A DNA stretch of 63,340 nucleotides, filler included, from Salisapilia sapeloensis CBS 127946 (Eukaryota; Protista; Oomycota), in NCBI GenBank assembly GCA_023334545.1. It is 18 parts of 18 records of this genome, joined end to end, with 100 filler letters (N's around TTAATTAATTAA, not from the genome) between each part and the next. Parts side by side here need not be neighbours in the genome. Positions count along the whole stretch, not along the records: positions 19,189 to 20,684 come from JAADVB010001126.1; 17 more parts are not named here. The stretch is one strand, 5' to 3'. Position 1 is the stretch's first letter; every line of letters starts with the position of its first letter. The position numbers and the translations under genes were made by a program. The notes under the pieces are model-generated. The model had not been told where the DNA came from. It made no database searches and was given only the letters and a program-made list of their open reading frames with translations. Of this stretch, positions 1 through 63,340 are shown piece after piece.

Positions 1-1056
1 CCATGACAAGACCACCTGCGTGGATCAACGCGATGATGACGATGGCAACGAAGAGGAGGATGTGCATCGGTAGGAAGAGGTGAAAGAATTTGCGTCGAAT
101 GGGAGGCAACGCAAAGAGGAAGATGGTACCGAGGAGGATGAATAAGGGGGCACTTTATCATTAAGATGTTCATATATCGATCCCGAGGTATGCAGCACGA
201 GCTCACTATAGACACAGGTATTTGTATCATCGTTTGCTTTTAAAAATTGACGAATTTTTATCGGCACAGCTATTTAGCTAGGCGCTACCGTCAAATAGAT
301 GTGGGCCCACAACGCTGAAGTTGGAGACGAATATGCTGAAATAGAAGTCATTGCCGGAGCGGATATCTCAATACAATCTGGATCAAATCTGTGTGAGCAG
401 GACGGTGAAAACAAGGAACTAAAGAATTGATGAGGGCACAGTGATAATCCCTTTTGGATACTCTGGGTGCTGGATTAGTGAGAAACATCCAAAAGCTCAT
501 GTGAGTTTCGCCTTTTCATGTTGTACACTTTCCGATGTAGGTCATATCGAAGCTCAATCATGCTGCCTAGTTAATTACTTGATCATTTGCTGTAGATGTA
601 CATTCTGTAGAGAAGATATCGCAACATTTGATCTGTCTGCACGATGAAAAACCCTGCACGGTATCGTCTCGTACATGGGAAACATAGATCGCTTGATGTT
701 GATAAAAAGATTGACTCTTCCTTTGCTTCTCCTCGGATATTAGCGCCATTTCTCGAAATTCAAGCAGTGAGATTTTTCAGCTCTCAACATTCAATACTTC
801 GACGAATCCAACAGCCAAACAGGCACACAGTTGGCAATCAGCTGACCTTATATAATGTGGTTTCTACCTATCGAAAGCTACACTTACGCTCTGTCATGCG
901 TGGAGTTCTATTCTATGTGCAGATCGTCGTCATCAGGCTCGACGAGTAACAAATGAAAGCAAAATGAACGCATTCAAGCAGGCCTTTTATTTCGAAATTC
1001 AAAACGCGCGCGTAGTTGATGCGCGAGTGACCAGATATCCTGCTGACCGTATCGAC

Positions 1057-1156
1057 NNNNNNNNNNNNNNNNNNNNNNNNNNNNNNNNNNNNNNNNNNNN
1101 TTAATTAATTAANNNNNNNNNNNNNNNNNNNNNNNNNNNNNNNNNNNNNNNNNNNN
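1057..1156. other. Artificial contig-joining linker (first of 17)
   Basis: 44 N + TTAATTAATTAA (stops in all six frames) + 44 N. Identical linkers at 1057-1156, 3281-3380, 8566-8665, 9862-9961, 12697-12796, 14419-14518, 15772-15871, 17001-17100, 19089-19188, 20685-20784, 25901-26000, 31851-31950, 45994-46093, 51272-51371, 52803-52902, 58232-58331 and 61375-61474. Confidence 0.99.
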
Positions 1157-2849
1157 CGCATTCTATCCGAAGATACTGGTTGATTGCGTGCAATGTCGAG
1201 GCTGTCAACTTGAAACTATAGAGCTAGTGCTTCGCTGAATAGTATTCTTTTTTTTCCGTCATACCTTCCTGATGAACGATGCGCAGGCGGAAACCTCTCA
1301 TCTGTAGCATATAAAGCATAAGATAGCTGTCAAACCGAATACTCTACCCATACTGCTCTTCCATCTTCATAGATGTCACAAACGCCTTGCTAAATAGTGG
1401 TTCAGTATTGGTAATCGTCCTATCAACCGACTTCTCAATAGTTAAAGGGTTATTTCGAAGTCGATGCCGTGCTTTCCGCGAGTTCCGTGACACTTCCTTA
1501 AAACGAGAGTAATGAATAGATTATCGTTGGCTGAGCACCAACTTTTGCGCCCTCTTGCCGTGGTCCAAGTACATGATAGCTCACTTTCCACCAAAGCCGA
1601 TGAGGTATTGAGTTCTACCATGGTGAAAATCATCATTTTCGTGAGCAGATCATCACTTCTGGCATCAAAGAACCTATCCGGTATGGAGGAGTGACTCGAC
1701 AATCGCATCTTCCAAGTGATTCATGTACTGTGAGTTTCATTCAAAATGTCCGGTATCGGTCCGGCAATCGATCTTGCCATGCACTTTCCTATATAACTTA
1801 GCCACAATAGACGACCCACGTTTCTGCGATCTGACTAGCTTAAATATTTTATTGTAACCAATAAAATCTAGTCAAATTCGACCGCGGCATTCAATGCCGC
1901 GGTCAAATAGATCAAAATCGGACAATTTTATTGAAAAACACTAGCTATAAATATTCTGCCAGTAAACGCTGTTCTCTTCTTCGCGCTTCACCTCACGTTG
2001 AATACGATGCGTGATATCTTCTGGATTCAGATTGGACATCTTGGTAGCTGGGTTGATTGCTTTGATTAATTTCTTGGTTGGTTTGGTGTTGGATACAAAT
2101 GATTCCGAATTTCCGTATATTTAAATATTATGTCAGCAATTGTATCTTTCACAGAATAACATGTATTCTTTAATTGTGCACGGCTCTATTCGAAATATTC
2201 ATAACAACTTAGAAAACCAAGTATATTGCGATATGACACAGTAATTGCGGAATACAGACACAGACATATCGGCGTGATACAATTTTTACCTTCACTACAT
2301 CACACGTAAGATAGTGGATGGACAACAATTTATGACAACTGCTTTCGTCCAATCAGCGAAAGTTGCTATAAAGGATGATTTGAGATACGTCTTCAAACGG
2401 CAGTGGCCTATTGGATGAGTCGGCATGCACTTAGGATACATTACTGCACACACGACATGGGCTGACAACCACATACTGCCAAAATAGTAGGGGAAGTTTC
2501 CCCTTATGTGGGTGTGTAGTGTTTCCACACAGCATCTGACGGCATCCCTGGTCCTTATTGTCCATTCGTGGAAACACCAGACCCAGATACTGACGACTTG
2601 AAGCTGACTTGAAGCCTACGGTAACCCACACCAGCATGTGACAGTAACCTTGATTGCACCAGAACAGTAAACTAGGTTCAAGTACCAGTCTACGGGCATC
2701 TAACATCAATTCATTCCCAATTATCTCTTCTTCTACCTACGTCTGCTTTTCCGTCAAGTCCAACAGCATCTACAGCTACAGACGTGCTCAGCACTGTAAG
2801 CAAAACACAAAGCATTCATAATCATCAAAATCCAAGCCTTAATCAATAT

Positions 2850-3280
2850 GTTCTTTGTAAGGTCTTCACTGATGGTTTCCATGCTCGAATTACTTTTCTG
2901 GTGATAGCGATCTTTTATATCCCGCTGTCTCTGAACGCATCCCAATCGACCGTTTGGGAAGAGCTCGGCGATGCCCACTCATACCTGCGCTTAACTCATC
3001 CGACAATGCAAGAATCCGAAAGCGCCTCCTGAATGGTCGTATGACCATAGCATTGGTCGGCTGGAGTACAGCTATCGCATTGGCAGGTAGCAGTACGACC
3101 TTCGTTGGCAGACTGGCAAAAGCTTATGTTCACTCAATTGAGACATGCGACTTCAAGTCTTCCACGTACAGTGCAGGTGGGCCTCTATTCTCACTGTACA
3201 TGAACTTTTCCCCACATCTTCTCTATAACAGTCATCTTCCGTATCATTGCATCCATCCATGCGTTCTCTTGGACGGCGTA
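2850..3280 (-). pseudogene. Degenerate pogo/CENP-B-type (DDE_1) transposase fragment, 5' end lost at linker
   Basis: Manual minus-strand translation across frameshifts and stops gives YAVQENAWMD ... GPPALYVEDLKSHVS ... KVVLLPANAIAVLQPTNAMVIRPFRRRFR ... VIRAW. These match the pogo DDE_1 motifs (NAWM; DxxxxH; LPxNxTxxLQPxDxxxxxPFK). Confidence 0.8.
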
Positions 3281-3380
3281 NNNNNNNNNNNNNNNNNNNN
3301 NNNNNNNNNNNNNNNNNNNNNNNNTTAATTAATTAANNNNNNNNNNNNNNNNNNNNNNNNNNNNNNNNNNNNNNNNNNNN

Positions 3381-3495
3381 CAAAGCTCACGATCGGGTCG
3401 GCGCGTTCGACGACGAGGTTGTTGAAGCAGTCGAAGCGGAACATGGCGTGTGTGGTAGCGGCGAGGAGAGAGAGGACCGTCACGAGAAGCTTCAT
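3381..3495 (-). CDS. DUF1996 secreted protein, N-terminal fragment (copy A), truncated at linker
   Basis: MKLLVTVLSLLAATTHAMFRFDCFNNLVVERADPIVSF is a signal peptide plus the RxDPIV start of DUF1996. It is a paralog of 4238-5854. Confidence 0.85.
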
Positions 3496-3521
3496 GGCTC
3501 TAGCAAAACTTGACGAATGAA
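3381..3521. repeat. 141-bp perfect inverted repeat, partner at 8425-8565
   Basis: Base-by-base reverse-complement identity between the two ends of the contig. Confidence 0.97.
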
Positions 3522-4237
3522 AGTTGGCTGTATGGCCCGTTTGAATTAAGCTTGTTGATTTTATCGCAGGGTAACTTGGAAGGCATGGGTGATGTTTGAC
3601 TATATTCGTAATCGTATCAGTGCGAGTACAGCTACGCGTACTAGGATGAAAATATCCGTAGGTGTTTGCACGTTCGTACAGGTGGTAAAAAGCGTTACAC
3701 CGGTGCGTGCTGGAAAATAGAAGTGAGAAGGCTTTGAAAAGCGCTTTTCCTTGCACATCGAAAGTTTACTTTTTAAAATATATTCTTTGTATGATAGAAT
3801 AAGCAGAAGCTTTCTGTTGGCACAAACAATTGCTGTGAATGGTCGAACCGTGGGTAGAACTTGAGCTTGGCTGTACTCAGTTGAGGTATTCGCAGCTTCT
3901 AGATAGTATTTCTGTGTTTTGGCGTGCATCTATTGCCACCCAACATTGGTTCAAACTCAAATTCAATCAGGATGGTAGTAGCATAGCTTACATTAGCTTT
4001 GGACCCACGTCAAACCTTCCCATTAAAGTCGAACGACTATGTACTTTTAATAGCGTGCACAAACATCGATCAAGGAGACAGTAAGGAAGCAACATCATTT
4101 GAAAACTAACTGTCAGCAACATTTTAAATCAAAGCATCACATGAATTTTCTTGAAATTGAGCTTCTTCACTTATATGCATCGCGAGTTTGAAATACTTCG
4201 CACCCTTCATGCGCGAAGATGTTCTACTTTCGTAGTC

Positions 4238-5854
4238 TTAAAATGTCACTCCTGCGCCCTGCGTCGGGTTCGTTTCCATCCCAGGGTTATCACCAACAGA
4301 TGCTTCCGGTACATTTGGATTCGCCTGGACCGATTCCTGAACTTGTTCCATGTCGCCACTTTTTTCGTTTGGGAAGCCAGACGGGCCCATTTGCGGTGAC
4401 GAAGAGCCCGGAGCAGTAAACTGCGCATCTGTATTTGTGTCAGCATTCTGGTTACCATTGGAAGGTCCTGTCCCATCGAATTGATTCGTTTGACTAGGTC
4501 CCATGCCCTCACTTGAATTTCCATTGACCGCGCTTAAGGCATCATTCCCGCTTTCACCTTGGGGCGAAGTAGTCGGAGAATCCGTTTGTGGGTTTGATTC
4601 TGAGTCACCTTTCTGGTTATTAGCAGGCGTGTACGCTTCTGGTTGATCCTGCTGCGAAGCTTCCGTGTCATCATCCATTTCGGTACTGTGCGCATTTGAG
4701 GTTTGATACCCATCTTGGCCTTGGGACGAAGCTACCGAAGAGGTCGCTGTGGCACCGTCTTCTGAGCCACCATACTGACCCCCCGTCTCTCCTACTGAGT
4801 CGTATTCAGGATCGCCATTCTTCTTCGCACGAACCTTTTCTCGGTGCTCTTCGTACATCTTGTCGTCAATCCTCGGTGGAGGATGTTCGTCCACGGGGTT
4901 GTTACCAGGTAGCTTGGGGAATGGCCCTTTCACGTCTTCTTTAAATTCTTGGTCTAGAGTGCAAAGTTGCTCAGGCTTCTCACGTCTGTAAGTTTTAGCA
5001 AGTGGAGCACATTTGTTGATGTCAAAGTGGTTATCGATACCACATTCCTCGTTGGCTTGCCTCAACGTTTCACTTTTCCAGCCATTAAGGAAGTCACCAT
5101 GGAAGCCATAACCCGTTCGATCACCCGTTGCAAGTACATACGGATGCGTCCCATCGTCCTTCCACTCACTAGCGTATTGCTTGACGTTGTAGAAGGCTTC
5201 AAACTTGATCAATGGAATCTTGATGTATCCCTCAGGGCAGGCACCTCCATGAAGCTCAAAGTTATACTTGAGATGTGACTTGTGGTCTTCCGAATCGGTC
5301 TTGCCTTTCTGGACACATTTTGGAAAGTTTACTTGTGCACGAAGACCTTCTGGACATTTTTCGTTGGGAATATGAGTACCAGGAGGGTAGTTCCATTTGT
5401 AATCAATGCATTGCCACTCGATGGCCTGTTGCTCAATAGACGAGTCATTGCGTTCACGCAAGGAATAATCACCAGCAACCATACGAAGGTTGTCTGGAAA
5501 AGGCTCAACAACTTCGTCGTCGGATGGTTCCTGGAAGTAGTATACAATTAGATGACCGTCCACAAGACTGTAGCCCGATCCATCCTTGTGCTCGACGTAG
5601 AGCTGCGGCATCCAGTATGCACTCAAGTCGTCTGCGATCGGGCATGACGTGCATGAGGAAGCACTCATATCTTGGAATGTGGCGTTACTGTTGAAGCCAT
5701 TACCACCGGCCACAGCGTGGACATGAGCAGACTTTTCACCAGGAGAAACAATTGGATCCGAACGCTCCACCACGACGTAATTATGGCAGTCAAAGCGAAA
5801 CATGGCCTGCGTGGTAGCAGTCATCAAGACACTGACAACCAGAGGGAACTTCAT
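4238..5854 (-). CDS. Secreted DUF1996-domain protein with a long S/T/Q/N/G-rich disordered tail (538 aa)
   Basis: Signal peptide; ERSDPIVSPGEKSAHVHAVAGGNGF, SCTSCPIADDLSAYWMPQL, FPDNLRMVAGD, LRAQVNFPKC and GDRTGYGFHGDFLNGW are DUF1996 hallmark motifs. Confidence 0.93.
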   Translation of the reverse strand: MKFPLVVSVLMTATTQAMFRFDCHNYVVVERSDPIVSPGEKSAHVHAVAGGNGFNSNATFQDMSASSCTSCPIADDLSAYWMPQLYVEHKDGSGYSLVDGHLIVYYFQEPSDDEVVEPFPDNLRMVAGDYSLRERNDSSIEQQAIEWQCIDYKWNYPPGTHIPNEKCPEGLRAQVNFPKCVQKGKTDSEDHKSHLKYNFELHGGACPEGYIKIPLIKFEAFYNVKQYASEWKDDGTHPYVLATGDRTGYGFHGDFLNGWKSETLRQANEECGIDNHFDINKCAPLAKTYRREKPEQLCTLDQEFKEDVKGPFPKLPGNNPVDEHPPPRIDDKMYEEHREKVRAKKNGDPEYDSVGETGGQYGGSEDGATATSSVASSQGQDGYQTSNAHSTEMDDDTEASQQDQPEAYTPANNQKGDSESNPQTDSPTTSPQGESGNDALSAVNGNSSEGMGPSQTNQFDGTGPSNGNQNADTNTDAQFTAPGSSSPQMGPSGFPNEKSGDMEQVQESVQANPNVPEASVGDNPGMETNPTQGAGVTF

Positions 5855-5895
5855 TCTTGTTACTGCAGCTGGAGAGGAAGGTGCTTAGGACGGAT

Positions 5896-5911
5896 CAAAT
5901 TTGGAAATGGG
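5896..5911 (-). promoter_or_regulatory. Oomycete Inr/FPR core promoter element
   Basis: CCCATTTCCAAATTTG lies about 42 bp upstream of the ATG at 5854. It fits the oomycete consensus GCTCATTYBNNNWTTY apart from the leading bases. Confidence 0.6.
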
Positions 5912-8450
5912 CTGAGCTACTGATTAATGCAATAGGATCACATTTAAATGATCATGGTTAAATAGCCCATGTCGAAAGTGTGCCACGTCGAATGTGTTTC
6001 CACAGCCACTTCATTAAGCTATCTGGCGAAAATAAGTAGCCGGAATCGAAGTATTTGACGTGTCTAAAATGATTTAAAGGCAGCTTATAGATATAAAACA
6101 GCTCAAATATCCGTTTTAGGTACTCGACTTTTTCTCAATTTTTTATGTTCAAGGCGAATCTCACCAAGAAATGTGTGTCTAGAGATGCGTTTTCGATGTG
6201 GTGTTTGAATAAATAATTTACACTGTTTTGGGCTGGATGAAGTTCATTTTGCTTATAGAAGATGATTGGATATGCGTTTGACATCTAGTATGGTTGCCCG
6301 GATCGACCGACACTTTGCGTATAAGCAAGAGTAAATCTATTTGAAACGTGGACTTTGTCAAAATAACCTACAGTAACACGTCAGCACGAAAATGGTGAAA
6401 TTCATCAATCCGATACTAGTGAGACTCGGTAGTACACAACTGATAAAATTCAGCAGTACTATAGGTACTGAACAACGATGTTGTACCGTTGAGCAGTACA
6501 TAGCTTGTCGACGTGTATATTACTTAAATCTTGATCCACTGAGTCATATCTTGCAGAATTTGGAAGGATAGGAAGCCGCAGATGCCTGCATATAAATTAA
6601 AACAAACGATCAGATGTCGCTGCATCGATAGAGCGTATTTCGATATCTTATGCTCATGACTTCTGGATATGGAAGCTGCAAAATGCCTTTAACAATTTGG
6701 AACCCTCCGAAGAAAATATCAGGCATAATCGTCTCTGTTAAGAATCTATATGGCAAAGTGCTCTTTGTGCATGGTGATTAATGGAGAGTACAAACAATAG
6801 ATAGTCCACGTGGTGGAACAAGGTAAGTTGAAGTTTCAAGCAACTGTATTCACCGTTGTTCTCATTTGGATGTTTATAAGCATAAGCCACGATATGTGAG
6901 ATTCCATGAGCAAGTGACGCTACTTTAACTTGCCGGTAGGCAGCTCTTTAGGGTTCGCATTGGATAAGAATAAACAAACTCTGCGATCTTTATAATTTTC
7001 ATACATTAGCCACTAGTCATCCAACGTCTATTCATCATCGATGTAAAATGGATAAGTTTCCGGATTTTTAGTCGATGCAGCCAAATGCCTGTCTATGCGC
7101 ATTCCCTGCGCCGAACCTACAACGATTAAAATTTGATTCAAGTTCTTACTTGTGTTGGCTATCGACATCGACTAAAGATGCCGTCGTATCAGCTCACTAG
7201 GAAGCTTTTTACAATACGCAAAAGATTCTGCGTGGTTACTATTTTGCATCGTTTAAAGCAAAAGCTTGTTATTGCTCTATCCTTACTGGCTAGTTGTCAT
7301 AAAGCTATTATATTGTGGACCTAGGTAGCCGTTTTAGCGGATACGGTACTAGAATTTCTCAACTAGATGGCCAACGGTAACCTAGGTATCTTCAAGAGTT
7401 TTATCTTTTTAGGATCTGGGGCCGAGTGCGATCGATTCCACTCCTTCCAGCCATAGAGCTGAAGAATTTAACAAAACTAGCGGATAGAGTACACAAACGG
7501 AACAAGCTCATTTACATTTACCCCGTTATCTACATCCAAGGAACGTAAAACCTTAATGAGAGTGACTAAATACACACGTTCATATTCATCGGTTCGCTTA
7601 GAGTAGTAATTTTGTAGCACGGAACTCTCAATTATGCTTATATAATGTCATCAAACGCTCGGACAATTGCTTCTATTGGCATGCGCGAATAGTGCATCTT
7701 CCAAGTTTATACAGAAGAGATTCGATCAGTACGAGCTGTTTACTGCATATCGTTGACCCCACGTTGTATAAACACAGCGTATTCTTGCATCGGTCGGGGT
7801 GTGATTTGGACTTTAACCTTAGCAATCGTGCTCGACACAGTAAAAGTATAAATTTCTACTTTCCAATCTCATTCTGGCATAGTTCATCGAAACATCACAT
7901 TGCTGCTTGGCAGCCGTTGCCTCTACTGAAATGTTTCGCTTAGGCGTGAGCTATATTAATGCCCAGATCAGCTTATGAGCCTGTCACCGCCGCACCCTCT
8001 AATACCTGAACACAAACCTAACAATAACTGCAGCTGATACTGCAGCAGACAAGCAGAAAAGGAACTATAGCTGACATTTACAACGCGCAACTGCAGCTCC
8101 AAGCGAATTTATAATGTTCTATCTTTAATGCTCAGCCAAAAACTTCTCCGATCGTTTCTTTCCTACGCACCAGAAGGATAAATCCACTTCATGCTTTCTG
8201 GTCTAGCTCAGTTGCACCATACCAGCGGCTTCAGTCAATCGACCAAACTTCTGTTTGTCCGCAGCTTTTCATCCATGTGAAGATGGATGGTCATAGGTCC
8301 ACTTAACGACGCCATGGGCGACGTCACATGTAAGGCACTTCCATCCCCAGCACCGATTCAATTACACGAAAAATCACACATTTCTTTTCTAGATCAATTT
8401 ACAATTTGCCTGACACTTATCGACTTCATTCGTCAAGTTTTGCTAGAGCC

Positions 8451-8565
8451 ATGAAGCTTCTCGTGACGGTCCTCTCTCTCCTCGCCGCTACCACACACGC
8501 CATGTTCCGCTTCGACTGCTTCAACAACCTCGTCGTCGAACGCGCCGACCCGATCGTGAGCTTTG
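8451..8565 (+). CDS. DUF1996 secreted protein, N-terminal fragment (copy B), truncated at linker
   Basis: Nucleotide-identical to copy A, in the opposite orientation. Confidence 0.85.
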
Positions 8566-9961
8566 NNNNNNNNNNNNNNNNNNNNNNNNNNNNNNNNNNN
8601 NNNNNNNNNTTAATTAATTAANNNNNNNNNNNNNNNNNNNNNNNNNNNNNNNNNNNNNNNNNNNNAACTCTGTCTGCACAATAGACTGTCGTCACTTTCT
8701 CGGGTAAATGACATCCAGGAGTACCCAGCTCAGTCCAGCACCGATTATGCGTTGAGATTCCTATAGGACATTGCAGAGTTTAGTCAAATTCTCAAGAGAT
8801 AGTACATTGATGAGAGCTTACGAAGGAAGGTCAGATTCATTCAGCATAAGATTGTCACTGACATTCCTAGAGGTCAATGCAGCCTTAGGCCGATTTTACG
8901 TTAAATAATGCGTTTATAGATACTTACACAGAAACATTTGCAAAAAGCATTTGTTCAAGCACATCCGAGGGATTGGGCGCAGCTAATATGTCTTGGAAAG
9001 GGCTTACATGTAGTGCGTCGGCACCCAGATTGCTGTGCTGAAGCCACCTATGTAGCACACGATATCGGTAAGTACTGCTGTGTATAGATACAAAGTTATC
9101 TTGTCCTATCGAAAGTAGTTTCATACAAGGTTTTGATCGCATGGATGTCCACGGCGATCTTGTACAAATTGTTGTTGAATATGTACCTGCACACGATAAA
9201 AGCTACATTAGAGAATTGGACTGAGCTCATAATCAAGAGATACGCACACTTCTTCAAGATTGAATTTGAATTTAGAGTTTAGTTGGCTAACATACGCTCA
9301 GCGCCGCGCACAGCAGCAAGCGCTGAATATAGTATAACAGAAGCTATGCTACGGTAGTAGCCCATGATATAGAGATATACAGTTTGTAAAGTCTGGGAAA
9401 GTCCTCTCCGTCCAGACTCGTGAGCGATGCATTTTTCACGTATCCATTCGGATGAAGCTTTAGCAAACACGATATTTATTGGTAGTCAAAATCATATTAA
9501 ACGCACAATTGCTCCAGCCTAGGAAACTTTCCCGATATTTCTTCAATTGGGGTTTCTATCAGCCAACTGCACATACACAATGAATCACGGGCCATTCATA
9601 AGTATTCTATTCGATGTGATATACAGTTCTTTGACATGTTGAAACTTGTCTGCGTTGAGCTTTGTGATATTATTTTTTGTCCAAACGACTAGAAAGCGGG
9701 AAACGTGAGCGATACGCCTCAACACAACTTTTGTCAGTGCACTTACATTGTCGTCGTGTTACGTGGAAATGTCATGCTCGATAGCTTCTTATCGTCGATG
9801 CCTTGATTAGCATATTTCCCATAAGAAGATTGGGTATGCTCAGCATAAATGCCTGCAAATGNNNNNNNNNNNNNNNNNNNNNNNNNNNNNNNNNNNNNNN
9901 NNNNNTTAATTAATTAANNNNNNNNNNNNNNNNNNNNNNNNNNNNNNNNNNNNNNNNNNNN

Positions 9962-10102
9962 CCCAGACTGCTGGACATCCCAGCACCGGACGTAATTGTC
10001 CCAGCTTCCGGCCACAAGGACGTTGGCCGTCGGGCTCCACGCCAAGTCTTGGATGCCGTCGTTGATCGGCTGAGGCACTTCATAGTCGTTGTTCGGATTG
10101 GG
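9962..10102. repeat. 141-bp perfect inverted repeat, partner at 12556-12696
   Basis: Reverse-complement identity from the CCC AAT codons to the contig ends. The copies diverge immediately upstream (TCG TAT versus AGC TAC). Confidence 0.97.
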
Positions 10103-10144
10103 ATACGAGCCCGCGTTCGAGGTAGCTGCACCGAATGTGGCCAT
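9962..10144 (-). CDS. RAE1: mRNA export factor RAE1/Gle2 (WD40), N-terminal fragment, copy A
   Basis: MATFGAATSNAGSYPNPNNDYEVPQPINDGIQDLAWSPTANVLVAGSWDNYVRCWDVQ is the Rae1 N-terminus (NPxxDxEVxxPPxDxI ... AGSWDNxVRCW). Confidence 0.9.
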
Positions 10145-10982
10145 TGCGCCGGTGAAGTGTTCCTTTTTCTAGACGGGTTATTGGCGTCCAAGTACTGCCA
10201 CTCGATTGGCGGAAAAGAGAGCGACCCTATTTTACCAGGTGGTCGACTGTACCGACAAAAAGGTACAGCGTACCATATTGAAGTGACAGAGGAAAAGATC
10301 GCGATCTTCGAACTGGGCTGGCGGCATGTCTTCCAGCATCAAATGCAGTGCAAAGAATGGTGCGGGGAAAAAGATTTATTAACATCGGTCGGCAGCAGTA
10401 TCTCACCTGCGCTCGACACTTTTGAGATCGATTCTAGCTCCTATCATTGAACAACTGATAGTCGGCTGTCGACACATTGACAGTCCGCTGGGTGCATGTA
10501 TCGCAGGCTCATCGCTTCATTTGTCAAAACGAATGGCCAGTCTGGCGCCAAGATCATCGTCCAACATCGTATTTTCCTAGGTACTAGCATAGCACAGCTT
10601 TCCAGGTGAATTGAAAAGCACTTTGACAAGCATTGCTGGTGAGACGCCGGTTGAGATACCTCGCAGTCGTCGTCTCCACACGTGGCGCGCACGCTGGTTG
10701 CTGGTAAAAGATATTTCCCCGTTTTGGCACCGACCTGAAAAGATCGAGCAGCTGCGCCATACAATAACGTAGTCGATGCATCGTTGCCTTGCGCTGCGTG
10801 AACAGTGCGAGAACTTGCTGAAAATCTTAAACCCGGCAGCGTTTGGGACAAGGCGAACATCTCAGAGTCAACGACAGCTCCGTGTTGAGGTGCAAGTGCT
10901 CTCTCCATTCACTATTTTTATTTTCGCCGACTTGACGGTGGTCGACGCTCTACCAGCCCTTCCGTTTCCTGATAGACATATC

Positions 10983-12236
10983 ATGGCCGCAGAGACGCCT
11001 CTCCAGACTTCAGACATGATTTCCCAAGCTCGGACCGACAGCCTCTCCTCCCAACTATACACAGGGCCACACTTAATCCCCTCCTCATCCTCCATCCCCG
11101 GAACGTCTGCCTCGGGAATGCCACATCCATTACCTAACGAGTCCACAATGGCTCCGTCCGAAAGATACGCCCCGTCCTCCTCCACTGGACCCTACCAACG
11201 GGAGCTATTCGCTCCGCCAATCCACATTCCCCCAGCCTATCCGACTCAAACGACATCCCAGTCGTTATCGATGACCTTTGACTCCTTCTCGGCCTTCCAA
11301 TCGAGCGTCAGCACCAGTCCCTTGACGTCGATGAACGGCGTCGGAGTTACTTCGCCTCCCAGCAGTCTGTCCTCCGCGCTCCGACTACCTCAAGTGGACT
11401 ATTACTTACCTCACATCTCAGCTATATCGCCAACGTCCATCTCGACGCCGACCAATTTAAATGCGTCACTCCATCATCCGGCGCAGAATGGCATGATGAT
11501 GGGAACCTCCAAGGACCAGTCAGCCGGCCCTCCATTCTCCGGAAGCGCCGGGAGCCCAGTGTACCCATACCCAGTTAGCATCCAGCAACCTTCGATGCTA
11601 CCGACGTGGAATGTCAACACACCGACAACGAGCAACGGGACCATGACTCCTCCGTCTCATCTGAACGTCAAGGACTTTACGCTCAACGAGTTGCGTCCGT
11701 TCTTCAACAAACCACTGGCGGCCGTAGCGAAGGAGCTGGGTGTCTGCATCACGCTCATGAAGAAGATCTGTCGACGCAACGGACTTCAGAGGTGGCCGCA
11801 TCGTCGTATCCGCAGCCTCGTGAACCAGATCTCCCACTTGCAAGTGTACGTTGCTAACCCTCACTTGAACGTCAGTACCAGTGGTAACCCAAGCACGGAT
11901 ACGCGACGCATGGAGAACCAGCTGCAGAACCTCCAGCAAGAGTTGGCGCAAGTCATCCAGAACCCCAACATCAAGAGTCGCAAGGCGGAGGCGGATGCTC
12001 GTGCCAGGCGCACGCAGTTGGAGAGGAAGCGCAAGCAAGCCGAGGTGGTACCGTCGAGCACGAAAGACACGGACTACGAGCAAATTGGTGCGAGCAAGAA
12101 ACGCAAACGAGTTGCTACCGACTCTGGCGAAGAAGGACGCTCGACCAAGCTCAGCAAAGCGGAATCGACCGACGAAGACGACGACCAGCTGGACAGCCAC
12201 AAGCGTGGTACGACTATCTCCTCGATTCTCTGCTAG
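10983..12236 (+). CDS. RWP-RK domain transcription factor (about 417 aa)
   Basis: DFTLNELRPFFNKPLAAVAKELGVCITLMKKICRRNGLQRWPHRRIRSL is an RWP-RK domain. The N-terminus is P/S-rich and the C-terminus is basic/coiled. Start taken as the ATG at 10983; the ORF track starts upstream at a non-ATG codon. Confidence 0.93.
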   Translation: MAAETPLQTSDMISQARTDSLSSQLYTGPHLIPSSSSIPGTSASGMPHPLPNESTMAPSERYAPSSSTGPYQRELFAPPIHIPPAYPTQTTSQSLSMTFDSFSAFQSSVSTSPLTSMNGVGVTSPPSSLSSALRLPQVDYYLPHISAISPTSISTPTNLNASLHHPAQNGMMMGTSKDQSAGPPFSGSAGSPVYPYPVSIQQPSMLPTWNVNTPTTSNGTMTPPSHLNVKDFTLNELRPFFNKPLAAVAKELGVCITLMKKICRRNGLQRWPHRRIRSLVNQISHLQVYVANPHLNVSTSGNPSTDTRRMENQLQNLQQELAQVIQNPNIKSRKAEADARARRTQLERKRKQAEVVPSSTKDTDYEQIGASKKRKRVATDSGEEGRSTKLSKAESTDEDDDQLDSHKRGTTISSILC

Positions 12237-12537
12237 AGGAGTTTCGTCCGTTCCATTCGCACCTTTTCCGGCGCCCCTTTTTTCTTTATTTATGCATAGA
12301 CTGCGTTAGACTCCATATCCCATACATAGACTACATAGACCGCAATACACACACGCATAGAAGGTATCTGCTTCGTCTTCCGTTTCCATCTGCATAGATT
12401 TCTGTCGAGCGTCATTTTATCATATCGCTCTCCATCTCGTATTGCAAGCTAGACCAACCTTTTTACCTCCACGACAACCGCTTTAAGCTGCATTTGGTTA
12501 CTTGATATCTACACCCATGATCTTTCCACAATCGAGC

Positions 12538-12696
12538 ATGGCGACTAGTAGCTACCCCAATCCGAACAACGACTATGAAGTGCCTCAGCCGATCAACGAC
12601 GGCATCCAAGACTTGGCGTGGAGCCCGACGGCCAACGTCCTTGTGGCCGGAAGCTGGGACAATTACGTCCGGTGCTGGGATGTCCAGCAGTCTGGG
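12538..12696 (+). CDS. RAE1: RAE1 N-terminal fragment, copy B (shorter N-terminus MATSSYPNP)
   Basis: Identical to copy A from YPNP onward at protein level; truncated at linker. Confidence 0.88.
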
Positions 12697-13148
12697 NNNN
12701 NNNNNNNNNNNNNNNNNNNNNNNNNNNNNNNNNNNNNNNNTTAATTAATTAANNNNNNNNNNNNNNNNNNNNNNNNNNNNNNNNNNNNNNNNNNNNAATT
12801 TAATTCTAATTCCATCCAAGGAAATTGAAACGATGACCGGATCCTCTGGTCCTGCATGCGAAGGAGAGCCCAAGCGGCAGTTTCTAGCTATGTTCAATCC
12901 AAGCTCCTGGTCGGATGCAACGGACACCTTCCCCTTACTCGAACCGTTAGCTGAACGCGATACTGGACGAGCGAGTCGTTACCACACGCCAGACTGATAG
13001 GGCTCCAGACTGCCGTTGCCAGCTGAACTTCGCTTCGTTTCCGGCGCCCTCTTTTTGATGGCTTCGTCTATCCGCGCATCTCGCGCGCCTCCTGCAGCTC
13101 CTTCATTCGTCCTCTCGCGCCCGACAAGGCAAGGCTACAAGTGAAACG

Positions 13149-13511
13149 ATGGCGACATCGACGGCAGTCACTCCTCCGACCGATTTGACCACCGACCAAG
13201 TGGTCGCGCAAGGACGGCGGCAGAGTGCGTGGCAACGTTGCGACGATGCCATCGTACGTCTCGCACCAAGCTCCACGACCACTTGCGTCGCATGTGGTAA
13301 AGCCGTGTCTGCTCAGAGCTGGCAACTTGGACTCATGTACTCGCACGTCGACGGCTTCTGCCTCTTGGAGTGGTACCACCTCAAGTGCACGTCGGTTATT
13401 CCGTCCCAGACGCTCGCGACCATGCTCGAGTCGGCCGAATGCGACTTGGCACCGGCGCAACGAGTTGCTTTCCACAAGGCGCTCCAAGGCGCGGCTACGA
13501 CGGCGGCCTAA
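13149..13511 (+). CDS. Small protein with a single PARP-type zinc finger (120 aa)
   Basis: APSSTTTCVACGKAV...WQLG...LEWYHLKC has the CxxC ... WYHxxC spacing of zf-PARP. Confidence 0.8.
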   Translation: MATSTAVTPPTDLTTDQVVAQGRRQSAWQRCDDAIVRLAPSSTTTCVACGKAVSAQSWQLGLMYSHVDGFCLLEWYHLKCTSVIPSQTLATMLESAECDLAPAQRVAFHKALQGAATTAA

Positions 13512-13658
13512 GACGATCCTTGTACTCTGCAGTAAACCAAAAAAAGAAACACGTCATGTCAGGAGCTCCTCCTCAAAGGAATGGAAGGAGCTCCCGTCTG
13601 CAAGTTCCAATTGTCCAAGTGTCCTCTTGTTCCGAACCTCGTTTTCTGATATACCTTT

Positions 13659-14418
13659 CTATTCTTCCTGCGTCTGCGACTTGGCCTTGAGCGACCACTT
13701 GTCTCGCTTAATGTCCAGATGCAACGGCGCCCAGTGCAGCTTCTCCGTCACGACCTGCGGCCCTCGAACCTTGTGCTTGGACAAGTACGTTTCCACGACG
13801 CCGTTCGGGACGACGAACACGTACTGGCCGTTTAAGTACTTGATCATGTTCAAGTGCTGCAGTGTGGAGATGACATCCTCTGTCTTGATGGACGTCATCC
13901 GCGTGAGGTCCATGATCGAGACGTTTCTGTCAGGGTACTCTTGCAGGATCTTGAGCAGGACTCGAATCCAGTAACTCCGATAGCTCACGAGCCCCAGGTC
14001 TGACAGCGGCTTTTCAGGAGATCCGACCTTTTCCTCCTTCTTGCTCAATTCGTATGAGAACTCGATGATAAAGTTGCCATAGCCCTTTCGCTGGTGGCAC
14101 GGGAACGTCAAGATGCAGGCGAGGTTGTAGCCTAGCTCGGAGTACTTTTCCTTGGAAAAGTAGCCGACGGGATGGAAGCCTTGGGCGTCCACTTCGCACA
14201 CCATGTAGAAGAGGAACGGGTCCACATCATAATAAAGCGTCTTGTGGTCCAGGAATAGTCTACAGCAGATCGTATTAGCAGAGGTAGAGGTGGAAAGATA
14301 AAGACATAGGTACTTGGCGAGGTAGCACAGGTTCTGGCAGTAGACTTTGGAGATCGTTCCGTCCACTTCAAACACACTGATGTTCTCGTGTCGGTAGATC
14401 TCATTCCCAGGCGGATGC
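13659..14418 (-). CDS. MYST-family histone acetyltransferase (Esa1/KAT5/KAT8-like), 5'-truncated; intron 14260-14313
   Basis: [19 protein letters not shown]|[43 protein letters not shown] and [12 protein letters not shown] 54-bp in-frame GT-AG intron explains the insertion seen in the ORF track. Confidence 0.96.
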
Positions 14419-14518
14419 NNNNNNNNNNNNNNNNNNNNNNNNNNNNNNNNNNNNNNNNNNNNTTAATTAATTAANNNNNNNNNNNNNNNNNNNNNNNNNN
14501 NNNNNNNNNNNNNNNNNN

Positions 14519-14623
14519 GAGTGGTTTGGTTACTATGGCGGAGGTCCGTACTACGGCTACGGTTTTGGATACCCAGGCTATGGCTTTGGCGGCTACGGTC
14601 CGTATGGCTACCCCGGATGGTAA
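14519..14623 (+). CDS. C-terminus of a Gly/Tyr-rich small protein, 5'-truncated
   Basis: EWFGYYGGGPYYGYGFGYPGYGFGGYGPYGYPGW*, open from the linker to a TAA. Confidence 0.65.
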   Translation, partial: EWFGYYGGGPYYGYGFGYPGYGFGGYGPYGYPGW

Positions 14624-15479
14624 CTTGTGCTTCAAGTCGTATTGAGGATATATGAAGCAGGAGAAGAGCTTAAGTTTGCAGGAATATAAATGGTCACGTG
14701 ATTCTCTATATTCTATCACAATTTGGTGCGTCGTGCTCCAACTCGTTGTAGCAGTAGTGGGAAAGTAGAATTGTTTGTATGAGGTAGTGTGTACGTTCGA
14801 CCTTGTTCGCTAACCTTGTCTTGGTCATGCTAGATGGTCTTGTCGATGAGTCTCCGTCTTGGAAGCGGATACTGCAGCTTGCTGAATGTTCTTGAAGTAG
14901 TCTCGAAACGAAGTTGAAGCGATGGAAGTCTTGCGTCTAATGCCACACGATGCAAGTTGTGCGACCGGCGCTGCACAAACAATTTTAGTAGAAAATGGGA
15001 AATCTCGCTGCGTCGAAGCTGCAATAAGGTCAGAGTGATGTACTACACGTGAGTTTCGAAGCAATTCACGAAAATGATAAGGCATATTTGCCCGATTAAT
15101 AATGCATTGCTGAGCAATGCAATGAGAATACCTTCTACTTTGAGACTATAAACACAAAAGAAGCATAGAACATACTCAATACCCTGCATACAAGAATGTA
15201 TTTCCATAGTCCTAAGATCTTAAGATTGCTTATTAATGTACCAGTACCAACGGTTTTCCTTTGCAGTTACTTGCACAAACCTATGCAGACTGACACTCTT
15301 TATTGTGGACGATAGATGTTCCATAGACATTTATTAGCGAGCTCTTATTGCGAAGTAGCTGGTTGATGAGTTGGACAAGGTACGACTGCGAATTGAAAGA
15401 TTAATTTGCGATAATTCATTCGATGGCTACTGCTTCAAATACAATTCTTCCTATTTCGATATAAATGCTGGCTAGTTCC

Positions 15480-15771
15480 TTAAACGATGGTGGGTTTCAT
15501 CTTTTCGTCCATCTTGATCTCGTCTGTGCTTGCGGCAGACTGGTCTTTTGCGTTGTATGGCACTACTGGCTCGGCTTGTCTGCTGGAAGTATGTTCCTGT
15601 GGTTCAGCAATCACGACTTCACGATGCTTATACAGTGCAAAGGCAAATGCGAGCTAGGAGAGAAGTTGTGAGAATAGTGAGGTCGACTGGTATTTCGTGT
15701 AATGGAAAAGCGCTTACGTATAGCAGAAAGAGGACGGTGGAGAAGACCGCACCAGCATTGTTAGCTGCCAC
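15480..15771 (-). CDS. C-terminus of a membrane protein, 5'-truncated; intron 15654-15717
   Basis: VAANNAGAVFSTVLFLLY|LAFAFALYKHREVVIAEPQE...KPTIV*. A GTAAG...CTAG intron joins one hydrophobic helix in frame. Confidence 0.7.
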
Positions 15772-16555
15772 NNNNNNNNNNNNNNNNNNNNNNNNNNNNN
15801 NNNNNNNNNNNNNNNTTAATTAATTAANNNNNNNNNNNNNNNNNNNNNNNNNNNNNNNNNNNNNNNNNNNNCTAAAATGTGCCCCTATTTTGGCACTTTT
15901 ATTGGACGGACAAGTGTACACCTAAAAGTGGGAAGTTCCATCTTTTGCAGTCATTGACTTATAATCAGATACATTTCTCCTTCATAATGATCAAGAACAA
16001 GGAGCATAGACTATCCTGCAGTGGAGATTTATTAGCTTTATTATTTTATATGGTGGTCTGAGAAAAGTCAAAACAACTCGAGATGTTGGAGACAAAAAAG
16101 GATATACTAATTTATAGAACCTTGTCACCAGTGGTATATAGAGGGCGTATGTACCATATTTTATCACAGATATGTATGATGCCACCAGACAGAATCGAGA
16201 ATCCTTTTATCCAGAGCGCTCACTTCTTCATTTGCGTCGCTGAGCTCAAGTCCGATCAAGTATCAGGATCCGAGAATCAAGGCCTAGGGAACCTTCGACC
16301 GATTGGTAATCTCGAGTGAAGGAGAAAGCGAGCAAGATGTAAACGACACGAGCAAGGCAGAAGATACCTTAAGCATACTGGATCTTCTGTCTAGACTTGG
16401 GCTATAGCAAGCCGAAGTGGTTCTTCGTAATGAAGGCCAAACGCGGACCTTTATCTTGAGCATGTCTTGAGATGTCGTGACCGCTACCTCCATAGCAATA
16501 AGTTTTTGCATATATTATGTTTATCATGAGACTAATGCGGGGCATTTAAGTGCAG

Positions 16556-17000
16556 TCCTATGGCATTGTGTACAAGGCCAAGTGGAAGTCTGAGACTTCA
16601 TATGTGGCGATTAAAGAACTGCTGAAAGATGGTAGCAGAACGGAGAAAGCATTCAGGAGGGAAGCCAAAAAATGGAGAAGGGTTCAGCATCACGAAAACG
16701 TACTGAATGTACTGGGCGTTTGTGACATTGGGAAGCCCCTCTTCTTCACCCGCGAATATGCTTCCAATGGGGACTTGGCTCAGTATTGCAAGAGGGCTAA
16801 AAACGCGGGCATGCTACTAAAATTATTCATTGATGCTGCGAATGGACTGAATCATCTCCACCATCAGAGTCTCATTCATGGTGATCTGAAGGCAAGCAAC
16901 ATTCTCATAAGCGACGATGAGACAGCCAACATTTCCGATTTTGGATATAGCCGCGTTCGTACCGAATCAGCAAGCTTAAGCAGCCAACCGTCTTCGAACA
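16556..17000 (+). CDS. TKL-type protein kinase, N-lobe to DFG, truncated at linker; 5' exon not resolved
   Basis: SYGIVYKAKW, VAIKEL, FRREAKKW, HGDLKASNILI and ISDFG. Confidence 0.88.
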
Positions 17001-17101
17001 NNNNNNNNNNNNNNNNNNNNNNNNNNNNNNNNNNNNNNNNNNNNTTAATTAATTAANNNNNNNNNNNNNNNNNNNNNNNNNNNNNNNNNNNNNNNNNNNN
17101 C

Positions 17102-17743
17102 TATGTTGCTAAACTTACGGACTTTGGGCTCAGTATGACAAAGGATGAAGTCAAAGTTTTCAATTCTCTAGATCATACTCGGGCGGTCCAGTGGGTCGCT
17201 CCGGAGTGTCTGCAAGGACGTCCTACCTCTCATGAGTCGGACGTATATTCTCTTGGAATGTGTGTGATTGAGGCTATTAGTGGCAGAACACCTTGGGGTC
17301 GTCTTGATAAAGTTGCGGTCGAGACGCATGTAATACGTGGAACTAAGCCAGGCAATTGTATACATCATATCGTTCCTGAAGAGGCTTGGGATCTTGTTCG
17401 CCGCATGTGTGCGTGTAATCCAGGCGACAGGCTAAAGCTTGACGAGGCTATCAGCAAGCTGGCTGAGCTGGAAGTGGCAGACTGCAATATACTACCTCCC
17501 ACTAGGTACAATCGAGTGATTGCTGACTCAACATCTATTTCGTTTAGCAAGGGTCCACATGACTCGACGTCAACTTCTACACAGAACAGCAGCACAGCAC
17601 ATGCATCCGTCGGTGCTTCCATGAACAAACTACAGATTAACGAGAAGCACGAGGATAGCACATCTACGAACATAGAGCCCGCTTCAGAGGAGAATATTGA
17701 CGAGAACAACGCTATGGACGAAAAAGTGGTAAATTGTAATTGA
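17102..17743 (+). CDS. TKL-type kinase, C-lobe and tail, 5'-truncated
   Basis: AKLTDFGLS, QWVAPECL, SDVYSLGMCVIEAISGRTPWG and CACNPGDRL. Confidence 0.9.
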   Translation, partial: YVAKLTDFGLSMTKDEVKVFNSLDHTRAVQWVAPECLQGRPTSHESDVYSLGMCVIEAISGRTPWGRLDKVAVETHVIRGTKPGNCIHHIVPEEAWDLVRRMCACNPGDRLKLDEAISKLAELEVADCNILPPTRYNRVIADSTSISFSKGPHDSTSTSTQNSSTAHASVGASMNKLQINEKHEDSTSTNIEPASEENIDENNAMDEKVVNCN

Positions 17744-18135
17744 AAATGCCCATTTCGACTACTTGACGAAAATACATTTTTATACAATGATCTGTGGAAT
17801 TGAAGTGGTTGGATGTATTTGATCAGATCACGATTTCAATTACTTTTAATTATATGTATATATATATATATTGCGTGAGGAGCTTAGTGAGGGAAACGAG
17901 GATGATTATGGAAATGTAACCTTCCAGTGTCCAGTCGTATTAATTGTCGACGCATAAGAGATATTGCGAGCTATCTGATCGAACGTAAGATCGTCGGTAC
18001 GTTTGAAAGTCACCAACATTATTCCAGAATTTTATCTTTCAACCTGTTATCGAAGTTATGCAACGCAGAGCAAATTCTCCTTTGGTTCCTTTGCTACAAT
18101 AGCAACGCTGCGCAGTTGACAACTACCTGAGATGC

Positions 18136-19088
18136 TCAAGCTTCTTCAGCTCTGGACTGTCCATCTTCTTCGACGAGCAATTCCTCGTCATCTTTAGCTG
18201 TCCACGACACACAAAGTGTGATGTTACACTCCGGAGACGTCCCAAGATCCGTTTGATTCCCCGTCCTTTGATGTTTCAGCTTCAGAGGAAGTGTAAGCTT
18301 TGTTCCTTTTGCTTTTGCCAAATATGTGTCAGGTGTTATGTGCACCTCAGCAAGCTTCTTGTCACGTGATTCTCGAGCATCGTAGACCCCCACACTAATG
18401 TAGCCGTGGTACTTGTTATCAACCTCAAAGTTAAATGTTTCCGCTGAATCCATTTTAGTCCAGCATGGGTTAGAGGTACGTTTCCCCACGACAGTGCTCA
18501 CATGAACAACTTTTTCGACTTCGAGCCTTACATAAGCACGTGCTCGGGAAAGGTTGGAAATGTCAAAGAGCGTAACTTCCAAGTTTAACCACTTCAGATT
18601 GGCATCAGAAATTGATGATTGACGGTCGAATTGTCTCGAGATGCAATTCTCTTCATCTGAAGATGCAACAGCTCCATTGGATCCCACGGCGCTAAATGAA
18701 TTCGTGGAAACGTTCTCGCTTGACCATGAACCTTCCATCGATGCAATGGAGATCGTATGCTTGAGCTTGGCTTCGCTTGAATTGCTATGCGAAATTCGCG
18801 CGACTTGGATTTTGCCCTTTAGCTGTCTTGTTTCCAGTTCGTCGAGTATCTTTATTACTCGTGAAAGTCCAAGCCGTTTGCAAGCGTATGGGTTGCACAT
18901 TCCCTCGATCAACTCCCACACGTCATCGATAATATTCGCAGGACGTGGTGGTAATTTATGAGCGAGGATTAATTTGCAAATGTCGTGCTCCATCAATTCA
19001 TTCCATGGATTCTCCTGGGTGATCACCTCATAGAAGCACATGCCAAGGGAAAAGATGTCGGACTCTAGTGGAAAGTTATCGGCGACGC
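18136..19088 (-). CDS. TKL-type kinase C-lobe fused to a C-terminal C2 domain, 5'-truncated
   Basis: SDIFSLGMCFYEVITQENPW...LPPRP is followed by LEVTLFDISNL..AYVRLEV..STVVGKRTSNPCW..ETFNFEV..ISVGVYD..DKKLAEVHI, a C2-domain pattern. Confidence 0.8.
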
Positions 19089-19338
19089 NNNNNNNNNNNN
19101 NNNNNNNNNNNNNNNNNNNNNNNNNNNNNNNNTTAATTAATTAANNNNNNNNNNNNNNNNNNNNNNNNNNNNNNNNNNNNNNNNNNNNCATCTTAGTATG
19201 GAAAGGTCTAACGACCATTCATGTTCCTTGTACCTTTGTATTTGCATCACATGTTCCAATACAAGGACCCACTTCAAGATCCGGAATGTTACCCCAGCTT
19301 GGGATACATTCATGTAACTTCCCGTTACAACACCATGT

Positions 19339-20565
19339 TTATGGTAAATGCCCGATTTGATCGATATTATTAAATGTTAACTGTGGCTGATCCGGATTGT
19401 TTTGGTTGGGATGATAGTACTCTTCTCGCTTGAACTCCTTGAACTGTACGACGTACTTGATCTCAATGTCCACATTGCACACCGTATTGTAATAATCATC
19501 TGATCCAAACAAAGGATCCTTGTACAAATAGAACCGCAGTCGTTCGCGATACTCTGGTGCTTCACCCGTCTTGGTCCATATCTTACGTCGTTCATCAAAC
19601 TCTGGATGCGTCTTTGCACTAAATGGTTTAATTTGACGCTTAATCGTCATACTGTTGCCTTCTCCGTTTGGGTGTGCTTTAACTTTATCCCAAATGATAT
19701 CTCTGTATTGTAGAGCATCCTTAAGATGCGTATTGTCATGTAGCGCGTAACGCAGTGTGCCGTCTGTACCTGATGTGACTCCATAGAGATGCGTTCCCAC
19801 CATGATATCGTTGCCTACTCTGTTGCTCTGGTTTTGAAATCGAATGGTAACTTCGCAGCCAAGCGTCGTGTAGAACTTGTATAGGTCTTTGCAATGTTCA
19901 TATCCTCCATAATTGTAGCGTATCCACTCTTGGTCTGAGGGAGCTGCACATGGACCTACTCCGCTCAATTCGACATAACCGTCTCCTGATGAAGAGTAGT
20001 GATTTGTGTGCTTGATTAAATTCGTAAAGTTGCTCAGTGATGCAACTGGCCAGTCTGGATCATTCGTTTGAATACAAAACGATTTAGCTTCGTCGTAGTT
20101 CATGCCACTGATTCCTGCTTGTAGTCTCATTGGAAAGACCATTGTACGTGTTCTCGGTAGCCACGCGGTGTCCGGTTCATGTATGGTGATTTCCGTTTCT
20201 TTGGAGATGGTGTCAATTCCCTTGCTTGCCATGGGGTCGTCTGCTACCATGATGCTGTCTTCTGCAGCTTCTTGCTGTAATAACTCTGCGGGCTGTACGT
20301 GTCCGGGCTCGTAATCGCCTGTACGGAGGTGTTTATTGGATTGTGGTGAGATGTCTGGATGTTCCTTCCTCTTGTTCGACTTATGCGGGGTAGCCTGCAA
20401 ATCTTGAAATGAAGCAGTCTTGCCTTTAGCTTCTTCTTCACCTTTGCCGAATAGTGCTTCATAGCCGTGTTCCAGTTGGCCAACGTCTTCTTTATACTTT
20501 TCATAGGCCTGTTGATAAGATAGCCCTTCGCGTAGTAGTTCTACAATACGAGGTATCCACGACAT
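19339..20565 (-). CDS. ssDNA-virus-like capsid protein (parvo-like-hybrid/CRESS type), intact 408 aa
   Basis: Intronless ORF filling most of a 1.5-kb contig. It has a basic N-arm (KSNKRKEHP) and the motifs SKETEI, YKFYTTLGCEVTI, KIWTKTGEAP and NVDIEIKYVVQFKEF. From memory these resemble the KETPIS / YYTVLGCEY / KTWT / DLKYIVQFKDL motifs of PHV/NIH-CQV-like capsids. Not database-verified. Confidence 0.75.
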   Translation of the reverse strand: MSWIPRIVELLREGLSYQQAYEKYKEDVGQLEHGYEALFGKGEEEAKGKTASFQDLQATPHKSNKRKEHPDISPQSNKHLRTGDYEPGHVQPAELLQQEAAEDSIMVADDPMASKGIDTISKETEITIHEPDTAWLPRTRTMVFPMRLQAGISGMNYDEAKSFCIQTNDPDWPVASLSNFTNLIKHTNHYSSSGDGYVELSGVGPCAAPSDQEWIRYNYGGYEHCKDLYKFYTTLGCEVTIRFQNQSNRVGNDIMVGTHLYGVTSGTDGTLRYALHDNTHLKDALQYRDIIWDKVKAHPNGEGNSMTIKRQIKPFSAKTHPEFDERRKIWTKTGEAPEYRERLRFYLYKDPLFGSDDYYNTVCNVDIEIKYVVQFKEFKREEYYHPNQNNPDQPQLTFNNIDQIGHLP

Positions 20566-20784
20566 CTAGCAAATTGAAAAATGATGGATTTAAAGGTTAT
20601 AGTAAAGATCTTTGATGCGCTGCTGATAGTACTCTGGACTACGTATTGGTTCTCCAGTGGGGCAGTCACGGCAGTAGTCCCAGCNNNNNNNNNNNNNNNN
20701 NNNNNNNNNNNNNNNNNNNNNNNNNNNNTTAATTAATTAANNNNNNNNNNNNNNNNNNNNNNNNNNNNNNNNNNNNNNNNNNNN

Positions 20785-20863
20785 GGTCGTTGGGCTTTAT
20801 TGTTCCTCCAGACCAGATACTAGGCTTCCGGATAATCGTGTAGTAGTAAAACTATTCGGGAAA
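20785..20863. repeat. 79-bp direct repeat at both ends of the contig, partner at 25822-25900
   Basis: GGTCGTTGGGCTTT...ATTCGGGAAA is identical at the contig start and end. Confidence 0.97.
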
Positions 20864-21447
20864 ATCTTGGAAGTAGAGGTATCAGTGTCCACCACTTTCT
20901 GGGTGCCGAAAGCTTCAACTACATGAGGGTAGCGCACCTACGCTGACTGATTAATATTGATCCCACTGCAGCTATTAACCGATTAAAACTCAAGGGACGC
21001 ATTCGAATGAAGAGATGTCAATAATAGAGTTGACTTCTCGTCTATTAATATTAATGCTTCGTCCCATAACGATGTCTGCTCGTTTGTGAATGGATCTTTA
21101 ACCGTAATGAGCCGTTATCTACCACTCAGTTTCGGAGCTAAAATTAAAGTCAAGTATCGATTCTAGATTTCCACTTATTCCTTTCGAGCCCATCCAAGAC
21201 CGATAGACAGAGATATTAATGATGCCACCGCCTTCATGTTATCATCATCGATTGCACAAATATAAAACGAATCAATCTATTTAGTGCAATCCCTGCGTTT
21301 AAAACCTTTTATTATTGTGCTTGCTTCATCCAACGAAGCTACTTGTTGTATCTCTATTTTGGAAGGATTAACGCTTCTACTCAGTGGAAAGGATAGGACC
21401 TTTTATCGAGTGCTTGCAGCCGAGAGCACTAACGATACCTCCCAGAG

Positions 21448-22323
21448 TTACTGATCGTAAAGTAGCTTGAAGGCACTTCCATCTGAAGTCTGCAGCCAAT
21501 TCTCTTTTGGATACTCAACTTGATCACTTTCAATTACATGAACCGAATAGGCATGACGAGAGTGATCGGACGTATTGCCATTACTGTAGTGAACTACGGC
21601 ATTGTGCAATAACACCAAGTCTCCTTTCTTGGTCAAGATGGGTTTACTGCCGTCGATATTCAATTCAACATTTTCAGGCTCGTTTAAAAGCAAGCGTCCA
21701 GATTCCTCTTGCTCTTCTTTTGTCGTGCGTCGAAAATGCTGCTTCACTGGTGTTTTGTGTGAGCCTGGGACTGCATAGAGACATCCATTCTCTGGTGTGC
21801 AGTCCTCTAATGCCCACCAAAGTCCTACGACGGATTGCGGTCGAGTATATAGAAATGTGCCATCTTGGTGTGGATTGACCCTACCACCGATGCGAGGTTG
21901 CTTAAAGATGTACATGGATTGCACAGTCATGGGTTTCCTATAACCAAGAGACTTGATAATGTCCTTGACACTATCTGAGTAACTAACCTCTTGGAAGTCT
22001 GGATCCAGATTATGAAGATTGTGACCGATCTTGTTGATAGCCTGGTTCAATGGTACTTGCAATGCATTGTTCCCATCGAAAGCGAGCTCTTCGAAAAAAT
22101 AGGAGATGTTGTCACCGGAAGACAAGAAGTATTCGTTACTCATCTTCCGCGTCGGATCATTCGTTGTAAAAACTGATGTGTGTTCCTTCGGGTCACATTG
22201 CGCAACGTAGTAAGCTGCTTTCCCACGAAGTTTATTACAGGTTTCACGAGAGAGAGTTCCTTTAATATGGAGGTAACCGTCTGCCTCGAACGAAGCAAGT
22301 TGCTCGGGTGATAATCCCATCAT
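21448..22323 (-). CDS. PHYHD1: Phytanoyl-CoA dioxygenase family protein (PHYHD1-like, Fe/2OG)
   Basis: INKIGHNLH, QSMYIFKQPRIGG, PHQDGTFLY (HxD), WWALEDCTPENGCL and VHYSNGNTSDHSRHAYSVH. Confidence 0.92.
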   Translation of the reverse strand: MMGLSPEQLASFEADGYLHIKGTLSRETCNKLRGKAAYYVAQCDPKEHTSVFTTNDPTRKMSNEYFLSSGDNISYFFEELAFDGNNALQVPLNQAINKIGHNLHNLDPDFQEVSYSDSVKDIIKSLGYRKPMTVQSMYIFKQPRIGGRVNPHQDGTFLYTRPQSVVGLWWALEDCTPENGCLYAVPGSHKTPVKQHFRRTTKEEQEESGRLLLNEPENVELNIDGSKPILTKKGDLVLLHNAVVHYSNGNTSDHSRHAYSVHVIESDQVEYPKENWLQTSDGSAFKLLYDQ

Positions 22324-25162
22324 TTAAATCAATTTAATAACTGTTTCGTCTATTCCTGGTAGATCGATTTGCTATTCGTACTATAAGTTTGTGATGCATT
22401 GCTTTACGTCTACTCTTATAGTCTGAGCAGTGACCACTAGTATCTTAAGGCAGAGCTCGGTTGTAGAGGCTACTGTGGATAGGTTTTGATGCTAGAAACA
22501 ATCGATACACGGTACAAGAGCATTTCATCACGAACAAGAAGGAGATATCCTTCCGAACAGATATGATGATTGCGATGGCATTCACGTCTGTTTACTGCTT
22601 CGAGTGAAAAGTTTAGAATTGATTCTAAAAAGCGAACTGTGTCGTGTTTGTGTGGAATTATGCAATGCCTTTATTACAGATGATCCCTTCCATTCGTTTC
22701 GATCAACAGACTTGGAACCTTTACTCCATTCGTGAAGATTATTATGCTTTCTTCTTGCTGTACTTCATAGAGCTAACAGTCGAAGACATACAGGTTCGTA
22801 TAATGCGTTATTAAATTTGCACGAGAGAATAATGTTCTGATCGCTTACTCATTACCACTAGGAGCTACGTTGGTTCCTCCACTAAATTCGCGATTTAAAT
22901 CGTTTAGTCTCATGCTTTCAAGGAAGGCATAAAGATATGTATTCCCCTTTGAGTTTCTCTCACATGCCTCTACACAAGCTCTCCTTTGGTATCTCGTTAT
23001 CCTCCAAGTTCATATAATTTACAGTCTTTACTTTATCGTAGCTGAACGTTGAACGTGACGTATAGCATCCTTAGGAACGGGTAGACACAGTCAAAACTCG
23101 TAAGCGCATTGTGTTCGAAACCTCTAGCTCGCGCACGAGGCGTTCGTTGTGCGGACAAATAGACTGTATGCCTAGAGCTTATGATCAGAACAGTTTGGAC
23201 ATCTTTGCGTCGATTGTGGTGATTTTGTTGCAGCAAAAGTTATATACAAAGGTGATGAAATCTACGGCGCAAACGGAATATAACCAATATATTCCAAGTG
23301 AAAGAAATAGTTCCAGTCGCAAGTGAAACTCTAGAGTGATCCGTTCTTGCTATGCCCAGCTCTTAATTCTATATGGACAAGCTTTCTATAAGCGTACGAT
23401 TTCAGATCCATCATGGCGACATGAAACGAGCAGGGCTCGCAGCTTTGAAAAGTTGCCGGTTGTTTCTTCGACAGGGTTTTCTACAGCATTACTAGATAAA
23501 CCAAATGAGTTGAGAGCTAGCTAAAAAATGTGCATTCCATGTTGCTATACGGGGTGAAATGCTGTGATATTTTGCTGTGCAGAGCTTTGTAACGTTGTTT
23601 CCGTAGAGCATACTACAATGCCAGGAAGGTAAGTAGTCTGATGTGATACACTCATCGATTCACTTGCTCGTTTTTCACTTTGGGTGAAAGGGATAAAGTT
23701 GACAGCTTATCATCATCGACACCTTCGTTTAAAGTCGCCAAACCTAGGATCGACATCCTTGGTATGTCTAAATGTCAATGGCCAAAGCAAGAGGGAGACG
23801 CAGATGATCGCTCGATTTGTGAGCTTTATTATAATCGAAAGGAGCAATAGATGTTGGAAAGAAAATTGCGAACTGATAGAGATGAACATGAATGGACATA
23901 TCGACCAAGGTAGAGCAAGACATGGAAGGGGTTTCTCCGTATCGAAGCACACGCTAGACTGGAAACTTAGCAACGTGCGAGTAGAACCAAGTCGACTTCA
24001 TTCCTACTCGCATCAGTCACGGCTGTGGATCAACATAATTTTAAATGAAAATAGTTCATAGACAATCATGAGGCAAATAAGCTTACCAATTCTATGCGTT
24101 AAGAAATGGAGCTGACCCTAAAACTTAAATTTTCGCTGAAACCTTGAAAACTTCCGATAGCACGAGCGCATAAATTTATACCCGTTTTCTACTTCCATAG
24201 TCTCAATGACGGCCAGCAAGTACACGGTTGATAAACAGCTTTATAAATGAAATGCTCTTAGTGTGAAGGCTTTGACCCGTATTCGGTCATGGTAACCCAG
24301 CATCATGACAGACGATGATCCGAACTAGACGAGCCCATGTTCACTTTATCGGTACTTGGAGATTCCAAAGGACGTCGTCTACTAAGATCATTAGCTTGAT
24401 AAACTTTCAATCATTTGCAGCAATAATCTGTGCCTAGAGAAACAGGGAACTGGATTTCGTGAATAGCTGTCAAAGTATCCTGAAACAACTAACCTCGCGT
24501 CCATAAAAAATGACCAATTTAGATTTGTCACATGCCATCACGACGGATCAGTAGGGGTTGTCAGAGATTAAACGTCAAGCAAGTATTAGTTTTCTGTGAC
24601 TATGATTCCTATTACCAGCGTTCATAATAATCATACAACCAACTTCAAACCTCCGTGCTTCGATATCGATAGAATATACTTCTGCTTGTATTGAACTTTA
24701 AGTTATATTAATATATTTAATTTCCATGAAGTCTCATGAAGCATGTCCCTCTTATACTGGACACGAGCTTACCGAATTGCATTCGCTCCTGTCGATGAGG
24801 GAACGAGTACACTCTTCTATATTTCAGTATCTCAGCTTCGGATAACTCGAAAATATCAGAACTAGAGGGTCGATAGATCAGCTCACGGTGACTTTCTAAG
24901 ACAATTCTGCTCTCTATGAACGTGACCTTGATGGCTCTTGTCACATGCAGCGCTGATAAACTCATGAAGAAGACAGCATAGCTTACGCGGATGTGCAAAA
25001 TTCATAGAACACTCTAGATGGCTTCAGAGCCAAGGTACCAACAAATTTTGGCGGGAAGAAAAGGGGACGTTCAATAGTTCGCACGTGAGGATGTAATTTT
25101 CTTCTTTCTAGCCAATCGGAGATAGTTGAAGTTGACGTGAGCCGAAAGCTCGGTCGTTCCGA

Positions 25163-25177
25163 TCATTCCGCAATTTG
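25163..25177 (+). promoter_or_regulatory. Oomycete Inr/FPR core promoter element
   Basis: TCATTCCGCAATTTG is a perfect fit to TCATTYBNNNWTTY and ends 32 bp upstream of the ATG at 25210. Confidence 0.8.
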
Positions 25178-25209
25178 CTACGAACGACACAAGCGCTATA
25201 CAAAAGAAA

Positions 25210-25710
25210 ATGCAGCTCCAATCGACCTTTGCACTCATGACGCTTGCCGTTGCGGCTGTGCACGCACAGGAAAACAACGACGCCGACTCGATTCTTGACA
25301 ATGTTGATGAAGACACGATTGATGACATCGCTTCTGCGGCGAAAAGTTTCTTTGGCGAGGGATCAGAAGCGAGTGGAAGCAATAGTGCTGTGGAAAACCT
25401 CGCGTCTGATGCCAAATCGGCGCTCGACGATGTCAAGTCTTCCATGGAGTCCGGTACTGACGATGTAAAGTCTTCGGCCGAGTCAACTGTCGACGATGTC
25501 GAGTCCGGTTTGAGCGACGCCAAGTCCATGGCCGAGTCTGGTTTGAGCGATGCTCAGTCCACGGCCGAGTCTGGTTTCGACGATGCCAAGTCCACGGTCG
25601 AGTCGGCGGTTTCTGACTCTGGCGACTCTGGTAGCGATGCTGCCGCTTCTGTGACTGCCGGCAGTGCTGCCGTCACGGTCATGGCCGCCACAGCCGCTTA
25701 CTTCCTTTAG
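25210..25710 (+). CDS. Secreted, probably GPI-anchored D/S-rich protein with 11-aa repeats (166 aa)
   Basis: Signal peptide MQLQSTFALMTLAVAAVHA; 33-bp repeats (ESGLSDAKSMA / ESGLSDAQSTA / ESGFDDAKSTV) at 25501-25599; hydrophobic C-terminus AAVTVMAATAAYFL. Confidence 0.88.
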   Translation: MQLQSTFALMTLAVAAVHAQENNDADSILDNVDEDTIDDIASAAKSFFGEGSEASGSNSAVENLASDAKSALDDVKSSMESGTDDVKSSAESTVDDVESGLSDAKSMAESGLSDAQSTAESGFDDAKSTVESAVSDSGDSGSDAAASVTAGSAAVTVMAATAAYFL

Positions 25711-26000
25711 GTCTCTCATATTGCTATAAGGAAATCTTGTATTGACATGAACCCGAAGTTGCAATACAATTTTCGCTATCTTTGATATCTTAAGTCGATC
25801 TCTACTCTTTCGTTTCTTTATGGTCGTTGGGCTTTATTGTTCCTCCAGACCAGATACTAGGCTTCCGGATAATCGTGTAGTAGTAAAACTATTCGGGAAA
25901 NNNNNNNNNNNNNNNNNNNNNNNNNNNNNNNNNNNNNNNNNNNNTTAATTAATTAANNNNNNNNNNNNNNNNNNNNNNNNNNNNNNNNNNNNNNNNNNNN

Positions 26001-26432
26001 AAAGGTGGCACTGGGTCTACCGTCGTGGAGCCGTCCAGAATCGTTCAATTAGCTGAAGACTCGACGGGCTGGTCTGGTCGAGAATCCTGCACCGGCGAAC
26101 TCTATGAGTTTGATTCGGATCAACTCAGCCCTTCAACGACAAGTTCACTCGGTGTCTTTGCCCAGTTCACATCGTTTAGTGACAACGCTCCGATCATTGA
26201 GTCCAGAGGGCAATCATCAGATGAAGGCTCGATCTTGCGAGGTGCTTCGACCGATTCTGAGGAATGGAATATGATCATCGAAAATATATGGAGGACTAGC
26301 TCCGTGGAACTGGATCTAAAAGAACAAGAGCGTGACCGACAGTTGGCGTGGCTAAAGATGACAGAACTTCGGCTCCAACAGGATGACTCGACGAATGTGG
26401 ACTGGAAAGAAAATGAGGGAAATGATTCTTGA
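26001..26432 (+). CDS. C-terminal tail of a putative FYVE-domain protein (paralog A), 5'-truncated
   Basis: Highly similar to the minus-strand paralog at 31296-31850 (shared GASTDSEEW..II..WR.SSVELDLKEQER.RQLAWLKMTELRL). Confidence 0.6.
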   Translation, partial: KGGTGSTVVEPSRIVQLAEDSTGWSGRESCTGELYEFDSDQLSPSTTSSLGVFAQFTSFSDNAPIIESRGQSSDEGSILRGASTDSEEWNMIIENIWRTSSVELDLKEQERDRQLAWLKMTELRLQQDDSTNVDWKENEGNDS

Positions 26433-27196
26433 AGTGTGGCGTTGGAAGAGGAAAATTTATACCAATTTGTAGTAGTCTTCATCAATAATTAATAATTTAC
26501 ATGACATTTTGACCACTGCATCTCAAGTATTATCGTTCTATGATATTCAAGGTAGATTGATAAATTGGAAGGTCGGACAATTGTGTTAAAAGCTCCAAAC
26601 CGTAAATGTGGCCTGAGTGCCGTCCTACGAATAAAGCTAAGGGAACTGCGTAAAAATTCTTTCAGCAAACTATTAATGTCGGTAGAAACTTGAGTATCCG
26701 AAGTTTCTGACGTATTTAAATTATCTAAAAATATGATTGCAGATGTAAGATAGCTGAGCTCTTAGCCGTGTACCGAAGTATATGTTGATGTCGCCCATAA
26801 ATGCCTTTTGTCAGCACAAGCAATGACAATTCACTGAAAGTACATAGTTGAGATACACCAAATTAGAATGAGAAGCAGACAGGAATTAAAATTGCAATAA
26901 ATGCACTACCTTGGACTGAATCCTCGTAATTTATTCTATTTATGCGCTTTCTGAAACTTATGTGATAATAAATTTCTCTTCTCATGTATCGCATAGCTTG
27001 CTTCATGTATGTTTTCTTCATTTCCGGTTATGATCTAATATAATAGGGGGTTTAAAGTTATGATTTTTCATCTGATCGTTGACTGATCTTTCGACTACTT
27101 GTCTACCTTAACGTACTTACTTTAGAAGCTAATTGCATATAACAATTGTTGACTTTCAACTTTAGGTCACGACACTCTAAGTTTCCGCGCAGAAGT

Positions 27197-28237
27197 ATGC
27201 CGAAGGATACGCGCTCTAAGCCGAAGTAAGGCCATACGACGTTGCATCAGCAGCGTGTTATGGTAGAGTTGATAGGGGCAGTCGAGAATTATCACATTAT
27301 CAAGGACGGCTCGAACAAAGGAAAGTCAGTAAAGTATGGAGGCGGTATCACACGCATCCGAGGGTTTGCTACGATAGCTGAATATGTGTTCAAAGTCACA
27401 AAACGATATGCCAAGGTAGACGGTGAAGTGAACGAGTGTTATCTTTATAAATGACCAGCAGAGACATGTCAGAGTCAGTGGAAATCCATTTTAAACGGTA
27501 CCTAGCCACACGAGATAAGATCGTGAACCAAACCGACTTTGGCACCACCGATGCAATGCTCAATGACGGTTTAACGTTTGAAGATATGGTTGGCAAAAGC
27601 TGCCCATTCTACTACCGACTACCGTATCGACGCTGTTGCTGGTCGGTAGAGTAACGTTGAACCTGCGCCACAGATTTACGAGCCAATCTTGAGTGAAGAC
27701 GACAACGGCAATCTTGGTGACTATTGCAGCCAATCTGGCTATGCTATCACTAGCGACAAAAGATATGGTGGTAATGGGCTAGAAATAGAAGAGCGTGCAG
27801 ATGTATCGGGGCTACCGGGTGATGCTTATCAGACATCACCTATCTCTGCATTTCCAGCGTTAGCCCCAGAAGTTCAACCTATTGCTGATTGTCATGCGGT
27901 TGAGAACAAAGGCTCTAAAACAGTAAAGGATGCTAAACGCAAAGACTTTGGCAGTGTGTACGTTGAGGCCGCGGAAGAGAGGCTTCGTTTCGAAGAGAAG
28001 CGTTTTAAAGCGGATACGGAATCGCGAGAGCACTAGCATAAATCCGAAATGAGTTTACGTCGGGAAGAACTACAACTAAAAGCTAAGAAACAAAGCGATG
28101 CTCTAATTGCCAAGCAAGAAGAAGAACGCAACAAACTCATAATACAGCTGCTGTAGAGTGGAAGCTCTGTCAATCAAGTTAAAAAGACAGTAAATTCGTT
28201 CTTCTCACCTACTGAAGCTCATAAAGCGATTGTATAG
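27197..28237 (+). pseudogene. Harbinger ORF1 (Myb/SANT-like DNA-binding protein with coiled-coil tail), disrupted
   Basis: KSCPFYYRL motif and EERLRFEEKRF...RREELQLK tail. Contains frameshifts and in-frame TAG stops at 28034 and 28154. Confidence 0.7.
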
Positions 28238-28378
28238 GTTCATCATCGTGAGGTCAAGATAAACCAAATCAATTCCATTTATTATGTTCGCGTAATAATT
28301 GCATTAAAATTAAATCGAGAAAACTACTCGAAACATCTATCTACGTCCCAAGAGCTCTTCCTTTAACTGCCCACGCCG

Positions 28379-29547
28379 TTAAACGCCTTCTTGGCGAAGG
28401 TCTGATCCGCTAACAGTCTCAGATATCTGAGGCGCATCATCAACCTCATCATCATGAACTAGTACTTCATCTTCCCACGGGTCGTTCCTATGAATGCCAA
28501 TGTTATGTAATAGCACGCACGCAAGAATTTGATTATTGACTGCGGCGTTATCGGATCGAAGGCGAATTTGCGTACGAATGCCTTTTAAAGACATCCAAAG
28601 GTTCTTCAGCAATCCAATGCAGTTTTCATTTATGGCTCGAGCACTTGATGGAATTTCATTGAAAGCTATGTTCTCTGCTGTGTCAGCTGCGGGTCGCTCA
28701 AACGGAACGATGAGGCATGGCGTAAGAGTATATCCTGTATCACCAACAAGAAATTCATCGCTGCCAAAGAACTGTTCCGGGTGTTGATAAGCAGGCATCT
28801 TTGAGAAAACAGTGGAGTCGTGACAAGATCCTGGTTAGCCCGTGAAAGCCATAAGGATCCGTTTGCTCTCATCGCAAATGACCTGGACGTTAAAGTTGTA
28901 TCGATACTTTCTGTTGTAGTGCTGCACGCTGTCGATGTGAGGCTTTTGGTCGAAGATCACATGCGTACCATCAACAAAGCCTACGATCCCGTTCAATCCA
29001 TAGCGTTCGCGATGATATGCTGAGCTCATCGCTCGACGGGCGGATGATGGCCACCCAACAAAGCGACGGTAGTGACAGAGGAGCGCTTTTTGGACTCGAC
29101 GAACGTGTAACAGCATGGTATCTGCTCCAATCTTGAATGAACGAGGGACGCGTCCAACGGCGTTCGCGTTTCCAAAGCCTTAATATCACTCCAATGCGAC
29201 GGCTATTGGTAAATGCATGCTGCTTTGATAGTTGCGACTTTTGCTACAAAGCACGCCATATCTTTTATAAGCTCATGGATAAAGAGAAATGTCGACTTCA
29301 TAACGCGCAGCACTTGATAAAAAACATTATCCGTCATCTCGAGTACTGCATGTCAATTAGACGCAGTGTGTGGTCGAATACCCCGTGGAGCTGAATACCG
29401 ACAGGAGGATAATCCACCGTACATGTTGAGCAGCTCTTCAACGTCAAAAGTGTTTTTTTAAGCGACGGTGATCTCAGAAAAGAGTGCTGCTTAAAGCAAG
29501 GGACCAGAGATGCATTTGCGTAGCTTTTTCTTCTTAGAGGGAGGCAT
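28379..29547 (-). pseudogene. Harbinger DDE_Tnp_4 transposase, disrupted
   Basis: LRVMKSTF, GFVDGTHV, YNRKYRYNFNVQVICD, G*PGSCHDSTV, FLVGDTGY, SSARAINENCIGLLK and ACVLLHN. Confidence 0.92.
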
Positions 29548-29808
29548 TTTGCGTTCGAAATTCAAGTGCTCGGTTCCTTTTGCTGCGCTTTAGCTCGTAC
29601 TCGTCGACTTTTGTTGTCAAGTGCATGTTCAAGAACATTTAGTATTTTAATGAAGTTATAAAATGATGTAGGCATGCGAACACTTTTGATATGTCTATCG
29701 TTTGAGAATTAAAGTTCGAGCGCTGGCAAAAGATCAAAAACTACGACTGAGCGTTTGACCGATTTCCTGTCGAAAGATCAGACAAAAATCTTAGCTTTGA
29801 AACCCAAT

Positions 29809-30053
29809 AGGGGGTGTCAAACCTGCCAAAATTGCAAAATATAATGAGGTGTCTGATTGCCAAATAATTGTCCATAACTTCTAAAATAATCGCAAGTTTT
29901 ATTTCGAACGCTCATGAATCAGTCAGGCTCTAAATAGGATAAACCACATCCGGAGGTGGTTTGTTTTATTTTGGAAATAAGATCAGTGGAGCTGAAAGAT
30001 AAGAATCTTATTTAAGAAAAATAAGGCATTTTTTGCCAGGTTTGACACCCCCT
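29809..30053. mobile_element. 245-bp MITE
   Basis: 17-bp perfect TIR AGGGGGTGTCAAACCTG (23 bp with one mismatch). Flanked by AAT on both sides (alternative parse: TA target site). AT-rich interior with a hairpin AAACCAC/GTGGTTT at 29941-29962. Confidence 0.88.
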
Positions 30054-30134
30054 AATGTCTAGATAGGTAGGAACCGAATAGACCGTTGGTTTCATATAAA
30101 AATGCATCATAAGACAATTCGAAATGAAGTGGGC

Positions 30135-31284
30135 ATGCGAGAAGAAAAGATCAAAGAAGTGAGAGGAACGGAGAGGCGACTAACAAAGGTGGTTTAAGAC
30201 ATTGGAAATCTGGACGGGATCGAGCGGAAACGACTGTACAAGAAATAAAGTTACCATCTCTAGCGCTTCCAGTTTCAGCTGGACTTAGCAGTGATGCTGG
30301 AAATGACAATGAAGAAGGTGGTGCCTTGCAGTCGATCAATCATCGTCAAGCCTTTTCAGAAACTCACGATCCAGAGGAAGAGCTGAAAAGGCAGGAGCGG
30401 AAAGTGAAGGAGGATATAATGGAATCCACTGTGGCGGATGACGAGGTGGCTCAAGAGTTTGATTAGCTTAAGCAAGAAATTAGCAAGGTTTTAGATAGAG
30501 GAGGAGGAGGAAAGGTTCCGGTGAACGATGTCCTAGCCTTGTATGGGGAAGTCATGCTGAAGCCGCTGGATCTGACGTAGTGTGGAGTGAAGTAGTTGCG
30601 AACTTTATTGCGGCTGTTAAAAGATGTATGTAAGATAGTGCCATCTCGGCTAGAAGGTGATATGGAAACACTCGAATAGCCTTTAGCATCCGAAGACGAC
30701 AATGGAAATGGTCCGAAGTGTCTTTGAAATTCGTTTTACTGCCGATTTTGATCTTTTCCCAGCTACGATACACGGCAAGAAGTTCATAATCACGAGAGGT
30801 CTACATGGCACTTTCGGAATATGCAGACAAAGAGGCAACGAAATGAGCCTGGTAAGTGGACACTGGTGTTGAGTTTTTGGAACAAGACAATTGACAGGAT
30901 CAGTGGAGAGCTTTGTCAACATAACAAGCTTACTGGGAGAATGTTGCAAAGCGATCGTCAAACTCCAGAACTAGAGGGTGAAGATGCTATGATGGGCATT
31001 TGAGAGGACGACGAGTCAAAATAGCGTTTATAATGATTTAATGTACTAGACCGAGGTTTTAACAAAAAAGATAGCGTGAACGGGATTTGATCGATGAAGT
31101 ACAAGTGACAGTAGAAGCAACGGATGGAACGCTTCAGCCCGATCACGTAAGTATCGACCACTTAACAAAAGAAGTCGCCGACGACAGCTACCTAAAAGGA
31201 GATGACGAAACACCTTGGACACTAGGAGCGAGTACACAACGAAATGGTAAAAGTGTCATACTAGGAAAGTATTTATTAGCATGA
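30135..31284 (+). pseudogene. Decayed gene containing a LOTUS (OST-HTH)-like domain
   Basis: [58 protein letters not shown] (about 30458-30640) follows the LOTUS pattern (LKxEIxxLL..G.v.l..l...Y.e..g.pL....G..sl..LL..l.dv). In-frame TAG stops at 30464, 30578 and 30593. Confidence 0.6.
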
Positions 31285-31295
31285 CTTAATAGGAA

Positions 31296-31850
31296 TTAAT
31301 CCACATTTCGTAAGCCCATTTTAACATTCAAAGGAGCGTCTTCTTCTCCTTCCCTCCATCCTACAGTGGTCGAATCGTCCTGTCGAAGTCGCAATTCGGT
31401 CATCTTCAGCCATGCCAGTTGCCGACCACGCTCTTGTTCTTTAAGATCCAGTTCTACGGAACTATTCCTCCATACCTGTTCGATGATCATATCCCATTCC
31501 TCTGAATCCGTCGAAGCACCTCGCATGATAGAACCTTCATCCGAGCACTTCCTTTTAGACTGGATAATCGGAGTATCTTCACTAAATGATGTCAGTTCAG
31601 CGAAGGCACTCAGTGATCCTTCCGTCGAAGGGCTAAGCTGACCGGAATCAAACTCGTAAACTTCACCGGCACAAGATTCTCTGCCAGGCCAAGCGCTCGA
31701 ATTCTCGGTCAGCTGAGAGATCCTGGACGGTTCGACGATTGTGGATCCATTGCTCTCGTTTTCGTACCTTCCAGCTAGAAGTTCTTGTCGAGCAACTTTA
31801 TAAGAATTGACCTGATCAGTAAAGTGGTCGCAAGTTGGGCAGATGCGAAC
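31296..31850 (-). CDS. C-terminal part of a putative FYVE-domain protein (paralog B), 5'-truncated
   Basis: Frame is open from the linker: VRICPTCD (resembles the VRVCxxC end of a FYVE finger), then the tail shared with 26001-26432. Confidence 0.6.
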   Translation of the reverse strand, partial: VRICPTCDHFTDQVNSYKVARQELLAGRYENESNGSTIVEPSRISQLTENSSAWPGRESCAGEVYEFDSGQLSPSTEGSLSAFAELTSFSEDTPIIQSKRKCSDEGSIMRGASTDSEEWDMIIEQVWRNSSVELDLKEQERGRQLAWLKMTELRLRQDDSTTVGWREGEEDAPLNVKMGLRNVD

Positions 31851-31952
31851 NNNNNNNNNNNNNNNNNNNNNNNNNNNNNNNNNNNNNNNNNNNNTTAATT
31901 AATTAANNNNNNNNNNNNNNNNNNNNNNNNNNNNNNNNNNNNNNNNNNNNGG

Positions 31953-34900
31953 GAGCATGCGAGTGACGACGAAGTCGTCCAAGGCAACGACTATGACGAT
32001 AGCGAGGTCGTGCCGTCGATGGACGAAAGCCGGCATGAGTTGGATGACGATAATGCTGGAGTTGAGGTTGGTGTAGGTAATGAGCGACGATGGGGTATGC
32101 GGTATGATGGACGGGTTGTGGACAGTACGTTTGTAGTAGATGAGGAAGGGAAGATGGTGACAGAATGCCCCAGGGAATTGGATAAAGATTACGGAGGCGG
32201 TCGAGATGGTGGTGGTTCAAAGGACGTTGGATTTGATAGAGATACTACGTCTGGGGGTGACGTGCTTGCTAATCGCGGAGAAGCAGAAGGATGGGACGCT
32301 TCAAATGCGGATTATTTGTCCACTACTCCTCTTCGGAGCACGGGCGAAATTATTAGTTCCACTATTTCGGATTTGGAAGAATCGCTCATGCACTATAATG
32401 TAAGCTTACTCGAGAACCCTACAACTAGCGTTGGAGGAGAATGTAATAGTAATGCAGAGGCGGAAGAAGTGTGCCATGATTTGAGTGACCAAAGTGATGA
32501 CGAGTTTGAGGTTTCTCGGTCAAATTCGGTCATATTAAACATTGAAGGATCTAATGTATCGGTTGCTGGTAGCGATGAGCTCGGCTCACGTCAAATCGAT
32601 GACGTACCAAAGGGCAGTGAAGTGGAGAATGAAAATAAAAATGGAAACGGAATGGACAGAATTTCAGACAAAGTCAAAGAAAAAGAGGCACTGGATAGTG
32701 CTGGCTTTGATAGTACTGGCACAGAAGCAATGCTATATGAGTATGCTCCAGCCGATGTTACGGCGTCTAGTGCGATTACAGCGCACTCTTTGCTTAAGGA
32801 TACCTATACTCTGAATCTTTCAGACGCTTCTAAGCGAAGCGGAAGTGCTGCTGAGATGGAAGAGTATAGGACTAGTGAAATGGAGCTTGGATATGAAGGA
32901 CAAGAAGTAGATAATTTTACTACAAAAACTTTCGAGGAAGAGGATAAACGCATTCAGGATGGACTACAAAGCCAATATGCATATCCAAATGATGACACCT
33001 ATACTCTCGCTCGAGCGGCTCATGACGAATTTGAGGCCAACATATCCGACGTCGAAAAAGCAGATGACGATGCGAAACTTGATGATTTGGGTGCTCAATT
33101 CAATGATATAGTGGATCTTTTGTACAACGATGAAGGTGATACTAACCGAAGTAATGCATCTGAAGATGCAGAACGTTTTGACACCTCTATTAGAGCTGAG
33201 CATACGAAAGATATAAGCATCGTCGTCGGCTATTGTCTGGACACCCAAGACGAAAATTTAAGCGGTGTAATTGACCAAGGTGCTAATGTATCTGAACATG
33301 CTCATGATTACCTTGATACGCACGACACATTCGAAGTTGATAATGGGATGTCTGAAGAACTAGAAAGTAAAGATAGTCTTTCTAGTAAGCACAGCAAGTC
33401 TAGTATCAGTGTTGAGGTGATAGATTCCGAGATTCGGCTTTCAAATGGTAAAGAGGCTGATGCACTAGATAATAGCCTGAATGAGGAAAAAGTCGATGAA
33501 GAATTCAATGGAGTCAATGAGAATGTGTCTGAAGATTCAGACGGCAAAAATGAGACGGACATTCCATTGAATAGCAACTTGAATATGGATGGTCTAATCA
33601 AGAGCAGTGTTGAGAGCAGAAGTTTCTTCAGCGAAGGGAGCGCCATTAATACCTCTTCCATTGGTTTCAAATCAGAATTATTTGAAGTAGATACGGCTGA
33701 AAGAGAAGAATTGATCAAAAGAGCGACATCTGAAGTCTTAAACAACGCTGATATGTCTCTGGATAAAAATCAGGAAGGCGATGGATATAACCGGAGTTCA
33801 GCAGACACATCTATGGATGAATTTAACGAGAAACCATCTAGAAACTCTTTGGACAGCAGGGTAAATAATGATGTGAACGAAGATAGAAAAGAATCGATCT
33901 CTAGAGACGATAATGTTCTCACTCGTCAATCAAATGTATCTGCTGATGCGTCAAGTACAACCATCGATCAGGATGCCTTGGACCCAATGATATCTGCGTC
34001 ACCGAATGAAACTGCTGATCTAGCCCAATCTACAGCTGATGAAATGAACATGAATGAAGATGGTGAAGTAGACTCTACAAGAAGTCAGCTGGAAGAGTGG
34101 AAAGACAATAGTGCCTTTGATAGCGCCATTGATCTCAGCGACGCACATAGCAGCAAAAAGGAAAACTTCAATGATGAAAAAGATGAAGAAAGTTTAATAT
34201 CTCAACTTCTGCGCTTTAATTCCACGAGTGAAGATGAAGTTGAAATGAAGAACCAAAATGAAGAGGTAGACCGCAGCGGAAATGCACGCAATGGGTACGC
34301 TTCATCAAAAGACATTGAGTCAAACGATGAGCACGAGTCTGTAAACACGGAAAGCAATGGTGGCATGGGAAACGAAACAACGGTCGATGAAGAAGCAACT
34401 GAAAGGAGCATGGATTTAAAGGCAACGGATGCTGGTAGGCAAACCGGCGTTTCTACATTCCGATTGAATATTGCACCCTCAGTGCGGGCTTCACTGTCCC
34501 TACCACCATCACCAAGAAGCTTTGACAGAAGCTCATCTCCCCGAGCTCGTTTGCACTCTTTGCAGCGACTCCCATCACTACAAATACGCCCTGTACTTAT
34601 AGGACGTGGGAAGATATTTAAGCCACACGATCTTAGTCGCAGTTTAGATGACCTTCACGAACTGACAGAGACTCAATTGGAGGATTTTCAAGCTGATGCT
34701 GGACAAAGTTTTACTTTTGACCGACGGTGGTCATCAATGGAAGCGGGAAGTCCTGTGATGCGAAGCTATCAAGCAAGTACTAGTGAAACACTGCTGTCTG
34801 CAGCTGCATCTTTACGCACGAAAGACGAAATCGACGCATTGGCGGAAGGCTCAGTAAATGATATAATGAGCAAATGCAATGAAGTTCAAGAAACGCAAAT

Positions 34901-35033
34901 TCAAGATGATGTTCTGTGCAGTGGATTGTCAGTTAGCGATAAAGCTAGCGAGCAATACGAAGACGACGACGATAAGTATTTAGATGATTCTTTTGATTTG
35001 GAAGAGTCAATGCAGAGTGACGAAGGCGCTTGA
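31953..35033 (+). CDS. Large acidic low-complexity (D/E/S/N-rich) hypothetical protein, more than 1000 aa, 5'-truncated
   Basis: Uninterrupted 3-kb ORF open from the linker. No recognisable domain. Confidence 0.8.
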   Translation, partial: EHASDDEVVQGNDYDDSEVVPSMDESRHELDDDNAGVEVGVGNERRWGMRYDGRVVDSTFVVDEEGKMVTECPRELDKDYGGGRDGGGSKDVGFDRDTTSGGDVLANRGEAEGWDASNADYLSTTPLRSTGEIISSTISDLEESLMHYNVSLLENPTTSVGGECNSNAEAEEVCHDLSDQSDDEFEVSRSNSVILNIEGSNVSVAGSDELGSRQIDDVPKGSEVENENKNGNGMDRISDKVKEKEALDSAGFDSTGTEAMLYEYAPADVTASSAITAHSLLKDTYTLNLSDASKRSGSAAEMEEYRTSEMELGYEGQEVDNFTTKTFEEEDKRIQDGLQSQYAYPNDDTYTLARAAHDEFEANISDVEKADDDAKLDDLGAQFNDIVDLLYNDEGDTNRSNASEDAERFDTSIRAEHTKDISIVVGYCLDTQDENLSGVIDQGANVSEHAHDYLDTHDTFEVDNGMSEELESKDSLSSKHSKSSISVEVIDSEIRLSNGKEADALDNSLNEEKVDEEFNGVNENVSEDSDGKNETDIPLNSNLNMDGLIKSSVESRSFFSEGSAINTSSIGFKSELFEVDTAEREELIKRATSEVLNNADMSLDKNQEGDGYNRSSADTSMDEFNEKPSRNSLDSRVNNDVNEDRKESISRDDNVLTRQSNVSADASSTTIDQDALDPMISASPNETADLAQSTADEMNMNEDGEVDSTRSQLEEWKDNSAFDSAIDLSDAHSSKKENFNDEKDEESLISQLLRFNSTSEDEVEMKNQNEEVDRSGNARNGYASSKDIESNDEHESVNTESNGGMGNETTVDEEATERSMDLKATDAGRQTGVSTFRLNIAPSVRASLSLPPSPRSFDRSSSPRARLHSLQRLPSLQIRPVLIGRGKIFKPHDLSRSLDDLHELTETQLEDFQADAGQSFTFDRRWSSMEAGSPVMRSYQASTSETLLSAAASLRTKDEIDALAEGSVNDIMSKCNEVQETQIQDDVLCSGLSVSDKASEQYEDDDDKYLDDSFDLEESMQSDEGA

Positions 35034-35180
35034 TCGATCTAAAATACTGCTTAATTTACAAGAAAAACATATTACTTTCTAATGGCTTTGCCTCGCTTGT
35101 GGCGATTTATATATGACTTTGTTGGCGATGAGAGACCTAAAATGCTTTGCTGGTCAATTCGATATGTACCTCCGTGTAAT

Positions 35181-36839
35181 TCACTGTTCTTGAAAGCTAT
35201 TTTCTTCCTGCAGTTGCAGACACATTTCATTATATCTCTGAATAGCCGCTGCCGAGTTCAGCCCGCCAAACCGGACATAGCGCACACGGCATCCGAGTGT
35301 AAATACAGCTAAGAAGTCAGCGGTGATACAATCATTGCGCTTAGTCGTCAAAATCACATCCAACTGAAGGCGATGTGCCTCGGCTATTGTCTCAATTGCT
35401 TTAGTAACCGTTGAAAACTACGTCGATATACGCGTCAAGTTACATAAACTGCATTATTCAAAGCAGCAGAAATATCCACATACCTGTTCCAGACATACTG
35501 CTATGGCATTGCATGCTTTTTTCTTCTGCAAGACCTCCAATGGAAATACTGTGGCAAGTCTGTCTGCCACAACGTGTATTTGATTTGCATTGACCCCTGC
35601 TTTGGATTTTTCTTGTAAGGAAACCTTGGTGCTAGACAATGTTTTCGTAGAAGCGTGTAGCTTTGCAAAACTAGCAATATCTTTACAGGCGAAAGGGTCA
35701 ATTATAAACACTAGATCAAGCTGCCGAACCAACGCCATGAGAGAATCGGCCAAATCTTCGCTGCTTTGTAGACTGCCAGACAAATTCGTGGACCACTTGT
35801 CAATATTGTAGGAGCAAGGAAGAACTTTGCCTGCTTCATCTTTACTATTTCCTGTGTCTGACGAAGCAGGCTTATGCTCGGACAAAATTACAAAATCTTC
35901 ACCTGACACGTCCACACCTACCAGATAGCGTTTGGAAGTCAGGAATGCACTATTATTACCCAAACGTTCCTCTAACGCTTGAATAGCATCTTGAACGTAC
36001 TGGATGGCCTCTGATGGTGATTCGAGTTGTGGTGTAAGACCTCCAAGCTCTCCAATGTTGGTATATCCGGTGCCTCGTTGTCGTAACCTTTCTTCTACCT
36101 CCTCCATCACACTTTTCCCGATGCTAATAGAGTCGTCGAATGTTTCTAGCTCAACTGGAGCTATGAAGACATCTTTAAGATACAATTTGTTCGAGGCGAA
36201 AGCTCCTCCATTGATTAAACTCATGATGGGTATTGGCATCACCATGTCTTGACTAGAAACTTCGCCAATGTCTGCTATATATCTACTTAATCTTGTGTGA
36301 CTATAGTTTGCACCCGCACGGCAAACTGCGATAGACACTCCGAGACAAATTGGTTTGCCAATGTTTGTCTCTTCCTCTGTCAAGAGACTGTCAATTTGAG
36401 ACTGATCAGCAGGATTGACATCCGAGAGCAATTTCGTCAATAAACTTTGAGCTGTTTGAAGCTTGGCATCACTTAAACCATCTTCAGTATTGCCATCATG
36501 TAGGTTCTCCTGATTGCTCGATGTGTGTCTACCACTCGAAACAGACCCTTCAAATATTCCTTTGCTCGTATGAAGGCGCACCAGAACTCCAGGCATGCAA
36601 GCACCGTCGAATATGCGCTTGACTTCGACAAAGAAAATGCCGGTTCTCAAAGTAGACCTTTCAGCTAAAATTGAAGACAAAACGATGTACGGATCTTCAG
36701 GTCGGGTTGCGACTACAAAACTGAGGGCATCGTTCAATGTGTCCTCCAAGTCCTTACTTGAAATGTACGCTTCGGCGATTTCTTTTTCCGTGGCACCATC
36801 AGCCTCCACCCCTCCATCACTAGAACGTTGGTGCTGCAT
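35181..36839 (-). CDS. ENO4: ENO4-like catalytically degenerate enolase with an N-terminal Dpy-30/RIIa-type motif; intron 35418-35483
   Basis: Enolase fold motifs (PIPIMSLINGG, GELGGLTP, VGVDVSG, IDPF). Spliced exon 2 reads FSTVTKAIETIAEAHRL...RFGGLNSAAAIQRYNEM. The N-terminal LNDALSFVVATRPEDPY matches the Dpy-30/RIIa pattern. The symbol is by architecture, not phylogeny. Confidence 0.8.
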
Positions 36840-37301
36840 CTCAACACCTTACTATCTGTGACTAGTTACTTGATAGCGTTCCATTTAAAGGTCACAGTCG
36901 TTTCAGTGACGCTTCCACTTTCTCTTCTCGGTGCCAGCATATTCCAAGCTTTCTCACGTGGAAATTTTGATGCTAGACAGGATAGACTACGTTTTCACTG
37001 GAATTTTAACGTTCAACTTTAATCAAGTTAGCTTGTGAGGAGTTATGGAGGATATCGATTGCGATTAGACTCAAAGTGCAAGTTAAATATAGCCTTACCG
37101 CATCGCACATTGCTTAAATACCCACCTCTTCAGACGTCGTTTCGAGATTTCTGTATGCGCGACAAGGCACATACTTCTCTGCAAGCGATCGTCTATTGAA
37201 CAGTGTCTTATTATCTCATCTACCAGCACAATACTTTGTCTTCGATCGCTCTCATACGCACTTGACGCACCATCCTAGCAAAGCACTAGACTTGCTTAAA
37301 T

Positions 37302-39148
37302 ATGGATAACTATGAGAATCTCGGAACTATTGGCGAAGGGTGAGTGAGCTTTAGTTGCATTTCCTTCTTCTTCATGGAACATTAATCTTGGTACCAATGA
37401 ATACTTACATCCCCTTGTATCTACTCTTTTTTGTTAGTACATACGGCGTAGTGATCAAGTGCAGACACAAGATAACTGGTCAGATTGTTGCAATTAAGAA
37501 GTTCAAGGAATCGGACGAAGACGAACAAGTCAAGAAGACAGCTTTACGCGAAATTAAGATACTCAAACAGCTTCGCCATGAAAACATCGTAAGCCTTCTC
37601 GAGGTTTTCCGGGTGCGAGGAAAACTCTACCTTGTCTTTGAATACGTGGAGAGGACTATATTGGAAGAGATCGAAAGACATCCTGACGGACTAGAACCGT
37701 CAAATATTAGGCGACTGATGTGGCAACTGGTTCGGGCCATCCAGTTCTGCCACTCGCACAATATCATGCATCGGGACATCAAGCCTGAGAACTTGCTTGT
37801 ATCACCCAATGGCGTCTTAAAGCTGTGCGACTTTGGTTTTGCACGCCCACTCGCCGGCGCCGGCGGTCAGTACACGGAATATGTTTCTACACGATGGTAC
37901 CGTGCGCCAGAGCTACTCGTCGGTGATGTTTCATACGGTAAAGCAGTAGATGTATGGTCTATAGGTTGCATGCTAGCAGAAATTACCACTGGTATGCCGC
38001 TGTTTCCAGGTGACTCCGACATTGATCAATTGTACCACATCATTAAATGCTTAGGACGGATCACACCACGACATCAGGAACTCTTTAGGAAAAACTCGTT
38101 ATATGTTGGTGTCAAGCTCCCTACGACGCGAGATGTCGAAAGTCTCGAATCCAGATTTCCACATTTGGATAAACTCTCGGTCGATTTCATGTATAGAACA
38201 ATACAAGAGGAGCCGCTAGACCGTTGGACGTGCTCAGAGTTACTTCAGCACGCTTACTTTGAAAACTGTGCTAGTGTTTACGAAGAAGAATTAAAAGAAG
38301 CAATTGCAAAGGACGAGCACAATGCAGCAATGGCTATTAAGCGGAAGCGAGGACGAAAACAGCTTAGTGGCATGCAATTCACAGCGCCTATATCGACCAG
38401 CACATCCTCTGTTTCTGTAGTTTATCCTGTAAATGGTGAGGATAACAACAGTCCGGGCAGTTATGGGATGCATGAAGATAGCCCGAATGAAGCAAATATA
38501 TCCTATCGACTACCAACGCTTTCGGGTACATCATCTTCCGTTAGCCCACAAAGCACATGTAGCTCAACGACAGAGAAAGGTAAATCCTTTCCATCCAGTA
38601 GAGGTTCGTCACTAAGAGAGGACCAACCACAGTCAATGCACAAGCCATTTAAGCAGTCCATGAAAACGCTTCCAGAAGAGAAGCTGAATCCTATTCATTA
38701 TTATACGACAAATCGACAAGCTTCTACATCCTACGGTGGTCGAATTCGCAATGATGGCCCTATCGGTGGAGTGAGTACCAGGTCGAAGAAATCACAAGAG
38801 AATTCCCTACCACAAAACCCGTACCTCGTACCACCGCCTGGTAATCGAAGACAGCCTGGCATATCAAACGCAAATATCAGCAGTCGACAAGCCAATTCCG
38901 TGTTGAGCAATTCTATAAAAGCTGCTGATGCGTACTCACCCATTCGACTTGGAAATGGAGATAGGAGACAGCGAAATCCATACCGGCAGACGAAGAAAGA
39001 GAGTAAAAGCTCTTCCCAAGGAAATTATGGTCCTCCTCCCAAAACTTCGTATGGTGGTAGCTACCGGAGAGGTGGCAGCAATTACACGACTACGAACGAT
39101 CAACCGTCGAAAGCTCGAAGCAAAGATAATAATGTTCAGTTCTGTTGA
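37302..39148 (+). CDS. CDKL-family Ser/Thr kinase; intron 37340-37437
   Basis: Spliced start MDNYENLGTIGEG|TYGVVIKCRHK; KKTALREIKILKQL, HRDIKPEN, DFGFAR and YTEYVSTRWYRAPELLVG; long disordered tail. Confidence 0.94.
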
Positions 39149-39812
39149 GGGTTAAATCAGTGGGTAAAGAAAGTTTGTGTCTGCTCCTCGTCACCTTTAA
39201 AGTAATTCGTGAAGGAAATATTATCACAGGTATGGTTCTTTTTAAACCGATAGGATGCTTGTCTTGCAGCCGATTTCAAGTAACCCGTAGGTTCTTCCAA
39301 CTTCACTTTACATGTACTACAGTAGCATGCATTTAGAAGCAAACATTTTGCTTTCAGCCGGGATGTAACCTCTATGTGCCAGTACGCATGTACGTGCGTG
39401 CAGGTTGAGTCTGATTAAATATTGCAACTGACGTTATGGATAGTATGCACTGCATACAAAAATGAAAGTGCTTTATAGCACACTAGCGTTTAAAAATTGA
39501 ATGCTTCTACTTGCTGCACGCATTCTATCTAAATATGCTAACATCTAGTACATGCTCCACTGTAGCCTTGCAATGTGAGTGAACGACATAATGAAGATGT
39601 GGTACCCATGCAAGGGAATGAATGTAAAAATGCATGTGTATGAAGAGGATGCGTTGGGACATGCCTTCATGCTGACTGCTATCACTTCGTACCACCGACA
39701 AACATTCAACGTAAGCTTGCGCTGGCGGGGCACCGAGAGGCTTTCAATGCTACAAGTCTCTCTTCTCATTTTTCAATCAACTAAACTCGACACAAGTGAT
39801 ATTCCAACCACT

Positions 39813-40055
39813 ATGAGCTCCAACGACAACCGCATCCCACTACTGAACAAGAAGAGCGCTCCCGTGGAAGGTCAAGCGGAAAGCTCTGACACGAACAACC
39901 AAGTACAATCTTCGGCCCAGCGTACTGGTGAAGGCAAAATGTCAGCTACTGGTTCGGGCAGTTCGTCTTCCGATGATAACCAAAAAGTGTCCAAGGAGAA
40001 ACTCCAAGTCGCGAAAAAGATGGCAATCATGGACACAGTCCACCGATTTCATTAA
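39813..40055 (+). CDS. Small hypothetical protein (80 aa)
   Basis: MSSNDNRIPLLNKKS...KKMAIMDTVHRFH. Coding-like composition, with ATG in a CACTATG context. Confidence 0.45.
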   Translation: MSSNDNRIPLLNKKSAPVEGQAESSDTNNQVQSSAQRTGEGKMSATGSGSSSSDDNQKVSKEKLQVAKKMAIMDTVHRFH

Positions 40056-40242
40056 TGTGACATTGGTGCTACTGCATGCATATCGGTGACGCTCGACACG
40101 CACTCATTTGACCGACAGACGACGCAAGATCTGAGGTTACCACTTCAAAAAATCTATTCACTTTCTTTTTCTTTTCTTTTGCAGTTGACTTATCTTCGTC
40201 CTGTCGCCACACAAATCGTATCTGAGCTCCTATCGACCTAGC

Positions 40243-41435
40243 ATGTCACTTCCTACCGATACTACCGCAGCTTCAGTGCCACCTCCTGAACCGAGCACTG
40301 CAAATGATTTGGAGATGGGTAAACCGGAAGATGAGACCAATCCGTTTTCGCAATACTATGGCCAGCTCCTCCATCAGCAGAATATGATGCAGGACGCTGT
40401 CCGTACTGGCACGTACGAGCGTGCAATTCTCGAGAACAGTGCAGATTTCCAGGGTAAAGTCGTCCTGGACGTAGGCACTGGATCAGGAATCCTCGCCTTC
40501 TTTGCGGCTAAGGCAGGCGCTCGGAAGGTGTATGCTGCTGAGTTGAGCAGTGCCATGGCAGCCAACGCAAAGCGTTTAGTCCATGCCAATGGCTTGTCAA
40601 ACGTCATTGAGGTAATTCAGGGCAAAGTGGAAGAGCAGGAGCTGCCTGAAAAAGTAGACATTGTGATCAGTGAGCCCATGGGTTTCTTCCTCGTTCACGA
40701 ACGCATGCTCGAATCGTACGTCGCAGCCGGCCGTAAATTCCGCAATCCGGAGGCACCTGCCTTTCGCATGTTCCCATCCGTCGGCACGATGTATGTCTGC
40801 CCGTTCACAGACGATGTGCTGTACAAGGAACAGCTAGGAAAAGTTGCGTTTTGGGAGCAGAACAACTTTTACGACATCGATTTGTCTTCCTTGAGAGAGC
40901 AGGCAGTGGCTGATCACTTCGCTCAGCCTGTGGTCGGATACTTTAATCCTGACCAGCTCATCAGTGCTACTACTGCGACCCACAAGATCGACTTTGCTTC
41001 CATTAATGATGACGAGCTGACTACGTTTGACATTCCGTTCCGATTCCAGATCGACAAGACAGCTCTCTTGCATGGCTTTGGATGCTGGTTTGACGTCGCT
41101 TTTAATGGATCTGTGTCGCAGGTTGTATTGAGTACTGGTCCGCATGCGCCTGGCACGCACTGGTACCAGTGCCGAATGCTGCTGCCGAACCCGTTGGCAG
41201 TGAACAGAGGACAGATGATCCATGGCGTCATGAAATTCAAGGCCAACGCCAAGTTCAGCTACGACATTGACTTAGAAGGTATACGTTGTTCTGTAGATAT
41301 AGGATGCCATTGATATCTGATGTGTCTATGATTTTAGTACAACTGGAAGGCACGGACATTGTATCGAGGAATCACATTCGACTGCAAGACCAGATGTATC
41401 ACTACTTGTACTCCCCCGTCTCGTATCAGCAGTAG
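40243..41435 (+). CDS. CARM1: Protein arginine methyltransferase PRMT4/CARM1; intron 41279-41337
   Basis: YYGQLLHQQNMMQDAVRTGTY, VLDVGTGSGIL, DIVISEPMG and THWYQCR. The spliced last exon is VQLEGTDIVSRNHIRLQDQMYHYL. Confidence 0.93.
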
Positions 41436-42254
41436 CATGTTCATTGTTCTTGAGAGTGGACGATGCCACCAGGTAGCTGCATGTAGACGAAGGATACGTT
41501 CGGAGGATGGCGTTATCATCTAGTGAAAGTGGAGAAAGCGAACGCAGTCGACTTGGCCATAGGAACGTAAGCAGACTGGTTAAAGTGCCACAGAGGAGAA
41601 GTGGTCCGAACAAGGTCGTTGATGGAGACTATTCTTTAGTTACAGGCTCATATATCTGACCCATAACGCTGTTACCTCTTGTATGCGTTCGGTTTTGTTG
41701 TTATTGTTTGTGTGAAGCCATGAAATAGACTACTACAGGGTGATTTGGTCGCATATCACCACTTTGCTTCTACAAGGCGTGCTCTGTGTAGCTACTGATA
41801 GTAGGATGCGACTGGTTATTTTAAGTACATTCATCTGTTTACGTTTGATAATTTGACGACTACGTATGGTCTGTGAATTTGTAGAAAAGTCTAAGACAAA
41901 CTCACTGCACGCAGGAAAAGCTTTCCACATAGCAGTGGCTCTCACCACTTTTCTGTACACATTTCTCGATTCATTCGGATTGTATCGTTTATAAGCAATA
42001 TTAAACTATGACTTCGTCTCAACGTGCACAGATTAGTAGAGAAATCACCTTCTATGTCAAGTCTACATGGAAGCATACACTTGCAAATACAGAGACCGAA
42101 GTAGGAATGCATACAGTCAGCATCATGCTCAAGTTGAAGTTCGTGTCCAGGTTACCATCTCGGCATCAACGAGCTCGTTATATTATTGTCTCTTCAGGCA
42201 CCAAACAGTCATCCTCCCACTCTTTTTTTCAAATACGCACATACCTTAATTGAG

Positions 42255-43024
42255 ATGCGTTTTACGAATAAAGTTGCAATGACCACTGGTGGTGCATATG
42301 GCCTTGGTCGGCACACAGCACAGCGTCTCGCAAACCTACGAATATAGGTATTGCTGTCCGATGTGCCCTCGTCTCAAGGAGAACAAGCCGCAAAGGATTT
42401 GGGGCACAAAGTCAGGTTCAGTGCGGAGGGCGTATGTAGTGAAACGGTGTCAAATCTGCCCTCGATCACATCAAGGATGGATTCAATCAGCCATTGAATG
42501 TCCTAATCAACTGCAGTGGTGTCTACGAGATGAAGCCAGCATTAAGCGGAGGCGGCATTCACCTTTTGGATTTGTTACAATGTATCACAGATATGAATAT
42601 GACAAATACTTTAGCATTTGTCGTCTTGGCGACGACAGGATATCGAGAGGAGCATCGAATGAAGGAGGCGATGGAGGTTTCATCATCAACATAGCATCCG
42701 TTGCTGTCACGAGGATGCCCAGTATTACACTGCCTACTCTACCTTCAATTCGGCTATACTGGGGCTGACGTGGCCACTCGCCTGCGACCTAGGCAAATAT
42801 GTCATTCGTGTTGCGTCCATCAGTCGTGGCTTCTCGGTGATACCCATGGTGTGTGAGAGTGAGATGGACGATATAATTCGACAAGACATGATCTTCCCTC
42901 TTCGCAAGGACCAAGGATAGATTTACTTTCGAACAGCGTTATATATCATCGTGATGTCGTGTATAAATGCCAACGACTTTGAGTCGATGGTGGTCATCGT
43001 AACTCGAATGAAGTAGATTACTAG
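42255..43024 (+). pseudogene. Short-chain dehydrogenase (HSD17B10 / 3-hydroxyacyl-CoA dehydrogenase type 2-like) pseudogene
   Basis: MRFTNKVAMTTGGAYGLGRHTAQRL..*, LNVLINCSGV, GGFIINIASVA, YSTFNSAILGLTWPLACDLGKYVIRV and VDGG, across stops and frameshifts. Confidence 0.82.
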
Positions 43025-43217
43025 CCCAAGTTTCCATTTGACTTGCATCCCCCTGTCAAAAGGTACAGAGCATTTATGGGCATGTTGCATTTTTTAAGAC
43101 GTTGCTGGTTGCAATTACTCTCATTAAAAAGTTTAATTCATTCCCAGAGCCATGCAAGAAAAGAAAGTCGTCAAATATATAAACTGCCAGTCGATCAAAA
43201 CCGGTAAAAATGCCTTT

Positions 43218-44756
43218 TCACAGCGACTGGATGTGATCCAGCGCTTCCCTCACGCCAACGTCAAACTCCTTATCTGCCTTCCTCTTCGGACTGCTGCTGT
43301 TGATGCTTGACACGGCCTTGTGCGGCGGAATGCCTTGACCTTCAAACACTTGTCCGTCCCAACTGACACACCGCTGAAACGGCAGGTCCAACACCCACGC
43401 GTTCGGGAGTTTAATCGACCGTGTAGGTGCCAAGCTTCCAGCTGTGTTGCATCCGATACGGTAAGTATGCTCACGCTGCATGAGCGCCATGATCAATAGT
43501 TCGGCCGTGCCTCTCGTTGCCTCATTTTGGAGAATGACTAGCGGACCATTGTATCGGCAGTGGCGATGCGCAGTCGGGACGTAGTACCTCTTCTTCTTTC
43601 CAAACAAGTCTTCCGTCGTCGGCTTCGAAGACTTCCACCAGAAACAAGACTTTTGGTTCTTAAGTGGCACACGCTCCTGTGTCTCCAAGACACACTTCTT
43701 CTTCGGTCCGGTGAAGAATGATGCGACTTCTAGAGCAGACTGGATGGATCCACCGCCAGCGTTATACCGTAAGTCGAGCACTAGGCCATCCAAATCCCCC
43801 AAACTTTTCAAAATGGCTTCCAGCGCCCATCGCATGCTTTCTAGATCGTACAGCTCTGGAATTTCCACATCATTCGAGTTACTCTGTACAAAACTTCCGC
43901 TGGTGGACTCTTCGTGTGTCACTTCTCCACTCGACTGGTTCGACGTCGTGTTCGCTATAGTCACTTGACCATCCTTTGGTGCTCCATCTACGGACTTCCA
44001 CGCCGTCGACAGCAACTTCTCGACCTTTGGCAGTGGAAAATCGACAAAGCCAGACATGCCGGAGAGACCCAAGTACCCGATTTTCCACCCGGGACTCGTC
44101 TCTGCATTCAACACTCCAACGACAAACTTATTCGCGATCACCTGGCCGCCATCCGTGAGATGTGACCGCATGACACGTTCTTTCACAGCCATTTTCTGTT
44201 CCAACCATATTCCTAATGGAAGCTTTCTGCCTCTAGCTACTTGAATCTTGCCTTGTGGAATCCTCGTTGCGTCATAGACTCGACGACCAGCGCTGTGGGA
44301 TCGCGGATATTCTCGCTGAAGCACGAGCGTTGCATCGTCACACAGTGCGATGGTCTCTTCCATGGCTAACCACAGGTCTTCATCACTAGTGGATGAATGC
44401 ATTGCGTCGCCAAAGAGCCGATGGACGACACTCCAGTCGAGCTGCTCGGACGTGTTCACGTACGTTTGTTGCAAAGCTAGCCAGAAGAAGCGAAAGTTGA
44501 CCACAGGATCGCGTGTGTACGTGAGTTTAGCAAAGATAGCATGGATTGTATGAAGCACGAGGCGAAGGAAGATGCCATAGAGTGCGAGTAAAACAACAAA
44601 GGCGCCACCAAACACTGGCAAGTGGCGGCGTAAAAAGCGGACTGGAATGAGCGCAAAGGACTCGTAGAGTTCTAAAGGACCTAGGACTAATTTGTCTAGC
44701 AGTGAATCCTTTGAGAAAGGTCGAGATAGCGACGGGAAGAGTGAGAAGCGGCTCAT
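43218..44756 (-). CDS. Peptidase S41 (tail-specific protease/IRBP-like) domain protein with an N-terminal TM segment; probably catalytically inactive
   Basis: GLVLDLRYNAGG, GPLVILQNEATRGTAE, IGCNTAGS, LPNAWVL and FEGQGIPP. First ATG at 44756; the ORF track starts at a GTG. Confidence 0.85.
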   Translation of the reverse strand: MSRFSLFPSLSRPFSKDSLLDKLVLGPLELYESFALIPVRFLRRHLPVFGGAFVVLLALYGIFLRLVLHTIHAIFAKLTYTRDPVVNFRFFWLALQQTYVNTSEQLDWSVVHRLFGDAMHSSTSDEDLWLAMEETIALCDDATLVLQREYPRSHSAGRRVYDATRIPQGKIQVARGRKLPLGIWLEQKMAVKERVMRSHLTDGGQVIANKFVVGVLNAETSPGWKIGYLGLSGMSGFVDFPLPKVEKLLSTAWKSVDGAPKDGQVTIANTTSNQSSGEVTHEESTSGSFVQSNSNDVEIPELYDLESMRWALEAILKSLGDLDGLVLDLRYNAGGGSIQSALEVASFFTGPKKKCVLETQERVPLKNQKSCFWWKSSKPTTEDLFGKKKRYYVPTAHRHCRYNGPLVILQNEATRGTAELLIMALMQREHTYRIGCNTAGSLAPTRSIKLPNAWVLDLPFQRCVSWDGQVFEGQGIPPHKAVSSINSSSPKRKADKEFDVGVREALDHIQSL

Positions 44757-45747
44757 GGTTGCTTCTGCTTTCTTCACGTACGGTCTGGTACTGGCGTGAG
44801 CGTCGTCCCATCACAAAAGGAGTCTTTTATTCCAAGACATTGGCTGCTCTTCAAGTTCGAGAGGGCAGATGGTAGATGCTAGTTTGGCGTGTCATGTGGA
44901 TTTCGTTCGTATATGCTTACGAGAATGAACTGCAGGTCAAAGGTGTAGAGAAAGCGAAGGGGGATGCGAAGGAATGGTGTATTTGTCTTTGCCCTGTGCA
45001 CTATGGTAGAAAGAGAGATTGGACTTGTTTAGATAGAATTTCGATTTGACGTTTCGATAGCTTCAAAAGATGTGCGCTCGAAGAGATCTTGGCCGTAGAA
45101 GTCATTGTGAAGGTGAGAGTATTGATATAGTCGGGATCCACGAGGAATATAGCAGACTAGCAAGCACAAATAGCTCGAAAATAAGTCTGTATTGAGGTGA
45201 ATGGGTGCAGTACTGTTTCAAAGCCGTGTTGATATCCAAATCGACTATCTCAGATGCAGCGAAGGCAGAGTCGATTAAGTATATCCTTAAAAGTTGCTGA
45301 AGACTAAGAAAGTAGAGTAAGAGTCATCTTTGCCAGAACAGTGCCTCTTGAGCCCAAGTGTTCTTACAGCGTGTGCACACTCTAGAGAATACGACTCATA
45401 AGTTATCAAAAGGGTCAATTCGTTGAATACAGCATATTGGCCCATGCGCGTGAATAGACATCTCAAAATTATCAGTAGGTGCGATGTAGCATCACTGCAA
45501 ACTCTTCGTCCAATCCTAAGTAAATTTAAATGATAAACTCACATATCCGTAGCAAACTGTAACCTCACGACCATACGTTGCATGCATTAGTTTGAGGACT
45601 GTAGACGTCAATCCTACACCAAGTTTGACCTATTCCAGTAAGAGTCCATTTACTTATGCCGGATAACAATCGAAAACTATCCAGCACACGACAGAACATA
45701 AAGACTAAAATAGTTCATTCCAGGTTTCCAAACTTTCCACTAGAAGT

Positions 45748-45993
45748 CTAGTAGCCAAGCTCCCAGTTCACCTTGTACTTGAGCATCTCTCCGTTCAAAT
45801 ACGCGTTCAGATTTGATACAAACACTTCCGCAGAGTCTTCAGGGAAACTCATACCCGCCACGTGAGGAGTCAAGTGCACCTTCGGATGGTCCCATAGCTT
45901 GCTGTCTTCCGAAAGAGGTTCCTGCTCAAAAACGTCCAACACTGCCTGGGACAGCCAACCGTTGTCCAGAGCGTTCACGATCGTGTCTTCCGA
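45748..45993 (-). CDS. C-terminus of a D-2-hydroxyacid dehydrogenase (GhrA-like), 5'-truncated
   Basis: AVLDVFEQEPLSEDSKLWDHPKVHLTPHVAG. Confidence 0.88.
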   Translation of the reverse strand, partial: SEDTIVNALDNGWLSQAVLDVFEQEPLSEDSKLWDHPKVHLTPHVAGMSFPEDSAEVFVSNLNAYLNGEMLKYKVNWELGY

Positions 45994-46093
45994 NNNNNNN
46001 NNNNNNNNNNNNNNNNNNNNNNNNNNNNNNNNNNNNNTTAATTAATTAANNNNNNNNNNNNNNNNNNNNNNNNNNNNNNNNNNNNNNNNNNNN

Positions 46094-46384
46094 ATACGCG
46101 TACTTGCGTTTGGTGTCGTTGCTCCTGGAGAGTTGGACGCGGGCGTTCGGGGTGTCGAGCAAGCCGACCATGGGCCCCGTGTTTGGACAATAGACGGTGA
46201 TCACTTGGTCATCCAGTGCTTCGTCTTCATTCGGGCGTAAAAGCACGACATCGGCAAGGAAGCGCTTGTACCTCTTGATGAGACGCGCAGGATTCAAGCG
46301 CCCTGATTTCTTTATCCTCAGGTAAGTTTCATTCACATCCAGTTTTAGTTTTCTTCCTGTGTGCTTAGATTCATATAAAACCAT
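46094..46384 (-). CDS. sfsA: SfsA (sugar fermentation stimulation protein A) family nuclease, N-terminal half, 3'-truncated
   Basis: [14 protein letters not shown]...[35 protein letters not shown] matches the SfsA N-terminal signature ([12 protein letters not shown]; HCPNTGSM; V.LS.S.NPKRK..YT). Confidence 0.88.
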
Positions 46385-46597
46385 CCAGGCGCTAAAGGTC
46401 GAATGTCCAACTTTACCTTGGAACTGCCAGTTACGACAGCGAACACTGACAAGCAATGACTATCCATTGCATAGCCATATCTCACCATACCCGTAATTCA
46501 GTTCTAAAGTAGCAAAGATATGTAAGCAACTCTTTTTATTTCCTTTTGATTTACGTGTAACAGTACCATCGACCATGGCATCCTCAACTACCTCACC

Positions 46598-46918
46598 TGA
46601 TGTGTGGTGCGGATCCTCCAACATCGTCAAGTCAAACTTGCTCAGCAAGGCGCACATGGTGATCTCAAGTTCGACCATGGTCATTCGCTCTCCAACGCAC
46701 TTCCTGACTGCAATAAGCTACGTTCACAAGCAGCATGCCAGACATGTAGTCGACTGGATGGTATATCGAGGCAAAGGGATCGTTGAGTATAGATGAAGCG
46801 TCTCTCGGATCGCCACTTCCAGATACTTCACCTCTGCAACCTCTTCCACAGTCGCAATACCCACCTCTTACTCCAAACGATGCGGTAACTTGGCCTGATT
46901 CTCGGCACGGACCTTGGG
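46598..46918 (-). pseudogene. Cytochrome P450 fragment, decayed
   Basis: YLEVAIRETLHLYSTIP (K-helix ExxR region) and RKCVGERMTMVELEI..LLSKFDL (heme Cys motif), with stops and an internal deletion. Confidence 0.82.
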
Positions 46919-47322
46919 CAGAATATGCGGATGTCAATTTGGTTTGATAAGGACCAATCTCATCGTTGTGACTGTGGTCCATGAGTCACCTAAGAAGAAT
47001 TTGCGGTTCATAACAAGCATCAATGTACAACCAGCATCCAAGTTTTCTGCCTTTAAAGCTTAAATAGATTGACTATCTAAGAATACAGAGTAAGCAAGTC
47101 TTTTGAAGTGGACGAAGAGCCATCATCGACGTGACCACCTTCCATCTCTTGCTTTTGCTTCACGATACACTTGTGGATGGTGTCGAAGATCAATCCATTC
47201 AAACACTTTTTGCCTTGAACAGCTTTGGCTCTGCGCCGATACCGAGCATACGTCGGATGCTCCAGTAAAAGTATGGCTGCTGGTTACGATGGAAGATATT
47301 GCGATAGTTAAGACAAATATTT

Positions 47323-48327
47323 TTAATCAAGTCGTTCACTTCTTCTTCTTCCATCCGCACTCGCCTCGTCCTTCCATTCGGACATCACACGTTCGATCTC
47401 CTCAGCAGACACTCCAGCATCCGCCAGCTTTCTCCTAGACAACACGCGCTCTGTTTCCAGTCTCAGACGCGTGGTTTCCACTTCGTACCGTAGCTTCTTG
47501 CACTCCAAATGGTGCCTCGTTTCCTCCATTTGAAGACGCTTCCGATCCCGACTCTCGCCTTCTTCACTGCTTTCAGACTCGCTATGTGTAGAACGCGGTG
47601 CCAGCTCGGCACGCCACGGCACTGAACGACCACTTGGATGACCAGTTAAGTGGTGCGGTACTCTTGAAACTGGGTGGCTGCCCTGCCGTGACCGCAAACC
47701 GTTCGACGCAGCGTACATCGATCGTTGCTGAGGCGAATACTCCTGTCTCGTTACACCCAACGGCATCGCTCTCGTCTCTATCGACTCACGCTCTACATGG
47801 ACTGCTCGAGATGACTGTCTCGGATCTTCATGACGTGCTTCCGACGTATATTCTGCTCCCGCCTTCTCATGCACCGCTCTAGTCGGAGATACAGCGCGAT
47901 CAGGACCTAATAGCTCTCTTCTTTCATTCATGACATGGTGTAAATCGTGGAAATAGCGGCATGTTTTCAGCACGTGGCGCCCGGCTTCAGCCGTGTTCAG
48001 GTTTGAGTCCCTCACGTCGAAGCCGTTGGCGCCCAGCCACGACACAGCAGACGCATAAGATCGCTCGAGCTCGTTGATCTGGGTCCGGATGTTCGCATTT
48101 TCTCGATGGAATAGTCCTTCCTTCTCCATCTCCTCTCGGATCTCGGTACACAGCTGCTCACGACTCTCACCTCTTCCACGCGCCTTGGACCTGCACCACC
48201 GGTCGTAGTTCTCCGGTACCGTGATCCAGTCTAGTAAGACTCGGATGGACGTTCGACCATCCACGCGGGCATTGTCGTTGTCCCACATAATGCGCTTCCG
48301 CCTCGACTCCACAGACACGCGACGCAT
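47323..48327 (-). CDS. Intact Myb/SANT-like protein of the oomycete Harbinger-ORF1-related family (334 aa)
   Basis: WDND..DGRTSIRVLLDWITVPENYDRW, HRENANIRTQINELERSY, TCRYFHDLHHVM, and the tail ERVLSRRKLADAGVSAEEIERVM. Confidence 0.7.
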   Translation of the reverse strand: MRRVSVESRRKRIMWDNDNARVDGRTSIRVLLDWITVPENYDRWCRSKARGRGESREQLCTEIREEMEKEGLFHRENANIRTQINELERSYASAVSWLGANGFDVRDSNLNTAEAGRHVLKTCRYFHDLHHVMNERRELLGPDRAVSPTRAVHEKAGAEYTSEARHEDPRQSSRAVHVERESIETRAMPLGVTRQEYSPQQRSMYAASNGLRSRQGSHPVSRVPHHLTGHPSGRSVPWRAELAPRSTHSESESSEEGESRDRKRLQMEETRHHLECKKLRYEVETTRLRLETERVLSRRKLADAGVSAEEIERVMSEWKDEASADGRRRSERLD

Positions 48328-49899
48328 GACTGAGCTCGTGATTGGAGGAGCAAGATGTTAACAGCAGGCGATCTCACAAGACCAAAAAACTCTTCCTTGG
48401 GTCACGACAAGTACTGCTAATATGTCGGGGACGCTAGACAGTCGCTACTTACTCAAACCTTGGGCGTGATTCCAGTAACTGGGACGTAAAGTAACGACAA
48501 TTTCTATATCGCCAGGGTGCGACAGTAAGCCTTGACAATGCAATCAGCTTATGCGTAGAAAGAGCTCTCGTTTGATCTAGTGACGATTACCTGAGGTCGC
48601 TCGACTGGTGTACGACAAGCCCGACATCCGATGCACGTCTAGCTAGCATGCACCGCATACCTTGGAGGAGGTAATTGTTGATTCGGAGTATACATTCCAG
48701 TACAATTGCAATCGATAGATGGGAAGCATCCTTTGAATGCGAAGGAGACATACAGCACATTTCGCCTTCATTGCTTGAATGGGCGCTATCTATTCTCATG
48801 CATCCACAAACAAACGCATGCACATACACAGCGTATCAGCATAGCATTCCTTCGCGCCCTACCTCTCGATGGATACTCTTCGCCACAGTCATCCTGTCCC
48901 TCGTACGTTGATGGCTATGGTGCAATCTCGTAGGACACCTATGCATACCTCGCACACCTCTTCCACTCGACTAGACGAACCAAGTCGGTATTGATATAGA
49001 TAGTGTGTTGGATCTGATGAATGATCTGGTATGCTTAATCTGGTGGAGACGGAGGGGTGGCCATGACTGGGCATGCTACGTCTAACTCCACTTTCACCCG
49101 ACTAACAGCGAGGTTATGCTTGGAGAACATTGCAGAACCAAATAGCCATCTACTGCCCTCTCGCCCTCGACGCTGGAGCAGTCGAAAGCCGTTCGTACAC
49201 ATCCTACCAGTGTGCTGATCAAGGCGATAGTGCCTGTGCTCATTGACGATGATGAACAGGAAACTATCATCTTTGGCAGCAAAGAAGATAGTATAAAGAG
49301 CAAACAGAGTTGGCAAATACGAGTGGGGACTGGCAGAACGCTTCGTGGAGTCGCCTCCATTTGCTCGAATGCGTGCAGAAGTGTTAACTGTTGAATACAA
49401 AGAGCCCTCTCCAGTCACAGCTCGTATGCATCTGGATGCCGATTGAGTGGTCCGTGCATTCCTTTGCCGAGATGAAACTTCCTACATGATGAAGACTATC
49501 GAGATACGACATGAAAGTCGAGACCAGAGGTGGGAGGAGATGTCAACAGCGCCATGATACGTGCACATAGCGTGCAGTGGAGCAGAATCGACGGCTGCTC
49601 ACCGAAACGCTCTTATGTGTACTAGACTCATTGCCAGCCGGGATATAAAGAGCATTGCTGTGGGATGTTAGCGCAGTGTTGCTAATATTCTTGTGTGATT
49701 ACCTCCTCGCTGGTGCCTACGAGGCGTTGCACTCCAAAAGACGGAAGGCTATTGACGGTCGACCGGAATGATTTAAGGCACGCCCGAAAAATGTACGCGT
49801 TCGGTGGAATATATAGACCCTGGGGAGATCACAGCGGCGTTGCACGACCATTGATTTCCAGGGGACGATCTCATATCCCTCGCGCAAGCCAAGCCACGA

Positions 49900-50660
49900 G
49901 CGAGGAGCTGACCGCTTGGTACATCTAGAACGTAGACGCGAATGACGATGCTCTTGTACGAAGAGCAAATGTCACAGGCGGCAAAGCCGGAAAGCTGCGT
50001 CCAGTATCTCTAGGTCAAAGGTGCCTTATGGGACTAGAAGAGCAATGTTTCTCGCTGGAGCAGTCTAAGCAGCTCGCGGACCAATGCTCTATCCTACAGA
50101 TGATGCCGATCGAAGTCGGCCACTCAAGATCCCACTGGCCTCTGCACGCCAGTCTATGTGGCACAATCTCGGCCAAGTGCGACGGATATGGGACTAGCCT
50201 TATCGACTGGTCTCTTTTGGCTTTATAATGCAAGACACTGAATACTCCAGGACGTCGCGCTCTGCCTAGACATCGACTCGTAGGTAGAAGCGGATGTGCT
50301 GCAATACATCTTGCTCGCCAGTCGCGTGCTCTCTATCTCGTCCGTTTCTAGGTTGTACATAGGCAAATAGCTAGATTGCACCGCCAGATTGCTGCTGGCC
50401 GACTCGCGACTCATGCCTGCGAGCGTCATTAACACTGTGAAGGGATTGCCGAGGCATGGAAACTTGCCATCTCTAGCTCGACTGGAAGAACTAGACTCGA
50501 AGTATGTCTAGGTAGCTAGCTACAGAGGCATCTACATGCTCTTACCACGTAGCCCTAGTCGTCCATGTTAGGAGCTCTTCAAAGCGAGATTCCATGCAAA
50601 GAGCTATTGGTAGGTGGTATCGCCCTTCGGCACGCGATGCATCTGAAAAATATCAGAAAA
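49900..50660 (+). pseudogene. Unidentified decayed coding sequence
   Basis: Protein-like frame LQDVALCLDIDS*VEADVLQYILLASRVLSISSVSRLYIGK*LDCTARLLL..., interrupted mainly by TAG. Family not recognised and boundaries approximate. Confidence 0.35.
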
Positions 50661-51668
50661 GTCCCTCCCCGTCGAAGCCCGACCGGAGGAAAGAGGACAG
50701 ACATGATAGCTTCAACGTCGCGGGTGCGATGCGACCTATAAGGGCATCAAGTTGCCGCAAGTCGTCCTATAAATGCATACCTTAAGCGTTTATCTTCTCG
50801 TCTCTTGATCCCCGTATTTCTCGTTTGATCATCCAAATACGCTGACACCGGTCGTAGCTGATTTTGACATATCGAATGCTGCTTCGTTGAAAGGTCGGCA
50901 GGCACTCCAGGGAACTTAGCATAGGACAAGGCACGAGGCAAATCTCTGACCAAGCGACGAGCGCTTTGGTTAGCTTCCACATGTAGCGTGCGAAAGAAAG
51001 AGTACTCTACATAGAGCTTATAACAGTTTAAAATATATTCCTATCCAATAAAGTTTAAAACGCTTTATTTGACTTCAAGCTGTAGAGATTTAACTCGCAA
51101 ACGTTTCATAGTTAGGCAGGCTAGCGATAAGTATCTCGTCGTCATGCGTACGTTGCCATCGACGACGATTCGCAGTAGGCTGCAGGAAAGAGAGCAATGG
51201 ATGGAAAACTTCATGTGGTACGATTCAGGTGATAGAAGCTAGGAGAGAGATGCTGATACAACTTGTAGGGCNNNNNNNNNNNNNNNNNNNNNNNNNNNNN
51301 NNNNNNNNNNNNNNNTTAATTAATTAANNNNNNNNNNNNNNNNNNNNNNNNNNNNNNNNNNNNNNNNNNNNCGAGACAGATCGATGACATCTTCTCTGCC
51401 TTGATCGAGTACGTCCACCTCCTTCCTCTATACCGACATCATGCTAATAAAGCACTCGCAGCTCCATGGCCAGTGTAGACGTCTGGTACTTGCACAACGA
51501 GCAGACTCGACCCGTTGTCCTCCAAAGCTACGAGCGCTTCCTCTCTATAACAAGACTCTTCCTACGCACTACCTACGACCACCTGGATGTGTAAGACTGG
51601 CTTGTATGCTAATTGCACGTTGTATTCGAGTCCGCAAACATGAAAATTCCACGACAAGGAAACAAAAA

Positions 51669-52440
51669 TTACTCTCGGTTGAGCACATCAATAAGATAGT
51701 CCATCGCAGTACCAAAGTCCATCTCGCCATGGCCATCGACGTGGCTTTCCTCCGACAAATAGTAGGCTTCTCCAGTTCCGACATGTCGGATGGCGTCTGT
51801 TGTCGTGGCTGGAGATGCGGCGGATGTGTAGTTCTCGGACGGGTCCCCCTCTGGGTTTTCTGCCGCATCCAACTCGTTCTCGGCTGCAATGGCGAGCGTC
51901 GTGGACATGATCGAGTCGTTGAATTGTTCTTCTGGCGATAATAATGGAGCATACCGAGGCGACATGGCGAGGTTGTGTGGCAGCGTGGTTTCGCCACTAC
52001 TTCGGACGTTGCGTAGTCTCCGAGCGATCTTTTGTCGATATTTCTGTGCATGTGTCTAGAATAAAATGAGTATAGGTGGACAGTGAATTGGAGCGTAATG
52101 TACTTTACCATCGTCTGTCGAGCCGTCCTTGTACCCACTGCACATGACGCATCGAGAAAAAGCGGTTAGAAGGATGGAAAAGGAATTGAGATGGATTTAA
52201 ATTACCTTGGGAAGCAATGTCTTTCCAGGGACCGCTCGGGAACCTTGCAATTCCTTCCAAGAAGCGCATGTGCTATGGCAGACGTGAGTCGCAATGCATT
52301 CGAGACATAGTAATTTGGCAAACCTCTTCTTTCGACCAAACTCCACGTGTTGTCGGTGTGCTTTTATCATCACTGGCGGTTGGGGAGGACTCTCCGCTTC
52401 CGGGTGCTGAGACCGTGAGCTCGTGTGGTTCTTCCTTCAT
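51669..52440 (-). CDS. Myb-like SHAQKY-class transcription factor; 4 exons (52440-52324, 52272-52206, 52137-52109, 52055-51669)
   Basis: Splicing three GT-AG introns gives RGVWSKEE|HMRFLEGIARFPSGPWKDIASQ|VGTRTARQTM|THAQKYRQKIARR. Confidence 0.92.
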
Positions 52441-52903
52441 CGGACCGTTATTTACCTCCTTCGCTCGGAAGTAGGTACACGAATGTCTGATCGAGAATGG
52501 CTTGATCACCTTTGCTAAACTTTTTAACCACCTGTTGACGGCGGCAGTAGATGCGTCGCGTAGGTTCCTTTTTCTGTTCTCGTAATGGATTGTACGAGGC
52601 GATATACTGAGGATGGGTCTGCTTCTCACACGCTCTCTTTTTTTCTCTCCTGCTGGAAGCAATCAGTCTCGATCCCGAGCCCGCGTCGGATGATGACTTG
52701 TTCGTGTCCAGAGTCGAGTGTTGGATGCCGACGGCGGAGGGCCAGAAAAGCTCCGGACGACGGTCGAGTGCGAGTGCGCAAGGCGTCGGCACGCGGAGGC
52801 CGNNNNNNNNNNNNNNNNNNNNNNNNNNNNNNNNNNNNNNNNNNNNTTAATTAATTAANNNNNNNNNNNNNNNNNNNNNNNNNNNNNNNNNNNNNNNNNN
52901 NNG

Positions 52904-55900
52904 TTCTGCGTTGACGAGATTCCTGTTCTCGGATGCTATGTCGGTAAGAACGGATGCCGACCAGACCCCGAGAAGGTGAAGTCGATTTGCGACTGGCCAG
53001 TGCCCAAGACACCCAAGCAGCTGCGACAATGGATGGGTCTTGCAAACTATTTGCATAAGTACGCAAAAGACTATGCCGGGCTCGTGCAGCCGTTGTCACG
53101 GCTGCTGAAGAAGGATGTCGAATGGCAATGGGGTGCTCAAGAGCAGGAGGCCTTCGAAGCGATTAAAATGCGACTGATGGAAGCGCCAGTGTTGAAACTT
53201 CCGGACTATGAACGTCCATTCCACGTTGTATGCGATGTGAGCAATTTTGCGATCGGATGCGCGCTCATGCAAGTAGATGATGATGGGCATGGGCGCGTAG
53301 TTAGCTACCAATCGCGGCAACTCAAATCGGCCGAGTTACGATATTCGGTACATGACAAGGAACTTCTCGCGATGAAGTATGCACTGACGAAGTTCCGCGT
53401 TTATCTCCTGGGAGAAGAACACTTCGTGATCTATACGGACAACGCATCGTTGCGTACGGCTACAGAATCGCCACATCTCAGCAACCGTATGGCACGGTGG
53501 CTCTCGTTCTTCTCACAGTTGAACTTCGTCGTCTTTTACAAGCCTGGGAAGATGAATGTTGTCGCCGATGCATTGAGTCGGTGTCCAGACTATCATCCGA
53601 ACGAAGACGAAGCATACAAAAACACTCCGTGTCCGAAGTGTAAGGTCGAGGAAATTTGGGTAACCGAAGTGACCCCGCGTCTGTCAATAACAGACGCCAT
53701 CAGGGCAGCATACGTAAACGATGCTTTTTGTTGCGAGCTCATCGAATATCTGTGTACACTCGATACTAGCGTCGAAAAGAAGCTGTTGGCGCGTACACGC
53801 GCTTGTCTGCATAGCTACTCACTCCAACGCGACCTCCTGTATTATGCGATTGATTACATACAGACCCCATGCGTCATCATTCCGAAGGACGCTGATTTAC
53901 ACGCACGCATATTGCATGAGTAACATGATACGCCCAGTGGTGTACATCCTGGGCGCGAGAAGACGTTTATGCCCTGGCATGCGACTATTACTGGCCCCAT
54001 ACGTAAAAATGTGTTCGTAAGTGGGTACGCTCCTGCGAGACATGGCAGAGGGTCAAGCCCGCACCCGCTCCCCAGGCAACGTTGCTGTCGCTCCCAGTAC
54101 CAAGTGACGCGAATACGTCAGTCAGCATGGGCTTCGTTTTCGGTTTGCCACCGGATAAATTCAGTCGTAGAGGCGTTCTTGTCTTCGTCGACCGCCTCAA
54201 CAAGGTGGTACACCTTGCCCCTGTAAAGCGAACGGTTTCAGCGGAGGAGTCTGCAGCGATCTTCCTGGACAATGTGCTCCGGCTACATGGCATGCCGAAA
54301 AGTATCGCTTCATATCGTGACCTGCGATTCACCGCGCCATCATGGTGCCGGATTTTCCGGCGCATCAGCACGAAACTTGACATGTCGACGTCAGCATACC
54401 CCGAGACCAACGGGCAAACCGAACGCGTAAACCGCACGTTAGGCGACATCTTACGTAGCTACGCGGCAAGCTACACGTCATCGAGTGATTTTCTAATCAT
54501 GGCTGAGTTTAATCTCAATAACGCTGTACACTCTTCAACGGGCATCCCTTTTTTACGGTTATTACGTCCGGCATCTACGAATGCCTGCGGCGCTCGGCAT
54601 GTCACCGAGCGCACCCATTGTTTCGTCTGTAGGGGAAGAGGCATCGAATGCTTCGACGTTGTGGTCGAGTCAACAGAATAATCAACTTGCGGCGCCGGTA
54701 ACAAGACCGACGAGAGCACCGGAGTTATCGGTTGACGATATTGACTCGACAAGAGAGCACGAGCTGACGCTAGCACATGGGACGTATGAGAATAATGGAG
54801 ACAACTCGCAGGAGAGGCCTGTTCGAGAAACACTCGCTCCCACTTGGTCGATAGCACATACTACCGATGATGGTGCTGTGCCATATTAGAGATTGTTTCG
54901 GGATGCTGTACTTGAGGCATCAAAGTATGTGGTGCCAAGTCGACGAAATTCGAATGACATGTTGATCACAAACAACTAACGTCAAACAGACAATGAGGCA
55001 GAGTAGGTCATTGCGAGCCACGGGGCAGAGTCCGTCGAAGAAGAAACAGAGTCGTCAAAGCTGGAGCTAGCCGGCAACACCGTGTTGGAACAACGGCAAC
55101 CTATGCTACGGGATGCAGCTGCAGGTGCTGTGGATAGGTTAAAAAAAGCAATCGAATCTGAGTGGCTGACAGAATCACGAGATCCTCCATCCCGGAGACA
55201 CGGCATTCTTGTCCACGTCCTACCTTTCGTCGAACGTTGTAGGCCAAGCGGAACCTAAGGTGCCTGTACGATTCATCGGACCGTTCAAAGTGAAAGCACG
55301 ACAGGGATCGGCATATACTTTAAAGTTACCTAAAGGGATACGACTACGCCCAACCTTCTATGTCGGGCGTTTGCAGCGCTAACATCCGTCCATGAATCCT
55401 AATTCTTTGATGGGGGATTCTTCGAAGCATCGCTACGGACGCCAAAGCCCTGACGTTGCAGTTGAGCACGCAGGTTCTGAAGGTTCTAATTTGTCGTTAG
55501 AATTATATTTCAGATCTGCAACCAGTCCTGCCGGTCCTGAGCTCGACCCTCCTGTAGCTCCTCCATGGCATACATCAACGTCACCACGTCATCCGCATTC
55601 TGCAGCGGACATTCACCAATCTCACGGAAGAAGCGAGGCACCGGTCTAGTCACTACCGGGGAGTCATTCACAGCCAGCGGAATTTCTGGCTGATCGGGCT
55701 GGTATCGCTCTTTGCCACGACGCGACTGGTTCATGGTAGGGGCGTTTGCGACGGAGGAACGGACAGACGAAGGTGTCGACGGCGCCGGTGGATCCATCGG
55801 CACGGAAGTCACTGGCTGCGAACTCGCTGGTGAGGGCACCGACGCAGGCGATGGGCTCGGCGGCTGATTCGACGTCGCGTGATCACGCGGTGAGGCGGCC

Positions 55901-56689
55901 GCGTACTCGTGGATCGAAGTAGGAAGATCGCGTGGTGGTGTCTCTCGCCGCCTATCATAGAGCAAACGGCGCTAACGATAATCCCCGCATGGGTGATAGC
56001 GATGACTCCGACGATCAGGAGAGCTCCTTCCCGAAGAATAGTCGCATTCCCAGTATATATTGTAAGCATCACTACGAATGGGAGGGTCCTCCCGCCCTAC
56101 TCGACGCCGCGGGTCATACTCAGTGGGTTGTGGGTCGCATCGTGGACCACTGTGATATTCCCCCGGATAACCGGTTGTAACGGGCGCTCCGTCCGTTACT
56201 GTAGTTAGCAACTTTGTGTTTCTGTTGTTCTTTTGTTTTGGCACTTGTTTGGTACAGATGTTTAGATGACCTACTGCCTTGTCTGATATAAGATATACGT
56301 AGTACTTGTAGTCAGAAAGGATGTGTAAGTAGGGGGATCTAAAGAAACAAATAAAATCACTTCTAGTTATAAATCGTTTTCCCCAAGCACGTGTAAGCAC
56401 AGCACGGGAAGCAAGAATCCCATGACACCGGTCGAGCGGCGGGAGTCGTACGACTCGCCGCGATTGTCAGTATGGTTCTCGTGCCAGTCGTGTTGGCGCT
56501 TCGCATAATCGGGATCCCAACGCTCAGAGCTCCCGGTTTTACCAAGTCCGCTGGCTTGTCTACTCGGCAAATTTCGATACGTGGGAGCCTCAGGAGCAGT
56601 TGATAGACGACGTTCTTGACGTCGTGGCTGGATGAGAGTCGCTTCTCGACGCGTCTGGAGAACCGGACGCCAGTGCCCCCAATTGGTAA
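52904..56689 (+). pseudogene. Gypsy pol pseudogene (stops, frameshifts, solo-LTR insertion)
   Basis: Motifs as above. The chromodomain frame reconnects exactly once 56176-56432 (LTR plus one TSD) is removed. Confidence 0.9.
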
Positions 56690-57480
56690 GGTCACGACGC
56701 AACCACATGACCAGATCACTCAAGTCAGTCGATATTGGATGCCTACTCAGACTATCTTCCCAATTTAATCGTCTATCGTGTCAGTCGCATTTACGCTGGG
56801 GCACAAAAGACAATCACCAATAGCGGCCGTGAAACACGGCCGCCGTTCCTTCACACGTTCAGCATGGACTCACTCAGGAAGAGATCTCAACAAGTACCGC
56901 TCGTGGTAATGCCTACGATCGCGGATGACAGACTTGAAGTCACACTCATGTTGATATCGCTTGATAAATTTATTCCAGGAAATGTGCAGAGCATGATGTG
57001 ACTTGTCCATCGACTTTCTCTTGCTCTCACGATATCGAATAAATAAGTCATTCATTTCAGCGAGAGTGAGACTCGTCTTGGTGTCATCCAGCTCATACAA
57101 CTCGAGTGGATGCAGGCTTCCCTGAGTGTATACCATTCGTGACCGGTCCTCTCGATAACCCGTCGACGATTGGTTGTCAGTCAATGACAATTCCGTCATT
57201 TAGACTCACCCGCTACTTTTGGAGCTCCGGACGATGCGATGGAATCATTCGAAGCAAATTGCTGGGCTGCGGACGCCGCTGTGGACTCTATTGTCCCAGT
57301 GCTTTCCTGTAGGGGCTCCATAGTCTTTTCGAGCACATTCTCAACTGCTGATGACGATTCAGTCTCGTCGTTCGATACCGGTGCTTGCTCATCACTCTGA
57401 GTCTCAGCGCCCGCGGGCGCGGCCGCATCGGTGGGTTCGGCTTCGGTATTTGCCCGTGACTGAGAGCGAGTTTGTACCAT
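55510..57480 (-). pseudogene. Antisense accessory ORF of the Gypsy element (about 570 codons reconstructed)
   Basis: Starts MVQTRSQSRA at ATG 57480. The ORF-track pieces 57196-57612, 56870-57199, 56367-56723, 55972-56400 and 55510-55965 join by two frameshifts, a few stops and removal of the solo LTR (SRRSTG|YPGEY in frame). Confidence 0.65.
56176..56427 (+). mobile_element. Solo LTR (252 bp) with 5-bp TSD CCGGT
   Basis: TGTAACGGG...CCCATGACA, flanked by CCGGT at 56171-56175 and 56428-56432. Confidence 0.92.
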
Positions 57481-57723
57481 GCTGCGTGAAGAGAAGAAAG
57501 TCGTTAGAGTTGCTGTTGTTCTGCGAGAAGGAAAGCGAATTGGTGAATGATGAATTCCTATGTGAAAAGCCAATCGTGTGCGTTCCAAAGATCCGGACGC
57601 GAAGAAGATCAAGGAGAAGTCGGGCGGTACCCACTTTATCTAAGAAAATCGATCTGGTGCAGTACGGGGCGAGGGGCGACCCCGGATACGTCTTCAGATG
57701 TGCAATTTGGTGTTTGCAATCTT

Positions 57724-57735
57724 GAGAGGGGGTGG
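57724..57735 (+). promoter_or_regulatory. Polypurine tract
   Basis: GAGAGGGGGTGG lies immediately before the TGTAAC start of the LTR. Confidence 0.8.
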
Positions 57736-57974
57736 TGTAACGAGCACCGGAACCGATACTTTAGGTTGGTAAAACTTTGTTTACTTTTGATCCTTAGTTG
57801 GTACTTAATTAGATGATCTACCTGTTCTCCCATAACATGTGGGAGGTACATTTGTGATAGGGATGTGCAAGGTAGAACAGGATCTAAAATATCAATTCAC
57901 TATATTTCTGGTTTACAGTCGCTTCCCCAAGCACGTGTAAGCAAAGACGCACTGGCAAGAAAACCCCCGTGACG
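57736..57974 (+). repeat. 3' LTR of the Gypsy element (about 239 bp)
   Basis: Starts TGTAACG and ends CCCCCGTGACG. Shares TTCCCCAAGCACGTGTAAGCA (57923-57943) with the solo LTR (56379-56399). Confidence 0.8.
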
Positions 57975-58031
57975 CAGCCAAAGCTGCTGGGTCCAGTATG
58001 GTCGGTGAAAGAATTGCAAAGTGCTACCAGG

Positions 58032-58231
58032 TGTCACAGCACTCTTGTTAGCCGTGAGTGGCTTACACGTGCCATAGGGGAAGCGTGATGAAACTAGAAG
58101 TGAACTTCATTTGATACCTTTAGAACTTGTCCTACCTTCCACATCCTTCCACTAAAAGTACTTCTCATATGCTATGGAGGAACAGGCAGGTCACCTAATC
58201 ATCTGTCTCAAACAAGTACCAAACAAAAGAA
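58032..58231 (-). repeat. Third related LTR in inverted orientation, truncated at linker
   Basis: The reverse complement aligns with 56228-56427 (ACTTGTTTG..ACAGATG..TTAG.TGACCT; GCACGTGTAAGC) and ends in TGACA. Confidence 0.8.
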
Positions 58232-59421
58232 NNNNNNNNNNNNNNNNNNNNNNNNNNNNNNNNNNNNNNNNNNNNTTAATTAATTAANNNNNNNNNNNNN
58301 NNNNNNNNNNNNNNNNNNNNNNNNNNNNNNNAGCTCGACGTAGTCTATTTCAATCACTTGTGTTCACCAAATTTTGATGGGGTAGAACCCGACCATGGAC
58401 ACTTTCCAACTAGGCAAGAGATTGGTCGCATCAGAAACGCCTGCATATTTCAAGTAGTTTATAACGAATCCAGTAGCTCATCTGCAAAGGGACGAATGCA
58501 TCGCTACCTACGTCTTTCCAGGGTGCGTACATCCATGCCCCGACCAAACAATGCACAACAAGACCAATCATTCATTCAATCAGTGTTCCTACAGACCACT
58601 GCAAGCGATGTCCAAAAACGGATCGATAGCTGGGCCACATCTGGCAGTCACCCTAGGTATGACCTCGCTCGTCAACATCATCCCAGTGCGTTATTCTCTA
58701 CTACACGATTGGACCGTGAGTATCGAGACACAGACAGAGATGCCTGCTTAGCCTGTGGAGAAATATTGCTCCATGATGGTATGCTCACTATGCTGAATGT
58801 GCTTTCATGGACTACGATGTCGCAGTGGCGCTGTCTCAAGCCGATGCAAACAGTCGTCCGATATTCAATGGTATATCTCGAGCCGACATCGTACATGTAA
58901 AGCCGAATCGCTTTCGTGGGAGGTACGAGAGCCGTATTGTTGAGATAGATCTAGTGGACTTCCTGTGAACGCAGTAGAGCTTGTGGACCAGACAAACGCA
59001 AGCATTGAAACCAAGACATTGAAATAATATCAGTTTGCTTCGCGATACTGCATATCAATCTACTGTGATCAATGGTAACCTGGCGGTTAAAACATGCAAC
59101 GTCTTTGGTTGTAGACGAAAGAAGTGTTTTGTCTGAACAACACATCTACATCGACCCCGTTGTGACTCCCCATAGTTCAGTGGAAACCTGGAGCTTTCAT
59201 CATGAATATCAATGTATTTTTAACAGATCAAACCACGAAACTGCCGGATGAAACCGAGTAACCCAGCGAGTGCTACCAGCCCGATTTGGCGGCAAAAACT
59301 CGCCCATGATTGACTGACGCGAGCGGATGGTGACCAATCCATCGAGAGCGACGACCTCCGGACGGGAATGTGATCCTGCGAAAGTCGATTGCCAATCAAA
59401 TCTATAGCAAAGACACAAACC

Positions 59422-60832
59422 ATGAGCAGAGCACTGCAGGCGCTACGTTCGAGGGGCATGCTGGCGGCCACCACGAGCTCCGATGCAGGTGGAAGTCTGG
59501 ACAAATTGATGCAAAAGCGTCCTTCCGTCTACTGTGGCTTCGACCCGACTGCCAATTCGCTGCATCTTGGCAACCTCGTGCAGGGCATCGCACTGCGTCA
59601 TTTCCAGCTCGCAGGTATACGTCCTATTCTCCTAGTCGGCGGTGCAACTGGCATGATCGGCGATCCGAGTGGCAAGTCGGAGGAGCGCAACTTGCTCACG
59701 GAAGAGAATGTGGCGCAGAACATGGAAAACCTGGTAGAAGGCCTGAAGCCGGTGCTGGACTTTGACTGCCCCACGACTGGTGCCATCGTCCGCAATAACG
59801 CCGACTGGCACACCAAAATGAGCGCAGTGGACTGGATGCGAGACATTGGTCGTCATTTCCGTGTCAACACGATGCTTGCGCGTGAGAGCGTCAAGAAGCG
59901 TCTGGACAGTGACTCTGGCATCAGCTTCCTTGAGTTCTCGTACCAGCTCTTTCAGGTAGCTAAACTATTGCTTGTGGTGCTAGTTTCGAGCATCGGTACG
60001 ATATAAATATATGTGGCGTAGGCGTACGACTTTCTCCACTTGTACCAGACTGAGAACTGCGTGGGCCAGCTCGGCGGCAGTGACCAGTGGGGAAACATCA
60101 CAGCTGGGTGCGATCTCGTGCGCAAGGTAACTGGAGACGAAGTGTACGGCATCACGATGGAGCTTTTGACGACCGCCAGTGGTGAAAAGTATGGAAAGTC
60201 AGCCGGGAATGCGATCTGGCTCGACCAGTCCAAGACGTCTGCTGTACGTGCTTTTGTGCGTATTATGCACCCTGCTAAAAATTAACGCTTGTATGCACTG
60301 GTAGTTCGACTTCTATCAATACTTCCTTCGAGCCGACGACCGAGACGTGGAACAACTTTTGAAGACGTTTACGTTTTGGCCGGTAGAAGACATCCGAGAG
60401 ATCGTGGAGGAACACAAGAAAGCTCCGGAAAAGCGCTTGGGACAGAAAAAGCTGGCAGAGGATGTTACTAGTAGAGTGCACGGCATCCAAGGACTGGAGA
60501 TGGCGCTGAACACAACGGACATTTTGTTCAACAAGTCCGCCAAAGAGCTGAGCGCAGAAGAGATGCTACAGAGGGCTGGAGACGCGCCTACTACGCGCTT
60601 TAGCAAGAGCCAAGTCATCGGTGTGAGCCTTGTTGACTTGGCTGTGCAGTGTGGGGCGTGCAAAACCAAGGCTGAAGCTCGACGACTGATCCGGGGCGGA
60701 GGTGTCTACATCAACGATGAGCGCGTCGACAACGACCGAGTTCGAGTGGACGAGTCGATGCTTGTAGACGATCAACTAATGATGCTTCGTACAGGACGCC
60801 GAAGTGTCTTCCTCGTCCAGATCCAGCCATAG
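59422..60832 (+). CDS. YARS2: Mitochondrial (bacterial-type) tyrosyl-tRNA synthetase; introns 59956-60021 and 60244-60304
   Basis: YCGFDPTANSLHLGN, GGATGMIGDPSGK, FSYQLFQ|AYDF, GGSDQWGNI and KYGKSAGNA; C-terminal S4 domain (EARRLIRGGGVYIND). Confidence 0.95.
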
Positions 60833-61474
60833 CTGCATAGAACACTGGACACTCTGGTAGATAAACCGAAAGAAAACGTCAATATTCAAAGATGAAGAGA
60901 GGGTTATTCATGCTTATCATGTGACCAACTTTCACGTACTCCGAGGGCAAGCGTTCAGATACGTCCAGGCGCTGTGTAGATAGAACTAACGTGTACAGAG
61001 GCGACTTAATGAACAAATATCGACAGGGCATATACTAGAGTTGGTGAGGAAGATACGAAGGTCGTGACAAGCTACTTCTGAAGTGAACTTCTTGCTACAA
61101 TTTCAAAACCCAGAAATTTGTAATTCTCGGGTGGAATTGATCGGCTTCAAGTCTGCATAGCAAGAAACATTTGCACACCATAGACACTACTACTTGCATG
61201 TTTTTCAGTAAATTGTGTTGTAACCATGACCGCCTTTTAATTGACCAGCAGTGATCTAGCGTTGTAACAGCAACCAGCATTGGAATCGTAAATTTCAGCG
61301 TATTCAGAAAGCTCTCGCACGACATTTTTTTGTGATGCAAGCTTCTATTGCAAAACAAATAGCTTTGAGAAACGNNNNNNNNNNNNNNNNNNNNNNNNNN
61401 NNNNNNNNNNNNNNNNNNTTAATTAATTAANNNNNNNNNNNNNNNNNNNNNNNNNNNNNNNNNNNNNNNNNNNN

Positions 61475-61615
61475 CACTGCGCTTTGTGCTGTCTGTCGTC
61501 CGGCATGCAGCAGCAGCATGCGTCGTATAGTCCGAGAGCAGAGGCCGACGTCCTCTTCCTGTGTCCTTCCTGCGACCAAAAGTACCCGACGCAGAGAGCG
61601 CTAGGGCGGGTCTGA
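61475..61615 (+). repeat. 141-bp perfect inverted repeat (partner at 63200-63340) encoding a Cys-rich / C2H2-like segment
   Basis: Reverse-complement identity. Translates as HCALCCLSSGMQQQHASYSPRAEADVLFLCPSCDQKYPTQRALGRV*. Identity ends exactly at TGA, which overlaps a possible GT donor. Confidence 0.95.
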
Positions 61616-62538
61616 ATACAGGCATTGGTAGGTAGAAAGGTTAATTATAAAATCTGGAGAAGAATGCATATGGATTTTCATCAGTTGAAACTCTTGTGAG
61701 AGGAGTTAAATTAGTCCCCAGACGCAGACGCTGGGAAGAAGCTTAGGTCATGATGACGAGGTAGGTGAGGATGACGAGGATGACGGTGAGAATCAGGATA
61801 ACAATAAAGTTTCGTAGACCGCCTGCACATTGTACGTTAGCTTTACTGTTCACATTGAGCAGATAGTTCCTTTAATACCTGATTCGGAGATCATCTTCTT
61901 GGTGCTCTTCGTGACAACGTCCAGTGCTTGTGTCGCTTTGTCTGTTTCTTCGTTCAAGTCATCCAGCATCCTATAATCCAACGCATGTAAGCTGCATGTG
62001 GAGTGTACGTATGTACGTTGAATACGGACTCATTCTGGGATTCGAGTTCTGTGCTGATGGAAAGACTCATGTCTCCGAGCCTCTTGACGGTCGAGTGAAG
62101 CTCATCTAGACTCTCATCCTGTTTCTCTCTTTCAACCTGTTCTCATCGATATAAAATAAATCCTTGGCAATCGAAGGTGCACTCATTAACGTACCTGCTG
62201 CAATCGTCGCTCTTGCTCAAAATCATCGTCTTGACCATTGCCATCGCCTCCGAAGTCGTCCTATAGCACCAGCTAAGCAACTGATTCGATAAGGACCTCT
62301 GACGCAGAGTAGAAGATTACATTATCGAGCTTGGAATACTTGGAGGGCTTCCCAGAAGGAAAAGCGCGAGACATCGTAGCCGATCTGACGTTCCTGACGT
62401 CTTGAGGGTCAAAGTGTACGAACTTGTGTCCTCTTCCTTCTTTTTATTCGCTATTAATCTTAATTCTCACTTCGGATTGGACATAATAAAGCATAGTAAA
62501 GGCCAGTCCAGAGACAACAAGTCAAGACAACTACAAAC

Positions 62539-63066
62539 ATGTCGAATGCTCAGCAGGGTGGCGGAGAGGTCGATAGGGCTCTCAGTAGCATCCGTTCTCG
62601 TGCGGACCATCTACGACACACTGTGGCGAGACTCGAGCACAACTTGGCATGGTACCCTGGAACGACATGGCCAGAGCTCTTGAGTCAGTATATGGTGATT
62701 TCGAAACAGATTGAGAACATGAACACAGAAATCCCCGACTTGATGCAGCACTTCGCCTGCGTACCTCGCATGGCGACGCCAAACCCAGCTGATATACCGA
62801 TGCTACTTCGGACTAGAGAAGATCCGGAGATGGAGGAGGAGGATCGGCAGTTGCTGTCTGGGAAAGCCAGGGACGCAAACGGAGAGGCGATGCAGAAGCA
62901 GATCGCACAGCATAATGATGCGATCGAAGCGATGGAAGAAACGTTTAATGAATCTGCAGACGCCTTGCTACGGGCCATTCCAGCCAACAAGTACAACAGC
63001 AGCACCAAGCCAGAGGCAACACAGAATCAACAGTTTAAGTTCATCGAGTCCGGAACGTATCAATAG
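62539..63066 (+). CDS. MED8: Mediator subunit 8-like protein (175 aa)
   Basis: ALSSIRSRADHLRH...TWPELLSQYMVISKQI...FACVP...IPMLLRTREDPEME follows the Med8 pattern (WP.lL..f..ls.ql; vP..LRTk..Pe.E). Confidence 0.75.
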   Translation: MSNAQQGGGEVDRALSSIRSRADHLRHTVARLEHNLAWYPGTTWPELLSQYMVISKQIENMNTEIPDLMQHFACVPRMATPNPADIPMLLRTREDPEMEEEDRQLLSGKARDANGEAMQKQIAQHNDAIEAMEETFNESADALLRAIPANKYNSSTKPEATQNQQFKFIESGTYQ

Positions 63067-63199
63067 AGGCTCTAGTCATACAAATATCCATCTTTCATTC
63101 CCATCATACTCTTCACAGATACCAGCTCGACTACCACTCCTCTCAATTAAAAACCAATTTAAAAAACCACCACTCGCGTCTGCATCGCTCAATCTGCCC

Positions 63200-63340
63200 T
63201 CAGACCCGCCCTAGCGCTCTCTGCGTCGGGTACTTTTGGTCGCAGGAAGGACACAGGAAGAGGACGTCGGCCTCTGCTCTCGGACTATACGACGCATGCT
63301 GCTGCTGCATGCCGGACGACAGACAGCACAAAGCGCAGTG
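63200..63340 (-). repeat. Second copy of the 141-bp inverted repeat
   Basis: Reverse complement of 61475-61615. Confidence 0.95.

What the first reader, a model, noticed from the sequence alone, without database searches (positions are those of the whole stretch)
19189..20684. Intact ssDNA-virus-like capsid gene filling a whole contig in an oomycete assembly
Seen: a 408-aa intronless, stop-free ORF covers about 82% of a 1496-bp contig, has no host-like domain, and carries a basic N-arm plus YKFYTTLGCEVTI, KIWTKTGEAP and NVDIEIKYVVQFKEF. Recalled, not verified here: these motifs resemble capsids of parvo-like-hybrid (PHV/NIH-CQV-type) CRESS-DNA viruses, which are mostly known from metagenomes and reagent contamination. 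Inference: this is a young or co-opted endogenous viral element, or a virus infecting this organism, and either would link that virus lineage to an oomycete host. Most other foreign DNA in the window is decayed, so the intact frame stands out.
Basis: partly seen in the sequence, partly recalled or inferred. Interest (0 to 1): 0.85.

Follow-up and report, generated by a model that had tools for sequence, protein, structure and literature searches.

The report
Oomyvirid capsid gene on short contig
The contig is a piece of the genome of a small single-stranded DNA virus of the family Oomyviridae (the former "parvo-like hybrid viruses"), with a complete capsid gene behind an oomycete-type promoter. 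The family's link to oomycetes is already published, so this is a new divergent member, not a new kind of thing.

Summary
The 408-aa ORF is real: minus strand, 19339-20565, 82% of the 1496-nt piece. No Pfam or PDB sequence hit. The AlphaFold model shows a single jelly-roll. Its best structural matches are capsids of viruses that ICTV classified in 2025 as Oomyviridae (ex PHV/NIH-CQV).

Upstream lie the last 30 codons of a Rep, identical in protein to the Rep of a 4.1-kb metagenomic genome (L001). L001's capsid is the only close relative (51% identity). This capsid pair is an outlier within the family, while L001's Rep is ordinary for it.

The 24-nt Rep-Cap spacer holds an exact match to the published 16-nt oomycete INR+FPR core promoter, ending 3 nt before the ATG. 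The same motif sits just upstream of start codons in relatives (10 matches against 0.1 expected).

The "basic N-arm" is not: the N-terminus is acidic. The oomycete link is already in the literature.

The piece has no recognisable host flank, so free virus, recent integration and silica-column carry-over cannot be separated. I favour true association with the oomycete (about 0.6) over reagent carry-over (about 0.3). Verdict: new member of a known kind, moderate interest.

The parts
20590..20684 (-). 3' end of the Rep gene (HUH endonuclease + SF3 helicase type), cut off by the edge of the piece: 30 codons plus the stop codon
   Evidence: Translation. It is identical in protein to the C-end of the 390-aa Rep of L001, with 2 synonymous and 0 non-synonymous differences in 93 nt. 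It keeps all invariant and near-invariant tail residues of 35 aligned Reps.
20566..20589 (-). 24-nt Rep-Cap intergenic spacer
   Evidence: Same length as in L001 and 87.5% identical to it.
20569..20584 (-). Exact match to the 16-nt oomycete core promoter supramotif INR (YCAYTYY) + 2 nt + FPR (MWTTTNC), ending 3 nt before the capsid ATG
   Evidence: the DNA search: 1 match, 0.01 expected. Motif definition from PMC3599244. Same motif at the same place in L001, L002 and L004, and upstream of Rep or the small ORF in other relatives.
19339..20565 (-). Complete capsid gene, 408 aa, no stops or frameshifts
   Evidence: Homologues. Model and fold matches. Purifying selection against L001: omega 0.17-0.29.
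20428..20559 (-). Capsid residues 3-46: predicted helical hairpin, shared only with L001. It occupies the place where some relatives carry a PLA2 domain.
   Evidence: AF2 helices 3-12 and 17-46, block pLDDT 74-94. Alignment with P0001. No PLA2 by Pfam or motif.
20203..20427 (-). Capsid residues 47-121: predicted disordered linker with one short basic, NLS-like patch (residues 56-82)
   Evidence: pLDDT below 50; charge counts.
19396..20202 (-). Capsid residues 122-390: single jelly-roll core with one low-confidence loop (residues 181-212)
   Evidence: Strands 139-378 in the model; most 10-residue blocks from residue 221 on have mean pLDDT above 85. Foldseek matches to circovirus and oomyvirid capsids.
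20244..20504 (-). Overlapping +1-frame ORF of 86 aa, very basic (19 K/R, 1 D/E), starting at capsid codon 21; status uncertain
   Evidence: Also present in L001 (72 aa), absent in L002-L004. dN/dS does not discriminate between the two frames.
19189..19338 (-). 150 nt downstream of the capsid stop, unassigned: no recognisable counterpart of the small ORF3 that follows the capsid gene in relatives
   Evidence: No nucleotide or translated similarity to L001-L004. An ORF3 profile from 7 loci finds nothing in any frame. No long palindrome.

Best explanation
The piece is a 1.5-kb fragment of the genome of a member of the family Oomyviridae (order Lineavirales, phylum Cressdnaviricota). These are the linear ssDNA viruses formerly called parvo-like hybrid viruses (PHV/NIH-CQV). 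The fragment carries the end of Rep, a 24-nt spacer containing an oomycete-type INR+FPR core promoter, and an intact capsid gene. Shown: the protein is predicted to fold as a single jelly-roll, and it belongs to the oomyvirid capsid family as a deep outlier lineage. Its only close relative sits in a Rep-Cap genome of 4.1 kb, and the gene has evolved under purifying selection. Inferred: transcription starts at the INR adenine about 17 nt before the ATG, using the host's TFIID-type machinery. Sixty copies of the protein build a T=1 shell around a 3.3-4.1 kb linear ssDNA. That DNA is replicated by the HUH/SF3 Rep from terminal inverted repeats. The acidic N-terminal helical hairpin and linker replace the PLA2 domain of some relatives. 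Least certain: I think the DNA is truly associated with the sequenced oomycete, either as free viral DNA (about 0.35) or as a very recent integration (about 0.25), and is not kit-borne.
For: Identity: the BFVD fold search puts capsids of Lactuca and Forsythia parvo-like viruses and of Pavo, Luscinia, Cygnus and Grus parvo-like hybrid viruses first (E 1e-23 to 1e-17). Several of these virus names are exemplars of ICTV species in Nicoomyvirus, Avoomyvirus and Swoomyvirus. There are 221 sequence relatives at E<=1e-3. Every relative whose contig was looked up sits on a contig of 4.2 kb or less, and all 8 distinct near-complete relative genomes examined have the order small ORF(-)/Rep/Cap(/ORF3). 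Rep: the tail is identical to L001's Rep. That Rep is 57-65% identical to the 119 other best-listed of 1055 matching Reps. Its helicase matches AAV Rep40/68 (6e-6), and its best viral fold hit is a bird-associated 'parvoviridae sp.' Rep at 50% identity, followed by CRESS Reps. Function: 0 breaks in 408 codons; omega 0.17-0.29. Host signature: exact INR+FPR 3 nt before the ATG. Across 8 related sequences there are 10 exact matches against 0.105 expected, and 9 of them lie 1-37 nt upstream of a start codon in sense orientation. The motif is reported in oomycetes and not in a diatom, Arabidopsis or yeast (PMC3599244). Linear genome: terminal inverted repeats of 30 nt in L002 and 121 nt in L003. 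Association: oomycete genomes are reported to carry Rep and capsid EVEs and transcripts of this family (PMC13499601). No identical or near-identical copy was found in other datasets.
Against: No host sequence is recognisable on the piece, and it is cut inside Rep. That is what a low-coverage foreign molecule looks like. PHV DNA is a documented contaminant of silica columns and was found in most of 29 kits tested (PMC13141889). Every family member would carry the same oomycete-type promoter, so the motif does not show that THIS oomycete is the source. Uniqueness is weak evidence, because most Rep clusters in the family are seen on one contig only. The ORF3 that follows the capsid gene in 7 of 7 relatives with enough sequence is not recognisable here. 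I could not verify that the assembly is an oomycete's.
Confidence: 0.6

Rival explanations
1. Reagent or environmental carry-over: the contig derives from oomyvirid DNA bound to the silica membrane of the extraction column (or from wash water), not from the sequenced organism, and was assembled from a few reads.
For: PHV sequences were recovered from silica membranes of most of 29 commercial kits and are interspersed with 'host-associated' PHVs in the tree (PMC13141889). The original NIH-CQV/PHV was traced to spin columns (PMC4279886). One Rep cluster of the family occurs on 129 contigs (P0241). The contig is short, covers part of a genome only, is cut inside Rep and has no host flank.
Against: No identical or near-identical protein or contig was found in the collections searched. 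The capsid is an outlier: its best match outside its pair is 88-90 bits, while the family median is 336 and the minimum 144. High-biomass genomic preparations dilute column contaminants strongly (general reasoning, not tested). Oomycetes are the predicted natural hosts.
Confidence: 0.3
2. Older endogenous viral element whose capsid gene has been co-opted (domesticated) by the oomycete and is kept intact by host-level selection.
For: The frame is intact with omega below 1. An oomycete-type promoter lies directly upstream. No recognisable ORF3 follows the capsid gene, so the viral gene order may end there. EVEs of this family are reported in oomycetes.
Against: The Rep tail is still present in its viral position and identical in protein to a free-genome relative, with dS of only 0.13. 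The spacer has the viral length. The promoter is a family trait of the viruses, not a host acquisition. There is no host flank and no intron. The omega value mostly reflects divergence between viral lineages.
Confidence: 0.05
3. A cellular (host or bacterial) gene, or a chance ORF, that only looks viral.
For: No Pfam domain and no PDB sequence hit for the protein itself.
Against: ORF length is far beyond the shuffles. There are 221 homologues, and every one whose contig was looked up lies on a small virus-like contig. A jelly-roll is predicted with high confidence, and named viral capsids are the best matches. A Rep tail lies upstream.
Confidence: 0.01

Closest known systems
Oomyviridae (Lineavirales; genera Nicoomyvirus, Avoomyvirus, Swoomyvirus), formerly parvo-like hybrid virus / NIH-CQV
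   Same: Capsid fold and family. The Rep type is the same. Relatives are small linear genomes with terminal inverted repeats. Predicted hosts are oomycetes.
   Different: Capsid sequence is only 24-37% identical to the 149 other listed representatives and is an outlier by score. It has no PLA2 motif, and its N-terminal helical hairpin is shared only with L001. No recognisable ORF3 follows the capsid gene. Only a third of a genome is present.
L001: metagenomic contig Ga0611985_0018204 (JGI 3300068286, 4138 nt)
   Same: The only close relative. Rep tail is identical in protein; spacer has the same length and the same INR+FPR; the first ~70 capsid codons are 90-95% identical in DNA; capsid is 51% identical overall.
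   Different: Beyond about capsid codon 70, DNA identity falls abruptly to about 61% or less and synonymous sites are saturated. L001 has an ORF3; the window shows none.
Circoviridae capsid proteins (PCV2, bat circovirus, BFDV)
   Same: Best solved-structure matches to the jelly-roll core (E 4e-7 to 7e-5, TM 0.44-0.57 on the target).
   Different: About 10% sequence identity. No arginine-rich N-terminal arm. The protein is twice as long. Genes are on the same strand and relatives are linear, whereas circoviruses have a circular ambisense genome.
Parvoviridae VP proteins
   Same: The group got its historical name from a PLA2-bearing capsid (PMC13426907). A parvoviral-type PLA2 domain or motif is present in 8 of 70 (Pfam) and 17 of 152 (motif) family members. 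Relatives are linear with terminal repeats.
   Different: No Parvo_coat or PLA2 hit for this ORF. No parvovirus among the 50 best PDB fold matches. ICTV places the family in Cressdnaviricota, not Parvoviridae.
[quoted passage not shown]
   Same: Rep and capsid genes of this virus family in oomycete assemblies (PMC13499601).
   Different: Those are described as chromosomal. Here no host junction is visible and I could not compare sequences, because no oomycete genomes are reachable with these tools.

Membership tests
Oomyviridae (ex parvo-like hybrid viruses) | Capsid protein homologous to those of classified members | tested here: met
   Foldseek against BFVD: Forsythia suspensa parvo-like virus and Pavo, Luscinia, Cygnus and Grus parvo-like hybrid virus capsids at E 2e-22 to 9e-18. 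These virus names are ICTV exemplars in all three genera. phmmer finds 221 relatives.
Oomyviridae (ex parvo-like hybrid viruses) | Family-type Rep (HUH endonuclease + SF3 helicase) upstream on the same strand | tested here: inconclusive
   Only 30 codons are on the piece. They are identical to L001's Rep and keep all conserved tail residues. L001's Rep is 57-65% identical to the best-listed of 1055 matching Reps and has invariant HUH histidines and Walker A/B residues. The rest of the window's Rep is unseen.
Oomyviridae (ex parvo-like hybrid viruses) | Linear ssDNA genome with inverted terminal repeats | not testable with these tools
   The piece lacks genome ends. Relatives L002 (30 nt, 100%) and L003 (121 nt, 96%) have terminal inverted repeats.
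Oomyviridae (ex parvo-like hybrid viruses) | Gene order small ORF(-) / Rep / Cap / ORF3 | tested here: inconclusive
   Rep then Cap with a 24-nt spacer is met. ORF3 is present in 7 of 7 relatives with enough sequence but is not recognisable in the 150-nt tail.
Oomyviridae (ex parvo-like hybrid viruses) | PLA2 domain in the capsid N-terminus (historical hallmark, not universal) | tested here: not met
   No Pfam hit and no xGxG...HDxxY motif. However, only 8 of 70 (Pfam) and 17 of 152 (motif) family members have it, so it does not define the family.
Parvoviridae VP | Sequence or profile similarity to parvoviral coat proteins | tested here: not met
   No Parvo_coat hit for the ORF or any of 70 relatives. 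No PDB sequence or profile hit. No parvovirus in the top 50 fold matches.
Circoviridae capsid | Jelly-roll core plus arginine-rich N-terminal arm; circular ambisense genome | tested here: not met
   Fold similarity is met. But the N-terminus is acidic, there is no Circo_capsid hit for the ORF, the genes are on the same strand and relatives are linear.
Endogenous viral element | Host-virus junction on the contig | tested here: inconclusive
   Everything from the Rep tail to the capsid stop is viral. The 150-nt tail matches neither relatives nor anything I can search. No oomycete genomes are available here.
Endogenous viral element | Decay of reading frames | tested here: not met
   Capsid gene: 0 stops and 0 frameshifts in 408 codons. 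Rep tail: 0 amino-acid changes against L001.
Reagent (spin-column) contaminant | Same or near-identical sequence recurring in unrelated datasets or blanks | tested here: not met
   No exact record. The only hit above 37% identity is L001 at 51%. Nothing in the IMG/VR or JGI scans. This is a weak test, because most family members are singletons. Blanks and read depth are not available.
Oomycete INR+FPR core promoter | 16-nt YCAYTYY-NN-MWTTTNC in sense orientation close upstream of the start codon | tested here: met
   Exact match at 20569-20584 (-), 3 nt before the ATG, with 0.01 expected. It recurs at start codons in relatives. Use as a promoter was not tested.

The most novel reading that the evidence does not exclude
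The contig comes from an oomyvirid that is replicating in the sequenced oomycete isolate. That would be the first member of the family tied to a culturable host. It would carry a capsid lineage far from all others, and its genes would be read from oomycete INR+FPR promoters. This would settle the twelve-year diatom, oomycete or reagent argument about where PHV/NIH-CQV sequences come from.
Probability: 0.3. Interest if true: 0.75.

Novelty: new member of a known kind. Interest (0 to 1): 0.45.

Why it matters
PHV/NIH-CQV sequences have misled pathogen discovery since 2013, and they are still argued over. A 2026 letter calls them reagent artefacts, while ICTV in 2025 named the family after oomycetes on the strength of EVEs. 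No oomyvirid has been linked to a living host. An intact, selected capsid gene in an oomycete assembly is a candidate for that link.

The oomycete-specific INR+FPR promoter in front of the viral genes is host evidence independent of EVEs. It favours oomycetes over diatoms. It would also let metagenomic PHV contigs be read as DNA of oomycete viruses carried over in reagents.

On its own, however, the finding adds one divergent, partial genome to a family of more than a thousand known variants.

Tried and rejected
- Pfam and PHROGs on the ORF gave nothing useful.
- PDB sequence and profile searches returned only chance hits.
- The word-indexed homologue search with the 70-sequence profile returned only 2 proteins and no names.
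- Three cluster look-ups gave no informative source names (only 'hypothetical protein' and one evidently unrelated label) and only short contigs.
- Scans of IMG/VR and JGI metagenome contigs with the ORF and with the window+P0001 alignment found no relative.
- Sample identifiers of the relatives are not mentioned in the held papers, so their environments are unknown.
- Key papers are not held: Naccache 2013, and the Naccache and Zhi 2014 PNAS letters.
- Rfam found nothing on the piece.
- Repeat search and folding of the 150-nt tail showed no terminal hairpin. The fold is only moderately better than shuffles, z -3.2.
- The ORF3 profile against the tail was negative in every frame.
- dN/dS could not tell whether the overlapping basic ORF is coding.
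- Rejected: a chance ORF, a cellular gene, membership of Parvoviridae or Circoviridae, and a circular genome.

1. One search printed plain three-frame translations of the tail, in which stops can be seen. In my working I briefly weighed whether an ORF3-like start was interrupted. Because the profile test finds no ORF3 remnant, I do not class it as a broken gene.
2. I first recalled the oomycete promoter consensus from memory. Every search used only the pattern printed in PMC3599244.
Full report
**1. Observation**

The piece 19189-20684 carries one long ORF on the minus strand, 19339-20565. It is 408 aa and covers 82% of the 1496 nt. In 1000 shuffles the longest ORF averaged 75 aa and never exceeded 219 aa. 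Pfam finds no domain, PHROGs nothing meaningful, and a sequence search of the PDB only chance hits.

One detail is wrong. The N-terminal 121 residues are acidic (pI 5.05; 14 K/R against 22 D/E). Only residues 56-82 form a short basic patch.

**2. What flanks the ORF**

Upstream on the same strand, a reading frame runs in from the edge of the piece and ends 24 nt before the capsid ATG. Its 30 residues are identical to the C-terminus of a 390-aa protein on contig L001. L001 is a 4138-nt JGI metagenome contig that also encodes the only close homologue of the ORF: P0001, 411 aa, 51% identical over the full length.

That 390-aa protein is a Rep. Alignment with 34 relatives shows invariant HUH histidines, Walker A and B residues and motif C. 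Its profile matches the SF3 helicase of AAV Rep40/68 (E 6e-6). Its model matches a bird-associated 'parvoviridae sp.' replication protein at 50% identity, and then CRESS-DNA Reps.

The 150 nt downstream of the capsid stop match nothing.

**3. What the protein is**

An exhaustive HMMER search found 221 relatives at E<=1e-3. All but P0001 are 24-37% identical. Every relative whose contig was looked up sits on a contig of 0.6-4.2 kb.

With an alignment of 70 of them, AlphaFold gives a model of mean pLDDT 72:
- residues 3-46: a confident N-terminal helical hairpin;
- residues 47-121: a disordered linker;
- residues about 139-378: an eight-stranded jelly-roll; most blocks from residue 221 on have mean pLDDT above 85, and one loop (181-212) is poorly predicted.

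Against the PDB, the best matches are circovirus capsids (PCV2, bat circovirus, BFDV), followed by other single jelly-roll capsids. No parvovirus appears in the top 50.

Against predicted viral structures, the first ten matches are eight capsids of 'parvo-like' or 'parvo-like hybrid' viruses (Lactuca, Forsythia, Pavo, Luscinia, Cygnus, Grus, Accipiter, Phoenicopterus), one 'Parvoviridae sp.' capsid and one unnamed entry (E 1e-23 to 9e-16). Ordinary CRESS capsids follow at about 1e-14.

**4. What that virus group is now called**

The group was ratified by ICTV in March 2025 as family Oomyviridae, order Lineavirales, class Arfiviricetes, phylum Cressdnaviricota. It has three genera and 38 species, linear ssDNA genomes, and 'likely hosts' in the Stramenopiles (PMC12451638). 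Forsythia suspensa parvo-like virus and the Pavo, Grus, Luscinia and Cygnus viruses among my fold hits share their names with exemplars in Nicoomyvirus, Avoomyvirus and Swoomyvirus.

According to PMC13499601, the host prediction rests on two things. [quoted passage not shown] Second, transcripts in Plasmopara halstedii and A. invadans. No oomyvirid has been isolated.

An oomycete origin was already proposed in 2014, against a diatom hypothesis (PMC4279886). A 2026 letter still argues that PHV sequences in metagenomes are silica-membrane artefacts (PMC13141889).

**5. Anatomy of the family, from relatives**

Eight distinct contigs of 3.2-4.1 kb (L001-L005, L008-L010) share one gene order: a small minus-strand ORF, a Rep of about 390 aa, a capsid of 407-468 aa and, where sequence remains, a 74-94-aa ORF3 starting at or just after the capsid stop. 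L002 has perfect 30-nt inverted terminal repeats. L003 has 121-nt repeats (96%) plus a terminal palindrome. These are linear genomes with hairpin-capable ends.

A parvoviral PLA2 domain or motif is present in 8 of 70 capsids by Pfam and 17 of 152 by motif. It is absent from the window ORF and from P0001.

**6. How this member differs**

In an all-against-all comparison of 152 capsids, the median best non-self score is 336 bits and the minimum 144. The window ORF and P0001 reach only 88-90 bits outside their own pair. L001's Rep, by contrast, is 57-65% identical to the 119 other best-listed of 1055 matching Reps. So an outlier capsid is attached to an ordinary oomyvirid Rep.

Between the window and L001, DNA identity changes sharply along the sequence:

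| Region | DNA identity |
|---|---|
| Rep tail | 97.9% |
| Rep-Cap spacer | 87.5% |
| First ~180 nt of the capsid gene | 90-95% |
| Beyond that | about 61% or undetectable |

Synonymous divergence is 0.13 in the Rep tail, 0.33 in capsid codons 1-70, and saturated (about 3) in the jelly-roll part. I read this as a recombination boundary near the start of the capsid gene. Nucleotide-level constraint around the promoter, or from an overlapping ORF, is an alternative.

Selection is purifying throughout: omega is 0.17-0.29, and the Rep tail has 0 non-synonymous against 2 synonymous changes.

**7. A host signature I did not expect**

Start codons in these genomes are preceded by a T-rich motif. The published oomycete core promoter consists of INR (YCAYTYY), a 2-nt spacer and FPR (MWTTTNC). 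This INR+FPR supramotif is found in Phytophthora, Hyaloperonospora, Pythium and Saprolegnia. It is not found in the diatom Thalassiosira, in Arabidopsis or in yeast (PMC3599244).

The pattern has one exact match in the window, at 20569-20584 on the minus strand. It ends 3 nt before the capsid ATG, and 0.01 matches are expected by chance.

In eight non-redundant sequences (26.6 kb) there are 10 exact matches, against 0.105 in shuffles and a maximum of 2 in 200 shuffles. Nine of the ten lie 1-37 nt upstream of a start codon in sense orientation:
- capsid gene: window, L001, L002, L004;
- Rep: twice in L005;
- small ORF: L004, L005, L008.

Four one-mismatch copies sit in front of Rep in L001, L003 and L004 and of the small ORF in L010. 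I found no mention of this in the papers I could read.

This supports oomycetes over diatoms as hosts of the family. It also suggests how the capsid gene is expressed: initiation at the INR adenine about 17 nt before the ATG. That last step is inference.

**8. Where the DNA came from**

The piece cannot settle this.

In favour of true association with the organism:
- Oomycetes are the predicted hosts and carry EVEs and transcripts of the family.
- No identical or near-identical sequence turned up elsewhere.
- A high-biomass preparation dilutes column contaminants (reasoning, not tested).

In favour of carry-over:
- The documented ubiquity of PHV DNA in kits.
- The shortness of the contig, its break inside Rep and the lack of any host flank.
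- Singletons are the rule in this family, so uniqueness says little.

Against an old or co-opted EVE:
- The Rep tail is intact and still in its viral place.
- The spacer has the viral length.
- The promoter is a trait of the viruses themselves.

The missing ORF3 is unexplained. The tail could be a divergent viral 3' region or a host flank.

My split is: free viral DNA of the isolate 0.35, recent integration 0.25, reagent or environmental carry-over 0.30, co-opted EVE 0.05, other 0.05.

**9. Verdict**

The identification as a PHV-type capsid is supported, and the group now has a proper name. The oomycete link is already known. This is a new, divergent and partial member of a known family, of moderate interest.

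The most useful by-product is the INR+FPR signature.

Two slips are declared under 'tried and rejected'.

Noticed in passing
window 20569-20584 (-); L001 2538-2553; L002 1820-1835; L004 518-533(-) and 1914-1929; L005 302-317(-), 476-491 and 512-527; L008 677-692(-): Exact matches to the published 16-nt oomycete INR+FPR core promoter sit 1-37 nt upstream of viral start codons. There are 10 matches against 0.105 expected. I did not find this mentioned for the family in the papers held here.
   Followed up: yes
window 20250-20684 against L001 2438-2870: DNA identity to L001 drops sharply from 88-98% (Rep tail, spacer, first ~180 nt of the capsid gene) to about 61% or less. Synonymous divergence goes from 0.13-0.33 to saturated. 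This looks like a recombination boundary near the start of the capsid gene.
   Followed up: partly
window 20244-20504 (-); L001 2618-2836: An overlapping +1-frame ORF starts at capsid codon 21. It is 86 aa in the window and 72 aa in L001, and is extremely basic (19 K/R, 1 D/E). It is absent in L002-L004. dN/dS does not say whether it is coding.
   Followed up: partly
L001 3803-4087; L002 3062-3295; L003 3132-3356; L005 3018-3287; L008 3507-3752; L009 2838-3083; L010 3058-3327; window 19189-19338: A small ORF3 (74-94 aa, with similar starts and basic ends) follows the capsid gene in 7 of 7 relatives with enough sequence. The window's 150-nt tail has no recognisable counterpart in any frame.
   Followed up: partly
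L002 1-30 / 3302-3331; L003 1-121 / 3352-3472 and 3417-3542: Inverted terminal repeats and a terminal palindrome at contig ends of relatives. These indicate linear genomes with hairpin-capable termini.
   Followed up: yes
capsid family (P0001-P0151): The parvoviral-type PLA2 motif, the historical reason for the 'parvo-like' name, is present in only 17 of 152 capsids. No parvovirus capsid is among the 50 best PDB fold matches, which are led by circovirus capsids.
   Followed up: partly
L001 115-906 (-): L001 is larger (4138 nt) than the other genomes (3.2-3.9 kb). Its minus-strand ORF is 213-263 aa, against 100-145 aa in relatives, and is rich in charged, coiled-coil-like sequence.
   Followed up: no
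Rep cluster P0241: One Rep sequence of the family occurs on 129 contigs of public sequencing runs, while most clusters are singletons. It is a candidate for a widespread kit contaminant lineage.
   Followed up: no
window 19189-19338 (-): The unassigned tail folds somewhat better than shuffles as ssDNA (-22.2 kcal/mol, z -3.2) but has no long palindrome.
   Followed up: no
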